Below, one piece after another: positions 1 to 64,000 of a DNA stretch of 64,000 bases; within the stretch, counting starts at the first letter, position 1; each line of letters starts with the position of its first letter. Source of the stretch: Candidatus Latescibacterota bacterium (GTDB lineage: Bacteria > Latescibacterota > UBA2968 > UBA8231); contig OZ253462.1 in the NCBI GenBank assembly GCA_965261395.1, positions 4,896,001-4,960,000 on the forward strand. Direction: 5' to 3'. A program made the position numbers and the translations under genes. Under the pieces are notes generated by a model that saw only the letters and a list, made by a program, of their open reading frames with translations, had not been told where the DNA came from and did not search any database.

Positions 1-1
1 G

Positions 2-1141
2 AGCGAGCTGGTCGGCGAGTGGTCCGCTGGCCAAGCGCGTCTTTTCACCATCGGCGTGGGTCTGGACGTGGACCAGGGTTTTTTGACTGGCTTGGCCGAA
101 GAGCACCGAGGCGAGGCGTATTTCCTCTCGGAAGAAGGCGATATCGAGGCAGCGCTCCAAGAACTGTTTGAGTCCTTCACCTTTCCAGTCTTGCTGCTCG
201 ACGAGTTGAGCTTCGACCAAGTGGAGATCCACGACGTCCACCCGCGCGGCGTGGAGGCCCTCGCCGCTGGCCGAGAACTGTTCCAAGTGGGCCGCTACCG
301 AGGCGGCGGGACCTTCACGTTGGGCTTAACCGGGCACGTGGGGGAAGAGAGCGTGAGCGTGGACTTTCCGCTGGAGTTTACCCAGACCGATGTCTCGGGC
401 GGATTGATTCCCCGGCTGTGGGCTTACCAAAAAATCCAAGCCCTCGAAGAGCAGATCGCCCGCTTCGGCGAGCAACAGGAACTGCTCGATGATATCTTAA
501 GGCTGGGCTTAGACTACCAGCTAGTGACGCGGCGCACCTCGCTGTTTGCCCCCGACGACGGCGTCGAGGTCAACCCCGAACCGCGCGATGAGCTAGCGTT
601 CGGCGACTTCGGCGACTCATTTGGCTCTACACCCGTCAACGACGCCCGCCCGACGACCCACTGGCTAGGCCGCGACTTCGCGCTAGAGGACGAAGTGTGG
701 ATCGACCTAGCCTACCAGCCGGGTATGCCCAAGGAGCTGTATGAAGGCCGCACCTATCAGCCCGCCGAGCTAGCCAACTTTGCCCGGTTGGGCGAAGCCA
801 TGCTAGTGGTGGTGGAAGAGCGGGCCTACGAGATCCGCGCCAACGCCCAAGGCAGCCGGCCGGTACTCCTGCAGAACGCCCCCAACCCCTTCAACGCCTC
901 CACGACGATTTCCTTCCTGATACCGTTCCGCCTAGCGAACGAGGCGACTCGCCTGAGCATCTACAACTTAACGGGCCAGCTCGTGCGCGTAATACAGGCT
1001 GACACGCAGCAGGCCGGTGAGCACAGCCTGAGTTGGGACGGCCGCGACGACTACGGCCGCGAAGTGGCGAGCGGGGTGTACATCTATCGGCTGGATGTGG
1101 GCGAGTGGGCCGTGCATCGGCGCATGTTGCTGCTGCGCTGA
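2..1141 (+). CDS. VWA-domain protein with C-terminal FlgD-like/secretion sorting domain (5' partial)
   Basis: Frame is open from base 2 (SELVGEWSAGQARLFTIGVG...). VWA C-terminal pattern RLFTIGVGLDVD..FL..LA; C-terminal QNAPNPFN...IYNLTGQLVR...WDGRDDYGREVASGVYIYRL. Confidence 0.8.
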   Translation, partial: SELVGEWSAGQARLFTIGVGLDVDQGFLTGLAEEHRGEAYFLSEEGDIEAALQELFESFTFPVLLLDELSFDQVEIHDVHPRGVEALAAGRELFQVGRYRGGGTFTLGLTGHVGEESVSVDFPLEFTQTDVSGGLIPRLWAYQKIQALEEQIARFGEQQELLDDILRLGLDYQLVTRRTSLFAPDDGVEVNPEPRDELAFGDFGDSFGSTPVNDARPTTHWLGRDFALEDEVWIDLAYQPGMPKELYEGRTYQPAELANFARLGEAMLVVVEERAYEIRANAQGSRPVLLQNAPNPFNASTTISFLIPFRLANEATRLSIYNLTGQLVRVIQADTQQAGEHSLSWDGRDDYGREVASGVYIYRLDVGEWAVHRRMLLLR

Positions 1142-1184
1142 GAGCCGTCTGCAAACCTAACCTAGCGATTGCGAAGTAAGCGCG

Positions 1185-1223
1185 AAAAAGCGCCCGATGC
1201 TGGCGGAGCATCGGGCGCTTTTT
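1185..1223. terminator. Bidirectional Rho-independent terminator
   Basis: aaaaagcgcccgatgct-ggcgg-agcatcgggcgcttttt, a perfect stem with A/T tails between convergent genes. Confidence 0.9.
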
Positions 1224-1251
1224 ACTGGATTCTGTCTTAGGCGGAGTTGGT

Positions 1252-2001
1252 TTAGTGCTCTTTGATGCTGCCCACCTGGATCTCGATGTCCTCGCGGTTG
1301 GCTACCCGCTCTAGCCGCCCATCGCGGATCCAGGCCATGCGGTCAGCGGCCGTGAGCATTTTGTCGTCGTGGGTCACGGTAATGATCGTCGTCCCCATCT
1401 CCTGTTGCAGGCTCTTCATGTAGTTGATGATCTCTTGACCCGTATTGCTGTCGAGGTTGCCGGTCGGCTCGTCGGCGAGGATGATGCGCGGCTTGTTGAC
1501 AAAAGCGCGGGCAATGGCTACGCGCTGCTGCTGACCACCCGACAGCTCGGAGGGGATGTGGTGGGCCCTGTCGTCTAGGCCGACGATCTTCAAACATTCC
1601 ATAGCCCGCCTTTCGCCCTCGGCCGTGGTCATGCCAGCAAACACGGTGGGCAGCGACACGTTCATCAGCGCGCTCATCACCGGCAGGAGATTGTAGGTCT
1701 GAAAAATGTAACCCAGCTCAAAGCAGCGCACCGCCGCTAGCTGCTGTGTGTTGAGCGTGGCCAGATTGACGCCTTCGATGAGCACCTCGCCGCCGGTGGG
1801 CGTCTGCAGGGCGCCGATCATGTTGAAAAGCGTACTCTTCCCCGACCCAGAAGGCCCCATAATGGCAAAAAACTCGTTTTCGTACACCTGCACGCTCAAA
1901 CCGCGCAGCGCGTGCACATGGGTCGATTCGTCGCGGTTTTTGGAATTGTAAATCATCTTGACGCCTTGGACGTCGACGATTACATCGCGGCCATTTGACA
2001 T
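1252..2001 (-). CDS. ABC transporter ATP-binding protein (LolD/MacB-like)
   Basis: Walker [10 protein letters not shown], signature LSGGQQQR, Walker [13 protein letters not shown]-loop VTHD. Confidence 0.92.
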
Positions 2002-2043
2002 AATGTACTCCTACATTTGATGTTGCTGCTCTAAGAACGGATC

Positions 2044-2072
2044 AATGTAAAATGGACAACGCCGCAGGTCAA
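2044..2072 (-). promoter_or_regulatory. Sigma70-type promoter of the ABC ATPase gene
   Basis: TTGACC-N17-TACATT on the minus strand upstream of the start at 2001. Confidence 0.55.
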
Positions 2073-2089
2073 ATTTAGCGACGCGGCTT

Positions 2090-4084
<1,995 letters not shown>

Positions 4085-4106
4085 GCATCCTCCTTGCTAG
4101 GCGGCC

Positions 4107-4135
4107 AATCTAGCCGGATGGCAGTACCCTGTCAA
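4107..4135 (-). promoter_or_regulatory. Sigma70-type promoter of uvrB
   Basis: TTGACA-N17-TAGATT on the minus strand; AGGAGG RBS before the ATG. Confidence 0.65.
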
Positions 4136-4230
4136 TATGCCGCTTTCATACTAATGACACGATAACACAAATCGCCGCCATCATGTCACCATCAACTGAT
4201 TTGCAAATTGCTCATTTATTGCCGTATTTT

Positions 4231-4250
4231 ATTGTAAAACATTGTAAAAC
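4231..4250 (+). repeat. 10-bp tandem direct repeat (ATTGTAAAAC x2) in AT-rich promoter region
   Basis: Exact duplication, one helical turn period, ~30 bp upstream of the sigma54 motif. Confidence 0.8.
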
Positions 4251-4277
4251 AATATGTTATTTGTATTTGGTAAGTCG

Positions 4278-4293
4278 CGGCACGTATCTTGCT
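4278..4293 (+). promoter_or_regulatory. Sigma54 (-24/-12) promoter
   Basis: CGGCACGTATCTTGCT matches YGGCACG-N4-TTGCW with exact GG-N10-GC spacing, 32 bp upstream of the ATG at 4326. Confidence 0.7.
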
Positions 4294-4325
4294 TTTATGA
4301 AAGGAATAGATAAAAGGAACTTACC

Positions 4326-4580
4326 ATGAGAGTGCATGAGTTCACACTCGTTTTAACAGCCGATCCCAACGAAGAAGAATCGGCTCAACTCTACAGCATC
4401 TTCGATGACGGTACGATTGTCACTATGGCTGGTGTGCCGCAAATTCACTTTCACCGAGAGGCACCGTCGTTAGAGGACGCCATCGCTTCTGCGGTGGCGC
4501 ATGTCAGAAAAGCAGGATTTGATGTAGCCCGCGTGGAAATCGAACCGCGAAATCGAGCGCGATCACGTAGTGATGCTTGA
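4326..4580 (+). CDS. Small hypothetical protein, possibly HicB-like fold (HEFTL...F.REA.SLEDAI.SA), no HTH
   Basis: AAAGGA RBS; 3-bp gap to hicA; resembles the N-terminal domain of proteins often found beside HicA-like toxins. Confidence 0.6.
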   Translation: MRVHEFTLVLTADPNEEESAQLYSIFDDGTIVTMAGVPQIHFHREAPSLEDAIASAVAHVRKAGFDVARVEIEPRNRARSRSDA

Positions 4581-4583
4581 CTT

Positions 4584-4772
4584 ATGAAGGTCCGAGAAGT
4601 GGTGCGAATGCTCGAAAGGGACGGCTGGTACCAAGCTAGGATGCGTGGAAGTCATCGGCAATTCAAGCACTCCGCCAAGCGAGAGCTGATAACGGTACCC
4701 GGACGTTTAGGCGACGATCTGGCTATTGGTACTTTTAACAGCATATTGAAGAAAGCAGGGCTAAAGGAATGA
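4584..4772 (+). CDS. hicA: HicA family toxin (mRNA interferase)
   Basis: 62 aa; LERDGW...RGSHRQFKH...TVP...LAIGT..SILKKAGL. Confidence 0.92.
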   Translation: MKVREVVRMLERDGWYQARMRGSHRQFKHSAKRELITVPGRLGDDLAIGTFNSILKKAGLKE

Positions 4773-4981
4773 AATACCTAATCGTCGTGGAAAAGACCGA
4801 GACCGGCTTCTCGGCGTACTCGCCGGATCTCTTAGGTTGTGTGGCGACAGGTGCCACGGAAGAAGAAACCGAAGCAAATATGAAGGAAGCAATCGCGTTT
4901 CACGTCGAGGGCCTGAAGCAGGAAGGATTCCCTGTACCTCAGCCCTCTACGAAGTCCGCTTACATTGAAGTCGCGGCATAA
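4769..4981 (+). CDS. hicB: HicB family antitoxin (short form, no DNA-binding domain)
   Basis: ATGA overlap with hicA; YLIVVEK...FSAYSPDLLGCVATG.TEEE...NMKEAI.FHVEGL. Confidence 0.92.
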   Translation: MKYLIVVEKTETGFSAYSPDLLGCVATGATEEETEANMKEAIAFHVEGLKQEGFPVPQPSTKSAYIEVAA

Positions 4982-5041
4982 GGTACGGCTAGCACTAGTA
5001 ACTTCACTAACCAACACCTCAATTCTCGAAAGGAAAAAACA

Positions 5042-6961
5042 ATGGCTAAAGTCATCGGCATCGACTTAGGCACCACCAACTCGTGCGTGGCCGTCATCGA
5101 AGGCCAAGACGCGGAGGTCATCGCCAACTCCGAAGGGGGCCGCACCACGCCCTCCATGGTCGCCTTCACCAAAGACGGCGAGCGCCTCGTCGGCCAGACC
5201 GCCAAGCGCCAGGCCGTCACCAACCCGCAAAACACGGTCTATTCGATCAAGCGCTTCATGGGCCGCCGCTACGGCGAAGTCGCCAACGAAATCAGCGAAG
5301 TCCCCTACGAAGTGGCCCCAAGTGGCCGCGACATGGCCGTGGCCAAGATCGATGGTAAGGAACACACGCCACCGGAAATCTCGGCCATGATTTTGCAAAA
5401 GATGAAGCAGACGGCCGAAGACTATCTGGGTGAGGAAGTGCAACAAGCCGTCGTCACCGTCCCGGCGTATTTCAACGACGCCCAACGCCAAGCCACCAAG
5501 GACGCGGGCACCATCGCCGGCTTGGAGGTCTTGCGCATCGTCAACGAGCCGACCGCCGCGGCGCTGGCCTACGGCTTAGACAAGGGCGGCACCAACGAGC
5601 AGATCGCCGTGTATGACCTCGGCGGCGGCACCTTTGACATTTCGATTTTGGAATTGGGCGACGGGGTCTTTGAGGTCAAATCCACCAACGGCGACACCCA
5701 CCTTGGCGGCGACGACTTCGACCAGCAGATCATCAACTGGCTCGCCGAGGAATTTCAAAAGAACGAGGGCATTGACCTGCGCCGCGACCCCATGGCCCTG
5801 CAACGGCTCAAAGAAGCGGCTGAAAAGGCCAAGATCGAGCTGTCGTCCTCCACTTCGACCGAAATCAATCTGCCGTTTATCACCGCCGATCAAACGGGCC
5901 CGAAGCACTTGCAAATCAGCCTGTCTCGCGCCCAGTTTGAGCGCTTGGTTGACGACCTAGTTGAGCGCACCAAGGGTCCCTGCCAGCAGGCCCTCGCCGA
6001 CGCTGAATTGCAAGCCAGCGAAATCGACCAAGTGATTTTGGTCGGCGGCTCGACGCGCATCCCCAAAATCCAAGAGACCATCCAAGCCCTCTTTAACCAA
6101 GAGCCCAACCGCAGCGTCAACCCCGACGAGGTGGTGGCCTTGGGCGCGGCCATCCAAGCCGGCGTCCTCGCCGGCCACGTCGACGATGTCCTGCTGCTCG
6201 ACGTAACGCCGCTGTCGCTGGGGATCGAAACCATGGGCGGGGTGATGACGCGGCTAATCGACCGCAACACCACCATCCCCACCAAGAAGAGCCAGATCTT
6301 TTCCACCGCCTCAGACAGCCAGCCTTCGGTGGAAGTCCACGTGCTGCAAGGCGAGCGCGAGTTTGCCAACGACAACCGCACCCTCGGCCGCTTCCACCTC
6401 GACGGTATCCCCTCGGCCCCGCGCGGCATGCCCCAGATCGAGGTAACCTTCGATATCGACGCCAACGGCATCCTCAACGTCGGGGCCAAGGATAAGGGCA
6501 CCAGCAAGGAGCAATCCATCCGCATTGAGTCGTCCTCGGGCTTGAGCCAAGAGGAAATCGACACCATGCAGAAGGACGCCGAGGCCCACGCCGATGAGGA
6601 CAAAATGCGCCGCGAAGCCGTCGATCTCCGCAACGAGGCCGACCAGCTAATCTACGCGACGGAAAAATCACTCGCCGAGTACGGCGACAAGCTGGCCGAA
6701 GCCGACAAGAAAGGCGTTGAGGACGCAGTCGCCGCGCTCAAGGAAGCGCTCGAAGGCACGGACGACGAGACCATCACACAGGCCATGACCGCGCTGCAAC
6801 AGGCGTCGCACAAGCTGGCGGAGGAAATGTACAAGGACGCCCAAGCCGAACAGGCCCAGGGCGAGCCAGCGCCGGAAGGTGCCGCTGATCAGCCGCAAGG
6901 AGGCGGGGAGGCGGAGCCAGTGGACGCGGACTTTAAGGTTGTTGACGAAGACAAGAAGTAA
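5042..6961 (+). CDS. dnaK: Chaperone DnaK (Hsp70)
   Basis: [43 protein letters not shown] and acidic tail [13 protein letters not shown]. Confidence 0.99.
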
Positions 6962-6986
6962 GGCGCGTTAAATACGCGACGCCATC

Positions 6987-7053
6987 GTAGGGGCACCCCT
7001 TGTGACATTTGTTCCAACTATTGGTCCGGAACAGATGCCCTTGTGGGTGCCCT
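6987..7053 (+). repeat. GTAG-type REP-like palindrome interrupted by a 33-bp hairpin flanked by 8-bp direct repeats
   Basis: gtaggggcac[cccttgtg 6997-7004]+33 bp+[cccttgtg 7038-7045]ggtgccct; a related uninterrupted copy lies at 40273-40299. Confidence 0.65.
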
Positions 7054-7116
7054 ATTGCTTTGGGGGTGAAGTCAGGAATCTCTCTGCGCTGGAACACTTG
7101 GTATGAATCGTTACAC

Positions 7117-7615
7117 CTAGAGCACCTTCAGTACGTCGTCTCCTAGGGCACGCGCCAGATTCCTGGGTTGATTGCAGCGTGCCGTCTTGATGGTCAATTG
7201 GCGGCCGCGGAAGCGAACCTTGGTGCGGTTGAGCGTCTTGCGTTGCTTCGGGTGAATGCTCTTACCATGGAACAGGACCGGGTGGCAGATGGACCTGAAG
7301 GCGCTCGGCGCAAAGCGCTCGGCAAATTCCGCACCCCGTTGCAATTGCGCGGACACCTCCGATGCATCGACACCGCCGCTTTTGAGTTCCATCGGAACCG
7401 CGAAGAGAGTGTTTTTGGCAGCACTTATAAAGAAGAGAACGATAGTCACATCGTTTACCTTCCATTCTGTGAGCCGGGAATGCCCGGTCCGCGTCTGCCA
7501 CGACTCGACGGGACGGCACATCCTCCATGGACATCCGGCACCCGTCTCGTATGTACGAATCGCTGAGGTTTTCTGCTCCCACTTGTGACCGGATTCCGTC
7601 GAGAACCTCATTCAT
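7117..7615 (-). pseudogene. Frameshifted PD-(D/E)xK-like nuclease partner of the ABC ATPase
   Basis: ATG at 7615 overlaps the ATPase stop. MNEVLDG...EGKRCDY continues as VLFFIS...VPMELKSG...QLQRG in another frame (tgt gac tat C gtt ctc ttc, one extra base near 7441). Joined product carries a CD...ELK motif. Confidence 0.65.
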
Positions 7616-9194
7616 GTTCGCGTTCCGCCTCGTCCGCCGTTTCCTCGAATCGGTTTTGCAGGTTTGCTGAACGGTTGTAAAGTTCTTCAGCGACATCTTC
7701 ATAATCAGGAGGCTCCACGCCTTCGCTGCGGTCGAATGGGACTTCCTCCACTATTGAGCCCGCTGACGTTCCATCCTTGCGGAACAACCAGATTCCCACC
7801 TCGCTTGGCCGGAGCGAAATCGGAAGGGATTCTTCGCTCGTGGGCTCACCTGTCTTTTCTCCCAACTCCCCCTCCCGCATCAGGTTTCCGATCTCCTTGA
7901 GCAACCAGTCGCTGTGCGTCGTGACCACCACCCGGACCCCGGCGCGAACCATGCGGGCCAAGATCACCGCTATCTGGGTCTGGGCAGCGGGATGCAGATG
8001 AGCTTCGGGCTCCTCGATGATGAGCATATCGCCACGGCTGATGGTTCCGCGTAGAAACAGCACAACGGGAGCGAGTTCGGACACCATGGACGAAGCACGA
8101 GTCAGGCGAATGTCCTCTTCCGTTTCCTGTGGTCGGTACACAAATTCCGGATATCCTCCCGATGGAGACATCTTGGCCTGTATCTGCCCGGCAAGGGTCT
8201 CGCGTTCCAGTGCGTCGGCGAGTGCGTTCATCGGCCTGTTAGTCGCTCGGCTCTCTTCGTAGAGGATGAGCCGCTGCATGAAATCGGCCATCACGCCTGA
8301 AAGCGTCGGAAGCTCCGGGAAGCGTTCCAGTCCCCCGCGGGTGGAGCGTGCCACGAGGGAGCTAGCGATAACGCGGTGGCTCTGCATGATGCCGCTGCGG
8401 GCGGCCGGCAGGTAATGAGTCTCACCCCGCCCGCTAACAATGGGGGCTGTGTACAAGAGTACTTCAAATAGATACCAAAAACTCAGTGAGGGTTCGATTC
8501 CCCGTAACTCTTTGAGGGGTTCGATTCCCCGTAACTCTTTGATTAATCCTCGGAAATGGCTGAATAGCCGGCCGGGCATGAATTCCGAAGCCGACCACCC
8601 TTCGGGTAGGATGACCATGTCCTCGATTCGACCATCCGTGGTGACACCCGACTCCGAGATACCCATGCGGAAACGCCAGAGATCCCGATCTTCCTCGCCA
8701 ACAGCCAGCGAAACCTTCATGCTATCGGGGTGCCCGGACAATCGAACCAGATCGGAAACCGACTCGAGATCGAAACAGCGTTCGAGTTCAGTCTTTAGAT
8801 CCTCACCTAACAACCTGGGATCATCGAGAGCAGTCTGTGCTGCGTCGCGCACACTTTCGGGCAGGTCCGAGAACCTGAACTGCCGCCCCTCAGTTTCCAG
8901 CATTTCGAGAACATCCTCGAGTTCTTCCCGCACGTCAGCATCCGCCTCCGATTTATCATGTCGAGGACCTTGCCCAAAATAATGTAGGTGATACGGAAGC
9001 CGCGGAAATCCACCAAGGATTCGGTGCAACGCGTAGATCAAAATGGCGAAGTAGGTCTTGCCGGTGTTGCTCGGACCGACGAACACCGTCAGCGGCCGCA
9101 GATCTACGGTGCCGCTTGCGATGGGTCCAAAATTCGTTGCCGAAATCCGAACGTCAGGGTGTGCCGTGGTCGTGGGGTTCCTAGGTTTATTCAT
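7608..9194 (-). CDS. ABC-type (AAA_15/AAA_21-like) ATPase
   Basis: NFGPI, Walker A GPSNTGKT, YLPAARSG, signature-like ASSMVSEL, Walker B IIEEPEAHLHP, H-loop TTHS. Start 9194 has a GGGAGA RBS and an ATGA overlap with the upstream small ORF. Confidence 0.88.
   Translation of the reverse strand: MNKPRNPTTTAHPDVRISATNFGPIASGTVDLRPLTVFVGPSNTGKTYFAILIYALHRILGGFPRLPYHLHYFGQGPRHDKSEADADVREELEDVLEMLETEGRQFRFSDLPESVRDAAQTALDDPRLLGEDLKTELERCFDLESVSDLVRLSGHPDSMKVSLAVGEEDRDLWRFRMGISESGVTTDGRIEDMVILPEGWSASEFMPGRLFSHFRGLIKELRGIEPLKELRGIEPSLSFWYLFEVLLYTAPIVSGRGETHYLPAARSGIMQSHRVIASSLVARSTRGGLERFPELPTLSGVMADFMQRLILYEESRATNRPMNALADALERETLAGQIQAKMSPSGGYPEFVYRPQETEEDIRLTRASSMVSELAPVVLFLRGTISRGDMLIIEEPEAHLHPAAQTQIAVILARMVRAGVRVVVTTHSDWLLKEIGNLMREGELGEKTGEPTSEESLPISLRPSEVGIWLFRKDGTSAGSIVEEVPFDRSEGVEPPDYEDVAEELYNRSANLQNRFEETADEAEREHE
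8490..8542. repeat. 27-bp period in-frame tandem duplication (KELRGIEP x2) in the ATPase
   Basis: gggttcgattccccgtaactctttga at 8490-8515 and 8517-8542. Confidence 0.9.
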
Positions 9195-9331
9195 TGCGAG
9201 TCTCCCATTTTTGAGCTGATCTTCCCGAACTGTCTCAGTTCCTGGAAGATCTCCTTGATGTCGTAGCCACACTGAGCGGCAAGTTTGTCTCGTATTGCGC
9301 GAACTTCAGCCACGATAGAGTCATTTCTCAT
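9191..9331 (-). CDS. 46-aa protein, putative antitoxin partner of a PIN toxin (not in ORF track)
   Basis: MRNDSIVAEVRAIRDKLAAQCGYDIKEIFQELRQFGKISSKMGDSQ; GGAGG RBS; matches the D.IV.EVR.IR...AA...YD...IF pattern I recall from small genes downstream of PIN proteins. Confidence 0.7.
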   Translation of the reverse strand: MRNDSIVAEVRAIRDKLAAQCGYDIKEIFQELRQFGKISSKMGDSQ

Positions 9332-9380
9332 CGTCGATGTCCTCCATCAGTTCTTCAGGGGTGCTGATTACGGGAGATCT
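9321..9380 (-). pseudogene. 3' remnant of a PIN-domain toxin gene
   Basis: Alternate frame under the herA 3' end reads RSPVISTPEELMEDIDDEK*, like the P.I.TPEEL C-terminus of this PIN family, and overlaps the 46-aa partner. Confidence 0.55.
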
Positions 9381-11478
9381 CATCATCTTCATCGGCCGAA
9401 GTTTCACAGTAATCCATTTTTCCTTGCCAGTCTTGGGCGAGATGTTTCCAATCCACCTTACGTGAAATGGGTTTGCCTTCCTCATCCTTGCCCACCCATA
9501 CCTCCCAGAACTCTGGGTCGTCGGAGCGAGGTTGCTGTGCCTTGGGCAAGTCATTCATCTTCACTAGGACCGGCAGCTCCGATGCCCAGCCAAGCAAGAT
9601 CGCGCTCTGAGACGGCAGAGAAGGCAGCTCGCGCAGAAGCCCTTGAAGATTGTCCGGGACGAGCCGGTACACCAGCTCCTGATCACGGTCATTGTTGATC
9701 CGGTGGAGGAGAAATGTATTGCACTGAGACAGCACCGTGGGAGAGAGCTCGGACGGCCGTTGAGACGACAGGACCAGCCCCAGTCCAAACTTTCGCCCTT
9801 CACGGGCGATGCGCTCGAAGACCTGACAGCAAATGGTGGCCGCGTCTTGATTTTCGACGTCCTCCCTGTAGCGCTTAATGAACGTGTGCGCCTCTTCCAT
9901 CACCAAGACGGTCGGGAGCGCGACACCGTTCACCTTGACGTAGCGCTGCAGCGCCTCAAAGGTCATGCGAGCGATGACGGCGGTAACAACGTGAACGACT
10001 TCGGTCGGTACAAGCGACAGATCAATCACCGAGACGCAGCCACACTCTGCGTTGTCGGTTCCGATGTAGTCCTGTAACCATCCGTCCAGAGTTGTATCGG
10101 CCGTATCTCCAATGATCGGCTTCATCCGAATATCCGTGAGTAACGCACGGATTCTGACCAACAAGGTTTCGACATACTCGGATACGTTGAGCATCTCTGC
10201 TGCCGCTTCGACGCCACGAAGCAACGAAGCTCCCTCGAAAGGTCGAGGTACATCCATATCCGACGGCAGGATGTCAGATTCCGAACCACCGAAGGCGGAA
10301 TGTGCATCGCTCGTCGTGATCAGTAGGTCCTGAATCTCCGGCCTAGTGAAATCGTAGTGGGGGTACTGTTGGCGACGAGGAGCACAAAGAGTCTCGACTT
10401 TATCCACGAGCGCTTGCAATTTGTCCTTCTGGTCGCCAGAGAAGGATCCCAAGTCAGATTCCAGCCCCACTTTCCACTTCTCCAGTTTCTCGAAAAACGA
10501 TTTCGGCTTTGGATACGTGCCCCACGGACTACCGGTGTTGTACTCAATGCGGATGATCGTCACGAGCGTGCGAAGGAAGCGGCGTATGTCATGGCTCGTA
10601 TCCTCTGTCGATACATCGTGGCCATCACGAACGGAGCGAAGCGCGTGCATGAGGGTTGGGCGCTGTGTTCTCGCGCTTGCCTGGGTGAACGAGCACCACT
10701 CCGCGCTATTCCAGAACCATAGCGGCACCTTCAACGCAAATTCGTCCTCCGCTGGGTCCACCTTGAATACCCGTGCCTTGACGGGATCATCGCCACCGAA
10801 TGCTCGCGAATACTCGCCGTTCGGGTCGAGGACGATGAACCGGGCGTTGGGTTGGCCTTCGTCGCGCTCCTGTTTGGCCTGCTCAAGGCTCCAGCGAATC
10901 AGACCGGCGACCGAGCAGGACTTGCCGCTACCGGTGTTTCCAAGGACGGCGAGATGGCGTCCGAACAAGCGGTTCGGGTCTACGCAAACCTCCGCATCGC
11001 CGGCGAGCGGGCTCGAGCCAATTTTCACGCGGCGCCGTTCACCCGACTCAACGATCGATCGGAGTTGGCTCTCAGTGGGTAACACGACAGGCGCGCCTAC
11101 CGATGGTAGCGCATCGGCCCCGCGTCTGAACACGTATTGCCCATCTGCCACCTGCGTCCGGAGCGTGCCGAGCGGGTTGAGCCTCAGCTTGCGGAGCGGA
11201 TATGGCAGATCCACCAGTCCGAAGTCCTGCATCCCGCGCCGCTTCGGGAAAGCCGACCTTTCGACTGTCAACCACTCGACTTGGCCGACTAGAAAAGCCT
11301 CATCGACAGAGATCAAGAGGTAACCGTTGACCCTGGGGAACGGCCGGGGGCCGTCTGCATGAAGGGTAACGGACTCGGGTGCCTCGATATCAAGAGCAAC
11401 CTTGATCTCGTCCGGAGACACGAAATCCACTGTGCCGATGCGTAGGCTCCCTGCCTGCTCGAAAGGGGTCTGGCTCAT
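9355..11478 (-). CDS. herA: HerA/FtsK-family ATPase (DUF87), SIR2-HerA defence
   Basis: N-terminal HAS-barrel-like region, RHLAVLGNTGSGKS, LDPNGEY, MEEAH, IAREGRKFG, SSQRPSELS; ATGA overlap with SIR2. Confidence 0.9.
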   Translation of the reverse strand: MSQTPFEQAGSLRIGTVDFVSPDEIKVALDIEAPESVTLHADGPRPFPRVNGYLLISVDEAFLVGQVEWLTVERSAFPKRRGMQDFGLVDLPYPLRKLRLNPLGTLRTQVADGQYVFRRGADALPSVGAPVVLPTESQLRSIVESGERRRVKIGSSPLAGDAEVCVDPNRLFGRHLAVLGNTGSGKSCSVAGLIRWSLEQAKQERDEGQPNARFIVLDPNGEYSRAFGGDDPVKARVFKVDPAEDEFALKVPLWFWNSAEWCSFTQASARTQRPTLMHALRSVRDGHDVSTEDTSHDIRRFLRTLVTIIRIEYNTGSPWGTYPKPKSFFEKLEKWKVGLESDLGSFSGDQKDKLQALVDKVETLCAPRRQQYPHYDFTRPEIQDLLITTSDAHSAFGGSESDILPSDMDVPRPFEGASLLRGVEAAAEMLNVSEYVETLLVRIRALLTDIRMKPIIGDTADTTLDGWLQDYIGTDNAECGCVSVIDLSLVPTEVVHVVTAVIARMTFEALQRYVKVNGVALPTVLVMEEAHTFIKRYREDVENQDAATICCQVFERIAREGRKFGLGLVLSSQRPSELSPTVLSQCNTFLLHRINNDRDQELVYRLVPDNLQGLLRELPSLPSQSAILLGWASELPVLVKMNDLPKAQQPRSDDPEFWEVWVGKDEEGKPISRKVDWKHLAQDWQGKMDYCETSADEDDEISRNQHP

Positions 11479-12911
11479 TGCACTTGGCCCTCCTCTTTCG
11501 CCGGAGGCATTTCTTTTCTGTCCCCGTCGTCCGGCCCGGTACCCCAGCGAGCCTTGAGTAGCTCCGACATGCGGAAGGTCGTGCGGTCGATCGCGGGCTT
11601 CGGCAGGTAGTTGTCGACGAGGGTTGGGAGGTCGCCGAGATGGTCACCGATCAAGAGCGTGATCTGGGCGTGTCTGCCCAGCCGTTCGTACGTACTAATG
11701 ATGCGGTCGAGGGGGTCGTCATAGGCGATGACCACTAGGTGCGCCGACGGGATCGTGAGCATGTCCTCAATCACCCGATTGATGTGCTCATCGCCGAAGC
11801 TGTAACCGTAGCAGACCACGGTGCTGTTCGGTCTGCAGATGGACGCAGCGAAGTCCCTAAACAACTCGACATAGGGGTACGCGGTCGTCTCCCGGTCCTT
11901 GGCGGCGTTGGGGTAGATCATGAGGCGCGCTGCATCGGAATCTTTCAGACCAGGAGCGGAAAGGAAGGGGGTGGTGTCCGTAGCACCGAAAGGCAGACCG
12001 AGCCGCCGGATTGCACCGTCACAGTCGAGCCAATCGACCGAGCCGTGCAGCTTGGTGAAACGCACTACTCCCTCGAGATAGCGTGGCTCGCCGCGGATGC
12101 CGGGTGGGTTGTAATGCAGATCCACGTCTAGCCGTGACGCACGGAAAATGGGTGCCAGGGTTCCCACGAATCGGTCAATGAGTCGTAGCCCTGCAGCATC
12201 CGCGCCCGCCTCAATGTAGCGATCATAGTTCGTCGTGAAGAGCTGTAACCGTTCGCGGGTCCCAGAACGACTGGCGAAACTCATCAGGAAGCTGACGAGA
12301 TAGTTGAACGCCTGCTCGCGCTGCTCAGTAGCCGCCGACACGAGGCTTCGTTCGCCTTCTAGGATGGAGCCCGCGAATGATTGGAGAGCTTCCGTCAAGT
12401 CGGATCGCAGGGCCGACACTTGTTTGCCCTCGGGGTCATCCTCCGACTTCGCCGATGCGACAATCTCCAGGCCACGAAGCAACTCGGTCGCGACTCGGAT
12501 CTGGTCCTCAAAGTTTCCGTATTCCCGTCCCACGGCTTTGGCTGTACGCTCTACTTCTTTTGCGATTTCGTTGTTTAGACACTTAAAGTCGATGGGACTC
12601 ATTCCGGGCAGCGTACTCGTTGTCGCCAATCCGTGAACAGCGTGTGTCAGCCCCGACCCGACCAACAAAGACAGGTGCTCGGATTGGACCAACGCCGTCA
12701 GCCATGGCTCGATTCGAGACCGTAGCTCTTTTGTACCAAATCGTTCATCTTTCTTTGCCCACGCGCAGGTAGATGATTCCGAAAGTGTAAACGGACGTGA
12801 TTCTTCAGTTGACGGATCTACACCTCCAAAAAATATGGGGCCTGTGTCATCCCTACACTTAATAATTTGCTTAGCCACTGGTTGAACCTCTACACCTGCT
12901 TGATCGCTCAT
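11475..12911 (-). CDS. SIR2-family (SIR2_2) NADase-like protein
   Basis: LLVGSGL, FTTNYD, KLHGSVDW, IYP, GYSFGDEHIN; ATGA overlap with the Mod stop. Confidence 0.9.
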   Translation of the reverse strand: MSDQAGVEVQPVAKQIIKCRDDTGPIFFGGVDPSTEESRPFTLSESSTCAWAKKDERFGTKELRSRIEPWLTALVQSEHLSLLVGSGLTHAVHGLATTSTLPGMSPIDFKCLNNEIAKEVERTAKAVGREYGNFEDQIRVATELLRGLEIVASAKSEDDPEGKQVSALRSDLTEALQSFAGSILEGERSLVSAATEQREQAFNYLVSFLMSFASRSGTRERLQLFTTNYDRYIEAGADAAGLRLIDRFVGTLAPIFRASRLDVDLHYNPPGIRGEPRYLEGVVRFTKLHGSVDWLDCDGAIRRLGLPFGATDTTPFLSAPGLKDSDAARLMIYPNAAKDRETTAYPYVELFRDFAASICRPNSTVVCYGYSFGDEHINRVIEDMLTIPSAHLVVIAYDDPLDRIISTYERLGRHAQITLLIGDHLGDLPTLVDNYLPKPAIDRTTFRMSELLKARWGTGPDDGDRKEMPPAKEEGQVQ

Positions 12912-15706
12912 TTTGTTCCTCCATCCACCCGAAACACCTTCATCACCTCGTCCCCCAAGTGATTGATCACCTTCACCGCAATGCGGCCGGACGTCGGCTT
13001 GGCGAAAGGTCGGGAGGTGTCGCTGTGGAGGGTTTCCCAGGCTTCTTGGTTGACCTCGGCCTTGAGCGTCGTCCGCAGCGATTTGTACGGGTCGCTAGCG
13101 CCGAGGAAATAGGCGTGGCGGACGAAGAAGCTTTCCTCGTTGTAGTCGGTATCGACGAACCAGCAGGCGATGCCGTCGGCGCTGTCGCTGCGGATTTCGC
13201 CGGTGTTCGGATGGAATACGTCCACGCCGTTGACCTTGACTTGGATTTGGCTGTCCTCCGCGTCGAGGATGTCGATGTCCGGCTCGCCGAAGATGACGAA
13301 GAGGTTGCCTTTGCCGGTGTTTTTGAGGTCGTCGGCCATGTGGAGGTCGGCGTTCATGCGGGCCTTGAGGACTGGGACGCGGCCGAGTTTGTTGAACTCC
13401 GAGGCGTGGGCGTCGTAGTTGAAGGCGCAGGCGACCAGCACGTCGAAGTCGGCATCGGCGGCCTCGCGCACCGCCAACACGAGATCGGGGCGGGAGACGG
13501 TGCCGAATTCCGGGCCGACGAAGATGCCGGCGCGTTTTTCAGCGCCCGAGTCGCCGTTGCCTTCGACGTAGGTTCCCTCGGCGCAGACGTGGTAGCCGGG
13601 CCAGGGTCTGATCCCGGAAAACGAGATGCGGTCTTCTTTGTGCGCCTGTTGGACGCCGGAGGTTTTGAGATTGTCGAGGATCATCTCGGCGAAGTCCTGC
13701 TTTTCGCCGTACCCTAACTTGGCTTCGGCGACGTTGTCGATGAGTTCGTCGTTTTCATCGACGCCTAACAGGCGGTGCGGCGACAGGCTTTCCACCGTAA
13801 ACGGGCCGGCGACGCGGACTTTTTTGTTGTCTTCGTAGGGCTTGTCGTAGAGGTATTCGTAGTCGGCTTTGGCGGCGATGGAGGCGTCGATTTCCTTTTG
13901 CCGGGCGATGCGCTGTTCCCACCAATCCGCGTGAATTCTTCTGACCTCCTCGGGCCAAGCGGCGTCGGCGTCGCGGGGGATTTCCCATTCCTCGTAGGAT
14001 GTGCCGAGCGCGTCGTTCAATTCCCGACGCAGCGGCTCCAGCGTTTCTTGGAATTTCTCCCAGATTACGTCGATTTCGGCGTTGTGGGCGATGGACTTGA
14101 GGGTGACATGGGGGACGCGCTCGTACACGAAGCCTTGGCGGATGTCGTTGTACGTGGGCGCTTCCGAGGGGGCCTTGCGGGCGAGCGCGGCTTCTTTGAT
14201 TTGGCCGTCGCGGCTGTCGGCGAGCAAATAGTAGGGATAGCGTGCGCCCATGATGCGGGCGCGGGCCAGCGCGAGGGCGACGCGGGAAGTGTCGATGGTG
14301 ATCCAGCGGCGGCCCCACTGCTCGGCGACGTACGCGGTGGTGCCGGAGCCGCAGGTGGGGTCGAGGACGAGGTCGCCGGGGTCGGTAGTCATTAGGACGC
14401 AGCGTTGTATGACCTCCGAACTCGTCTGGACCACGTACCATTTGTCAGATGCTGCTCCAGTGTCTACCCAAGTATCCGTAATTTCGCTAACTGGATAATC
14501 CTCATGGTACAAAATATAACGCACGGTTGATCTTGTCGGATACAACCTATCGGCTTTCTCAAGCCGTCTCATTCCATCTTCTGTAGTCTTCCAAGATTTG
14601 TTGCCCCCAGGCCAATATTGTTGGCCATGAACATTTGCACGGTATACGCAACTTTCCGTGCGTCCTGCACTCAGCATGCTAAGATTGAAGAGGTAACGTG
14701 CGTCATGAGGAACACTGTCTTTCCCTTCACTCTCTTTCTTTCTCATGCTTCGAATAGTTCCATCAACCAGTCGAAGAGATGTGAAGGCCCCCTGCCCAGC
14801 ATTCTTTTGGGTGAACAACCTTCTAAATTTCAGAACATCGCGATTCTTAGAATAGAAAAGCAGGAAATTAAGCGTTCCAGGGATATAAGAGGCACCTAAT
14901 GGAACGCTTGTCCGGAATACAATTAGTGAAACGAAATTCTCCTCCCCAAACACCTCGTCCATCAACGCCCGCACCCGATGCACATTCTCGTCCCCAATCT
15001 GCACGAATACCGACCCGCTCTCCGTCAACAAATCCCGCGCCACCGTCAGCCGATCCCGCAAATACGTCAAATACGAATGAATCCCATCCCGCCACGTATC
15101 CCGAAACGCCTTCACCTGCTCCGGCTCCCGCGTGATGTGATCCGCGTTGCCGTCCTTGACGTCGCGGCTGGTCGTTGACCACTGGAAGTTGGAGTTAAAC
15201 TTGATACCGTAGGGCGGGTCGATGTAGATGCACTGCACCTTGCCGCGCAGCCCCTCCCGCTCCGCCAGCGACGCCATCACCTGCAAGCTATCCCCGAGAA
15301 TCATCCGATTCGACCAGTTGGCGTCGTGCTGGTAAAACTCCGTCTGCGCGTCCGCACTCGGCAGCCCGTTAAAATCCGCGAACAAATCGGCCTGCAAGCT
15401 CGATTCGCCGTCCCCCGTCTCCTTGCTCCGCTGCCGCAAATCGTCAATCAACACCTTCGGATGCACCTTCTCCTGAATGAACAGCGGCGGCGCTTGCACC
15501 ACCAAATCCGACCAGTTCTGCTCATCCTTCCCACGCCAAACAAGCTGCGGATCCAGATCCCGATTGCGCCGCTCATACGCGACCTTAATCGGATTCCGGT
15601 CGTCCTCCGCCATCACCGCCTGATACTCAGCCGTGGGAATATTCTTCCGCGATGCATCCTGGTGCCGCAGGGTTTCAACAGTCTTGGTCGATTTTCGTTT
15701 CGCCAT
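12908..15706 (-). CDS. Type III-like Mod site-specific DNA amino-methyltransferase (beta class)
   Basis: ILGDSL, YIDPPY (motif IV) before a variable TRD, then VLDPTCGSGTT (motif I); long C-terminal extension. Confidence 0.92.
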   Translation of the reverse strand: MAKRKSTKTVETLRHQDASRKNIPTAEYQAVMAEDDRNPIKVAYERRNRDLDPQLVWRGKDEQNWSDLVVQAPPLFIQEKVHPKVLIDDLRQRSKETGDGESSLQADLFADFNGLPSADAQTEFYQHDANWSNRMILGDSLQVMASLAEREGLRGKVQCIYIDPPYGIKFNSNFQWSTTSRDVKDGNADHITREPEQVKAFRDTWRDGIHSYLTYLRDRLTVARDLLTESGSVFVQIGDENVHRVRALMDEVFGEENFVSLIVFRTSVPLGASYIPGTLNFLLFYSKNRDVLKFRRLFTQKNAGQGAFTSLRLVDGTIRSMRKKESEGKDSVPHDARYLFNLSMLSAGRTESCVYRANVHGQQYWPGGNKSWKTTEDGMRRLEKADRLYPTRSTVRYILYHEDYPVSEITDTWVDTGAASDKWYVVQTSSEVIQRCVLMTTDPGDLVLDPTCGSGTTAYVAEQWGRRWITIDTSRVALALARARIMGARYPYYLLADSRDGQIKEAALARKAPSEAPTYNDIRQGFVYERVPHVTLKSIAHNAEIDVIWEKFQETLEPLRRELNDALGTSYEEWEIPRDADAAWPEEVRRIHADWWEQRIARQKEIDASIAAKADYEYLYDKPYEDNKKVRVAGPFTVESLSPHRLLGVDENDELIDNVAEAKLGYGEKQDFAEMILDNLKTSGVQQAHKEDRISFSGIRPWPGYHVCAEGTYVEGNGDSGAEKRAGIFVGPEFGTVSRPDLVLAVREAADADFDVLVACAFNYDAHASEFNKLGRVPVLKARMNADLHMADDLKNTGKGNLFVIFGEPDIDILDAEDSQIQVKVNGVDVFHPNTGEIRSDSADGIACWFVDTDYNEESFFVRHAYFLGASDPYKSLRTTLKAEVNQEAWETLHSDTSRPFAKPTSGRIAVKVINHLGDEVMKVFRVDGGTK

Positions 15707-15778
15707 TTATACGGAGTCCTCGCTGGTCGTGTTCAACAGGGCTTTTTCGCTAAAGTCGATCATGTGAATATCAAACAT
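15707..15778 (-). pseudogene. Internally deleted HEPN (DUF86/HepT-like) toxin remnant
   Basis: 23-codon ORF MFDIHMIDFSEKALLNTTSEDSV* overlaps the MNT stop (AATGTTTGA) and abuts the Mod ATG; MIDFSEKAL resembles the DUF86 N-terminal helix. Confidence 0.5.
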
Positions 15779-16061
15779 TGACCATCTCCCGTTCTATATA
15801 TGGACGCATCTCCGCCCGCAGCGCTTTGTCCGTTACCAGATCAACCGGACACCCCAGCAGATCTTCAATATAGAACTGAACACCAAAATACCGCTTTGAC
15901 GTCGCTGGCGAATCGAACCGTACTAGGATGTCCACATCGCTGTCGTCCGTGGCTTGGTCGCGGACGATTGACCCGAATAAGGCGAGATCCACGACGCCGA
16001 AACGCTGCACAAGGGTCGCCTTGTGCGCTCGGAGCACGTTCAGGACTTCATCTCTGTTCAT
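15771..16061 (-). CDS. Minimal nucleotidyltransferase (MNT/MntA-like antitoxin)
   Basis: 96 aa; LALFGS.VRD.A..DSDVDILV, EDLLG.PVDLVT. Confidence 0.9.
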   Translation of the reverse strand: MNRDEVLNVLRAHKATLVQRFGVVDLALFGSIVRDQATDDSDVDILVRFDSPATSKRYFGVQFYIEDLLGCPVDLVTDKALRAEMRPYIEREMVNV

Positions 16062-16612
16062 TGATCAGTCTCCCCTTGATTCTGTCCAAGCGCGGCGAGC
16101 CGAGTCCACTCAAAACGGACCTCAAGCTCTCGCAGCATCGCAAAAGTATCGCGGTAGGCGACGTCGAACTGACGGCAGACGTTAGGTATCGGCACCCTTT
16201 TTCTCACGTCCGCATTGAATACTTCGTGAGTAACTACGACTGCGTCATGGACTCTTGCATAGGCCACAACCCATCCATCGGCTGCTCTTGCGAACTCCTC
16301 TTTTGCTTCAGGTAGAAACTGGCTATTCCCTTGAACCCAATTCATCATTTCCGTGAAAGCGTCTATAACCGATTTTTCTGCTGACGATACGAATAGATTG
16401 TCCGGTGCCTGCTTCACCCATTCAGACAGTTGATCTTGGCTAATCAGCACTTCGTCGCGAACCCGATCAATGCTGAACACCCGCCGTTCGTGGCAATGAT
16501 GGGTCAGGCATTCCCAGAATCCCGGACACAGGTCTTGCGCGTAATAGCGGCGATGCGCTTCTATGAAGATATTCGCATCGAGCACGAACGAGGAAATACC
16601 TTGGTTCGTCAC
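16058..16612 (-). CDS. DUF4411 family PIN-domain protein
   Basis: FVLDANIFIEA...YY....PGFW, ADGWVVAYA, VVTHE, IPNVC; ATGA overlap with ImmA. Confidence 0.85.
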   Translation of the reverse strand: MTNQGISSFVLDANIFIEAHRRYYAQDLCPGFWECLTHHCHERRVFSIDRVRDEVLISQDQLSEWVKQAPDNLFVSSAEKSVIDAFTEMMNWVQGNSQFLPEAKEEFARAADGWVVAYARVHDAVVVTHEVFNADVRKRVPIPNVCRQFDVAYRDTFAMLRELEVRFEWTRLAALGQNQGETDQ

Positions 16613-17772
16613 TGCGATATTTCCATCTTTTTCGGCATGTTCTCAAAGGCTTCTCCCTTAAGACCGGTGAGATTGTACGCCTCGCGATAGGGCAAACGAC
16701 CCTCTCCGACCGCACGAACTATTGCAGAGGCAAAGCGAGGACCAATGCGCCACTTCTGAGTGTTCCAAAAGTGGCCTCCACTTCCCTGACGCTGCTGATC
16801 GCTGCGCCATCCATCGACCCCTCGGTTGTAGAAGCGGAAAAACTCATCCCTGTCGATCAAATCGAGATCGAGTGCCCGGCGCGCGGCCACGATAGAACTC
16901 ACCTTGAACCTGTGGGCAATAGCCTGATAAGGATCATTCGTTCGTCGGGCACTAGGCCAGAAAGCGAGTAGCTCTTCCTCCGGTATCAGGAATTCAGCAG
17001 CGGCCTTGTTGCAAAACTGCTCGGTTTCATCCGATGGCGGTTGTAGGGCTTCTAAATTGGAGACACCGCTCTGGGCTATGAAGAGGTGAGCTAGTTCGTG
17101 AGCTAGGGTAAACATCTGCGCCGCCATGAAATCGGCGCTATTCACAAAAACGAGCGGAGCATACTCATCCACGAGGGCGAAGCCCTGAAATTCATCGGGG
17201 TCCAGCTTTCGATACACGTTATTGCCCACTACGCCACTGAACGACACCAGCACTCCGGCGGTATCAACCAAGTGTCGCAGATGCCGTAGCGCATCGTTCC
17301 AAGTACCTAGCTCTTCTGCCCAATTTTCGGTAAGCTGCAGCGCATCGCGCATGGTAGCCCCAACTTGCCGAGGATGGGCATCCGTGCTGTAGGCTCCGAT
17401 GAAATCCAGTGGTTCAGCACCGCCTTCGATAAGCTCATCGCGCATCCATGCTTGGCGCCGCTGCATAAGGTAAATGGTTTCGAGTAGATCGGAACTCGGA
17501 GGCGGAGCATTATCTCGGGTGCGAAAGTCGGGTATTGGCAAGCGCTCTTCGGGCGGCTCTGTCAAGTACAGAAATCCCAGAGCGGTATGAGTGCGTTGGG
17601 CAAGTCTGTCGGCCTGTGCAACACTGATCTTGCCATTGCGTTCCCACTCCAACACGCGCTCCGGGCTCACGTTTAGCTTGCGCGCCAGCTCCGGGCGATC
17701 AAAGCCTGCCCGCTCTCGCGCCCACCGCAGCACTTCAGGTTGCAATGTTATCTGCAAACGTCGGCTGGTCAT
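16609..17772 (-). CDS. XRE-HTH plus ImmA/IrrE (M78) metallopeptidase
   Basis: N-terminal VLRWARERAG...LA....VLEWE HTH; FTLAHELAH zinc motif; E.FCN..AAEFL.P. Confidence 0.9.
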   Translation of the reverse strand: MTSRRLQITLQPEVLRWARERAGFDRPELARKLNVSPERVLEWERNGKISVAQADRLAQRTHTALGFLYLTEPPEERLPIPDFRTRDNAPPPSSDLLETIYLMQRRQAWMRDELIEGGAEPLDFIGAYSTDAHPRQVGATMRDALQLTENWAEELGTWNDALRHLRHLVDTAGVLVSFSGVVGNNVYRKLDPDEFQGFALVDEYAPLVFVNSADFMAAQMFTLAHELAHLFIAQSGVSNLEALQPPSDETEQFCNKAAAEFLIPEEELLAFWPSARRTNDPYQAIAHRFKVSSIVAARRALDLDLIDRDEFFRFYNRGVDGWRSDQQRQGSGGHFWNTQKWRIGPRFASAIVRAVGEGRLPYREAYNLTGLKGEAFENMPKKMEISQ

Positions 17773-17819
17773 GGTTCACGTAACCTCTGGCTTAATATGG
17801 ATTCGTCGAAGCTCGGGGA

Positions 17820-18110
17820 TCAGGAAGGCTCCATCACATCGGCCATGGCTTGTTTGATCGTTTTCGCATCTACCCCGTGGTTTTGCAGACTTTCGACGAA
17901 TAGTTCAAGTCCAGGGCTGTTTTCCAATCGCACGAGATCCTGACGAAGACCTTGGCCGATATAGGCTCGAATGAGCGGTTGATAGCCGGAGAATCCCAAT
18001 TGAGGAGCGATTCGTTTAAGATCTTCAATTACATCCTCCGGCATGCGAATGCTCACGGGAACCATCGTCCGATTCTTGTTCAGTCGTTTCCGCAACTCAT
18101 CGCTCTTCAT
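17820..18110 (-). CDS. BrnA/CopG-like antitoxin
   Basis: MKSDELRKRL...VSIRMPEDVIEDLKRIA..LG..GYQPLIRAYI ribbon-helix-helix pattern. Confidence 0.75.
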   Translation of the reverse strand: MKSDELRKRLNKNRTMVPVSIRMPEDVIEDLKRIAPQLGFSGYQPLIRAYIGQGLRQDLVRLENSPGLELFVESLQNHGVDAKTIKQAMADVMEPS

Positions 18111-18197
18111 AGCTCTTTCTCTCAGTTGGCGTTGCCGGCCGCGCAGTTTCAATGTTGGCTTCTGCCCGATACCATGACGCCGAATCGTTACGTCCAT
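18097..18197 (-). pseudogene. Internally deleted BrnT toxin remnant
   Basis: MDVTIRRHGI, then in a shifted frame AEANIE and ARPATPTERKSYEER*. BrnT-like N- and C-termini remain; the FEWD and catalytic core are missing. Confidence 0.65.
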
Positions 18198-18208
18198 ATC
18201 CAGATTCA

Positions 18209-18237
18209 AACTTACGATGGTGTATATACATTATCAA
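18209..18237 (-). promoter_or_regulatory. Promoter with palindromic operator for the brnTA remnant
   Basis: TTGATA-N17-TAAGTT on the minus strand, with perfect palindrome TGTATATACA (18221-18230) in the spacer. Confidence 0.6.
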
Positions 18238-18252
18238 TACAATGTTCGATCC

Positions 18253-21200
18253 CTACCCCTTTGACCGAAACCCCTCAACCAACCGATCAAACGCGGCTTC
18301 CATCCCAGACACATCGGTGAACTCGGCAAAAGCCCAGCGTCCGTAGTCCCCGTGATGATTCACACCAGGCACCCAATAGGTGTCCATGGTCGCCTTCTTG
18401 TCCTTGGCGTCTTCCCCCCTATAGCCCTTGATCTCGACGATCAGATTCAGCAGATCATCGTCGCCACGGCCATCATCAATGCGGACGATAAAGTCCGGAA
18501 GGTACGTCCGCGTTTCCGACCCGCGACGATAGGGTACCTCCAAGCCGAGATTGTGGTTCTTGACGTAGGCTTTGACGTGCGGATGGGATTCAGCGACGCG
18601 ACAAAACTCCCCTTCCCAGCCGCTGTCGAGGACCAGCCAATTGATGTGGCAACGGCGGGAATCGGCCTCCCAACGGCTGGTCTTGGTCGTGTTGAAATTC
18701 ACGTGGGCTGTCGAACCAACGGGATTGTACGGATCGAGCACCGCTTTGACCGGGCGACTGTCGATTCCTTCACGCGTGATGGCGGCAAAGATGCGCTCGC
18801 AGGCCGTGTCGGCCAGTTCTTGGTACATAAGTTGGGCGGGATACATGCCGCCCTTGCAGTCGAGGTAACTATCGAGCCACTGTCTGGCAATGCGCTTGAG
18901 CTGTCCGAAAAGATAGAGCTTAGGCTCTTCGCCCGGATCGCGGAACTTGGTGTAGAGCAGACGCTGGGTTAGGTAAAACAGCAGCGTCGAAGTCCGCAGA
19001 TCGTTGGTGTGAACCAGATTGAGATCGACGCCCTCGCCGATAATCCCCTGATTCCTCGTAATCGACGGACCAACCAGATCGGGCGTCAGTTCCAACACTG
19101 AGTCCCTGTTGAACTCGGCTTCGAGCCGCTCTTCCGGCAATTCCACTCGATACCCAGCCACCCGAGGAAAACAAATCTCCAGCGCATCGCGTTCGGGCCG
19201 CACGGCTCGCACCTGAACGGTCTCTCGCGGCTGCTTCTGCGGGGCTATGACGGGCTTGGCCGTAAAATCAAACGGGATGCCCAAAACATCCGCGTACTCG
19301 ACGTCGAACAAGCCGTCTTCGTTGAGCTCGTAGGATTGCCGCCGCAACGCCCTGCCAATGACCTGCTCACAGAGCAACTGCGTCCCAAAGGCGCGCACGC
19401 CCAGCACATGGCTGACAGTATTCGCATCCCACCCTTCCGTGAGCATCGACACCGACACCACGCAGCGAATCGAATCCCCCAGCCGCCCCGGCTTGCCGAC
19501 AGTATTCATAACCTCGCGCAGCAACTCTTGGTCGCTAATGTTCTCAGCTTGGCGGCGGTCACCGGTGCGCTCGATGATCTCTCGCCGAAAGCGGTCAATC
19601 TCGTCGGCGGCCATATTGCGGAAATTGCTGTCGAGCGCGTCGCCGGACTCTAGCTGTTCGCTATCAATCAACAACGTGCGAGGCCGTGAGTACCGGTCGC
19701 CCTGTTCGTCAAAGTTGCGGAACAGCGCTAGGCGACCGTTTACCAACGTCGTCAAGCCATCGTCGTTCCCGCGGTGGAAACCGGAGATATAGTCGTACAC
19801 CAGCTTGGAAGTCGAGGTATTATTGCAGACCACGATGAAACACGGCGGCACGCCAATGTTCGCCTCCTCCATCAACTCGAAAGTTTTCTGATAATGTCCG
19901 TACAGGGCTTCCAGCGCGGTCTGTAACTCCACGGGCAAGCTGAGGGGATCGAGGGTCTTAGCCTTGCCCCGCCCCTTCTTCGGCATGTCGCTGCGGATGT
20001 GTTCCCAGAGATTGCGGAACTTGGGCATTTCGCCGCCGGGAATGTTGTCGGCCACTGGCACGCGGGGCAGTTTGACGATACCGCATTCAATGGCGTCCAT
20101 GAGCGAAAAGTCGCACATCGTCCAGGGGAACAACGTGCCTTCGGCATAGCCCGACCCGCGCAAAAAAAAGGGCGTCGCCGAAAGATCCATCACCCGGTTG
20201 ATACCGAGCTTGCTGCCGACGGTTTCCAACCCCGAAATCCACAGCCGCGCCGCCGCCGTGTTCTTTTCAGCTTCCCTTCTGTCATCTCCCTTGAGCTCGC
20301 CTTCCTCCTCTTCGCCCGGCTTCTCGCGGTAGCAATGGTGCGCCTCGTCGTTGAGGATCAAGACTTTCTTTACGCCCATGAGTTCGGGCATCACCCGCTG
20401 CAGCATTTGCCCCTCGGTCTCCAGGGTCGTCAGCGTCTCGCCCCGTCCCTGAAGCAACGAACGCCCGCCTTTGGAAAGCTCCATGCGTTCGCGCAGCTTG
20501 AAGGCGTGGTAGTTGGTAATGACGATCTTGGCCTTTTCCAAGTCGGGGAGCATGTCGCTCGGAACCAACTCGCGGCTCTGATAGTAACTGTCCGGGTCGT
20601 TCGGTTGTAGCACTCGCAGGCGGTCCTTGATGGTGATACCGGGCGTGACCACCAAGAAGCCGCGCGTGAATCGGTTGCTTTGGGGCCGGCGCACCGCGTT
20701 GATGGTCTGCCAAGCGATCAACATCGCCATGACCGTGGTCTTGCCAGTGCCGGTCGCTAACTTGAGTGCCAACCTTGGCAGTGGCAGTTCTGGATTGGCG
20801 TCGTTGTTGGCGTTCGTCAGATGATCGAGGAAGCTCTTGCCGGCTCGGCCCGTGCGCGGCGCAACTTCGGTGATCCATATAGCAGTCTCTACCGCTTCGA
20901 TTTGGCAGAAGAAAGGCCGAATGCCACTGAAGCGGTGGTGCCGCCAGTGCTGGAGCAGGCGAGCCGTCTCCGGAGTAACCTGCCATTGGCTCGGGTTCGG
21001 TAGGTCTCGCCAGCGGTCAACCTGCTGACGAACCCCGTTGATGATGGCCGTCAGGTCGTATTGCTGGCCGGCGGCTTCGAGCTTCTGCGCCGCCTCGTCG
21101 AACACCAGCGCGGCTTGTTGCGCGGATCCCTTGCGCTTTTTGGGTTGCGGGATCGGCGAGACGAACTCGGCCGGTCGGCGGTGTTCGACGATCTGCTGGG

Positions 21201-21288
21201 TCGGCTGCCCAGTCTCGTCCAATTCCCAATGCCGGCTCGGGCGCTCGTAAGGCGAGTTGAGGACAGGCTGTTCAAAGAATTCAGTCAA
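18253..21288 (-). CDS. Type III-like restriction endonuclease Res subunit (SF2 helicase plus PD-(D/E)xK)
   Basis: FFCQIEAVE, KLATGTGKT, NDEAHH, LSATP, MLTEGWD, EQVIGRALR, YLPDFIV...EIKG; TTG start. Confidence 0.92.
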   Translation of the reverse strand: MTEFFEQPVLNSPYERPSRHWELDETGQPTQQIVEHRRPAEFVSPIPQPKKRKGSAQQAALVFDEAAQKLEAAGQQYDLTAIINGVRQQVDRWRDLPNPSQWQVTPETARLLQHWRHHRFSGIRPFFCQIEAVETAIWITEVAPRTGRAGKSFLDHLTNANNDANPELPLPRLALKLATGTGKTTVMAMLIAWQTINAVRRPQSNRFTRGFLVVTPGITIKDRLRVLQPNDPDSYYQSRELVPSDMLPDLEKAKIVITNYHAFKLRERMELSKGGRSLLQGRGETLTTLETEGQMLQRVMPELMGVKKVLILNDEAHHCYREKPGEEEEGELKGDDRREAEKNTAAARLWISGLETVGSKLGINRVMDLSATPFFLRGSGYAEGTLFPWTMCDFSLMDAIECGIVKLPRVPVADNIPGGEMPKFRNLWEHIRSDMPKKGRGKAKTLDPLSLPVELQTALEALYGHYQKTFELMEEANIGVPPCFIVVCNNTSTSKLVYDYISGFHRGNDDGLTTLVNGRLALFRNFDEQGDRYSRPRTLLIDSEQLESGDALDSNFRNMAADEIDRFRREIIERTGDRRQAENISDQELLREVMNTVGKPGRLGDSIRCVVSVSMLTEGWDANTVSHVLGVRAFGTQLLCEQVIGRALRRQSYELNEDGLFDVEYADVLGIPFDFTAKPVIAPQKQPRETVQVRAVRPERDALEICFPRVAGYRVELPEERLEAEFNRDSVLELTPDLVGPSITRNQGIIGEGVDLNLVHTNDLRTSTLLFYLTQRLLYTKFRDPGEEPKLYLFGQLKRIARQWLDSYLDCKGGMYPAQLMYQELADTACERIFAAITREGIDSRPVKAVLDPYNPVGSTAHVNFNTTKTSRWEADSRRCHINWLVLDSGWEGEFCRVAESHPHVKAYVKNHNLGLEVPYRRGSETRTYLPDFIVRIDDGRGDDDLLNLIVEIKGYRGEDAKDKKATMDTYWVPGVNHHGDYGRWAFAEFTDVSGMEAAFDRLVEGFRSKG

Positions 21289-21344
21289 AACAATATCGAA
21301 GAATTAGGTAGTGAAAATACTCCAGCTCCATAGCCCCTTCCCAC

Positions 21345-22379
21345 TCACCCCTGCGGCATGAACATCAGCTTAATCCCCTCCTGCCCCTCGGCCATGTCAA
21401 AGGCCCGCTGCCATTCGCTCAGGGCAAAGTGGTGGGTGATCAGCTTCTCGCTGGGAATAAAGCCCCCCTCCATCAGCCGCAGCGCCCGCTTCCAAGCCGG
21501 TCGTCGCTGACCAATGCCGCCGGAGACCTGCAGCTCGTTGTAGGCAATCTTCTCGAAGTCGATCTCCACCGGCGCGCCCGGCAAACCCATCTGGGAGTAG
21601 CGCCCCCGCTTGCGCACAAGTTCCAAGGCCAAGCGCATCGCCGGTGCCACCCCCGCGCACTCGACCACCACATCCGCACCATAGCCGCCGGTCAACTCGC
21701 GCACCCGCGCTACTGGGTCATAGGCCGTAATATCAATGGTGTGTTGTACGCCCAATTCCTCGGCCAGTCGCAGCCGCTCGGTATCCCGCTCAGTACCGCA
21801 GAGGATCACCGTCCCCCCTTCAGCCAACGCCACCAGCGCCGAGAATAAACCCACCGGCCCAGGCCCGGTAATGGCGACGAAGTCCCCGGCGGTCACGCCA
21901 GCCTGCTCAATGACCGAATGCACACAGCAGGCCAACAGCTCGGTCAGGGCACCAGCTTCAAACCCCACGCCAGTGGGCAGCTTGTGGACGAAAGTCGCAT
22001 TGCAGTAGGGCGCGAAGCAGCCGTGGTGCCAGTAGCCCATGACCTTGCGCTCGGAGCAGAGGTTGTAGTGCTCGCTCAAGCAGTAGTCGCAGGTGCCGCA
22101 GATGTACACGCTCGGCTCGCCGGTCACGCGGTCGCCCACCTCGACGTGATCCCCAACTTCTTTACCCTTTTCCACTACCACGCCGCTGAACTCGTGCCCC
22201 ATGACGACCGGAGTCTGGATGTTGTAGTTGATGGTATCGCGGTACACGTGTAGGTCCGACCCGCAAACCCCGGTGGCTTGCACCTCGACCTTTACCTGAT
22301 TGGGACCGGGCGGCGCATCCGCTAAATCGCGCAACTCGACAAATCCGTCGCCCCGCTGGTATTTGACCACGCCCTGCAT
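21345..22379 (-). CDS. Zinc-binding alcohol/polyol dehydrogenase (MDR family)
   Basis: CGSD, GHEFSG, structural Zn CGTCDYC.......C, GPGPVG. Confidence 0.9.
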   Translation of the reverse strand: MQGVVKYQRGDGFVELRDLADAPPGPNQVKVEVQATGVCGSDLHVYRDTINYNIQTPVVMGHEFSGVVVEKGKEVGDHVEVGDRVTGEPSVYICGTCDYCLSEHYNLCSERKVMGYWHHGCFAPYCNATFVHKLPTGVGFEAGALTELLACCVHSVIEQAGVTAGDFVAITGPGPVGLFSALVALAEGGTVILCGTERDTERLRLAEELGVQHTIDITAYDPVARVRELTGGYGADVVVECAGVAPAMRLALELVRKRGRYSQMGLPGAPVEIDFEKIAYNELQVSGGIGQRRPAWKRALRLMEGGFIPSEKLITHHFALSEWQRAFDMAEGQEGIKLMFMPQG

Positions 22380-22381
22380 CG

Positions 22382-23392
22382 CTATTCTCCTTCGGCTAAT
22401 TCGAGCCGGTCGCCCGGCTTGATCTCCCCGGTTGTGCGCAGCACTCGCAAGCTGGCGAGCCGGGTGCTGATGATTTCGGCGACCTCGACGAGGGCGACCG
22501 ACTCTTCCGGTGCTAATCCCTCGGCCTTTATCCGGTCGTTGCTCGGATAGACAAAAAAGCGCAACCGGGGCCGCACGCCGTGCTCGCTGCCGATATTGGC
22601 GTAAATGTCCTCGCTATACACGGCAATGACCTCGGGCCCATCGCCCTCGAACACCAAGCCCTCCGGCTCGAAAAGAGCAGCCACCTTGTGCACCAACTCG
22701 CCTACGGCCTCTACCGTCGCTTGGCCCAACAGGGTCTGGCTGAACGCCTCCGAGCCAAACTCTAGGTCCTTCAATCCGGCAAATTGCAAGTCCTGCTCGC
22801 GCGGCTTGCCCAACAGGTCTAGCCCTAGGTCGCGGTCGTTGAGCTCGCGCAGGGTCTCTGCCTGACCGATCGTGCCGCCGTCGGCAACCCGCGCGATCTC
22901 GACCCGCATCTGCGCCACGGCCGAATAGGATTTGTAGCCACCCAGCAAGGGATCCCCTACTGACAGGCGACGCATGTCGTAGTCCTGCAAAAGGCCCACG
23001 ACTACGAAATCAGCCTCCAACTCGCGGCCGATCGCTAGGGCTTGCGCATAGTTGGGGATCCCCAACTCCAGCGCCAACTCGGCGACCGCATCAAAAGGGA
23101 CGACCTGCCAATTGCGAACGGCCGCTAGCTCCGCGCTGACCATATTGGCCAGCTCGTATTCGACGTTCCACACGCCCTCGCGAAACCCCGACTCATCGAC
23201 AAACGGCACCACGGCCACAAAATCGGGCCGGGGGCCGGAGCCATAGTGCTGGCGCGCCTTCAAGTACTGCTCTAGCGCGCTCGGCGGTGGAGCAGGTGGC
23301 TCGGGTTGCTGCCATTCCCCCGGGCCTCCCGCAGGAGAGGTCAGGGGGGCGCAACTACACCATAAAAGAAATGCAACGGTCCATTTTTTCAT
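22382..23392 (-). CDS. Putative lipoprotein, CsgG/TolB-N-like domain plus FlgT-like C-terminal barrel
   Basis: Signal peptide with Cys; VAVVPF, A..IGRELEADFVVVG, IYANIG..HGV, IKPGD. Confidence 0.6.
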   Translation of the reverse strand: MKKWTVAFLLWCSCAPLTSPAGGPGEWQQPEPPAPPPSALEQYLKARQHYGSGPRPDFVAVVPFVDESGFREGVWNVEYELANMVSAELAAVRNWQVVPFDAVAELALELGIPNYAQALAIGRELEADFVVVGLLQDYDMRRLSVGDPLLGGYKSYSAVAQMRVEIARVADGGTIGQAETLRELNDRDLGLDLLGKPREQDLQFAGLKDLEFGSEAFSQTLLGQATVEAVGELVHKVAALFEPEGLVFEGDGPEVIAVYSEDIYANIGSEHGVRPRLRFFVYPSNDRIKAEGLAPEESVALVEVAEIISTRLASLRVLRTTGEIKPGDRLELAEGE

Positions 23393-23484
23393 CGCGAATT
23401 CCTAAAAGAAAAGGCACAGCCTTGTCGAGTGGCATAAAAAGCGACCTGCCCGATTCTATGTCAACGCGCGGCAGCGCGAGCGTC

Positions 23485-23513
23485 TTGACAGTGTTTTTCC
23501 CTGGCGATACGTT
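23485..23513 (+). promoter_or_regulatory. Sigma70-type promoter of addBA
   Basis: TTGACA-N17-TACGTT. Confidence 0.6.
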
Positions 23514-23552
23514 GGCAGCGCACCCCTCCACGCCACTTCCAACCTGCTGCTA

Positions 23553-26500
23553 ATGGGCGAACTGACTCTCATCTACGGCCCAGCTCATCCCGACAAGGCA
23601 TCGCCTGCGTACGAGCGCTGCTTAGCGCACCTCAACGCGGGCGACAGCGAGTCCTTCCTCTGGCTCTTGCCATCGCACTTCCAAGCCCAGCTCATGCGGC
23701 GGCAGCTCATCCGCGCCAGTCGCACCCGCCTACTCACCGGGCACTTGGCCCTCGATCTAAACAGTTTCATCGACATCCTCTACAGCCTCTGTCCCGGCCA
23801 GCGACCGGCCCTGCCCCTTAGCGCACATCGGCTCCTAGTCGAAGACGCCCTTGCAGACAGCGCGAACAGCGCGCCCTATTACAGCCGCCGACCCGAGCGA
23901 CTGAGCCGGGGGCTGACTCAGTTGTTCCACCGGCTGGAGGAAACAGGCACCCAGCCGAGCGACTTGGAGGGAACAACCCAGCGCAGCGCGGAATTGCAGG
24001 CTCTTTATGCGGCCTATCTAGAGCGCCTCGCGGCCGGCTGGAGCGGGAGCCGCGAACGCTTTGCCACCGTGGATACCCACCTCGATAGCTCGATTCTCGC
24101 CCAGCGCTTCCCCGGCCTCGGCTTGCTCGTGTTTTGTGGCTTTGTGGACGCTCCCGCACCTTTTTTGCCCGTGCTGGAGAAGCTGCTAGCCCTCGTTCCA
24201 GAATCCATCGCGCTGCTCGACTACGACCCCGAGGGTCCCGGTTTTTTTGCTCGCACGCGTCCCCTGTGCGAATTCCTCCGCGCCCGCGCCGCCCATGTCG
24301 AATACAGCGCCGCCGAGCAACACCCGGCCGCCGCGTTTGCCGGCCGCCTCTTCACCTACAGCCGCGACCACCTCGACGCGCCCGTAGAGCGAGTCGCCTG
24401 CCCGGATCGGGTCGGCGAAGTCGCGGCGATGGCCCGCCGCATCCGCCAGTTGCACCAAACGCAGGGCGTCGAGCTAGCGCAGATCCGCATTAGCTTCCGC
24501 AACCTCGATACCTATGCCGCACTCGTGGCAGAAGTGCTGCCGCGCCACGGCCTGCCTTTTTACCTCACGCGTGGGTGCCCCCTTTCCACGGCACCCGCAA
24601 TGAGCACCGTCTTCGCGCTCCTAGACGCGGTGTTAGAGCGCTACAGCCGTGCCGCGCTCTTCCGCCTGCTCAGCTTGCCCTTGGTGCGGCTGCGTTACCC
24701 ATTCGCGGGCCAGACCTGCACGCTCTCCGCCGCGGACTTTGCTGCGTGGACCTGCAACGTTTCGCCGCTGACCGGGCGTGCCGCATGGCTCGCAGCCATC
24801 GACGACAATTTCGCCTATTTAGAGCGCGAGCTAGGCATAGAAGGCGAGCCGGTCTCCGAAGAAATCGACGATCCCCCCACTTGGCGCGAGTCCTTGCGCG
24901 ACGAATTGGCGGCCCTCCAGCCCCTGCGATCCGGCCTAACCACGCTCTTTGACCTGCTCCAGCCCTTGGAGAGCCGCCAGGACCTGCCTTCCTTCCGCCA
25001 CCATCTGCTCCACGCCCTCGACGCGTTAGGTGTAGAGGATGCCCTCGCGGATGGAACAGCAGAAGACGGCCGGGCACTGGCGCGCTTTTTGGAGCTGCTC
25101 GACGAACTGTGCGCACCGGCCGCCGCCCTGCAGCCCCGCACCCTGAACCAGTTCGCCGACCTGCTGCGCGACGCCATTTCCCAAGCGCATGTACCCGCCG
25201 CAACGCGCGCTGGCATTCAGGTGACCGACCTCGCTGCAGCGGGCAGCGCACCCTGCGATTACCTCTTCCTCGGCGGGCTGGTGCAAGGCGAATTTCCTCG
25301 CTTGCCGCCGGCCGATATCTTCCTCGAAGAAACCCAGCGCCGCGCCCTAAACTTGGACGAGGACGCCACCACCGCGGCCGAGCGCTTGCTGTTCTACCGC
25401 GCCATATGCTCGCCGCGCCGCGGTCTCGGCGTCTTCTATCCCCGGCAATCGGGCAGCGAGATGCTCGCCCCTTCGCCTTTTGTCGACGAGTTAGACGGCC
25501 TGCTCGCCCCGCAGCCTGCGGTGGGCGAGAACGGTGATGCGCCGGGTACCCTTGCCGAGTTGCACCTCGAATTGGGCCGCGGCCTGTGCGCACCGCGCGC
25601 AACGTCCCTCCCGCCGCCTTTAGGCGGTGCATCCGACCCAGCGCGCGACGCCCTTGCACTCTACAGTCAGGCCGCACGGCTCGACGGCCACGCCACCGCG
25701 CTGCGCCATCTCGTGCGCGGCTTGCACATCACCGAGTTACGCACGAATTCCGAGGGTTTCGGCAGCTACGAAGGCGTACTCGACGAGACAGCGCTGCTCG
25801 CCGTGCTGCGCACCCGTCTCGGCGCGGGTCATTCTTTTTCGGCGACCCAATTAGAGCTTTACGGCCGCTGTCCCTTCCGGTTTTTTGCCGAGCACCTGCT
25901 CAACCTCCAGCCCCTCCGCGACCCGGAAACCGACGACTCGGCGCTCAAGCGCGGCAACCTCGTCCACCGCATCCTCTACCACTTCTATGCGGACCGTGGC
26001 GAAGCGGCCGAACGCGCGGAAAACTTGACCACAAACATCGCGGAGCTACGGAGTCTAGGCCACCAAGTCGCCGGGGAAATGAGGCTTACGGGCTTTTTCT
26101 GGAATCGGGAATTAGAGCGCCTGCTCGGATCGGACGATGGGGATGGGGAGCGCGAGGGGGTTTTGCCCCGCTTCCTGCGGCTGCAAGCGGCCACAGCCGA
26201 CCCGGCCGTGCCGACCCATTTCGAGTTGAGCTTTGGCAGCTACCCCGGCATAGGGCCGAGCGACTCGCAATCGACCACCACGCCCTATGCCATCGGCGAC
26301 CCAGAGAGCGGGGACGAGGTGCGGCTGTCCGGCAAGATTGACCGCATCGACCGCACGGCCGACGGCCGCTTCGTCGTCTTCGACTACAAGACTGGCCGCA
26401 TGCCCTCCGTAGCCGATATTGACACCGGCCTCAACCTCCAGCTGCCGCTCTACTTGCTAGCGGTCGAATCCCTGTTCGAGCAGGTCGGGCTGCGAGAAGG

Positions 26501-26798
26501 TGCTGGCGCGGCGTACCTGATGCTCCGCGACCTAGAAGACTGCGGCCGCAGCGGACTGTTCGCCGATGCCACGCATCGCAACACGGCCTATGTCACCAGC
26601 GGCCGCTACGGCATCTACGACCGCGAAGCGTATCGCCAACGCCTCGACGCCGTGCGCGGCTTCGTCCTCTCCTATGCGCGGGCCATGCGCCGTGGGGTAT
26701 TCCACACCACCGCTCACGACCCAGCCAAAATCTGCCCGCATTGCCCGTATCAACAAAGCTGCCGCCTCAATCCTCAGCGCATGCGGGCCTTGTCGTGA
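23553..26798 (+). CDS. addB: AddB-like helicase/nuclease subunit with Fe-S staple
   Basis: Degenerate Walker A; FSATQLELYGRCPF, RGNLVH, GKIDRID, DYKTG, LQL.LY, C-terminal CPHCPYQQSC. Confidence 0.82.
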   Translation: MGELTLIYGPAHPDKASPAYERCLAHLNAGDSESFLWLLPSHFQAQLMRRQLIRASRTRLLTGHLALDLNSFIDILYSLCPGQRPALPLSAHRLLVEDALADSANSAPYYSRRPERLSRGLTQLFHRLEETGTQPSDLEGTTQRSAELQALYAAYLERLAAGWSGSRERFATVDTHLDSSILAQRFPGLGLLVFCGFVDAPAPFLPVLEKLLALVPESIALLDYDPEGPGFFARTRPLCEFLRARAAHVEYSAAEQHPAAAFAGRLFTYSRDHLDAPVERVACPDRVGEVAAMARRIRQLHQTQGVELAQIRISFRNLDTYAALVAEVLPRHGLPFYLTRGCPLSTAPAMSTVFALLDAVLERYSRAALFRLLSLPLVRLRYPFAGQTCTLSAADFAAWTCNVSPLTGRAAWLAAIDDNFAYLERELGIEGEPVSEEIDDPPTWRESLRDELAALQPLRSGLTTLFDLLQPLESRQDLPSFRHHLLHALDALGVEDALADGTAEDGRALARFLELLDELCAPAAALQPRTLNQFADLLRDAISQAHVPAATRAGIQVTDLAAAGSAPCDYLFLGGLVQGEFPRLPPADIFLEETQRRALNLDEDATTAAERLLFYRAICSPRRGLGVFYPRQSGSEMLAPSPFVDELDGLLAPQPAVGENGDAPGTLAELHLELGRGLCAPRATSLPPPLGGASDPARDALALYSQAARLDGHATALRHLVRGLHITELRTNSEGFGSYEGVLDETALLAVLRTRLGAGHSFSATQLELYGRCPFRFFAEHLLNLQPLRDPETDDSALKRGNLVHRILYHFYADRGEAAERAENLTTNIAELRSLGHQVAGEMRLTGFFWNRELERLLGSDDGDGEREGVLPRFLRLQAATADPAVPTHFELSFGSYPGIGPSDSQSTTTPYAIGDPESGDEVRLSGKIDRIDRTADGRFVVFDYKTGRMPSVADIDTGLNLQLPLYLLAVESLFEQVGLREGAGAAYLMLRDLEDCGRSGLFADATHRNTAYVTSGRYGIYDREAYRQRLDAVRGFVLSYARAMRRGVFHTTAHDPAKICPHCPYQQSCRLNPQRMRALS

Positions 26799-29700
26799 AG
26801 CGCGCCGTCCCCCTAACTCCAGTCCAGCGCATGGCCCTCGACAGCCAGCGCAATATCGCGGTCACCGCTAGCGCCGGTGCCGGCAAGACCGCAACGCTAG
26901 TCGAGCGCTACATCGAGCTGTTGCGCCTGCATCCCGAGATCGGCGTGCGCCAAGTGCTGGCCATCACGTTTACCCAAAAGGCCGCGGCCGAGATGCGCGA
27001 GCGCATCGCTCGGCGGCTGTCCGACGCCCTCGACCAAGACCTGCCCGAACCAGAGCGGCAGCGCCTGCGGCAAATCCGCGCAGACCTGCCCGCGGCGCGC
27101 ATTTCCACCATCCACTCCTTCTGCGCGGCCCTGTTGCGCGAGTATCCCATTGAAGCGGATGTGGACCCGGCCTTCGCGGTCTTAGAGGGAGTAGATGCCG
27201 CGCAACTCCGGTCCCAAGCCGTGCGCCAAACCCTAGAGTCCCTAGCCCGAGCGCGCGACTCCGACCCGGACCAAGAAGCCCTGCGGCGCACCTTGGCCGA
27301 ATGGCCGCGCCGCTATCTCGAACAGGTCTTGGAATACCTGCTCGAAAAAAAGCATCTCGCCCGCTTGTGGTGCCGCCGCTACGCCGAGCAGTCGCCCGAC
27401 CAAATCCTCAGCGACTGGCGCGGGATGCAGCAAACGGCCTGTGCCCCTGCGTGCCATGCCCTACTCGCGGACACCCACTTCACCGCGATGCTCGCGGAGC
27501 TTGCCGCGCTCGCACCCCTAACCGACATCAGCGACTCAGCCGTCGAGCGGCTAGCTCCGCTCCGCGATCCCATGCGCCGGCTGAGCCAAACGCCCCCGCT
27601 CGACGAGGCCATAGAAATCCTCCCACGCCTAGCTGAGGGGCTTTTGACCAACGGCAGACCCCTCAGCGGCAGCCGACTGGGCAAGAAATCCAATTGGGAA
27701 GAAGCCGCGCTCGCCCGCGTCCGCGAACTCGTGCCCGCCTTGGGGCGCTGCTTGGCCCCACATACCGACCTCCTCGGCCTCAAACTCAGTGCGGCCGACG
27801 AGCGCGCCGCCGAAGTGCTACCCGCCCTGTCGCGCGTCTTTCTCCGCGCCGATGCGCGCTGTGAGAGCAGCAAAGGTAACGGCGGTATGCTGGACATGGA
27901 CGATCTCCTAGAGAAAAGCTACCAGCTCATCGCCGACGACGCGGATATCCGCCACCGACTGGCCCAACACTATCGCTTCGCGCTGATCGACGAATTCCAA
28001 GACACCGACCCCTTGCAGTGGGAAATCATCCGCTCGCTGGCGTCGCCGGACGGGCAAATGACCGGCGATAAGCTCTTCATCGTCGGCGACCCCAAGCAGT
28101 CGATTTACTCGTTCCGCGCGGCCGATGTCACCGTCTTCGCCCGCGTCCGCGACGCCATCGCGGAGGCCAATGCCGCGCACCAACGCGATTCCCGGCCCTT
28201 TTGCGACAACGGCGAGGTCCTCGACGCCTCTCCCACCGAGCGGCTCGGCACCCTCGTCATGGGCGAAAATTTCCGCACCCTCGCCCAGCCCATTGCCTTT
28301 GTCAACGCGCTCTTTCCCAAGTTTATGCAGGCGGTCCCAGACGAGCCTTTTCAAGTCGGCTACGACCCGCTCGTCGGGTGCCGTCCCACCAGCGCGAGCG
28401 CGGGTTCGGTCGAGCTTTTGCTCTTGCCGCCCGACGATAGCCGCGACTCGACGGAGGCCGCGCTAGGCGAAGCCGAGTTGGTGGCCCGCCGCCTGAGCCA
28501 CCTGCTAACGGGCAGCGACTTGCAGGTCGCCGACCAAGAGGGCTTGCGCCCGCCCGTTCCCGGCGACATCGCCTTGCTCCTGCGCCGTCGCCGCAATCTC
28601 TTCGCGTATGAAGACGCGCTGCGGGCCTGCGGCATTCCCTTCCAAGTCGCCGGCGGCCGGGGGTTTTACCAGCGCCAAGAAATCTACGACCTCGCCAATA
28701 TCCTCCGCGTCCTGTGCAACTCCGGCGACAGCATCGCCCTGATGGGCGCGTTGCGCTCGCCGTATTGCGGCCTCTCAGACAACGCCCTATACGCGCTGAC
28801 CGCGCCCCACGGTGGGCGGCTCGCAGAGCACCTCGCGGACGCCAGCCAGCGTCAGCACCTCGCCCCTGCGGACCAAGAAGCCGCCGCAGACGCCGTCGCC
28901 CGGCTCCAGCACTGGGAAGGGCTGTGCGACCGCGTGCCCCTTGTCGAGCTTTTGCACACCATCCTCGAAGACACTGGGGCCTGGGGCTTTCTCTGCTATG
29001 GCGAGCGCGGAGAGCAGGCTGTGGCCAACGTGCGCAAGCTCCTCGACCTCGCCCGCGAATTCCGCGGCCCCCTCGCCGATTTTGTGGTTCGCCTCGACTT
29101 GTTGACTACTGAAGAAGAACAAGAAGGCGAAGCGCTGCTCGACGCGGACGCCTTGCACATCCTGACCGTACATGCGGCCAAGGGCTTGGAGTTTCCCATC
29201 GTCGTAGTGCCCGACTTGGCCGCGAGATTTAATTTGCAAACTAGCGCGCCCGCGCTCATTGACGCGGAAAAGGGCCTCGGCTTGCGCACTCTCGACCCCG
29301 AGCAGGGCTATAAAAAAACCTCCTCCTTCATCCGCAGCCTCATCAACCGCAACGCAAGCCGCCACCAGCGCGCCGAAGAGAAGCGCCTGTTGTACGTGGC
29401 CTGCACCCGCGCCCGCGATCACCTGCTGCTCGGTGGCGCGCTTACCGACAAGCACTTCGCCGCCGACCTCGACGCGGCGGCGGACTGTCTCGGCTGGATT
29501 TGTGGAAGCTTAGCACTGACAGAGACCGACCTCGCCCGAGGCACCAAGGCAGTTGCCGGCGTGCCATCCCCCTTGCCCATCCACACCGACCCCAGTGCGT
29601 TCCCGGCCCCCGCAACCACCGCCTACACTGCCGAGCCAGCCTTTCGCGCCCTCGACACCGCACCTGCGCAAGCATCAGTCCCGGCGTTGGATCTACTGTC

Positions 29701-30385
29701 GCCGCTCGACGATCCCCAGGACCGGCCCGAATTTGCAGCCAGCGAGTTGGTCCTCTTCGCCGCAGATCCGGCCGCGCACCACCGCCAGTACGTGTTGGGC
29801 CTACCACCTTGGTCCCTCGGCCAAGTAGACGCACCCCGCCGCCGAGGCATGCTCTATGGCCAGCTAGCCCACGCCGGTATAGAAGCCCTGAGCAACAGCC
29901 CAGATGCCGACCCCACAGCCCTCGCTGCCGACCTCGTCGCAGCCGTTACCCTACCCGTAGCATCCTATCGCGCCTCGTTCGAGCACGAGTTGGCCGCCCT
30001 GTTGCGCCGTTGTCGCCAATCGCCCTTAGCCGCGCGCTGGCTCACCAATTCGGAGGCTCGCACCGAAGTGCGCTTTACGCTATCGCTGGACCTTGGTTTA
30101 GTTCATGGAGTGGTCGATTACATGGGACGCGGGGCCGACGGACTGTGGGAATTAGTCGATTACAAGACCGGCCACCGCGCGAATACAGAAGAAGCGGTGC
30201 AGCACTACCGACTGCAGTTGAAAATCTACGCCCTCTGCTTACAGACCCTCCATCCGGGCCAAGGCGAATACCGCGCGACGCTGTACTTCACCGACTTCGA
30301 CGAGGCGCGCCTTGTGCGCTTCACACCAGCCGACCTAGCGGCAGCTCGCACCCGCCTCGACGACCTCGTCGCCCAGCTCATTTAG
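26795..30385 (+). CDS. addA: AddA-like UvrD helicase/nuclease subunit
   Basis: GTG start overlapping the addB stop; ASAGAGKT, ITFT.KAA.EM, IDEFQDT, VGDPKQSIYSFR, TVHAAKGLEF, LYVACTRA, GVVD...DYKTG. Confidence 0.85.
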   Translation: MKRAVPLTPVQRMALDSQRNIAVTASAGAGKTATLVERYIELLRLHPEIGVRQVLAITFTQKAAAEMRERIARRLSDALDQDLPEPERQRLRQIRADLPAARISTIHSFCAALLREYPIEADVDPAFAVLEGVDAAQLRSQAVRQTLESLARARDSDPDQEALRRTLAEWPRRYLEQVLEYLLEKKHLARLWCRRYAEQSPDQILSDWRGMQQTACAPACHALLADTHFTAMLAELAALAPLTDISDSAVERLAPLRDPMRRLSQTPPLDEAIEILPRLAEGLLTNGRPLSGSRLGKKSNWEEAALARVRELVPALGRCLAPHTDLLGLKLSAADERAAEVLPALSRVFLRADARCESSKGNGGMLDMDDLLEKSYQLIADDADIRHRLAQHYRFALIDEFQDTDPLQWEIIRSLASPDGQMTGDKLFIVGDPKQSIYSFRAADVTVFARVRDAIAEANAAHQRDSRPFCDNGEVLDASPTERLGTLVMGENFRTLAQPIAFVNALFPKFMQAVPDEPFQVGYDPLVGCRPTSASAGSVELLLLPPDDSRDSTEAALGEAELVARRLSHLLTGSDLQVADQEGLRPPVPGDIALLLRRRRNLFAYEDALRACGIPFQVAGGRGFYQRQEIYDLANILRVLCNSGDSIALMGALRSPYCGLSDNALYALTAPHGGRLAEHLADASQRQHLAPADQEAAADAVARLQHWEGLCDRVPLVELLHTILEDTGAWGFLCYGERGEQAVANVRKLLDLAREFRGPLADFVVRLDLLTTEEEQEGEALLDADALHILTVHAAKGLEFPIVVVPDLAARFNLQTSAPALIDAEKGLGLRTLDPEQGYKKTSSFIRSLINRNASRHQRAEEKRLLYVACTRARDHLLLGGALTDKHFAADLDAAADCLGWICGSLALTETDLARGTKAVAGVPSPLPIHTDPSAFPAPATTAYTAEPAFRALDTAPAQASVPALDLLSPLDDPQDRPEFAASELVLFAADPAAHHRQYVLGLPPWSLGQVDAPRRRGMLYGQLAHAGIEALSNSPDADPTALAADLVAAVTLPVASYRASFEHELAALLRRCRQSPLAARWLTNSEARTEVRFTLSLDLGLVHGVVDYMGRGADGLWELVDYKTGHRANTEEAVQHYRLQLKIYALCLQTLHPGQGEYRATLYFTDFDEARLVRFTPADLAAARTRLDDLVAQLI

Positions 30386-30395
30386 GAGTGTTATA

Positions 30396-32633
30396 ATGCT
30401 ATACTCGACCCTCTCCCTAGCCGCCGTCGTATCCCTAGCCGCCTGCACAGCTCCCGAACAAGCTCGGCCCTCCTCTGCGGCTACTCAGCGAATGGCCGAG
30501 CGTCTGCGACAAATCGCCCACAATCAAAATCCTGTTTCCAACATCTATCTGAACGACTTGCGGGTGGAGCACTTCAGCAGCCGACAAGAACACTTATCTC
30601 CCTTGGCCCGCATGCGGGCCCGGATTTTATTGGCCCGGGAGCGTCTGCGGGCCGGCCAGACGCAGGCTTCCATTGACGAATTCCATCAATTGCGGCCCGA
30701 GCTTGAGCAGCGCCAAGTCCGCATGCAGCCGAGCCTAGACATGCTCTTAGGTCTCGCCTATATGCGCTTGGGTGAGCAGGTCAATTGTCTGGAAGGTCAT
30801 GCGACAGCCTCGTGTCTATTCCCCATCGGCCCCGACGGCGTTCACGCCAACCAGCAGGGATCGCGGACGGCCTTGGACCACTTCACCACTGTGCTGGAGC
30901 AAAATCCCGACGATTTGACCGCTCGCTGGCTTCTTAATATCGCCTATATGACCCTAGGGGAGTACCCCGACCAAGTCCCGTCCCAGTGGCTTATCACGCC
31001 GTCGCTTTTTGCCTCCGAGCACGACATCGGCCACTTCCTCGACATCGCTCCCTTCCTGAGGCTCGATTTGGTATCCCTAGCCGGCGGCAGTATCATGGAC
31101 GACTTTGACAACGACGGTCTACTCGACCTAGTGATCTCTTCCTGGGACCTAGAGGAGCAACTCCGCTATTTTCGCAACCGGGGCGACGGCACTTTTGTCG
31201 AGCGCACTCGGGAAGTCGGCCTCACCGGCATAACCGGTGGCCTGCAGCTGGTCCACGCCGACTTCGACAACGACGGCTGGCTCGATTTTCTGGCTGTGCG
31301 AGGGGCTTGGCAGGGGAGCGACGGCCAGCACCCCAACTCGCTAGTGCACAACCAAGGCGGCACCTTTGCCGATGTGACAGAAGCAGCGGGCTTGCTCAGT
31401 TTCCACCCCACTCAGACGGCGGCTTGGGCTGACGTCGATAACGACGGCCTGCTCGACCTATTCGTCGGCAATGAAACCTTTCCCGGCATCGGCGATGTCC
31501 ACCCCAGTGAGCTCTTCCACAACCAAGGTGACGGTACCTTCGTCGAAAAAGCCGCCTCTCTCGGTTTGGCCACCAAGGGCTTTGTCAAAGGCTCAACTTG
31601 GGGGGACTTTGACAACGATGGGCAGATCGATTTATACGTCTCGCGGTTGATGGGCGACAATTCCCTCTTCCACAATCGCGGAGCCGAACCAGCCGAGGGC
31701 AGCCGCTTCGTAGATGTGGCTGCCCGGGCCGGGGTCAAGCGACCGCACGAGAGTTTTCCCACTTGGTTTTGGGACTTCGACAACGACGGCTGGCTCGACT
31801 TGTTCGCCTCGGGTTATCACTACAACCCCGATCTCAACGCCGGGGATGTAGCAGCCGACTATCTAGGACTGCCCACCGACGCCGAAAGAGCCCGGCTTTT
31901 TCGCAACCAAGGCAACGGCACCTTTGCCGATGTCAGCCAGGCCCGCGACGTCCACCAAGTGCTCTATACGATGGGGTGCAATTACGTCGATCTAGACAAC
32001 GACGGCTGGCTCGATTTCTATGTCGGCACGGGCGCACCTTCCCTGCGCTCGGTGATGCCCAACCGCATGTTCCGCAATGCTGGCGGGCATGTCTTTCAGG
32101 ACGTCACCGCCTCGGGCGGCTTCGGCCATTTGCAGAAAGGGCACGGGGTGGCCGTCGGCGATTTGGACAACGATGGCGACCAGGATATCTACGCGGTCAT
32201 AGGTGGAGCCTATACGGGGGATATCTTCCAGAATGTCCTCTTCGAAAATCCCGGCCACGGGAACCGCTGGGTCACCTTGCTACTGGAGGGTACCCAGGCT
32301 AACCGCAGTGCTATTGGAGCCCGCGTCGAGGTCCAAGTGGAAACTTCGGAGGGCACCCGATCAATCCACAGGATGGTGAGCAGCGGTGCCAGCTTCGGGG
32401 CTTCGAGCCTGCAACAGGAAATCGGTCTGGGACAGGCCTCGGCCATCCAAGAAATCTCGGTGATCTGGCCGGGCGCAGATAAGATCCAACGCTTTGCGGA
32501 TGTTCCGATGGACCGGGCTTATCGGGTGCGGCAAGGTGAAGCGACCTTAATCCCACTAGTGCGACGGTCTGTATCTCTGGCCCCAGAGCGAGATGGCGCT
32601 ACCCAAGTCCACCACAGTCCTGCCCACGATTGA
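30396..32633 (+). CDS. CRTAC1/ASPIC-UnbV family FG-GAP repeat lipoprotein
   Basis: LAAC lipobox; about seven DFDNDG.LD repeats; C-terminal NRSAIGARV...EIGLG...V.WP. Confidence 0.88.
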   Translation: MLYSTLSLAAVVSLAACTAPEQARPSSAATQRMAERLRQIAHNQNPVSNIYLNDLRVEHFSSRQEHLSPLARMRARILLARERLRAGQTQASIDEFHQLRPELEQRQVRMQPSLDMLLGLAYMRLGEQVNCLEGHATASCLFPIGPDGVHANQQGSRTALDHFTTVLEQNPDDLTARWLLNIAYMTLGEYPDQVPSQWLITPSLFASEHDIGHFLDIAPFLRLDLVSLAGGSIMDDFDNDGLLDLVISSWDLEEQLRYFRNRGDGTFVERTREVGLTGITGGLQLVHADFDNDGWLDFLAVRGAWQGSDGQHPNSLVHNQGGTFADVTEAAGLLSFHPTQTAAWADVDNDGLLDLFVGNETFPGIGDVHPSELFHNQGDGTFVEKAASLGLATKGFVKGSTWGDFDNDGQIDLYVSRLMGDNSLFHNRGAEPAEGSRFVDVAARAGVKRPHESFPTWFWDFDNDGWLDLFASGYHYNPDLNAGDVAADYLGLPTDAERARLFRNQGNGTFADVSQARDVHQVLYTMGCNYVDLDNDGWLDFYVGTGAPSLRSVMPNRMFRNAGGHVFQDVTASGGFGHLQKGHGVAVGDLDNDGDQDIYAVIGGAYTGDIFQNVLFENPGHGNRWVTLLLEGTQANRSAIGARVEVQVETSEGTRSIHRMVSSGASFGASSLQQEIGLGQASAIQEISVIWPGADKIQRFADVPMDRAYRVRQGEATLIPLVRRSVSLAPERDGATQVHHSPAHD

Positions 32634-32704
32634 CGAGCCTGCTAAGTCAGCAAGGGGCTACTGAATGGCAACCCCAGAAATAATGACTTGCGTCAGGCGA
32701 CAAT

Positions 32705-32938
32705 TCAGTTATTCGTCCCTCCCATCGCTCCCTGCACGGCCCCAGCACGCGCCAAAACCGCCAGTACCTCCTCGCGCAGGGCCTCCGGCAAGTCCGCGAA
32801 GTTGATCTGCCTAGCCCCGCCAGGCAACTCGGTCCGGCTCTTGTTCCACCCTTCTTCCGCTCGGCACCACCTGATTACCAAACCATTGCCCAAGCGGACA
32901 AAATACGCCCCATCGTCTGTGTAGAGTGCCGCTTTCAT
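32705..32938 (-). CDS. Hypothetical protein (77 aa)
   Basis: GAGGA RBS; fills the intergenic gap; plausible composition. Confidence 0.6.
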   Translation of the reverse strand: MKAALYTDDGAYFVRLGNGLVIRWCRAEEGWNKSRTELPGGARQINFADLPEALREEVLAVLARAGAVQGAMGGTNN

Positions 32939-33038
32939 AGAGTTCCTCTCTCTGAATCACGTCGTTTACTTTCCTCGCCCGACTGCGTACTTTCTTTAAC
33001 TATTCCCAACGCAGCAGACAAATCACGTAGGACATCCA

Positions 33039-34733
33039 ATGCAGATTTCTGCCCTTCGGGCCTTGGCTAATTTCGGCGCACAGGTGCAGCAAGCCGCCGA
33101 GCGCCTGTCCGCCGAGCACGTCTATGAGCGCATTCTCGCGCGCGATCACACGGTCTGGCGACCCGACCCAACTGAGATTGCCAATCGGCTCGGGTGGCTC
33201 GACAGCCCGCGCGTCATGCGGGATGCGATCGGCCCCATTCGCCAATTTATCGACACTGTCCGCGCCGATGGCTACACCCACGCCCTGCTGTTGGGCATGG
33301 GTGGCTCTAGCCTCGCGCCGGAAGTCTTCCGTGCGGTCTTTGGCGTGGCCGATGGATTTCTCGATCTCTCAGTGCTCGACAGCACCCAGCCCGACACCGT
33401 CTTGGCCAAGGCGCGCGCCCTCGACCCAGCCCGCACCCTATTTCTCCCGGCCACCAAGTCCGGTGGCACCGTAGAGACGCTGTCTTTGCTCAAGTACTTC
33501 TACAACCGCACCGCGGACGCCCTCGGGCCAGCGGAGGCCGGGCGGCACTTCGCCGCCATCACCGACCCAGGCAGCGGCCTCGAAGCCCTCGCACAGCGCC
33601 TCGGCTTTCGCCACATCTTCCGCAACGACCCCAACATCGGCGGGCGCTACTCAGCCCTGTCGTACTATGGCTTGGTCGCGGCCGGTGCCATTGGCGCAGA
33701 TCTCTACCGCTTGCTCGACCGGGCCGAGCAAGCCCTCGCCGACCCGCAACCGGGCATCCAACTCGGTGCCTTTCTCGGCGCTGGTGCCCTCGCTGGCCGC
33801 GACAAGCTAACCCTCATCACTTCGCCAGCCGCCAGCGCGGTTGGCGCTTGGATCGAGCAACTCATCGCCGAGAGCACCGGCAAAGACGGCAAGGGCTTGC
33901 TACCTGTCGATCTAGAGCCTGAATGCGCAGCCCACACCTACGGGGATGATCGGCTCTTCGTCCATCTGCGGTTGGACGATGCGGCCGATGTCCGCGCCCA
34001 AGCTATTGCCGCGGCCGGGCACCCGATCTTGTGCCTCCAGCTAGCGGACGCCGACGATCTCGGCGCGGCCTTCTTTCACTGGGAAATTGCCACGTCCATC
34101 GCCGGATTTTTCCTCGACATCCACCCCTTCGACCAGCCCGATGTCGAGGCAGCCAAGGAACTGGCCCGCCAGATGGTGGCCGCCTACCAGCAGCGCGGCG
34201 AGTTGCCCGCCCCCGATCCCGACCTTGTCGATGGCCTCGCGCTATACGGACCAGTGCAGGGCACCACCCTGCCACAGGCCTTGGCGCGCTTTCTGGCAAG
34301 CGGCGAGCCAAGACGCGCGTACATTGCCCTGCAAGCTCACCTCCCGCCGACCCCAGAGACCACCGCCGCCCTCCAAGACTTGCGCCGTCAGCTACTAACA
34401 CACACCGGCCTAGCCACGACCCTCGGCTTTGGCCCGCGCTTCCTGCACTCAACCGGCCAACTGCACAAGGGCGACGCCGGGCGCGGGCTTTTTATGCAGC
34501 TAACGGCCGACTCAGCAGAGGACGCGCCGATTCCCGACGAAGCCGGAGCCTCGGACTCTAACATCACCTTCGGCGTCCTCACCCAAGCCCAAGCCCTCGG
34601 CGACCGCCAAGCTCTCGGCGATCAAGGGCGGGCCGTGCTCCGCATCCATCTAGGCACTGACATCGCCGCGGGCCTTGCCCAGTTGCGCCGCGCCCTAGAC
34701 CCGAACAACGATCCCACAGGAGAAGTCCAATGA
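33039..34733 (+). CDS. pgi: Glucose-6-phosphate isomerase (Tal-Pgi-type Pgi domain)
   Basis: [60 protein letters not shown]. Confidence 0.88.
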
Positions 34734-36184
34734 GCCGAGCAGACATCGGTCTAATCGGTCTAGCCGTAATGGGCGAAAACCTCGTCCTCAACATGGCTAG
34801 CCACGGTTTCACCGTTGCCGTTTACAACCGCACAACCGCCAAGGTCGATGCCTTTATGGCCGGTCGCGCCCATGGCAAATCCATCATCGGCACCCACTCG
34901 CCAGCCGAACTGCTTGCCCAGCTCAAAAAGCCGCGCCGCGTGATGCTAATGGTCCAAGCCGGCCAAGCCGTGGACCGCGTCATAGCCGAGCTCGTGCCCC
35001 TACTCGACCCAGGCGACATCCTCATCGACGGCGGCAACTCCAACTACCAAGACACGGCCCGCCGCACCCAAGAGCTAGCGGCCAAAGGCCTGCTCTACGT
35101 GGGCACCGGCGTCTCCGGTGGCGAGGAGGGCGCGCTCAAAGGTCCGAGCATCATGCCCGGCGGCAACCCCGCCGCCTGGCCCCACATCAAAGACCTCTTC
35201 CAAGCCATCGCCGCCAAAGTCGCCGACGGCAGCCCGTGTTGCGATTGGGTGGGACGCGACGGCGCCGGCCACTACGTGAAAATGGTCCACAACGGCATCG
35301 AGTACGGCGACATGCAGATGATCGCCGAGGCATACGCCCTAATGCGCGAGGCCCTCGGCATTGAGCCGCAGGCCCAGAGCGAAATTTTCAAGCAGTGGAA
35401 CGAGGGCGAGCTCGACAGCTACCTCATCGAGATCACCGGCGAGATACTCGCCAAGACAGACGACGAGACCGGCCAGCCGATGGTCGATGTAATACTCGAC
35501 ACGGCCGGCCAAAAGGGCACCGGCAAGTGGACCGGCATCGACGCCCTGCAATTGGGCGCTCCAGTAACCGCCATTACCGAGGCGGTCTTCAGCCGCGCCC
35601 TATCCTTCCTCAAAGACGAGCGCGTGGCTGCGGCCGGCGTTCTCCGAGGCCCAGACGCTTCGTTTACTGGTGACAAAGACACTTTCGTCGCAGACATCCG
35701 CCAAGCCCTGTACGCGGCCAAAATTTGCTCCTACGCCCAAGGCTATCAGTTGCTCGCCCTCGCCGCCCGCGAATACAGCTGGGAACTCAACTACGGCGGC
35801 ATCGCCCTGCTGTGGCGCGGCGGCTGCATCATTCGCGCCCAGTTTTTGGGCCGCATCAAGGAAGCCTTTGACGCCGATCCAACGCTGGCCAATCTGTTGC
35901 TCGCGCCGTACTTCAGCGCAGCACTTGCACAAACCCAAGCGTCTTGGCGCAGAGTCGTGGCCACGGCTGCGACCCTCGGCATACCCGTGCCGACCTTTGC
36001 CAGCGCCCTCGCGTACTACGACGGCTACCGCTCCGCCCGCCTGCCCGCCAATCTGCTCCAAGCCCAGCGCGACTACTTCGGTGCCCATACTTATGAGCGC
36101 ACCGACAAGCCGCGCGGCATCTTCTTCCACACCAACTGGACCGGGCGCGGGGGAACCACGGCATCGACGGCTTACAACGCCTAG
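34730..36184 (+). CDS. gnd: 6-phosphogluconate dehydrogenase (decarboxylating)
   Basis: [55 protein letters not shown]. Confidence 0.98.
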
Positions 36185-36438
36185 TCTAAAAAACGCTTGG
36201 CAAACGCTGCATTGACGCGCGTAATTCGTCGCATGCCGTCGGCGTTTTTGCGCGCTAGTGCCGATACAATCGCCCGTCCGTTTGTATCGTTTCGCTCTAT
36301 GTAAATAGGGCAAAACGCGCCCACCATCCCATGCGCATTCGCATAAAGTAAAAGCGCGAATAAGATAGACTCGCGCTTCTCGATTGCCCTTTTGCCGCGA
36401 CAAAATTTTTCCCTATACGATATGCCAAACCAACGTGC

Positions 36439-36464
36439 CAGTTCCGCAAAATTTTGCGGAACTG
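36439..36464. repeat. Perfect 26-bp palindrome
   Basis: cagttccgcaaaa|ttttgcggaactg. Confidence 0.9.
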
Positions 36465-36719
36465 ATCGGTGCTAATGTCATCTAGACAGTCGCTAGTAAC
36501 TTAGGTTAAGAACAACCCCTATGGTCGTTCTTTGTTCGGATCATCACGAGGGCCTCGTCTCTATTGCACGGATAACAGACGAGGACGTCTGCTGTATCCC
36601 CTTTTGCCACCTTTCCACTAGACGTGCAATGCCACTTTAAAAGTATTTGCTAAATATTATATTTTTCTCTTAATTATTTTATATTAGATACACATTTACT
36701 CATGGTGAAAGGATCTTTC

Positions 36720-37187
36720 ATGCCTAACCTCGCAACTCTTTTGAAAGAGGAGATCAGCAAGATCGTCCGCAAAGAAGTGCAAGACCAAGTGCGCGAACTC
36801 CAGAAAACAGTGCGCGAACAACGCGATGCGCTCGCCCGTTTAGAAAAGCAAAGCGGCCCGGCAAAGGCAAAAGCCGCCGCCAAACCGGCCGCCACCAAAT
36901 CGGCTGCTGCCAAACCGGCCGCCGCCAAACCGGCCGCCGCCAAAGTCAGCAAAGCGCCCGCAGGCGATAAGAGAAAACAAATTCGGATCTCCCCGAATAC
37001 GATCAAGAAGCATCGCAAGCGCCTCAATCTCTCCCAAGCCGAACTCGGCGAACTGCTCAACGTTAGCACCAACACCGTTCTGCGCTGGGAAGCGGGCACA
37101 TCCAAACCGCGTAGCAAGCACCTTTCGGGACTTGGCCAACTCCGCTCCATGGGCCTGCGGGAAGTCAAGAAACAACTCGGCGAGTAA
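36720..37187 (+). CDS. XRE-family HTH protein with coiled coil and AAAKP repeats
   Basis: AAAGGA RBS; MPNLATLLKEEI; C-terminal LSQAELGELLNVSTNTVLRWEAG. Confidence 0.85.
   Translation: MPNLATLLKEEISKIVRKEVQDQVRELQKTVREQRDALARLEKQSGPAKAKAAAKPAATKSAAAKPAAAKPAAAKVSKAPAGDKRKQIRISPNTIKKHRKRLNLSQAELGELLNVSTNTVLRWEAGTSKPRSKHLSGLGQLRSMGLREVKKQLGE
36873..36944 (+). repeat. 15-bp tandem repeat (~5 copies) encoding AAAKP
   Basis: gccgccgccaaaccg units with variants. Confidence 0.85.
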
Positions 37188-37203
37188 CAGGCTTTACAGA
37201 ACG

Positions 37204-37244
37204 AATAAAACCCCCTAGTCCACGCGGACTAGGGGGTTTTTATT
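37204..37244. terminator. Bidirectional Rho-independent terminator
   Basis: aataaaa-ccccctagtcc-acgc-ggactaggggg-tttttatt between convergent genes. Confidence 0.92.
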
Positions 37245-37253
37245 TGACACCTA

Positions 37254-38075
37254 TCACTGCCAACGCGCCAAGTAGTCGCCCATCTGCTGCTGCAATTCCG
37301 CGTTGTCGTGCTTGACGGCTCCTCGCCAGACGATTCGCGCCTTGCGCAATAGCATGGCCTGCGCGGCCGCGACGCGCTCCGGTGCGAGCTGCGGCTCCTC
37401 GCGCAGCAGCTTGTCGAGCGCGTACACCCGGAAGCGATCCATCGCGTAGTGCGCCTGCGATAGTTGATCGGCGTGACCGCCGTATTTGCGGATGAGTTGC
37501 TCCGTCAAATAGACCACTTCATAGCGACAAGTAATCCGCAGCCAAAATTCGTAGTCCTCGCAGGCGGGCAGGCACTCGTCAAACATACCAATGTCCGCAA
37601 AGACCCGGCGGTGAATCGCAATCGACGAAGGCGACATAACACACAAGGGCAAGGCTTTATAGAAAATGTCGCCGCCGAATTTCTGGTGGTGTTTGTGGGG
37701 ATTGACCCGCACGCCATTGCGGATCCAGATCTCGTCGGTGTGGCAGACCAACAACCCGCTCTCGCGCAGGGCCGCTGCTTGGCGTGCGAGTTTATTGGGC
37801 AACCACTCGTCGTCCGAGTCGAGCAGGGCGATCCACTCGCCCTCCGCCGCCGCGATCCCGCGATTGCGCGCGGCGGAGACTCCGCTGTTTTCTTCCAAGA
37901 TCACTATTTTGACTGCACTGCCAAATTCCTCCCGCACCTGCTCGGGCGTACCATCGTCGGAGGCGTCGTCAACCACGATCACCTCAAAATCCGCCCCCTG
38001 CTGTGCCAGTACCGAACGGATCGCCCGGCCGACTAACGCGCGGCGGTTGTACACGGGAATGACCACCGAGAACAC
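37254..38075 (-). CDS. Glycosyltransferase family 2
   Basis: SVVIPVYNR, VVDDASDD, GVSAARN, LDSDD, CEDYEFW. Confidence 0.9.
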   Translation of the reverse strand: MFSVVIPVYNRRALVGRAIRSVLAQQGADFEVIVVDDASDDGTPEQVREEFGSAVKIVILEENSGVSAARNRGIAAAEGEWIALLDSDDEWLPNKLARQAAALRESGLLVCHTDEIWIRNGVRVNPHKHHQKFGGDIFYKALPLCVMSPSSIAIHRRVFADIGMFDECLPACEDYEFWLRITCRYEVVYLTEQLIRKYGGHADQLSQAHYAMDRFRVYALDKLLREEPQLAPERVAAAQAMLLRKARIVWRGAVKHDNAELQQQMGDYLARWQ

Positions 38076-38082
38076 AGCGGCC

Positions 38083-40209
38083 TCAGTTGCCGGCAGCGAG
38101 CGCGGCGGCCGCGTCTAGTTTTTCAACGACCATTTCTGACGTAATAACTTCGGGCAACACCAGCGGCTGGTCGATAAGACCGGCGGGAAAGATGACGTAC
38201 AGGGGCACCCCTGAACGCCCAAAGGCGCGCAAGAGCTGCGTGATCTCGGGATTGCGGTTGGTCCAATCGGCTTTGACTAAAGCCACATTGAGTGCGGCAA
38301 ACCGCTCGCGTACCACTTGCTGCGCCAACACCGCCCGCTCGTTGACTTTGCACGTCCAGCACCACTCGGCCGTAAAGTCGATAAAAACCATCTGCCCACC
38401 CGCGACCAACTCCTCGACACGGGCTGCACTAAACGGCTGCCAGTCTAGTTCAGACGCGGTGGTCTGCTCAGACAAGGTCTGTTCGGCAGCCAGCAACGGA
38501 TGGACAAAGATCGCATAGCTGCCCAAAACCAGCACTAGTGCCACCACTCGGGCCACCCTCTTTGAACGGTTGGGATGCTGGAAGCTGCCCCACTGACCCC
38601 AGACCCAGCAGGCCAGCCCCAGACCCAGCAAAAAGGCCCCCGTCCACACCACGCCTTCGACCCCGACCTGATTGCCCAAGACCCAGAGTAACCACAGCAC
38701 CGTGGCCATCAGCAAAAAGCCCATTAGCTGCTTGAACCACACCATCCAAGGGCCGGGTTTGGGCAAGCGCCCGATCCACGCCGGCTCAATCGCCAGCACC
38801 ACATACGGCAGTGCCATACCCGCGCCAATCGCCAAAAAGACCGCGACGACGACGAGGGCTGGCTGGGCGAAGGCAAACCCAAGCGCGGTGCCTAAAAAGG
38901 GCGCGGTGCAGGGCGTGGCCAGAATCGTCGCCAGCACGCCGTTGAGAAAGGATCCCGTCAATCCCTCGCGTCCATCTAGGCCCCCCAAGCCACTGGTCCC
39001 CGGAAGCAAAATTTCATAGACGCCGAAGAGACTTAGGGCCAACGCGAACACCAAGGCACTCATCGCCACCACAAAACCCGGGTACTGAAACTGAAAGCCC
39101 CAACCGATCTGCTCACCACTGCTTTTGACCAAGAGCACTGCTAGCGCCAGCGCCAAAAAAGTGGCCACAATACCGGCGCAAAACGCCCACCCTAGCTGCT
39201 GCACCCGCTTGGTCTCCTCGCCGGCTTGATTGACAAAGCCGAGCACCTTGAGCGAGATGACCGGCAACACGCAGGGCATTAAGTTGAGGATCAACCCACC
39301 CAGCGCCGCAAAGGCGATATAGACCCACAGCGACCGGGCGACCTCCCCGCTAGCCGCGCGATAATCCCGCTCCAAGATCCCCCCTCCCTGGCGCGGCGCA
39401 GCGCGCAAATCCAGCGCCAGCGTCCCGGCTTGCATCTCGCCATCTAGCCCATAGACGAGCACTCCGCGCAAAGTATCGACTTTGGCAGCCCCGTAGGGTT
39501 TGAGAGCAAGCACGAGGCGATCGGCAGCTAGACGCCGAGTGGAAAACGCAAAACCGTCGGCCGCCAGCGGGTAAAAGTCGGGCACCTGTTCGCCCTGCTC
39601 GAAAGATTTACCCTCGTGGGAAAGGCGCACGTCAACCTCTACAGCCCCTTCGCCCCGCACGGCGAGTTCTACCGCAATGCGCTCGTCCAACGCGCCCGGC
39701 ACCTGCGCCGCATAGCGATCAAATTGCGCCTGCTGAGTACTCGGCTTGCCGACGGAGGCCACCGGCAGCGCCAACGTCAACGACGCCTCGCCGGGGATGC
39801 ACAGTTCGCGGCACACCAGCCAAGAGACCTCGGCCGCAAGGCGCAGCGTATCCCCTGCGGCCAACTCCTTCGGTGCGGTAGCCTCGGCCATGAGCAGCAC
39901 TTCGTCGGCATACCCATAGACCACCAGTTCCCCCTGTTCCTCGAATTTGTTAGGCAAGGGCCATTGCAACGGTCCTGCCACAACACCGGCCGGTAGCTGC
40001 CACTCGACTTCGATCGGCAAGCCAGCGTCGCCGCTAAAAATCCAATAGGTATGCCACTTCTCCTCCATCTTCAGCTCGACCCCCAGCCGAAAGGGCTGGC
40101 CGGGTACCACGGCATCTACATCGGCCAAAAAATTGGCCTGCACCGGGTGATCGTCGGCATTGAGTTGCCCGCAGAGTACTAAAGTGAGAAGAAGGATGAG
40201 ATTGTACAT
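38083..40209 (-). CDS. dsbD: DsbD-family thiol:disulfide interchange protein
   Basis: Signal peptide from ATG 40209; WHTYW, WLVCRELC, LNLMPCVLPV, ATPCTAP, thioredoxin WCWTC. Confidence 0.85.
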   Translation of the reverse strand: MYNLILLLTLVLCGQLNADDHPVQANFLADVDAVVPGQPFRLGVELKMEEKWHTYWIFSGDAGLPIEVEWQLPAGVVAGPLQWPLPNKFEEQGELVVYGYADEVLLMAEATAPKELAAGDTLRLAAEVSWLVCRELCIPGEASLTLALPVASVGKPSTQQAQFDRYAAQVPGALDERIAVELAVRGEGAVEVDVRLSHEGKSFEQGEQVPDFYPLAADGFAFSTRRLAADRLVLALKPYGAAKVDTLRGVLVYGLDGEMQAGTLALDLRAAPRQGGGILERDYRAASGEVARSLWVYIAFAALGGLILNLMPCVLPVISLKVLGFVNQAGEETKRVQQLGWAFCAGIVATFLALALAVLLVKSSGEQIGWGFQFQYPGFVVAMSALVFALALSLFGVYEILLPGTSGLGGLDGREGLTGSFLNGVLATILATPCTAPFLGTALGFAFAQPALVVVAVFLAIGAGMALPYVVLAIEPAWIGRLPKPGPWMVWFKQLMGFLLMATVLWLLWVLGNQVGVEGVVWTGAFLLGLGLACWVWGQWGSFQHPNRSKRVARVVALVLVLGSYAIFVHPLLAAEQTLSEQTTASELDWQPFSAARVEELVAGGQMVFIDFTAEWCWTCKVNERAVLAQQVVRERFAALNVALVKADWTNRNPEITQLLRAFGRSGVPLYVIFPAGLIDQPLVLPEVITSEMVVEKLDAAAALAAGN

Positions 40210-40272
40210 GGGAGCCTCGAAGGAGAGATAAGGAGAAGTTCGGGAGATAGGTTCGTTACAGGTACACCGCCC

Positions 40273-40299
40273 AGCCCCCCCCACGAGAGGTGCCCCTAC
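40273..40299 (-). repeat. Second REP-like copy (degenerate)
   Basis: Minus strand gtaggggcacctctcgtggg... matches the reconstructed 6987 element gtaggggcaccccttgtggg at 18 of 20 positions; lies just downstream of a stop codon. Confidence 0.6.
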
Positions 40300-40314
40300 A
40301 TCAACGAGGGGAGT

Positions 40315-40932
40315 TCACCCGCGCAGCACGGCTTGGTGGATCTGCTCAATGTCGATTACGCGGCAACCGAAGCGGCGGGCGAAATCCACTAGCTGCTGGC
40401 CTTTGGCCATTGCGCCGTCGGGAGCCATCACTTCGGACATCACCGCCGCCGGAAAAAGTTCGGCCTGACGGGCCAATTCCACCGCACCCTCGGTGTGCCC
40501 CTGGCGGCTCAGCAACCCTTCTGGGCGGGCGGCTAAGGGCAACACGTGCCCAGGGATGACGATATCGTCGGGGCCGGTATCCGGCTGGAGGGCGCGCCGG
40601 ATGGACGTGGCACGATCTTCAGCCGAGACGCCGGTCTCAATCCCCTCTAGCGCGTCAAACGGCAGGCCAAAGCGCGGAGTCGTCCAGTCGGCGTTGTGCG
40701 GCTCAATCAGGCCGACGCCGAGCCGCGCCAGATGTTCCTCGGTCGTGGCTAGGTGCAGCATGCCACGCGCCTCTTTGAGCATTTGATTGATCGCGGCACC
40801 CGAAACGTATTCCGCGGCCACGATCAGATCGCCTTCGTCTTCCCGCTCGCGCGCATCCACTAAGACTAGGAACTTACCAGCGCGGAAATCCGCAATCGCC
40901 TCCTCCAACCGACAGAACATCGAATCTCCCAC
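40315..40932 (-). CDS. ribB: 3,4-dihydroxy-2-butanone-4-phosphate synthase-like protein (divergent)
   Basis: VLVD...REDEGD, TGVSAEDR, PGHV.PL, R.GHTE, SE. Confidence 0.75.
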   Translation of the reverse strand: MGDSMFCRLEEAIADFRAGKFLVLVDAREREDEGDLIVAAEYVSGAAINQMLKEARGMLHLATTEEHLARLGVGLIEPHNADWTTPRFGLPFDALEGIETGVSAEDRATSIRRALQPDTGPDDIVIPGHVLPLAARPEGLLSRQGHTEGAVELARQAELFPAAVMSEVMAPDGAMAKGQQLVDFARRFGCRVIDIEQIHQAVLRG

Positions 40933-40934
40933 AG

Positions 40935-42056
40935 CTATTGCACCTGGTGCGCCATAAGCACCGCTTCGTCGAGTTCAATTCCCAAGCCGGGCGCGTCCGG
41001 CACCCGGATGTGGCCGTCTATTATGGTTTCTGCCGGCTGCACTAACTCGCCGCGCCAATCCACCTCGCCAAACGCGTATTCTAGCACCGTAAAGTTGGCA
41101 ACGGTCGCCGCCAAGTGTACCCCGGCCATCGTCGATACCGGGCCCGCCGGGCTGTGGGGCGCAATCGGCATCTGCGCCACCTCGGCCAGCGCGGCAATGC
41201 GGCGGCATTCGGTAATGCCGCCAGCGTGTTTGACATCCGGCATCAGCACATCCACTGCTCCTTGGGCGATGTAGGGCCAAAAGCCCTCGCGGCCGACGAG
41301 CGACTCTCCGCCGGCAATAGTCTGGCCCGAGTGCAGCCGCAACTGGCGCAGCGCATCGACTTGGTCGCGTGGCACCGGCTCCTCAAACCAGTAAAGATCG
41401 AGTGGACGCACTTTTTCGGCCATCTTAAAAGCCAACGCCAAGTCAAAGCGCTGATGGCAATCCACCAACAGCTCGATTTCGTTGCCAATGGCCTCCCGCG
41501 TCGCCACGAGCCGCGCGATTCCTTGGTCTGCATCGCGCTCGAGCCCACCGCGGTCCATCCGCCGCCAATGCACCTCGTCAAAGGGCGTGCTCTTGACGGC
41601 ACTAAAGCCGGCATCGACCGCTCGGCGCGCCGCATCGGCAAACCCCTGTGGACTGCGGTCGCGGGTGCCGCGATTGAGATTCGCGTATAATCGCACAGAA
41701 TCGCGCCGCTTGCCGCCCAGCAAGCGCCAAGCTGGCACCCCGAGCGCCTTGCTGGCTAAATCCCACAGCGCTTGGTCGATCGCGCTTCGCGCCGTGGCTC
41801 CGACGCGGCCGGTGTCGCCCGAGAAAATCGCCGACCCGCGCGCCATCTGTTCCCACAACACCTCTACTTGGGTCGGGTCCGCGCCCACCAACCGCGGCCC
41901 CAATTGCTCCAGCGCGGCCGCGACCAAGCCGTCGTTACCGCTCTGGCTCGCTTCGCCCAGCCCACTCAGCCCGGCGTCGGTGTGAACTTGCACGAAGATC
42001 CAATTGCCGCGATGCGATGCCGCTACCGAATGTAGTTCCAACCGAGTAATTTTCAC
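40935..42056 (-). CDS. Mandelate racemase/enolase-superfamily acid-sugar dehydratase (DgoD-like)
   Basis: TD.GL.GLGE, SAIDQALWD, K..P, VDCH, WFEEP, GE, GGITE, APH, LE; GTG start at 42056. Confidence 0.85.
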   Translation of the reverse strand: MKITRLELHSVAASHRGNWIFVQVHTDAGLSGLGEASQSGNDGLVAAALEQLGPRLVGADPTQVEVLWEQMARGSAIFSGDTGRVGATARSAIDQALWDLASKALGVPAWRLLGGKRRDSVRLYANLNRGTRDRSPQGFADAARRAVDAGFSAVKSTPFDEVHWRRMDRGGLERDADQGIARLVATREAIGNEIELLVDCHQRFDLALAFKMAEKVRPLDLYWFEEPVPRDQVDALRQLRLHSGQTIAGGESLVGREGFWPYIAQGAVDVLMPDVKHAGGITECRRIAALAEVAQMPIAPHSPAGPVSTMAGVHLAATVANFTVLEYAFGEVDWRGELVQPAETIIDGHIRVPDAPGLGIELDEAVLMAHQVQ

Positions 42057-42198
42057 ATGACCTCTCCAGCGTAAAACTGCTTCCTCAGAAAACATAAAGA
42101 AGAGACGGCCTAGCCGCTACGCGCAGGGGGGTTCACGCGGTTCAACTAAGTCGTTATTATGTTTTTAGTTCACGCCTTCTTTCCCCGGAGGTGAAAGC

Positions 42199-44448
42199 AT
42201 GGATCTGTTCGACGCCGGACTGCGGGATCGCCAAGCGGCGGACCAACCCCTAGCCGCTCGCCTGCGGCCGCGCACTTTAGACGAATACGTCGGCCAAGAC
42301 CACATTCTCGGGCCGGGCCGCTTGCTGCGGCGCGCCATTGAGGCGGATCAACTCTCCTCGCTGATTTTCTACGGCCCGCCCGGCACGGGCAAAACCACGC
42401 TAGCCGCGGTCATCGCCCACACCACCCGCGCCCATTTTATTTCCATTAATGCCGTCTTGGCCGGGGTCGCCGACATTCGCCAAGCCGTCGATGAGGCCGG
42501 CCAATTGAGCAAGCTGCACAGCCGCAAAACCATCCTCTTCATCGACGAGGTCCACCGCTTCAACAAGGCCCAACAAGACGCGCTCCTACCCTGGGTCGAA
42601 AATGGCACCATCATCCTCATCGGCGCGACCACCGAGAATCCCTATTTCTCGGTCAACCGCCCCCTGCTTTCGCGCAGCCGGGTCTTTCAGCTACAGGGCC
42701 TTAGCTCCGCAGCTCTCGCGCGCATCGCCCAACAGGCACTCACCGACTCGCGCGGCTACGGCCATCTCTGCGTCGCCCTGCACCCCGACGCCCTCGCACA
42801 CCTGATCGACGTGGCCAACGGCGACGCCCGCGCCTTGCTCAACGCCTTGGAGCTAGCGGTCGAAACCACCGATCCAGACACCCAAGGGCAGATCGACATC
42901 GACCTCGCGGTGGCCGAGGAGTCCATCCAGCGTCGTGCCCTGCTCTACGACAAGGAGGGCGACTACCACTTCGACGCCATCAGCGCTTTTATCAAATCCA
43001 TGCGCGGCTCGGACCCAGACGCCACCCTCTACTGGCTGGCGCGGATGGTGTACGCCGGCGAAGACCCGCGCTTCCTCTTCCGCCGCATGCTCATCTTCGC
43101 CAGCGAGGACATCGGCCTCGCCGACGAGCACGCCCTCCAGGTCGTTATATCCGCGGCTGAATCCTTCGACCGCATCGGCCTGCCCGAGGGGCGCTTTCCA
43201 CTGGCCCATGCCGCCTTGTATTTGGCCACCGCGCCCAAGAGCAACTCGACTATGGCCTTCTTCGACGCGCTGGCGGCCGTGGAAAAAGAGCGCGAAGGCG
43301 AGGTGCCCACCCACCTCAAAGACGCCAGCCGCGACAGTGAGGGCTTTGGCCACGGTGCCGGCTATCTCTACCCCCACGCCTACCGCGAGCACTGGGTTGC
43401 CCAGCAGTACCTGCCCGCCGGTCTGCAGGGCCGCATCTTCTACCAGCCCTCGGACCAAGGCCGAGAAAAAGAAGCTGGCGATCGCGTCCGCCAACGTCGC
43501 GAGCTACAGCTCGCCGCCATGTTAGAAGCAGAGTCCGCCCCAGCCGAGATATTGTCCCTGTCCCCGGCTGACCAAGCGCGCGATCAATGGCTCAAGCGCG
43601 CCAGCGGCGACGTTGGCACCCAACTAGAGCGCACTCGCCAACGCCTCTTCGCCCCGCTCACGCTCGCGCACCACCACCTCATCCTCGACTTGGAGGCCGG
43701 CACGGGCCTGCTCACTTGGGAAGCCCTGCGGCGCGTGCCCGAAGGCGGCGTCTGGGCGCACACCAGCGACAAGATCGCGGCCGTGGCCCTGCACGAAACC
43801 GCCGCCCACCTAGCCGAGATCGAGCGGCCCCAAGTGCTGCAAGGCCCGTTCGCCACTCTCGCCGACCAGCTCGCCGCCTGCGCTCCCGATATTCTCTTTG
43901 ACGCCATCGTCGGGCGCAACGCCCTCGGCGCGCTAGCACAAAAGGCCGAAGTCGTCGCGGCCCTGCATCGCCACCTCGCCCCACAGGGTCGCGTCAGCTT
44001 GGTCGAGACCCTCTCGCGCCGGTCGCAACGCCTGTACCAGCTACTCGACTTGCAGCAGCTCGGCGACCTAGCCGAGCGACTCGTCGCCGCCGAAGAGGCC
44101 ATCTACGCCGTGCCCGACAACCCGCGAGTAAACTGGGATGCCGCAGATCTCGAACAGATGTTCGCGGCTGCGGGCTTTGGCGCGGTGCAGGTGCGGGTGG
44201 AAGCGGTCCAGTCGCAGCGGCACATCGAACCACGCCATCTCGGGCACTGGTTCAATCCCGGCGGCGAGAAACGGCACACGTACGCCCACCATCTGACCCA
44301 GCATCTCGACGACGGCGAACTGCAGCAGGTGCGCAAGCTCTTCGAGCGGAGCTTAGCCAACCGCTCAGTGACTTGGACGACGCCTCAGGTATTTATCATA
44401 GCGGAAGGGCAGCAAGGGATTGATGAGGGTGTAGCGCCTAAGAATTGA
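42199..44448 (+). CDS. rarA: Replication-associated recombination protein RarA with C-terminal SAM-methyltransferase-like domain
   Basis: [49 protein letters not shown], followed by LDLEAGTG...FDAIVGRN...LAPQG. Confidence 0.88.
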
Positions 44449-44508
44449 TTTATGGCGTCTCACGGCTTACCTTATCCGCATTCCGCCACCTCTAACCCGC
44501 CGAATACC

Positions 44509-45723
44509 ATGATTGCCAAACGCCTAACCTGCCTGCTTCTATTGGGCCTCAGCGCCTGCAGCACCACCGAAGAGCAGGTCGTCGAACTTCTAGAACAGAT
44601 GGCTGCCAACCCGGTGGATTCGCCCGCCTATCAGCAATCCATCGACGAGTTGGCTGCCATTGGCCGTCCAGCTGCCCGCCAGCTCATCGCCCGCCTCAAC
44701 CCCGATCTGTACCTCGGCGAGAACTACCGCGAGTTCCGCGACGAACAGGAAAAGCTCCGCATCGGCTGCGCCCTAGCGTTGGGCCACATCAAGCCGCGCG
44801 GGGCCACGGCCGCGCTCAAGGATCGGATCACCATCGCTTACACCGACCGCGAGCGCATCGCCTGCCTGTGGGCCATGGGCCAAGTCGGCTACGTCCAAGA
44901 GGGCGTGGATGCGGCCAAAGTCCAGCTCGACGATCCCGATCCCATCATCCGCATTCACGCGGCCATTGCCCTGCTCAAGATGGACGACGAGCTCGGCACC
45001 AGCGAAATCGAAGCGGCCCTAGCTAGCAGCGACCCGAAGTTGGCCCAAACCGCCCTGCAAGGGCTAGAGGAATCCGGCTACTTCGGCGTCCCGCTGCTCG
45101 TGGAACTGAGCGACCGCGCCGGTCCTCACCAAGCCGCGCTGCGCTCGGTGATAGCCAAGGTCAAAGACCAGCTCATCGCCCAGCTAGAGGCTGAAGAGCC
45201 AGTCCACCGCCAGCGCGCCGCGCAAGCCCTCGGCTACATCGGTGACGAGAGTGCGGCCGCCGCCCTAGCCGATCTGCTGGCGGACCCGAGCAATCAAGTG
45301 CGCTTCAGCACGGCCGCCGCCCTAGCCACCATGGGACGCAGTGAAGGCATTGAGTTCCTCTTTGAGGCCCTGCGCAACACTGACTCCATCCTCCGCGCCA
45401 ATGCCGTCAAGTTCCTCATCAACGTTCAGCGGCAATCCGGCGCGGTCGAATCGCAACTTATCGCTGCTCTCAACGCCGAGGATCCGCTCGCCCGCGCGGG
45501 CGCGGCCCAAGTCTTGGGCCAAGCGCGCGTGCAGTCTGCCCTCAGCGCCCTGCTAGCCGCCACCATGGACGAGGTCGCCGATGTGCGTGCCAATGCGGCC
45601 ATTGCCCTCGGCCAAATCGGCGGTTCCCAAAGTCGTGCCCAGCTCGAAAAATTGCGCCACGACAGCGACGCCACCGTCTCCTACTACGCCGAGTGGGCCT
45701 TAGGTCAGCTCGGATCGAGTTGA
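44509..45723 (+). CDS. HEAT-repeat lipoprotein
   Basis: LSAC lipobox after ATG 44509; repeated D....VR..AA.ALG motifs. Confidence 0.82.
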   Translation: MIAKRLTCLLLLGLSACSTTEEQVVELLEQMAANPVDSPAYQQSIDELAAIGRPAARQLIARLNPDLYLGENYREFRDEQEKLRIGCALALGHIKPRGATAALKDRITIAYTDRERIACLWAMGQVGYVQEGVDAAKVQLDDPDPIIRIHAAIALLKMDDELGTSEIEAALASSDPKLAQTALQGLEESGYFGVPLLVELSDRAGPHQAALRSVIAKVKDQLIAQLEAEEPVHRQRAAQALGYIGDESAAAALADLLADPSNQVRFSTAAALATMGRSEGIEFLFEALRNTDSILRANAVKFLINVQRQSGAVESQLIAALNAEDPLARAGAAQVLGQARVQSALSALLAATMDEVADVRANAAIALGQIGGSQSRAQLEKLRHDSDATVSYYAEWALGQLGSS

Positions 45724-45743
45724 CCCTAACCCCCTCTCGCGCT

Positions 45744-46652
45744 ATGCAAAATGTCATTTGCCTGTTGTTCATCCTCTTGGCCCTGCCGCCGTTTGTCGCT
45801 CCTAGCCGCGCCGGCGAAACGCCCGAGACTATCCTCATCCGCCGAGCCCTCGCCAGCGACATCGCCGGGCATCGGCGAGCCGATACCGAGCTGGCCCTCA
45901 AGGCGTACCACCCGCACTTCGTCGCCTATCAGGGCCACGCCAACGGCGACCCTCGCGCTTGGACGGTCCTGCACGAAAACCGCGATGCATTCGCCGACCA
46001 GCTAGCTGCGGATCTCAGCGCCCAGCGCTACGAGGTTGCGCGCACGGTTCCCTTTATCGCGGTGCGCGCAACCCACGCCATTGCCACCAGTGTGGACTCC
46101 GGGCGCGTCGTCGATCGCCAGACTAGCGAGGCCGAGCTGGTTGTCGTCCACCGCTTCTGGACTTTTCTCAAGGAAGAAGATGACTGGCTGGCCACGGCCA
46201 TGGTCGCGGATTTGGGCGACACGCTCTTGCCCGCGGCCGGCGCGACCGCCAACGACGAGATCGCCGAGCTGTTGCAGAGCGAAAGCCAAGCGTGGGAAGC
46301 AGGTAGCGGTATCCCCGGCTTCTTCGACGCAGACTTTACGGGCTACGACGCCTTGGGTGCTTTCAAGCCGGCCTCCTATAAAATCGCCTTCAGCGGCAGC
46401 GAGGAACTGGAAAAGTGGCTCGATAAGCGGCTGCCCTACGTGCAGTACGACCTCGACCGCAAAGTCCTCCACACGGCCATAGGCCCTGCCGGCGACGAAG
46501 CATTGGCCGTCACGCGCGAAAAAGTGGCCGTCGAACACGTCAAAGGGCCAGCCAAACACCACCAAGAACGCTACGTGTTCTGGACGCTGAGCCGCCGCTC
46601 CGGCTCTTGGAAGATCACCAACATGGTCTTCAACTTGGGGCTTTCCGACTAG
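45744..46652 (+). CDS. Secreted protein with two NTF2/SnoaL-like domains
   Basis: Signal peptide; two halves ending FWTF.KE.DDW and FWTL.R..GSWKI. Confidence 0.6.
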   Translation: MQNVICLLFILLALPPFVAPSRAGETPETILIRRALASDIAGHRRADTELALKAYHPHFVAYQGHANGDPRAWTVLHENRDAFADQLAADLSAQRYEVARTVPFIAVRATHAIATSVDSGRVVDRQTSEAELVVVHRFWTFLKEEDDWLATAMVADLGDTLLPAAGATANDEIAELLQSESQAWEAGSGIPGFFDADFTGYDALGAFKPASYKIAFSGSEELEKWLDKRLPYVQYDLDRKVLHTAIGPAGDEALAVTREKVAVEHVKGPAKHHQERYVFWTLSRRSGSWKITNMVFNLGLSD

Positions 46653-46675
46653 CGTAGCGCGCGAGCGCAATTCTG

Positions 46676-48550
46676 ATGGAAAAACTGGTCTGGCTCCTGC
46701 TCTTTACCATCGGGTACTGGTCTTACTGCATCTTCTGGGGCATCAAAGGCGCTCGCCGGGCTAAGACGGCTTCGGATTACTTTATCGCCGGCCGCGGTAT
46801 CGGCCTATGGGTCTTTGTGCTGGCCGCCACCGCTACCTCCTTTAGCGGCTGGACCTTTGTCGGCCACCCCGGCACCATCTACAATGTCGGCTTGCCCTAC
46901 GCCTTTGCCTCCTTCTACGCCATCACCATCCCCTTTACCGGAGTGTTGTTCCTCAAGCGACAGTGGCTTTTGGGCCGGCGCTTCGGCTACATCACCCCGG
47001 GCGAGATGTTCAGTGACTACTATCGCACAGATGCGATGCGCTTCCTCACCGTTATCGTCGCCTTGGTCTTCAGCGTGCCCTATCTCGGCCTCCAGCTCAA
47101 GGCATCGGGCCTACTTTTCAACCGCCTGACGACCGGCACTCCGCTGGAGGGCAGCTTCATCGGCTCGGTCGAGGGTGGGGCGATTGTGCTCTCGGTCATC
47201 GTCTTTATCTACGTGGCATCCGGCGGGTTGCGCTCGGTCGCCTACGTGGACTGCGCCCAGTGCATTCTCCTCGCTTTCGGCATCGTCGTCCTCGGCTTTA
47301 TTGCCCTCGACTTAGTCGGCGGCTGGACGGCCTTTAAGGGAGGGTTGGCCACCCTCGCCCAGCAAAAACCCGATATGGTCGCCATTCCGACCCGACCGGA
47401 GTCAGACTCCTTCCTCGAACGGGTCGGCACCATGTTTTTCGATACCCAAGGCGGCCCTTGGACCGGCCTGATGATCCTGACCTATATGTTCGCCTTAATG
47501 GGCATCCAATCGTCACCGGCCTTTTCGATGTGGGCCTTTGCCAATCGCGATCCTCGGCCTTTTCCCTGGCAACAGGTTTTCGCCTCTTCACTGATCATCG
47601 GCGGCATCCTGTTCTTTTTTACCGCTTTCCAAGGCTTAGGCGTCCGGCTCCTCGATATGGAACTGGTCCCGGGGACTAAACCCCTCGGCCTGCCGGCATC
47701 CGATCACTTGGTTCCCTACCTGATCGACACCTTAGCCGACAGCTTCCCCTTCCTCTTGGGGCTTTTGGCCGTTTGCGCGCTAGCCGCGATGCAATCAACC
47801 GGCGCCGCCTATATGTCCACCGCCAGCGGCATTATCACCCGTGATCTCTACCGCCATTTCTTCAACAAAGAGGCATCGCATTCGGCTCAGGTCTTTGTCG
47901 GCCGCTTGAGCGTGGCCATCGTCGTCAGCCTAGCCCTGCTAGTCGGCCTAGCCTCCGGCGACCTGCTCGTCTTGCTGGGGGGGTTGGCCGTTTCGTATGG
48001 CTTCCAGATGTGGCCGGCGCTGCTGGGTATCTGCTATATCCGCTTCTTCACCCCCAAGGGCATTGTCGCCGGTCTCATCGCCGGCCTCATCGCCGTTACC
48101 TTCACCTATATAACTGAGTTGGGCGGGCTTATCGGCATTGGCCGCTATCCGCTCACACTCCACAGCGCCGGTTGGGGCATCCTCTTTAATATGGGTATTG
48201 TCGTTGTTGTCAGTTTTTTCACCCAGCCCAAAGAAACCAGCCATCTGACCCACCGCGATCGCTACCACCACTTCCTCAAAGAGTACACTGCCCTGCCCGA
48301 GGCCAAAAAGAAATGGAAAACGCCGGTCTGGATTCTGACGGTAGTTTGGTTCCTCTGTGCCATCGGCCCCTTTGCGGTCCTCGGCAATCAGACCGATCCC
48401 GCCCATTGGCCCTTGGGCATCCCCTCGCTGTGGGTATGGCAAATCGCTTGGTGGATCATCGGCTGTTTTATGATGTATTTGCTGGCCTTTAAGCTGGAAA
48501 TGTCCACCGTCCCCACCCGCGAGGTCGAATCTCCGCCGCAAGAAGTCTAA
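46676..48550 (+). CDS. Sodium:solute symporter family protein
   Basis: DYFIAGR, ATSFSGWTFVG, Y...GG.RSVAYVD, AAMQST; many TM helices. Confidence 0.92.
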   Translation: MEKLVWLLLFTIGYWSYCIFWGIKGARRAKTASDYFIAGRGIGLWVFVLAATATSFSGWTFVGHPGTIYNVGLPYAFASFYAITIPFTGVLFLKRQWLLGRRFGYITPGEMFSDYYRTDAMRFLTVIVALVFSVPYLGLQLKASGLLFNRLTTGTPLEGSFIGSVEGGAIVLSVIVFIYVASGGLRSVAYVDCAQCILLAFGIVVLGFIALDLVGGWTAFKGGLATLAQQKPDMVAIPTRPESDSFLERVGTMFFDTQGGPWTGLMILTYMFALMGIQSSPAFSMWAFANRDPRPFPWQQVFASSLIIGGILFFFTAFQGLGVRLLDMELVPGTKPLGLPASDHLVPYLIDTLADSFPFLLGLLAVCALAAMQSTGAAYMSTASGIITRDLYRHFFNKEASHSAQVFVGRLSVAIVVSLALLVGLASGDLLVLLGGLAVSYGFQMWPALLGICYIRFFTPKGIVAGLIAGLIAVTFTYITELGGLIGIGRYPLTLHSAGWGILFNMGIVVVVSFFTQPKETSHLTHRDRYHHFLKEYTALPEAKKKWKTPVWILTVVWFLCAIGPFAVLGNQTDPAHWPLGIPSLWVWQIAWWIIGCFMMYLLAFKLEMSTVPTREVESPPQEV

Positions 48551-48551
48551 G

Positions 48552-50246
48552 GTGCGCTCCGCTTTTCCCTTTCTCCGCCTGCTGCTAGCGCTCGGCGCAG
48601 CTCTGCTCGGCGCACTGCTCCTGCCTGATCAAGGCGCAACGAGCGGACTGAGCCTCTTTCCGCCCGCCACGGCCATCCTCGTCGCCGTCGCCACCGGCCG
48701 CCTGATCTTGGGACTAGGGTTGGCAATCGTCGGCGGGGCGTTCATTTCTCTGCCGGCAGACGTCCCACTCTACGCGATCCCGTTCCGCGGCTTAGAGCGT
48801 GCCCTCATAGATTTTGTCTGGGCCCCGCTACGCGACTCCTTCCAGCTCTTCATCCTCGGCTTCATCGCCTCACTCATCGGCATGGTGCGCGTCATCTCGC
48901 TGGCCGGCGGCACTCGTGGCATCGCCGACCTGTTAGTCGCCCGAGCCGCGGGTGCGCGCTCGGCCCGGTTGGCCACCGCGCTGTTGGGGCTGGCAGTCTT
49001 TTTCGACGATTACGCCAACACGCTCGTCGTCGGCACCACCATGCGCCCTATCGCCGATCGCTTCCGCATCTCGCGCGAAAAGCTGGCCTTTCTCGTCGAT
49101 TCCACCGCCGCTCCTGTGGCTGGCATCGCCCTCGTCAGTACCTGGATCGGCTTTGAGGTGGGGCTCTTCGACAGCGCGATGGAGCAAGTCGGCGCTGGTA
49201 TTTCCGGCTACGAGTTGTTCTTCCGCGCCCTGCCGGCCCGCTTCTACTGCCTGCTAACCCTAGCCTTCGTGCTGTGTTCCACCGTCGCCGGCCGCGATTT
49301 TGGCCCCATGCTCAAAGCCGAGCAACGCGCCCAGCGAACGGGCCAAGTCCTCGCGCCAGGCCACCGCCCGATGACCGGCGACGCCTCCCAACTCCCCGAG
49401 CACCCCGGCCTCCGCGCCCATTGGGCCGTGGCCGTAGGTCCCGTCTTCCTCGTGGTCGCGGGCGTACTCGGGGGGATGCATCTAGACGCCAGCCAAGCAC
49501 CGGCCGTGGTGGCCGCCCGCGCCGAACACGGCTTTTTCGGACGGCTCTACTGGACCCAGGTTTTCGCCAACGCCGACGGAGCCAAAGTGATGTTCCTATC
49601 GGCCTTAGCCGGCTCGGCTCTCGCGGCAGTCTTGGCCCTAACCCGCCGCGAGGAAGCAAGCCCTAGACGCCCGCTCGGCCTAGTGGAGGTCTGCAAAACC
49701 TGGGCGAGCGGCATTACGGGCTTTTCCTATGCTCTAGTGATATTGATCTTGGCTTGGGCGATCAAAGAGACCTGCGAGGCCGTCGAGACTTCGGCCTATA
49801 TCGTCGGGGCGCTCTCCGGCTTTCTCGACCCACACTTCCTCCCCCTCCTCGTCTTCCTACTTGCCGCGGTGGTCGCCTTCTCCATCGGCACCTCGTGGAC
49901 GACCATGGCCGTACTCTTGCCGACCATAATCCCAGTAGCCTACGACTTGGGCGGCATAGAGCTGACGGTCCTCGTCGCCGCCGCCGTGTTGGACGGCGCG
50001 ATCTTCGGCGACCATTGCTCCCCCATCAGCGACACCACCGTCCTCTCCAGCATTGCTGCCGCCTGCGACCACTTAGCCCACGTCCGCACCCAGATACCCT
50101 ACGCCCTGACGACAATGACGATCGCCGGGCTTTGCGGCTACTTGGGCAGCACCTTGCTGTGGTCTCCGACCACCGGCCTGGCCGTGGGGCTATGCCTGAT
50201 TGTCGCAGTGATCTTTGTAGTGGGAAGAAAAACAGACGCCGATTGA
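48552..50246 (+). CDS. Na+/H+ antiporter NhaC family protein
   Basis: FFDDYAN, ISREKLA.LVDSTAAP, GTSW.T, GA.FGDHCSPISDTT.LSS, HV.TQ.PYA. Confidence 0.9.
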   Translation: MRSAFPFLRLLLALGAALLGALLLPDQGATSGLSLFPPATAILVAVATGRLILGLGLAIVGGAFISLPADVPLYAIPFRGLERALIDFVWAPLRDSFQLFILGFIASLIGMVRVISLAGGTRGIADLLVARAAGARSARLATALLGLAVFFDDYANTLVVGTTMRPIADRFRISREKLAFLVDSTAAPVAGIALVSTWIGFEVGLFDSAMEQVGAGISGYELFFRALPARFYCLLTLAFVLCSTVAGRDFGPMLKAEQRAQRTGQVLAPGHRPMTGDASQLPEHPGLRAHWAVAVGPVFLVVAGVLGGMHLDASQAPAVVAARAEHGFFGRLYWTQVFANADGAKVMFLSALAGSALAAVLALTRREEASPRRPLGLVEVCKTWASGITGFSYALVILILAWAIKETCEAVETSAYIVGALSGFLDPHFLPLLVFLLAAVVAFSIGTSWTTMAVLLPTIIPVAYDLGGIELTVLVAAAVLDGAIFGDHCSPISDTTVLSSIAAACDHLAHVRTQIPYALTTMTIAGLCGYLGSTLLWSPTTGLAVGLCLIVAVIFVVGRKTDAD

Positions 50247-50278
50247 CTTTGTCGTGAGATTTGCCGCTAAGGGACTGA

Positions 50279-50779
50279 CTACCACCCCGCCGTCGTCCGA
50301 TCTACCAATTCCTCTAACACCATGTCCAACGCCCGCTCCACTGCCGGATCCCGCCCATCCTCCTCGGCCAACGCTGCATCATACGTCCCCCAACCCTCTA
50401 GCTCGGCCAACGTCAACAACACCTCCCCATCCTCTACCCTCACCAGTTCGGCCGCTACCAAGACCGCAAACCGGTACTGCTCGGTCTGCTCGGCCGTCGT
50501 ATAAGTAAAGGGGCGGTCCTCAATCGAGATCACATTGAGTTGCAAGAGGGCATCGGCGCTCTCTTCGTCAACCACTCGCAACTGGCCGTCCTCGGCGTAG
50601 GCATCAATGGCGCGTTCAGTTAGACTCTCGGCCACGGCAAACTCCGAGGTTTGGTTGTCGGCCACGGGTATGCCAATGCTGCGGATGCCGCCTAGTAGGC
50701 CGCCGGAAGTCGAGTAATAAGCGCATCCTCCGATGCAGAGCGCGGCCAGCGCGGCTCTAATCGGCTGGCTTATTCGCAT
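50279..50779 (-). CDS. LptE-family lipoprotein
   Basis: Signal MRISQPIRAALAALCIGGC; I.SI.IP...N.T.EF, ADA.L, ending ..DRT...W. Start taken at the last in-frame ATG of the repeat. Confidence 0.7.
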   Translation of the reverse strand: MRISQPIRAALAALCIGGCAYYSTSGGLLGGIRSIGIPVADNQTSEFAVAESLTERAIDAYAEDGQLRVVDEESADALLQLNVISIEDRPFTYTTAEQTEQYRFAVLVAAELVRVEDGEVLLTLAELEGWGTYDAALAEEDGRDPAVERALDMVLEELVDRTTAGW

Positions 50780-51350
50780 CGTCCTCGGCTGGCTTATTCG
50801 CATCGTCCTCGGCTGGCTTATTCGCATCGTCCTCGGCTGGCTTGCCCGCATCGTCCTCGGCTGGCTTGCTCGCATCGTCCTCGGCTGGCTTGCTCGCATC
50901 GTCCTCGGCTGGCTTGCTCGCATCGTCCTCGACCGCCGCCAGCGACCGCGCTCCGTCGCCCACGGCAATGGGCTGGTTCTGGGGTCGTCCCCGGACATCG
51001 GTCCCCCGCACCTCCAACCGCTGCCACTGCTCTTGGCCCGAGGCGCGGGCCACCGAGTGCTCGACCATCATCGTGCTCAATGGCCGGGTATCGCCTACCA
51101 CCGGCACCTCGCCTACGACGGGCGAGCGCACTGTACACAGGCGTGCCTGCACGTGGGTGGCGAGCACTCGCGCCTTGACCACTTCCCAGCGGCCCAGCGA
51201 CTCCCCGCTGTCTGGGTCCTCGATCTCCCCGTGCAAGGCGAAAATGGCAAAGGCCATCCCCTCGTGGACACCCTGCTCTCTACCGACGTTGAGCACCAGA
51301 GTTGTGTCGTCGATAACGGCGGCTACCTTGCCTTCAATAGGTGTGCTCAT
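50757..51350 (-). CDS. Hypothetical protein, FlgT-C-like beta barrel with AEDDASKP repeat tail
   Basis: AGGAG RBS; GKVAAV...LVLNVG..QGV.EGM.F.I...DPDSGESLG. Confidence 0.75.
   Translation of the reverse strand: MSTPIEGKVAAVIDDTTLVLNVGREQGVHEGMAFAIFALHGEIEDPDSGESLGRWEVVKARVLATHVQARLCTVRSPVVGEVPVVGDTRPLSTMMVEHSVARASGQEQWQRLEVRGTDVRGRPQNQPIAVGDGARSLAAVEDDASKPAEDDASKPAEDDASKPAEDDAGKPAEDDANKPAEDDANKPAEDDANKPAD
50761..50928. repeat. 24-bp tandem repeat x7 (VNTR), coding in two frames
   Basis: tcggctggct(tatt/tgcc/tgct)cgcatcgtcc in the order 3+1+3 variants. Confidence 0.97.
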
Positions 51351-51364
51351 GCGGCTGTACTCCT

Positions 51365-51402
51365 AAAAAAAACCGGCCCGCGCTCGCTAGCTGCGGACCG
51401 GT
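51365..51402 (-). terminator. Rho-independent terminator after the M23 gene
   Basis: ACCGGUCCGC-11 nt-GCGGGCCGGU followed by a U7 tract on the minus strand. Confidence 0.7.
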
Positions 51403-51461
51403 CTCGATATGCTTGGTAGAAGTTGGCTCCGACCGTGCGGTCGGCGAGTGAAGCGTTTGAT

Positions 51462-52469
51462 TCACTCGCCTGAGGCCCACATATCGCCCTCACTGATGTC
51501 GAAGATAAAGTCTTCTGGATTCTGGTATCCTCGGTGTTTGCCCAACTGGTGGTCCCGCAAGCGCACTGCATAGTGCAAGTGGGGGCCGGTAGAGCGGCCC
51601 GTGCTACCCATGACCCCGATCTGCTGCCCACGCGCCACCTGCTGCCCCTGCTTAACCAAGATTTTGTCCAAGTGGCCGTATTCGGTCTGATAGCCGCCCT
51701 GGCGTGCATAGGGCTGGCCCTGCTCGTCGAGCTCCTTTTTTCGATGATCAATAATAACCGTATCGCCGAGGTATTTATCCTTCGCGGCGTAGCTTACAAA
51801 GCCATCGGCCGTCGCGTAGATGGGCAGCCCCCTACGGCCGGCCAAATCGACGCCGCTGTGGAAGGCCCGGCGCCCAGTAAATGGGTCAATGCGCCATCCA
51901 AAGGACGACGACCGCCAAGTCCTCCCCCCGTGAACTGGTGAAAGTGTGGGCAAGTATTGGACGTTGGTCTCTTCGAATTTGCGCTCGATTTCCTCAAAGC
52001 TCTCGGCCTGTAGATTGACCATCCGCTTCAGGTGGTCGAGGCGCACGCTCAACTCGCGCATCATCATCTGCTTTTGGGACGGCAAGGACGTGAACTCCTC
52101 GGACAAATCTTCCACACCCCCAACACCACCCAATTCCCCATCCACAGCGAGCGGCTCCATTTCGTGGTGGGCGCGCAGCCTATCTTCAGTGGCCTTGAGC
52201 TGATCCATGGCCTCCCCGAGCTGCTGCACATCCTCGTGGGTCTGCTCTAAGCGGTGTATCAAGGTTTTGTTTTCGTCCCGCAAGGCCAGCAGCACTTTCT
52301 GATCACCCGGCCGATGATAACCCTGTGCGTAGGCGTAATAACCGAATACTCCCACAAAACCCAATCCTCCCAGCAGAATCAGCCATAAGACGCTGGGAAA
52401 GAAACCGTACTCGCGAATCTGACCATCTCGGGGGGAGATGACGATAAAAGTACAGCGCTTGCCCAGCAT
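51462..52469 (-). CDS. M23 family metallopeptidase
   Basis: N-terminal TM and coiled coil; FGWR.DPFTG, HSGVD, YGHL, STGPHLHY. Confidence 0.92.
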   Translation of the reverse strand: MLGKRCTFIVISPRDGQIREYGFFPSVLWLILLGGLGFVGVFGYYAYAQGYHRPGDQKVLLALRDENKTLIHRLEQTHEDVQQLGEAMDQLKATEDRLRAHHEMEPLAVDGELGGVGGVEDLSEEFTSLPSQKQMMMRELSVRLDHLKRMVNLQAESFEEIERKFEETNVQYLPTLSPVHGGRTWRSSSFGWRIDPFTGRRAFHSGVDLAGRRGLPIYATADGFVSYAAKDKYLGDTVIIDHRKKELDEQGQPYARQGGYQTEYGHLDKILVKQGQQVARGQQIGVMGSTGRSTGPHLHYAVRLRDHQLGKHRGYQNPEDFIFDISEGDMWASGE

Positions 52470-52589
52470 ATTAGCTATTATTCCTCATAGTTTACAGCAC
52501 CCTTTGCGACGTAGGTATTGGATATTGCTTGAGTTAAACTTCGTTAAGTTATAGACGTGGCGGCGAAAAGTCAATCGCCAAATTCCTCT

Positions 52590-53339
52590 ATGCTCTTGGC
52601 TATCGACATCGGCAACACCTGCATCGACATCGGTCTTTTGGCCGGTGACTCGACCGTTTTTCACCACAAATTTCCCACGGTCCCCCCGGTCGATGGAGGC
52701 TTACAACGCCTGCTTGCACCGCTTGCCGCACCCCCGGTCGGCGTGGTCATCGGGTCGGTCGTCGCGGAATTGGGAGCTGCATACGCAGAGGCGTGTCGCG
52801 GCCTCTCCTCTGGCCCCGTCCTCCAAGCGCGCAGCACGTGGGATTGGGGCCTGCACATCGACTACGACGACCCCGCTCGGCTTGGTGTTGACCGCCTCGC
52901 CGCAGCCGCGGCCGCCCATCGAGCAGCCACGGTCGGACGGGCGGCCGTGGTCGTCGATGCTGGCACCGCGCTAACGGTCGATGCCATCGACGCCGAAGGC
53001 ACCTTTCGCGGCGGCGCCATTGCCCTTGGGCTGCGCCTCGGATTAAACGCCCTCAGCACGGGCACCAGCTTCTTGCCCCAAGTCGAGTTAGCGACCACAA
53101 CGCCCCTGTTGGGAAAAAACACCACGGACGGGCTGGGATCGGGGGCATTGCACGGATCGGCCGCGCTCGTCGAGGGCCTCTGCGTGCGCATGGCCGCGGT
53201 CTTAGACAGCCCCATCGCGATCTTCCTCACCGGCGGCGACGCCCCCCTGCTTCAGCCGCATATCGCTGCGGTTCATACTTGCGATCCAGACCTCGTCCTC
53301 CGCGGCTTGGCCCTCGCGTACAGACAGCGCACTTCTTGA
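52590..53339 (+). CDS. coaX: Type III pantothenate kinase
   Basis: LAIDIGNT, LGVDR, VVDAGTA.T.D, F.GGAI, TGGDA, DLVL.GL. Confidence 0.92.
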   Translation: MLLAIDIGNTCIDIGLLAGDSTVFHHKFPTVPPVDGGLQRLLAPLAAPPVGVVIGSVVAELGAAYAEACRGLSSGPVLQARSTWDWGLHIDYDDPARLGVDRLAAAAAAHRAATVGRAAVVVDAGTALTVDAIDAEGTFRGGAIALGLRLGLNALSTGTSFLPQVELATTTPLLGKNTTDGLGSGALHGSAALVEGLCVRMAAVLDSPIAIFLTGGDAPLLQPHIAAVHTCDPDLVLRGLALAYRQRTS

Positions 53340-53364
53340 CTCGATACCAGCCCGTCCATAGTAT
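53336..53364 (+). promoter_or_regulatory. Sigma70-type promoter of the S41 peptidase gene
   Basis: TTGACT-N17-TAGTAT. Confidence 0.55.
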
Positions 53365-53408
53365 CCTTAACAGCAACTCGGTACGCCCCACTGACCAAGG
53401 AGTGTCGC

Positions 53409-55283
53409 TTGTTCATTTTGCGCATTTCGCTACTGTTCACCTTCGTCGCGTCCGCCTCCGACCTGCGGGCCGAGCGCTCCGTTGAAGATGAATACAAAGC
53501 CCTGTTGTGGAAGACGGCCCAGACCATTCATCAGTACTACTTTGAAGAAGTGCACCCCGATTCCCTCGTGCAGGCGGCTGCGCGCGGGATATTCAATACC
53601 TTGGATCCAGCCTCGGAATACACGCTCAATGGCCGCGCCCAAGTCGACGGCGAGAGCACTACAAGGCAGCTAAACCACCGCCTCTACACCCTCATGCAGA
53701 TGGCCCAAGCCATTGACGAGGATGCCTTTTATCCCGTTACCGCAGATACGCTAATCCGCTTTGGCATCGCTGGGATGATGGAAATTCTCGATCCCTATTC
53801 GGTCTTTTTGGAAAAGCGCAACCTCGACAATTTCAATATCCAGACCCAAGGCAAATACGGGGGGCTGGGCTTCCGCATCCAAGTCGTCTATCCCGACAGC
53901 GCAATTGCCGTATGGGCCCTCGTACACGACCAGACTCCAGCGGCCCTAGCTGGCGTCAAGTCGGGCGACCTCATCACCGCGATCAACAACACTTCCACCA
54001 AGGGCATGTCGGCCGGCGTGGCCGCCGACAGCATGCGCGGCCTGCCCGGCACCTCCGTGACCCTGACCCTAGAGCGCGCCGACCGCCCCACCCCCTTTGA
54101 CCTGACGATCGAACGCCAAGAAGTGCAGATGAACAGCGTCTCCTTGGCCACCCTCTTCCCCGGCTACACTGGCTACATCAAGCTCGACAGCTTCCAAAAA
54201 GGGTCGAGCCGGGAGATGTTCAACGCCATCGTCGAGCTAGAGGAACAAGGCATGGAGCGGCTGATCTTCGACCTGCGCAACAACGGCGGCGGGTACCTCG
54301 AAGAAGCCGTGCATATCGCCGACCTCTTCCTGCCCCGCGACCACCTCGTGGTCTTTACCGCGGGCCGCGCCTTCCAAGACACGGCCAGATACGCGACCCG
54401 CGAGGACGCCCTGCTGCACGACACACCCCTCATCGTCTTGGTCAATCACCAGTCCGCTTCGGCATCCGAGATCGTCGCCGGTGCCGTTCAAGACTGGGAC
54501 CGCGGACTGGTGCTGGGGACTACGACCGTGGGCAAGGGATCCGTTCAGCAGGTCGTCCCCATCGACGACCGCGCCGAGCTCAAGCTGACCATGGCCGCTT
54601 GGCACACGCCTTCGGGCCGCTCCATCGACAAGCGCATGCGCAAGGACTCCACCCTCGTGCGCGGGTACGACAAGGCGTTCAAGACCCTCCGGCTCGAGCG
54701 CATCGTCCACGGCGGCGGCGGCATCGTCCCAGACATGGAGGTGCCTGGGCGCAGCGGCAGCCGCCTCTACGGACAGCTCAGCGGCTTCTACAACCTCAAC
54801 AACCAATTCTTCTACTACGCTCGCGAGCATCGGCTCAACTATCCAGACCTAACTCCAGACTTCGTCGTCGGCCCAGAGGACCTAGCTGCTTTCCGCGCCT
54901 TTGCCGAAAACCGCAGCTTTGACTACATCAGCGAGCTCGAAGCCCAAGTCGAGGAATTGGACAAGATCTCCGAAGACGAGGAGTACAACCAGCTCGCCAA
55001 GCCACTCAGTCACCTGAGCGACGAAATCGACAAAATCGAGGAAAAACACTGGCAGGAGAACGAAGAACTGATCGCTTGGCGGCTCACCTTCGACATCCTC
55101 GAAAAGGCATTCGGGAATCAAGTGGCCGAAGCGTACAATGTCACCGTGGATCCCCAAGTGCTGGAGGCACGCCGCATCATCGCCGACCCGAGCGAGTACC
55201 AGATGTGGTTCGACAAGGGGGAAATAGGCGCACCAGAAGAGGATTCCATCGTCCAAGAAGACGGCAGCGGCGATCTCCAGTAG
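53409..55283 (+). CDS. S41 family C-terminal processing peptidase (CtpA-like) with PDZ domain
   Basis: GGLG PDZ loop, DLRNNGGG, SASASEI, GKGSVQ, GGGIVPD. Confidence 0.92.
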   Translation: MFILRISLLFTFVASASDLRAERSVEDEYKALLWKTAQTIHQYYFEEVHPDSLVQAAARGIFNTLDPASEYTLNGRAQVDGESTTRQLNHRLYTLMQMAQAIDEDAFYPVTADTLIRFGIAGMMEILDPYSVFLEKRNLDNFNIQTQGKYGGLGFRIQVVYPDSAIAVWALVHDQTPAALAGVKSGDLITAINNTSTKGMSAGVAADSMRGLPGTSVTLTLERADRPTPFDLTIERQEVQMNSVSLATLFPGYTGYIKLDSFQKGSSREMFNAIVELEEQGMERLIFDLRNNGGGYLEEAVHIADLFLPRDHLVVFTAGRAFQDTARYATREDALLHDTPLIVLVNHQSASASEIVAGAVQDWDRGLVLGTTTVGKGSVQQVVPIDDRAELKLTMAAWHTPSGRSIDKRMRKDSTLVRGYDKAFKTLRLERIVHGGGGIVPDMEVPGRSGSRLYGQLSGFYNLNNQFFYYAREHRLNYPDLTPDFVVGPEDLAAFRAFAENRSFDYISELEAQVEELDKISEDEEYNQLAKPLSHLSDEIDKIEEKHWQENEELIAWRLTFDILEKAFGNQVAEAYNVTVDPQVLEARRIIADPSEYQMWFDKGEIGAPEEDSIVQEDGSGDLQ

Positions 55284-55302
55284 GAGCTTGTATTCTTGCG
55301 GC

Positions 55303-56526
55303 ATGAATCGCTTTAGAGGGCCTGTTCCCTACCTCGCCGCGGGCCTTTTAATTCACGTCTTTTTCCTCGCCGCGCTCGACACCGACCTCCTCCGGCCCCT
55401 CTTCAACGACGCCTCCCACACCCGCCGCGGCTTTGATTTCGGGGTTTTCTATTTGGCGGGCCAAGCCCTAGCCGAAGGCCGCGACATCTACTCGGTGTCG
55501 GGTGCCTTCGGCTTCCGCTATCTGCCGGCCTTTGCCTTAGTCGCCAGCCTTTTCGCCCACTTTCAGCCCCTCACTGCATACCTCCTGCACCTCTGCTGCA
55601 CTGAGCTTTTTCTCGCCGCCAACCTCTATCTGACTTGGCGGTGGGTCGAAGAGCCGCGCCGGGGCTTGGCCTTGTTTATGTGGTTGGCGTACTCGCCTTA
55701 TTTTCTCGAACTCTACATGGGGCAAGTCAGCTTCTGGGCGGCCTCGCTGCTCTTTTGGCTCATCGTCGGCCTCCATAGCGGTCGGAAGTGGGCGGCCGGT
55801 TTCTGTTGGATGGGTGCCCTCTTAGTCAAACCCAACGCCCTCATCCTCGCGCCCGCGCTTTTGAGGCTCCGCGCCTGGCGCGTCCTCGCCTTGGGGCTGC
55901 TGGCAGGCTCGCTTACTTCGCTGCCCTACTTCCTCCTGCATTCAGATAGCTTGGCGGCCTTTTTCGCCGCCAATGTCCATGGTGCTCCCGTCCAAGGTGC
56001 CCTCACCCACGCCGGCAATCTCGGGCTGCAAGGCGGTCTGGTCAGCGGGGCCGCCCAGCTAGCCGGGCGGCCCCTGGCCGAGCTGACGACCCTCGCGGAC
56101 CTTCCCCTCGCCGGCCGCGCAGTCATCTATTTCTCGCAGGTCGCCATCCTCGTCGCAGCACTGGTAGCCACCTTGCGCAGACGCGATGCCCTGCCGCTGC
56201 TCGCGCTGTGGATGTGTACCTTTTTTTTCGTTTACAAAGACGTTTGGGAGCACCACTACGTCTTCCTCCAGCCCGTACTCGTGAGCTTGTATGCGCATTC
56301 AAGTTCTTCCAAGCTCTTGTGGATATTTGCTTTTATCGCTCTGCCAACGCCCTTTGTCTTCTTCGACATCGAGCCTGGGGTCTATGGGCCTATCGACCCT
56401 GAACGCACGTGGGGGCCGGTCGCTTCCATCGCCTATCGCAGTACCAAACTCATTCCCCTCGGCTGCCTGTGGTACGGGCTGTGCCGCACGTGCTTGGCCG
56501 CTACGCCCGCACCAGCCAAGCCTTGA
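55303..56526 (+). CDS. GT87/DUF2029-like membrane glycosyltransferase
   Basis: DF.VFY.AG, F.YLP, GQ, VKP, WEHHY; multi-TM. Confidence 0.75.
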   Translation: MNRFRGPVPYLAAGLLIHVFFLAALDTDLLRPLFNDASHTRRGFDFGVFYLAGQALAEGRDIYSVSGAFGFRYLPAFALVASLFAHFQPLTAYLLHLCCTELFLAANLYLTWRWVEEPRRGLALFMWLAYSPYFLELYMGQVSFWAASLLFWLIVGLHSGRKWAAGFCWMGALLVKPNALILAPALLRLRAWRVLALGLLAGSLTSLPYFLLHSDSLAAFFAANVHGAPVQGALTHAGNLGLQGGLVSGAAQLAGRPLAELTTLADLPLAGRAVIYFSQVAILVAALVATLRRRDALPLLALWMCTFFFVYKDVWEHHYVFLQPVLVSLYAHSSSSKLLWIFAFIALPTPFVFFDIEPGVYGPIDPERTWGPVASIAYRSTKLIPLGCLWYGLCRTCLAATPAPAKP

Positions 56527-56551
56527 TATTGGCATGCCGGAGCCGTATTAT
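56523..56551 (+). promoter_or_regulatory. Sigma70-type promoter of lipA
   Basis: TTGATA-N17-TATTAT. Confidence 0.55.
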
Positions 56552-56598
56552 ATTTTATTCTATATTGTTTTTAGTTTCAGCCTTTTCCCGTCTGTCTT

Positions 56599-57486
56599 AT
56601 GGCATCTGACTCCAAGCGCCGCCTCCCACCCTGGCTCAAGGCTAAAGCACCAGGCCACCCCAATTACATCGCCCTAAAAAACCTGCTCGCCGATTTACAG
56701 CTAAACACCGTATGCGAGAGTGCCCAGTGCCCCAACATCGGCGAGTGCTGGAGCCAGCGCACGGCGACCTTTATGATTTTGGGCGATGTCTGCACTCGCA
56801 ACTGCGGGTTTTGCGCGATCAAGACGGGCCGCCCCCTCAGGCTCGACGAAGGGGAGCCTGAGCGAGTCGCCGCTGCCATTGCTCACCTCGGGCTAGACCA
56901 CGCGGTGATTACCTCGGTCAATCGCGACGAACTGCCAGACGGCGGGGCGCGCATCTTCGCCCGGACGATCTCGGCAGTACATCACCTTTGCCCCGAGACG
57001 AGCGTCGAAGTCCTGATCCCGGACTTCAAGGGTGACTGGCAGGCCCTAGCCACCATCCTCGCGGCCGACCCGGATATCCTCAACCACAACATCGAGACTC
57101 CGCCGCGCCTCTACCCCACCATGCGCCCCCAAGCCCAGTACGGCCGCTCGCTGGAGCTCCTCGACCGGGCTCGCAAGATGAATCCTGCCCCCACCAAGTC
57201 CGGCATGATGTTGGGTGCCGGCGAAACCAAAAGTGAAATAGCCCGGAGCATCCAAGACCTAGCGGATGTCGGCTGCGCCATCCTGACTTTGGGCCAATAC
57301 CTAAGCCCGTCCGCCCACCACGTGCCCGTAGAGCGCTTCGTCCACCCAGACGAGTTCGCGACGTGGCGGTGCTTTGCCCTTGGTCTGGGCTTCCGCCACG
57401 TCGAGTCCGGCCCACTGGTGCGCAGTTCGTACCACGCCGCCAGCCAAGTCGAACAGGTGCGGGCCGCCACCGCCACTCCCTCTTGA
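56599..57486 (+). CDS. lipA: Lipoyl synthase
   Basis: CESAQCPNIGEC, CTRNCGFC, RSSY. Confidence 0.98.
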   Translation: MASDSKRRLPPWLKAKAPGHPNYIALKNLLADLQLNTVCESAQCPNIGECWSQRTATFMILGDVCTRNCGFCAIKTGRPLRLDEGEPERVAAAIAHLGLDHAVITSVNRDELPDGGARIFARTISAVHHLCPETSVEVLIPDFKGDWQALATILAADPDILNHNIETPPRLYPTMRPQAQYGRSLELLDRARKMNPAPTKSGMMLGAGETKSEIARSIQDLADVGCAILTLGQYLSPSAHHVPVERFVHPDEFATWRCFALGLGFRHVESGPLVRSSYHAASQVEQVRAATATPS

Positions 57487-57495
57487 GAGAAGCCG

Positions 57496-58500
57496 ATGAA
57501 CCTAGAGAAAAAGGCTATACCCGAATATCTGCAACGCAAGAAACTACTCGCCGACAGGGGCCCGATCCGCATCCAGACCTTGAGCAACGAGTTGAAAAAT
57601 AGGGTGTACTACGTGGCGTCACCCAATCAGGCTTGGATCGTCAAGCAAGCGCACTCGCGCGTCCAAATCAAGGAGCGCTGGTGGATCAATCGGCGGCGCA
57701 TCTTCGCCGAGAAGAGCTGCATCGAGCTGTTGGCGCAATTCCTCGCTCCCGAGATCCTGCCGGAAGTCTTGCTCGAAGACCGCACGGACTTCATCCTCGT
57801 GACAACCCCACCACCGCACAACGCCCTATCGTGGGAAAGCGACTTGATCAACGGCCGCATTGACCTGCAAATCGCCGTCCAGTGCGGCGAGCTACTGGCC
57901 ACCGTCCACAACGAAACAGCCGGCGCGGCCGAGGTCGCGGCCAAGTTTGCAGACACCAAGGCATTTGAGCAATTGCGCATCGACCCTCATTACAACTACG
58001 TCGCCAAGGCCTATCCCGATCTCAAAAAGGCCATTGCCGTCCACACTAACCGCCTGCTCAACGAGGGATTTTGCCTCGTCTTGGGCGACCTACGGCCCCG
58101 CAATATATGGGTCGCCAACGGCCAGCCCTATTGGGTCGATTTTGCCACCGCCCACTACGGCTACCCTGCCTTTGACCTCGCCTTCTACACGGCCGATATG
58201 TGCATCAAGGCCATGCAGAACACCGCCCAAAAAGCCGCCTATTTAGAGGCCGTCAATGTATTCTGGAACAGCTATTTTCAGAGCGCGAGCTACGAGAAGG
58301 CCGAGGAAGTCAAACACCAAGCCGTACGCGACCTCGGCTGCCTGCTGTTGAGCGCAACCGACGGCCGCCGGCCAGTAGGGCTCGATGACGAGCGCATCAT
58401 CGGGCTCTCTCGGCGCATTGCCCAGAGCCTGATTTTAACGGGGTTGGGGCGAATCGAGGACGTCACCGAGTTTGTCAATCGGACCCTGATCGACGGCTAG
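57496..58500 (+). CDS. APH/methylthioribose kinase-like phosphotransferase
   Basis: IVKQA, F.QLRIDP, GDLRPRNI, VDF..AHYG.PAFD. Confidence 0.75.
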   Translation: MNLEKKAIPEYLQRKKLLADRGPIRIQTLSNELKNRVYYVASPNQAWIVKQAHSRVQIKERWWINRRRIFAEKSCIELLAQFLAPEILPEVLLEDRTDFILVTTPPPHNALSWESDLINGRIDLQIAVQCGELLATVHNETAGAAEVAAKFADTKAFEQLRIDPHYNYVAKAYPDLKKAIAVHTNRLLNEGFCLVLGDLRPRNIWVANGQPYWVDFATAHYGYPAFDLAFYTADMCIKAMQNTAQKAAYLEAVNVFWNSYFQSASYEKAEEVKHQAVRDLGCLLLSATDGRRPVGLDDERIIGLSRRIAQSLILTGLGRIEDVTEFVNRTLIDG

Positions 58501-59233
58501 TCCGCTGCAAATCCCCGCTGCTAGATCGGATGTGCACCGCCATCGCCTGTCGCGCGGCCTCCGCATCCCGCCGCTGCAATGCCTCCAAGATCTGGTGGTG
58601 TTCCGCCAGCGAAAGTTCGGCCCGAGGGCCAGCCAGCGACGGCTCCGCTAAGCTTTCCTTGATCCATTCTTGTAGGTAGTTGCGCGTGGTTTCGAGCAAG
58701 CTGTAGAGGATGGAATTGTGCGTGGCTCGGGCAATGAGTAGGTGGAACTGCAAATCGCTAGCGAGGAAGCGTCCCTCGTCGGCCAGTCCCCCGGCCATGC
58801 CGGCCAGCGTGTCGGCAATAGCCTCCAAGTCAGCGGGCGTGGCCCGCTCGGCCGCCAAATAGGCGTTTTGCGACTCGAGCATCATCCGCGTCTCGCTCAG
58901 GTCTTGAAGCTTCTTGCCGTCGAGCAAAAACCCCCACTGCAGTGCCCGCTCCACGTATTGGCCCTTGTCGCAGACAAAGGTGCCCTCGCCCACGCGGCCG
59001 TCGAGCAGGCCCATCATGGACAACGAGCGCAGAGCTTCGCGCAGCGAGGAGCGCCCAACCTGAAAGCGCTTGCACAGCTCCCGTTCCGGCGGCAGCCTAT
59101 CGCCGGGCTTGAGGACGTTGCGCTCGATTAAGTCCGCTATCTGCGCGATGATCCCGTCGCTTACAGACGTGCGCTGCACCGGGCGCATGGCCGCGGCTGC
59201 GGCTTTCTTAGCAGAGTGGGCCAAGGTATTCAA
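58475..59233 (-). CDS. FadR/GntR family transcriptional regulator (start may be ATG 59188)
   Basis: LKPGDRLPPEREL...VGRSSLREAL...G.GTFV; FCD domain D..FH..IA.A..N, EH..I. Confidence 0.93.
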   Translation of the reverse strand: MNTLAHSAKKAAAAAMRPVQRTSVSDGIIAQIADLIERNVLKPGDRLPPERELCKRFQVGRSSLREALRSLSMMGLLDGRVGEGTFVCDKGQYVERALQWGFLLDGKKLQDLSETRMMLESQNAYLAAERATPADLEAIADTLAGMAGGLADEGRFLASDLQFHLLIARATHNSILYSLLETTRNYLQEWIKESLAEPSLAGPRAELSLAEHHQILEALQRRDAEAARQAMAVHIRSSSGDLQRTSRRSGSD

Positions 59234-59255
59234 TCGCGGATGGCGGAAAAAATAT

Positions 59256-59320
59256 TTGCCGATGGTCAGACCATTAGCTATTTTGACTAAACAGTACTCA
59301 ACCTAGCGCTTTGCTGTCAA
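59256..59320. promoter_or_regulatory. Overlapping divergent promoters with a FadR-type operator
   Basis: Plus strand TTGCCG-N17-TATTTT with palindrome ATGGTCAGACCAT (59262-59274; TGGT-N3-ACCA) in the spacer; minus strand TTGACA-N18-TACTGT. Confidence 0.75.
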
Positions 59321-59326
59321 GAGGAA

Positions 59327-59968
59327 ATGCAGATGGCACAAACTTTGGACCTTGGCTCGCGCGTCGAATTGGTCTCCATGGACCCCCACTTCGACGACAT
59401 TTCCATCGCCCTCTATTGCCCGGACGGACCCGGCCTCCCCTGTTACCAAGTCCACACCTACAGCCGGCGGCCCGGCGCGGCCGAGCGCGTCGCTGGAGTC
59501 GCCCGCGCCATGCAGGTGCTCGGGGGCATGGAACAAACGAGCGCCGGCCCCCTCAGCTTTTCCTGCGGCCACGCCCATCGGCTCGCGGTCAAGCGGATCT
59601 TCCTAGAGGCTTGCAAGCTGCCGCCGGCGCAGCCCATTGAGCCGCGTCCGCTGCACATCTTCGACAAAAAGGCCAACGCCACCATTGCCGTCGCCAGCCT
59701 CGGGCAGGGCCTATATGAGGCCCGCGCCACCGAATCGGTCCAAGGCGTAGAACGCCGCGTCACCACCATCGCCCGCGGCCTAATCCGCCTCGGCGAAATG
59801 GACGAGGTCGCCGACCAACCCAACCAAGCTCAGTTCGGCTGCGGCGAGGCACATGACGCCTTGATCGGCCTCTTGCTCGTCCGCGCCCCCAACGTGCGAG
59901 CTGCCGTGCGCGAGGCCGAATCCCTAGCCAACCGCGGCGTGCTCTCAGCCCCCAGCGCCCAGGAATAA
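59327..59968 (+). CDS. Uncharacterised protein with two internal FxCGxAH repeats
   Basis: GAGGA RBS; first gene of the corrinoid operon; see findings. Confidence 0.8.
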   Translation: MQMAQTLDLGSRVELVSMDPHFDDISIALYCPDGPGLPCYQVHTYSRRPGAAERVAGVARAMQVLGGMEQTSAGPLSFSCGHAHRLAVKRIFLEACKLPPAQPIEPRPLHIFDKKANATIAVASLGQGLYEARATESVQGVERRVTTIARGLIRLGEMDEVADQPNQAQFGCGEAHDALIGLLLVRAPNVRAAVREAESLANRGVLSAPSAQE

Positions 59969-59978
59969 GGAGTCTATC

Positions 59979-61013
59979 ATGCCCACTTCGATGACCAGCC
60001 GCGAACGCGTCCTCGCCGCCCTCGCCCGCCAGCCTGTGGACCGCACCCCGCTCTGCAACCCGACCTCGTTGGCCACCGTCGAATTGATGGACCTCGTCGA
60101 TGCCCCCTTCCCCGCGGCCAACCGCGAGCCCGAACTCATGGCGCGGCTGGCTGCCACCGGCTACACCGAGTTGGGCTTTGACACCATCATGCCGGTCTTC
60201 ACCATCATTCAAGAGTCCTCGGCCCTCGGGTGCAAAATTCAGTGGGAGCAAAAGGACAATTGGCCCACTGTCCGCATGAACGAGCCAATCTGGCACGAGC
60301 CAGACGACATCAAAATCCCCGCCGACCTCTGCACGCACCCGGACACGGCCTGCGTCACCGAGGCGATCAAGATTCTGCGCAAGGAATACGGCGACGAAGT
60401 TGCCATCGTCGGCAAGACCATGGGTCCTTGGTCGCTGGCTTACCACTGCTTCGGGGTCGAGCCTTTTCTGCTGCTGTCGCTCGACGACCCCGGCAAGACC
60501 AAGCTCTGCCTCGACCGCATGAAAGAGATCACCATCCAATTTGGGCAGGCGCAAATCGAGGCCGGTGCCGACGCCTTGACCCTGCCCGACCACGCCACCG
60601 GCGACCTCGTCAGCGGTGAGTACTACGAGCGCTATTTGCGCGACCTGCACATCGAGTTTGCCGAGCGGCTGTCCGTGCCCATCATCCTCCATATCTGCGG
60701 TCGCACGGTTGACCGCATGGAGTACATCGCTCAAACCGGCATGGCGGCCTTCCACTACGACTCCAAGAACACGCCCGAAGAATCCACCCAAATCGTGCGT
60801 GACCGCATCTCGTTAGTAGGCAACATCAACAACCCCGAGACCCTCTTTTCCAAAGGGCCGGAAGTCGTCAGCGCCGAAGTCGTGCGCAACCTTGAAGCCG
60901 GCGTCCAGCTCATCGGCCCAGAGTGCGCCATCCCCTTGCAGACCTCCATCGAAAACCTCAAGGCCATCCCCCGCACAGTGCACGAGTGGCACCGGGACCA
61001 AGCTCGCAACTAG
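59979..61013 (+). CDS. MtaA/CmuA (UroD-fold) family methyltransferase
   Basis: MTSRERVLAAL.....DR.P, GPWSLA, Q..AGAD, zinc motif ILHICG...GPEC, GNI. Confidence 0.88.
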   Translation: MPTSMTSRERVLAALARQPVDRTPLCNPTSLATVELMDLVDAPFPAANREPELMARLAATGYTELGFDTIMPVFTIIQESSALGCKIQWEQKDNWPTVRMNEPIWHEPDDIKIPADLCTHPDTACVTEAIKILRKEYGDEVAIVGKTMGPWSLAYHCFGVEPFLLLSLDDPGKTKLCLDRMKEITIQFGQAQIEAGADALTLPDHATGDLVSGEYYERYLRDLHIEFAERLSVPIILHICGRTVDRMEYIAQTGMAAFHYDSKNTPEESTQIVRDRISLVGNINNPETLFSKGPEVVSAEVVRNLEAGVQLIGPECAIPLQTSIENLKAIPRTVHEWHRDQARN

Positions 61014-61026
61014 AAGAAGAGACCCC

Positions 61027-61782
61027 ATGGCAGACATCACCGACATCGCCAACGAATTTATCCGCGAAGAGATCGAAGAGTTCATCGAGCGCGACGAAGA
61101 GCGCGAGCGCATCATCAGCCTCTTTGCCCAAGCCAGCGAACAGATGCAAAACATCGCCGCGGCCCTCATCGACGGTGAGCACCTAACAGTCGACGAGTTG
61201 ACCGGCCAAGCCATTGCCTCGGGCGTGGAGGCCACCGAAGTCATGGACAACGGGCTGATCGCCGGCATGGCTATCGTCGGCATCAAATTCCGCGAAAACT
61301 TCATCTTCGTCCCCGAAGTGTTAGCCTGCGCCCGCGCCATGAAGGCCGGCATGGCCCACATCGAGCCTATTCTCTCGGCCTCGGGCGTCGAGCCGGTCGG
61401 CGTTGTGATCATGGGCACGGTCAAGGGCGATCTCCACGACATCGGCAAAAACTTGTGCATTATGATGCTGCGCGGGTCCGGCTTCGTCGTCCACGACCTC
61501 GGCGTAGATACCTCCGAAGACCAGTTCATCGACGCAGTCGAAGAGCACGGAGCCCCGCTCTTGGGCATGTCGGCCCTGCTGACCACCACCATGCCGAACA
61601 TGGGCAAGACCATCGAGGCCTTCATCGACGCCGACTTGCGCGACGACGTCAAAATCATGGTCGGCGGCGCACCCGTGACCCAGGAATTCGCCGACGACAT
61701 GGGTGCCGACGGCTATGGCAAAGACGCCCTCGCCTGTGTGGCCTTGGCCAAGGACTTGCTGAACGAAATTGAGGACGAGTAG
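61027..61782 (+). CDS. Corrinoid (B12-binding) protein
   Basis: Cap domain GM..VG..F....FVPEV; GDLHDIGKNL (DxHxxG), SALLTTT, VGGAP, GADGY. Confidence 0.95.
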   Translation: MADITDIANEFIREEIEEFIERDEERERIISLFAQASEQMQNIAAALIDGEHLTVDELTGQAIASGVEATEVMDNGLIAGMAIVGIKFRENFIFVPEVLACARAMKAGMAHIEPILSASGVEPVGVVIMGTVKGDLHDIGKNLCIMMLRGSGFVVHDLGVDTSEDQFIDAVEEHGAPLLGMSALLTTTMPNMGKTIEAFIDADLRDDVKIMVGGAPVTQEFADDMGADGYGKDALACVALAKDLLNEIEDE

Positions 61783-61797
61783 CGCACCCAGCCTCCC

Positions 61798-63690
61798 ATG
61801 ACCCAAATCGACCCCCAAGAGTATCAAAAGAGCCTCGACCGCCTGTCGGGCATCCTCGCGGGCATCGCCACCCATGCCGACGAACAGGCGACCTTCCGCT
61901 GCCCGTACAAGAACCGCTTCGACCAGTGCACCGCCCGCTTCGGCTGCCGCAACCAGCGCAAGCCGCAAAAACCGGACGGGCTGTTCCAGTGCGGCGGCGA
62001 CGACCAACTCGATTACCGCTCGGCCTGGGAATCGGCTCAACGCCCGTCCACACCCGGTCGCGGGCAAATCCGCTGCGACAACACCTCCTACCCGCTGTCC
62101 ACTGGCGGCACCCTCTTCGACTACGCGGACCAGCTCGGCGCCCGAGTGCCCACCTCCTGCGGACGCACCGGCCATTGCCACGAGTGCATCGTCGAGGTCA
62201 CAAGCGGCGCACAAGCCCTTAGCGCACCAACGCCGGCCGAGGACTTCCTCCGTGGCGAGTTCCGGCTCGCCTGCCAAGCCAAAGTCGAAGACGCCGATGT
62301 CGATATCGAGTTCGCACCGCTTTTTCGCACGCCCCGGATACTGACCCAGACCGTGGACCGCCCCGCCGAGATTGACCCCGTAGTCCAGCGGCGAGGACAA
62401 GCTATCTACTACGGCGACGAGGAAATCGACGAGTACCGCGGCCACATCTACGGGTTAGCCATCGACTTGGGCACCACCACCATCGTCCTCGACTTAGTTG
62501 ATCTAGAAACGGGCGAGAGCGTGCAGTTGAGCGCGTTTGAAAACCCGCAGCGCTTTGGCGGCAGCGACATCATGCACCGCATTTCCTACGACGGGCAACA
62601 CCCTGGCGAACTGCGCCAATCCCTAGTCAAGGCGCTCAACCACGAGATCGAGAACCTCTGCCGGCGCGGCGGCTTTGTGCGGCAGGAGATTTACGAGATC
62701 GCAATCGCCGGCAACTCGACGATGCGCGACATCCTCTTTCGCCTCGACGTGCAGAGCATCGGCCAAAAACCCTACAAATCGAGCATTGAGCACGAATATC
62801 TAAACGGCGAACGCACCGCGACCAGCCTAGTCGAAAAGACCCGCCGCCTCGGCCTGAAGGCCAATCCCAAAGCGCGCGCGTACTCTCTGCCGCTGATTGC
62901 CAGCCACGTCGGGGCAGATGTAGCCGCCGACTTAGTCGCCGTCGATATGGACCTTACCAGCGAGAGCGCGATGCTAGTCGATGTGGGCACCAATACCGAA
63001 GTCGTCGTCGCGCACCAAGGCCGTCTCGTCGCGGCCTCCTGCCCGGCCGGCCCGGCCTTTGAGGGCGGCGGCATCACCTATGGTATGCCCGGCTGCGACG
63101 GAGCTATTGAGTCCATCCGCTGGGACGGCACGCGCTGGCAGTGGGAAACCATCGGTGACACCGCGCCGGCGGGACTGTGCGGTTCCGGGCTAATCGACCT
63201 CCTCGCCGAGTTGCGCCGCCACGATTTAATGGCCCCCAAGGGCGTCTTCGCCGACAAAAAGCGCCAGTTTGAGCTAGTCCCCGAACGCGGTATCACCTTC
63301 TCGCGCCTCGACGCCTCCAACCTCGCCCAAGCCAAAGCCGCTAATTTCTGCGGCCAGTACATCGTCTTGCGGACCTTGGGCCTGAATCCAGGCGACGTGC
63401 AACAACTCTATCTCGCCGGCGGCTTTGCCAACTACGTCGATGTCCAAGCCGCCATCGACATCGGCTTTTTGGCCCCCGTGCCCACAGCGCGCATCGCCAA
63501 GGTGGGCAACGCCGCCGTCCAAGGCGCGCGCGAAGTGCTGCTCTCCGCCGGCAAACGCGCCCGCATCGAAGCACTGGCCAAGCGCATTGAGCACGTCGAG
63601 TTGGAGACGACCCCCGACTTTTTTGAGCTCTTCGTCGAGGGCTGCCAATTCAAACCCATGCCCCTAAAACTGACCGCTGCCTCTGTCTGA
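61798..63690 (+). CDS. RACo/RamA-type corrinoid reductive activator (2Fe-2S plus ASKHA, DUF4445)
   Basis: CGRTGHCHEC...RLACQ, AIDLGTTT, NPQ.FG.D, VDVGTN.E, AGPAFEG, CGSGLID, LAGGF, GNAA. Confidence 0.9.
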   Translation: MTQIDPQEYQKSLDRLSGILAGIATHADEQATFRCPYKNRFDQCTARFGCRNQRKPQKPDGLFQCGGDDQLDYRSAWESAQRPSTPGRGQIRCDNTSYPLSTGGTLFDYADQLGARVPTSCGRTGHCHECIVEVTSGAQALSAPTPAEDFLRGEFRLACQAKVEDADVDIEFAPLFRTPRILTQTVDRPAEIDPVVQRRGQAIYYGDEEIDEYRGHIYGLAIDLGTTTIVLDLVDLETGESVQLSAFENPQRFGGSDIMHRISYDGQHPGELRQSLVKALNHEIENLCRRGGFVRQEIYEIAIAGNSTMRDILFRLDVQSIGQKPYKSSIEHEYLNGERTATSLVEKTRRLGLKANPKARAYSLPLIASHVGADVAADLVAVDMDLTSESAMLVDVGTNTEVVVAHQGRLVAASCPAGPAFEGGGITYGMPGCDGAIESIRWDGTRWQWETIGDTAPAGLCGSGLIDLLAELRRHDLMAPKGVFADKKRQFELVPERGITFSRLDASNLAQAKAANFCGQYIVLRTLGLNPGDVQQLYLAGGFANYVDVQAAIDIGFLAPVPTARIAKVGNAAVQGAREVLLSAGKRARIEALAKRIEHVELETTPDFFELFVEGCQFKPMPLKLTAASV

Positions 63691-63697
63691 GAAGGCC

Positions 63698-64000
63698 ATG
63701 CGAGAGACCACCACTCTGCGCCATCTGCTAGAGGAGACCGACCGCTTTATCACCTGCGTCGAACTGGTCACTTCCCGGGGCACCTTGGCCGACCGCAGTG
63801 GCAAGCGGGTGCTGGAGATGGCCCGCACTCTAGCTGCCGATCCGCGCTTTGACGCCCTCTCGATTACCGACAATCCCGGTGGCAATCCCATGATCACCGC
63901 GGACGCGCTGGGCACTCCGCTCAAAGAGGGCGGCCAAGAAGTCATCATCCACCTCTCCTGCAAGGATTTCAACCGCAACGGGCTGCTGGGCCAAGCCTGG
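63698..64000 (+). CDS. Methylenetetrahydrofolate reductase (3' partial; not in ORF track)
   Basis: MRETTTLRHLLEETDRFITCVEL...DALSITDNPGG...IIHLSCKDFNRNGL; frame open to the window end. Confidence 0.85.
   Translation, partial: MRETTTLRHLLEETDRFITCVELVTSRGTLADRSGKRVLEMARTLAADPRFDALSITDNPGGNPMITADALGTPLKEGGQEVIIHLSCKDFNRNGLLGQAW

Follow-up and report, generated by a model that had tools for sequence, protein, structure and literature searches.

An operon for B12-dependent methyl transfer, tied to methionine synthesis and putatively under repressor control, in a Latescibacterota bacterium

The UroD family includes MT1 enzymes, and in the MtsA/MtsB and MtpA/MtpC systems of Methanosarcina a zinc enzyme of the MtaA family moves the methyl group of a thioether (dimethylsulfide, methylthiopropionate) to a corrinoid protein; these systems are archaeal and their acceptor is coenzyme M. 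As described in the accessible parts of two papers, MtgBCDE of Ruegeria pomeroyi, together with RamA and MetF2, is the paradigm system (PMC12478193), and Phaeobacter inhibens has a three-part split MetH with a RamA-like protein and a DUF1638 protein (PMC5764234). Type 1 mlp clusters have been proposed to serve methionine salvage and the metabolism of methylated sulfur or selenium compounds in a preprint by Kountz and Balskus (PMC10418091), the available portion of which also gives a His-Cys-Cys zinc site as the rule for S/Se-methyltransferases. An activating enzyme was used in assays of the halomethane systems, according to the accessible part of another report (PMC13222342).

The locus analyzed here lies at the end of a 64,000-nucleotide stretch of Candidatus Latescibacterota DNA (hereafter, the window) and is an operon for B12-dependent methyl transfer, tied to methionine synthesis and, we infer, controlled by a repressor (Table 1). 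An earlier note on this DNA had described a tightly packed operon with gaps of 7-15 bp, and the genes are indeed where it placed them, with gaps of 10, 13, 15 and 7 bp in the order UNK (the 211-residue first gene product), MtaA-like, corrinoid, RACo and MTHFR. Its statement that the window holds no MttB, MtaB or MeTr-type gene is likewise true.

Table 1. Features of the locus, with positions in the window.
Feature	Position	Strand	Evidence and remarks
APH-fold kinase	57496..58500	+	Pfam APH 5.6e-14; convergent with GntR regulator
FadR-subfamily GntR regulator	58475..59233	-	Pfam GntR 9.8e-18, FCD 7.5e-26; divergent from operon
Palindromic putative operator ATGGTCAGACCAT, core TGGTC-A-GACCA	59262..59274	.	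Exact site; conserved in relatives
UNK, 211 aa	59333..59968	+	No Pfam/NCBIfam match; tandem duplication; predicted to partner the MtaA-like enzyme as a subunit
MtaA-like UroD-fold zinc methyltransferase, His238-Cys240-Cys316	59979..61013	+	Pfam URO-D 2.8e-63
Corrinoid protein (B12 cap and B12-binding domain)	61027..61782	+	B12-binding 7.4e-27, B12-binding_2 1.1e-18
RACo/RamA-type ATP-dependent reductive activator	61798..63690	+	RACo_C_ter 7.7e-64, Raco_middle 9e-41, Fer2 8e-9
MTHFR, 5' part	63698..64000	+	Cut by window end

The corrinoid protein, whose gene sits inside ORF 60892-61782, carries the DxHxxG motif (read as GDLHDIG in translation) and is the sole B12-binding protein found in the genome, with a single match to PF02310; its nearest NCBIfam model is MtgC_2, at 201.9 bits under a cut-off of 370. 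RACo combines 2Fe-2S, middle and ASKHA domains and scores under the cut-offs of both the AcsV and the RamA NCBIfam models. The full MTHFR would end at the window-equivalent position 65269 and has 523 residues, comprising an MTHFR domain and a C-terminal DUF5981 domain (L002:5698-7269; Pfam 4.2e-13 and 4.4e-26), and a second MTHFR, a YitJ-like HcyMT-MTHFR fusion, is encoded elsewhere in the genome. The earlier note had proposed reading downstream for MttB or a pterin-binding methyltransferase: an MttB-superfamily MT1 (MtgB) is absent from the whole genome (no PF06253), and a MeTr-type pterin-binding methyltransferase (Pterin_bind, L085:8393-9421) and a homocysteine S-methyltransferase (S-methyl_trans, L085:10457-11446) lie 21 kb downstream of the operon. 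Relatives have both genes immediately after MTHFR, within one operon, so that a canonical methyltransferase immediately downstream, which the note had weighed against its own idea of a new system, is found in relatives and at a distance here. At that distance, the two genes need not be co-regulated with the operon in this genome.

No MetH was found, and its activation domain PF02965 is absent from the genome (95% complete), as are MtaB and DUF1638 (PF07796). Because the operons of relatives carry both methyltransferases after MTHFR, and because no second B12-binding protein accompanies the corrinoid protein in a genome in which MetH was not found, the corrinoid protein, RACo, MTHFR, pterin methyltransferase and homocysteine methyltransferase match the backbone of a split MetH or MtgCDE-RamA-MetF2 system, as far as the available parts of the source papers describe it (PMC5764234; PMC12478193); the genome holds the separate B12-binding, pterin-binding and homocysteine-binding proteins that mark a split MetH. 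The candidate new demethylation system of the earlier note is thus upheld as a corrinoid methyl-transfer operon and not as a stand-alone new pathway. An MtgBCD glycine betaine demethylase was rejected on the genome-wide absence of an MttB-superfamily MT1.

The MtaA-like protein is a member of the MtaA/CmuA family (TIGR01463, 259 bits, cut-off 235.4) and also exceeds the cut-off of PRK06252 (263.5 against 244). It was rejected as MtaA proper (equivalog NF040654, 233.7 against 400), as MtbA proper (equivalog NF041608, 201.5 against 600), and as the chloromethane methyltransferase CmuA, which is fused to a corrinoid domain where the present genes are separate and 13 bp apart. Full-length alignment with Methanosarcina mazei MtaA (4ay7, E 1.5e-52) matches its H-x-C...C zinc ligands, already read as intact in the earlier note, with those of the solved structure; all 22 orthologues compared, drawn from several phyla and with a mean column identity of 86%, retain H238, C240 and C316. 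A PDB sequence search matched only MtaA and UroD proteins, and the genome has only two UroD-family genes, this one and hemE. Where the earlier note saw no recognisable substrate-specific MT1, the MtaA-like enzyme is itself most likely the MT1 of the operon, because the UroD family includes such enzymes. Under the rule given in the preprint for S/Se-methyltransferases, its His-Cys-Cys site points to a substrate that carries its methyl group on sulfur or selenium.

The ORF of UNK spans 59327-59968 (+), with a likely start at 59333 that gives a length matching its homologues, of which there are 679; 216 representative clusters were obtained. Neither Pfam, NCBIfam nor the PDB yielded a relative, and its AF2 model (pLDDT 86.8) had no match in the PDB by Foldseek at E<=0.001; these results support the view, taken in the earlier note as well, that the first gene encodes a truly unassigned protein family. 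UNK is an internal tandem duplication (hhalign of half against half, probability 96.4%, E 1.1e-9) with an invariant C-x3-H in each half (C78/H82 and C170/H174).

UNK is adjacent to the MtaA-like gene in 78 of 80 genome loci, all found via UNK. The reverse search, starting from MtaA, placed UNK directly upstream in 57 of the 59 metagenome loci with at least 750 bp upstream of the MtaA-like gene, and about 1.65 kb upstream in the other two; a corrinoid gene was downstream in 59 of 64 metagenome loci. In 11 of the 80 loci the corrinoid and RACo genes are elsewhere, and the pair still stays together. Models of the UNK-MtaA complex reached a median score of 0.88, against 0.00 for the best of three controls, a mark that 58 of 80 solved complexes attain, as do 2 of 110 mismatched pairs; at least 63% of contacts are common to the runs, with partner pLDDT of at least 85. 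Since UNK has no solved relative, the models cannot simply have reproduced a known complex. The modelled interface joins the most conserved N-terminal residues of UNK to MtaA residues 34-43 and 320-328, which adjoin the zinc ligand C316. Taken together, the models support binding of UNK to the MtaA-like enzyme. Because the predicted UNK-binding patch on MtaA (the VELMD segment) is conserved even in the MtaA of methanogens, where UNK is lacking, it may have another role, such as docking of the corrinoid protein.

The divergent regulator has an N-terminal GntR winged helix and a C-terminal FCD domain, which places it in the FadR subfamily as previously claimed; with 25.5 bits under a cut-off of 189, it was rejected as FadR proper, and its top NCBIfam matches, NanR, LldR and PdhR, are each under their cut-offs. 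Operators of this subfamily are palindromes of the TGGT-N3-ACCA type, and the palindrome ATGGTCAGACCAT has its centre some 65 bp before the start of UNK. In the window alone, 3 matches at <=2 mismatches against 0.78 expected are weak evidence. The evidence becomes strong through conservation, because, of the 41 intergenic regions between GntR and UNK genes in related loci, 34 have TGGTC[A/T]GACCA at the same position, with only 49 such sites in all 1.29 Mb of those loci; the GntR gene is divergent beside UNK in 45 of the 80. Control of the operon by this GntR/FCD protein at the conserved putative operator is thereby supported at the sequence level. The putative operator of the earlier note therefore stands; its placement inside a promoter gained no support from a sigma-70 scan, which found nothing, and no riboswitch was found either.

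Carriers of the module belong to Latescibacterota, Poribacteria and Gemmatimonadota-labelled MAGs. Nine of the 80 loci contain the full operon, from UNK through MTHFR to the pterin and homocysteine methyltransferases, and eight of these nine also have the divergent GntR gene; the two methyltransferases occur in 20 and 32 of the 80, respectively. Nineteen of the 80 loci have the order HcyMT-UNK-MtaA-Corr-RACo, with neither pterin methyltransferase nor MTHFR within 8 kb. In a search of two carrier genomes for further routes by which methyl groups could enter, the first yielded FolP and MetH but no stand-alone pterin methyltransferase, and the second FolP only, with a single B12 protein, such that MtaA-UNK is the only visible entry of methyl groups to the corrinoid protein in both. 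Of 131 genomes in the window's class, 122 contain the module, and such near-universal, single-copy occurrence is more suggestive of a housekeeping role than of niche catabolism; the neighbourhood of the cluster shows no recurrent transporter or catabolic gene specific to a donor. The APH-fold kinase, whose match to MTR kinase is weak and partial (TIGR01767, 45.5 bits, cut-off 275), is found in 34 of the 80 loci and, in a few metagenome loci, immediately precedes UNK in the same orientation, but it also travels with lipoyl synthase; its link to the methyl-transfer system is uncertain.

The reading we favor, at slightly better than even confidence, is that the operon forms the regulated front end of a corrinoid hub, in which a heteromeric MT1 of UNK and the MtaA-like protein, the pterin methyltransferase and the homocysteine methyltransferase share one corrinoid protein. 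RACo would spend ATP to hold this protein in the Co(I) state, and the corrinoid protein would shuttle methyl groups among the three methyltransferases. The zinc enzyme, as the substrate-specific MT1, would take the methyl group from a donor that, because of the His-Cys-Cys site, we propose to be a methyl-thioether or methyl-selenoether, e.g., methylthiopropionate, dimethylsulfide or methanethiol; both this donor and the direction of methyl flow are what we infer. The MeTr-like enzyme would exchange methyl groups with tetrahydrofolate, linking the hub to the MTHFR of the operon, and the homocysteine methyltransferase would make methionine. The GntR protein would repress the operon at TGGTC(A/T)GACCA until an effector, probably a carboxylate, binds. 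Our verdict is that UNK and the MtaA-like protein make up a two-subunit MT1 not described before, set on a hub of a known kind, with this obligate pair as the new part and a backbone of a type already described.

Methyl flow could also be in the reverse direction, because the nearest characterised UroD relatives, MtaA and MtbA, are thiol-methylating MT2 enzymes. The pterin enzyme would then load the corrinoid protein with methyl groups of methyl-THF, and MtaA-UNK would pass them on to a thiol or selenol; alongside methionine synthesis, this would give a methyl-sulfur product or detoxify sulfide, selenide or methanethiol. This is consistent with the similarity to methylcobamide:CoM methyltransferases in both structure and model searches, with the co-occurrence of MTHFR and pterin methyltransferase in the operons of relatives, and with the activation of thiols by His-Cys-Cys zinc sites described in the available part of the preprint (PMC10418091). 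We nevertheless judge it unlikely, as the 19 loci devoid of nearby pterin methyltransferase and MTHFR argue against it, and in the two carrier genomes without a stand-alone pterin methyltransferase there would be no methyl source if MtaA-UNK were an outlet only.

Alternatively, the cluster could be nothing more than the cell's B12-dependent methionine synthase, with MtaA-UNK as a built-in accessory that replaces, without being orthologous, either the pterin-binding module or DUF1638, which is required with RamA but unexplained in Phaeobacter, according to the accessible part of the source (PMC5764234). The genome itself, with one corrinoid protein and neither MetH nor DUF1638, the carrier genome that has this B12 protein alone and no pterin methyltransferase, and the near-universal single-copy module all fit this explanation. 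We hold it to be quite improbable, since the pterin methyltransferase shares the operon with the module in a quarter of loci (20/80), and UNK keeps to MtaA where the corrinoid and RACo genes do not. In family f4, moreover, 30 of 31 genomes have UNK and 29 of 31 have full-length MetH; the module thus co-occurs with MetH in sister families and is more than a MetH substitute. GntR/FCD repression would also be unusual for methionine biosynthesis, for which a riboswitch was not found here.

The cmu clusters also carry metF, and vanillate demethylation is controlled by carboxylate-sensing GntR/FCD regulators in some bacteria. Demethylation of a halomethane (CmuA/Cdm-like) or a methoxylated aromatic (O-demethylase-like) by the UroD enzyme, with the methyl group passing to THF and MTHFR, draws further on the coverage of both MtaA and CmuA by TIGR01463 and on the similar assembly of Cmu/Cdm from a UroD-type MT1, a corrinoid module and a THF-methylating MT2 (PMC13222342, available part), but is the least probable explanation, given an enzyme unfused to a corrinoid domain, the retention of both Cys ligands where O-demethylases replace one or both (PMC10418091, accessible part), the lack of zinc in CdmB (PMC13222342), the exclusive PDB matches to MtaA and UroD proteins, and the recurrence of homocysteine methyltransferase as a neighbour.

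Compared with described systems, the proposed two-subunit MT1 shares with Methanosarcina MtaA (4ay7) the UroD TIM-barrel fold and the His-x-Cys...Cys ligands and differs in being bacterial, paired with UNK and below the MtaA/MtbA equivalog cut-offs, with no evident coenzyme M context (CoM biosynthesis genes being outside the searches). MtsA and MtpA, likened here by description only, are the mechanistic model for the MT1 role, and to our knowledge they have no UNK-like partner. Type 1 mlp clusters, in the available part of the preprint, likewise combine an SCMT-like UroD protein bearing His-Cys-Cys, a corrinoid protein and a RACE/RACo activator, but differ in having two to three UroD paralogues while lacking both a THF methyltransferase and UNK, and occur in obligate anaerobes only (PMC10418091); the present system has a single such gene with UNK, pterin methyltransferase, homocysteine methyltransferase and MTHFR, and a type 1 cluster (paralogues Mlp2 and Mlp3, no THF methyltransferase) was rejected, the UroD genes being hemE and one other and the system including a pterin methyltransferase. 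CmuAB and CdmBCA resemble it in their three-part design and, as far as the accessible text describes them, have neither a UNK partner nor a homocysteine methyltransferase, and CdmB groups with the O-demethylases (PMC13222342). The Ruegeria and Phaeobacter systems, in the available parts of their reports, share a stand-alone corrinoid protein common to a donor-specific MT1, a bidirectional pterin methyltransferase and a homocysteine methyltransferase, along with a RamA/RACo-type activator, a second MTHFR copy and a genome without canonical MetH; that MtgC_2 is the nearest model of the corrinoid protein is a further likeness. Unlike in these Alphaproteobacteria, MtgB (MttB family) and DUF1638 are absent, the genes form one cluster, under a GntR/FCD regulator, and the carriers are of other phyla. 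The overall design would thus be that of Ruegeria MtgBCDE/RamA/MetF2, with UNK and the MtaA-like zinc enzyme in the place of MtgB.

Open reading frames and domain scans of the window recovered the genes that an earlier note had read at its right-hand end, at the same positions, and the tight packing that it had described also held, with gaps of 10, 13, 15 and 7 bp along the operon from its first gene, which encodes the protein here called UNK, to the methylenetetrahydrofolate reductase gene (MTHFR). The source genome is a single contig of 6.55 Mb, 95% complete (window at G000:C1:4896001-4960000), so that reading could be carried on past the window end. Three studies have metatranscriptome libraries in which near-identical contigs span the operon (e.g., 59444-61353, with 6 differences). 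Such contigs are not proof of transcription or of an operon transcript and were given no weight here; parts of the operon without such cover carry no meaning.

Genes of the operon, its neighbours and the MetE-like genes of the same genome (window positions unless marked G000:C1)
Feature	Position	Strand	Basis or remark
APH-fold kinase	57496-58500	+	overlaps 3' end of regulator gene by 26 bp
GntR+FCD regulator	58475-59233	-	ORF list and domain scans
UNK	ORF 59327-59968; start at second Met, 59333, as in homologues	+	211 aa; ORF list and homologues
URO-D / MtaA-CmuA family protein (MtaA-like)	59979-61013	+	ORF list and domain scans
Corrinoid protein	61027-61782	+	ORF list and domain scans
RACo (corrinoid activator)	61798-63690	+	ORF list and domain scans
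MTHFR	from 63698, past window end	+	523 aa, C-terminal DUF5981; onward reading of genome
MetE-like (Meth_synt_2) genes	G000:C1:695769-696749, 216466-217488, 282914-283771		

The first gene had been described as encoding an unknown protein, and so it proved: UNK had no match in Pfam or NCBIfam at E≤0.01, no usable match in the ESM Atlas and no relative in the PDB, where Foldseek returned none at E≤0.001 (best 0.079, TM 0.15) and a profile search gave only chance antibody matches (E>0.1). Judged by its homologues, UNK is a real, conserved family, with 679 members at E≤0.001, nearly all of 207-213 residues and either unnamed or annotated as hypothetical, and 216 clusters among 1.84 billion representatives. 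Its AlphaFold model is confident (pLDDT 86.8, pTM 0.83). The two halves of the protein are homologous to each other (hhalign probability 96.4%, E 1.1e-9) and each carries an invariant C-x3-H motif (C78/H82 and C170/H174; 20/20 and 22/22 sequences), which points to a pseudo-dimer with a Cys2His2 metal site. In the C-terminal tail R201, G202, L204, P207 and S208 are invariant, yet the tail is modelled as disordered; residues 199-211 (RGVLSAPSQQE-like) are almost invariant across phyla at a pLDDT below 50. The tail probably serves in docking to another component. A longer form was met once, in P0271, a 517-residue MTHFR on one 25.5 kb contig whose last 145 residues share 48% identity with UNK 67-211 and have lost both C-x3-H motifs; it may be either an UNK-MTHFR fusion or a merged gene call, and longer forms were set aside as too thin a basis.

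UNK and the MtaA-like enzyme are closely paired. Among 80 listed genome loci, which were reached from UNK, the MtaA-like gene adjoins UNK in 78, with the corrinoid gene present in 67 and RACo in 62. The reverse search, from MtaA into metagenome contigs, gave 419 relatives, 80 of which were kept (79-96% identity); where the upstream sequence was long enough (59 loci), UNK lay directly 5' of MtaA in 57 and about 1.65 kb upstream in the remaining 2, and a corrinoid gene lay 3' of MtaA in 59 of 64. The pair stands alone in 11 of the 80 listed genome loci, with the corrinoid protein encoded elsewhere in the genome. Prediction of the UNK-MtaA complex gave a median score of 0.88, the best of 3 controls reaching 0.00; the 0.88 mark is reached by 58/80 solved complexes and 2/110 mismatched pairs. 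The runs share at least 63% of contacts, with partner pLDDT of at least 85, and the score does not reflect recall because no like complex has been solved. The modelled interface joins the best-conserved stretch of UNK (2-26 and 42-46) with MtaA 34-43, 63-65, 91-93 and 320-328, the last lying just past the zinc ligand C316; caution is due over MtaA 34-43 (VELMD...), which is conserved in methanogen MtaA as well. The prediction supports, and does not prove, binding of UNK to the MtaA-like enzyme.

The MtaA-like enzyme scores above the TIGR01463 and PRK06252 cut-offs and below the equivalog cut-offs for MtaA and MtbA. Its only close solved relative is Methanosarcina mazei MtaA (E 1.5e-52), with which the HxC...C ligands align, and H238, C240 and C316 are invariant. 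Archaeal MtsA and MtpA show that an MtaA-type enzyme is able to take a methyl group from thioethers. Conservation of the enzyme is striking, at 76-99% identity among loci labelled Latescibacterota, Gemmatimonadota, Poribacteria, Planctomycetota and Opitutales, with RACo identity in the same loci falling to 61-68% and that of UNK to 52-59%. Its His-Cys-Cys zinc site is of the kind that Kountz and Balskus (PMC10418091) assign to the S- and Se-methyltransferases of the UroD superfamily.

The FadR-type regulator and operator proposed in the earlier note were both upheld. The FCD domain places the regulator in the FadR subfamily of GntR; identity with FadR itself was rejected, the best models being NanR, LldR and PdhR, all below cut-off. 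The palindrome ATGGTCAGACCAT at 59262-59274, about 65 bp 5' of the UNK start, would be weak evidence from the window alone. In 34 of 41 related GntR-UNK intergenic regions the motif TGGTC[A/T]GACCA occupies this position, also in some where UNK identity is only 55-68%, and it has only 49 sites in all 1.29 Mb of loci, so that comparison makes it a strong candidate for the operator of the GntR regulator. A scan for sigma-70-type promoters and terminators returned none (the host may use other promoter types), and Rfam found no riboswitch in the window or in L002 and L085, the stretches of the same genome beyond it. We would guess at 3-methylthiopropionate or an acid like it, which would suit an FCD regulator that senses carboxylates.

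The flanks gave few clues to the substrate: no transporter recurs and the neighbouring genes vary (PhyH, GNAT, HicB, ADH, PIG-L, PQQ propeller, a beta-lactamase-like protein, glycosidases). The APH-fold kinase, whose N-terminal part weakly matches methylthioribose kinase, adjoins the regulator in 34 of the 80 listed loci and lies directly 5' of UNK on the same strand in some metagenome loci; from this match a link to methylthio compounds is possible, and the APH/MtnK-like kinase travels with lipoyl synthase too.

Reading downstream for methyltransferases, as the earlier note had proposed, gave a divided answer. Directly 3' of MTHFR there is none, the next genes encoding a SurA-like PPIase and then type IX secretion cargo and TPR proteins; a pterin-binding methyltransferase (pterin MT) and a homocysteine methyltransferase (HcyMT) lie 21 kb downstream (L085:8393-9421 and 10457-11446), with an esterase-like gene between them. 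The intervening ~21 kb (L002:6908-19471 and L085:1-8196, genome 4960908-4982196) holds the PPIase, several CHU_C/type IX secretion cargo proteins, TPR/FG-GAP proteins and a SASA esterase. The distance from MTHFR to the pterin enzyme is 0.5-0.8 kb in the closest relatives (loci L003 and L007). Among the 80 listed genome loci, a Pterin_bind (MeTr/AcsE-like) methyltransferase follows MTHFR in 20 and a homocysteine S-methyltransferase is present in 32; 9 have the full UNK-MtaA-Corr-RACo-MTHFR-PterinMT-HcyMT series (Corr, corrinoid protein), 8 of them with a divergent GntR gene, and 19 have the order HcyMT-UNK-MtaA-Corr-RACo. A small PF13769 protein often accompanies the pterin MT and HcyMT genes in relatives.

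In several close relatives (L003:10450-11867, L005, L013, L014, L016, L019, L021, L022) the corrinoid and RACo genes are separated by an insert of 0.7-4 kb made up of small ORFs, which the window operon lacks. One ORF family there weakly matches a Tse2-like ADP-ribosyltransferase toxin domain (E 6.7e-7); with the small ORF that comes after it, this looks like a toxin-immunity cassette. Additionally, the metagenome loci L150, L151, L152 and L158 have an S-methyl_trans-like gene between the MtaA-like and corrinoid genes, distant from HcyMT (29-31% identical).

The module is widespread. Within the phylum of the window, 125 of 168 genomes encode UNK (122/131 in the window's class, 2/36 elsewhere), and the cluster is present in at least 419 metagenome stretches; sponge symbionts from several phyla are among its carriers, as are many uncultured bacteria from the environment. 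MetH is absent from 30/30 genomes of the window's genus; in the sister family f4, MetH is found in 29/31 genomes and UNK in 30/31. As a MetH replacement UNK would be expected to show a complementary distribution, and this idea was rejected on family f4, which has both; by the same distribution the module is near-core in the class and kept with or without MetH.

The window's own genome has one protein with a B12-binding domain, the operon's corrinoid protein, and two UroD genes, hemE and the MtaA-like gene; at 95% completeness it showed no MetH activation domain, MttB or DUF1638. It also encodes a YitJ-like fusion of a homocysteine methyltransferase with MTHFR, its second copy of the latter, and three short MetE-like proteins (ORFs of 346-383 aa), which may be "core" methionine synthases also dependent on the single corrinoid protein. 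Among five other carriers examined, one with HcyMT-UNK-MtaA-Corr-RACo has full-length MetH and no stand-alone pterin MT, and another has a single B12 protein, the system's own, and only FolP.

Since some carriers thus have no other visible methyl entry and HcyMT would be the natural outlet for the methyl group of the corrinoid protein, we infer that MtaA-UNK is a donor-specific MT1, which would load methyl groups onto that protein. The rival in which MtaA-UNK is an MT2, taking the methyl group from the corrinoid protein to methylate a thiol, is weakened by the HcyMT-UNK-MtaA-Corr-RACo loci and by these inventories. A second rival makes MtaA-UNK integral to methionine synthase, in place of the pterin module or DUF1638; it is weakened by the pterin MT in the operon of relatives and by co-occurrence with MetH. 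Halomethane use or O-demethylation fits poorly with the zinc ligands, the lack of a corrinoid-domain fusion and the homocysteine context. Under the MT1 assignment, a fuller reading, which we regard as plausible rather than probable, is that UNK and the MtaA-like enzyme are the two subunits of a new B12-dependent demethylase. Its substrate would be an abundant compound of methylated sulfur or selenium, with methylthiopropionate, dimethylsulfide and methanethiol as examples, and by way of a single corrinoid protein non-methanogenic, largely aerobic bacteria could hand the methyl group directly to homocysteine or tetrahydrofolate.

To our knowledge, it was not until 2025 that corrinoid methyl-transfer hubs joining methionine synthesis to osmolyte demethylation were recognised in aerobic marine bacteria, and the donor enzymes of those hubs were all of the MttB type. 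The present operon would be a second, widespread version, its donor enzyme a methanogen-type zinc methyltransferase locked to a family without known relatives or fold. If the two-subunit demethylase is real, methionine would be made, and organosulfur methyl groups cycled, by a route so far overlooked, with a metal-binding partner of new fold. Its substrate, once found, would place a further B12-dependent reaction in the C1 and sulfur or selenium cycles of the sea and the sponge holobiont, assign a role to a conserved "hypothetical protein" and account for methionine synthesis in genomes without MetH or full-length MetE.

A search of full-text literature, covering main texts, found no description of the UNK-MtaA cluster. 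The backbone of corrinoid protein, RACo, an MTHFR copy, pterin MT and HcyMT matches both the split methionine synthase of Phaeobacter (PMC5764234) and the MtgBCDE-type system of Ruegeria (PMC12478193). MtgB is missing here, and the operon begins instead with UNK and the MtaA-like enzyme. What is known, then, is the type of system; what is new is the UNK protein family, with no detectable relative in fold.
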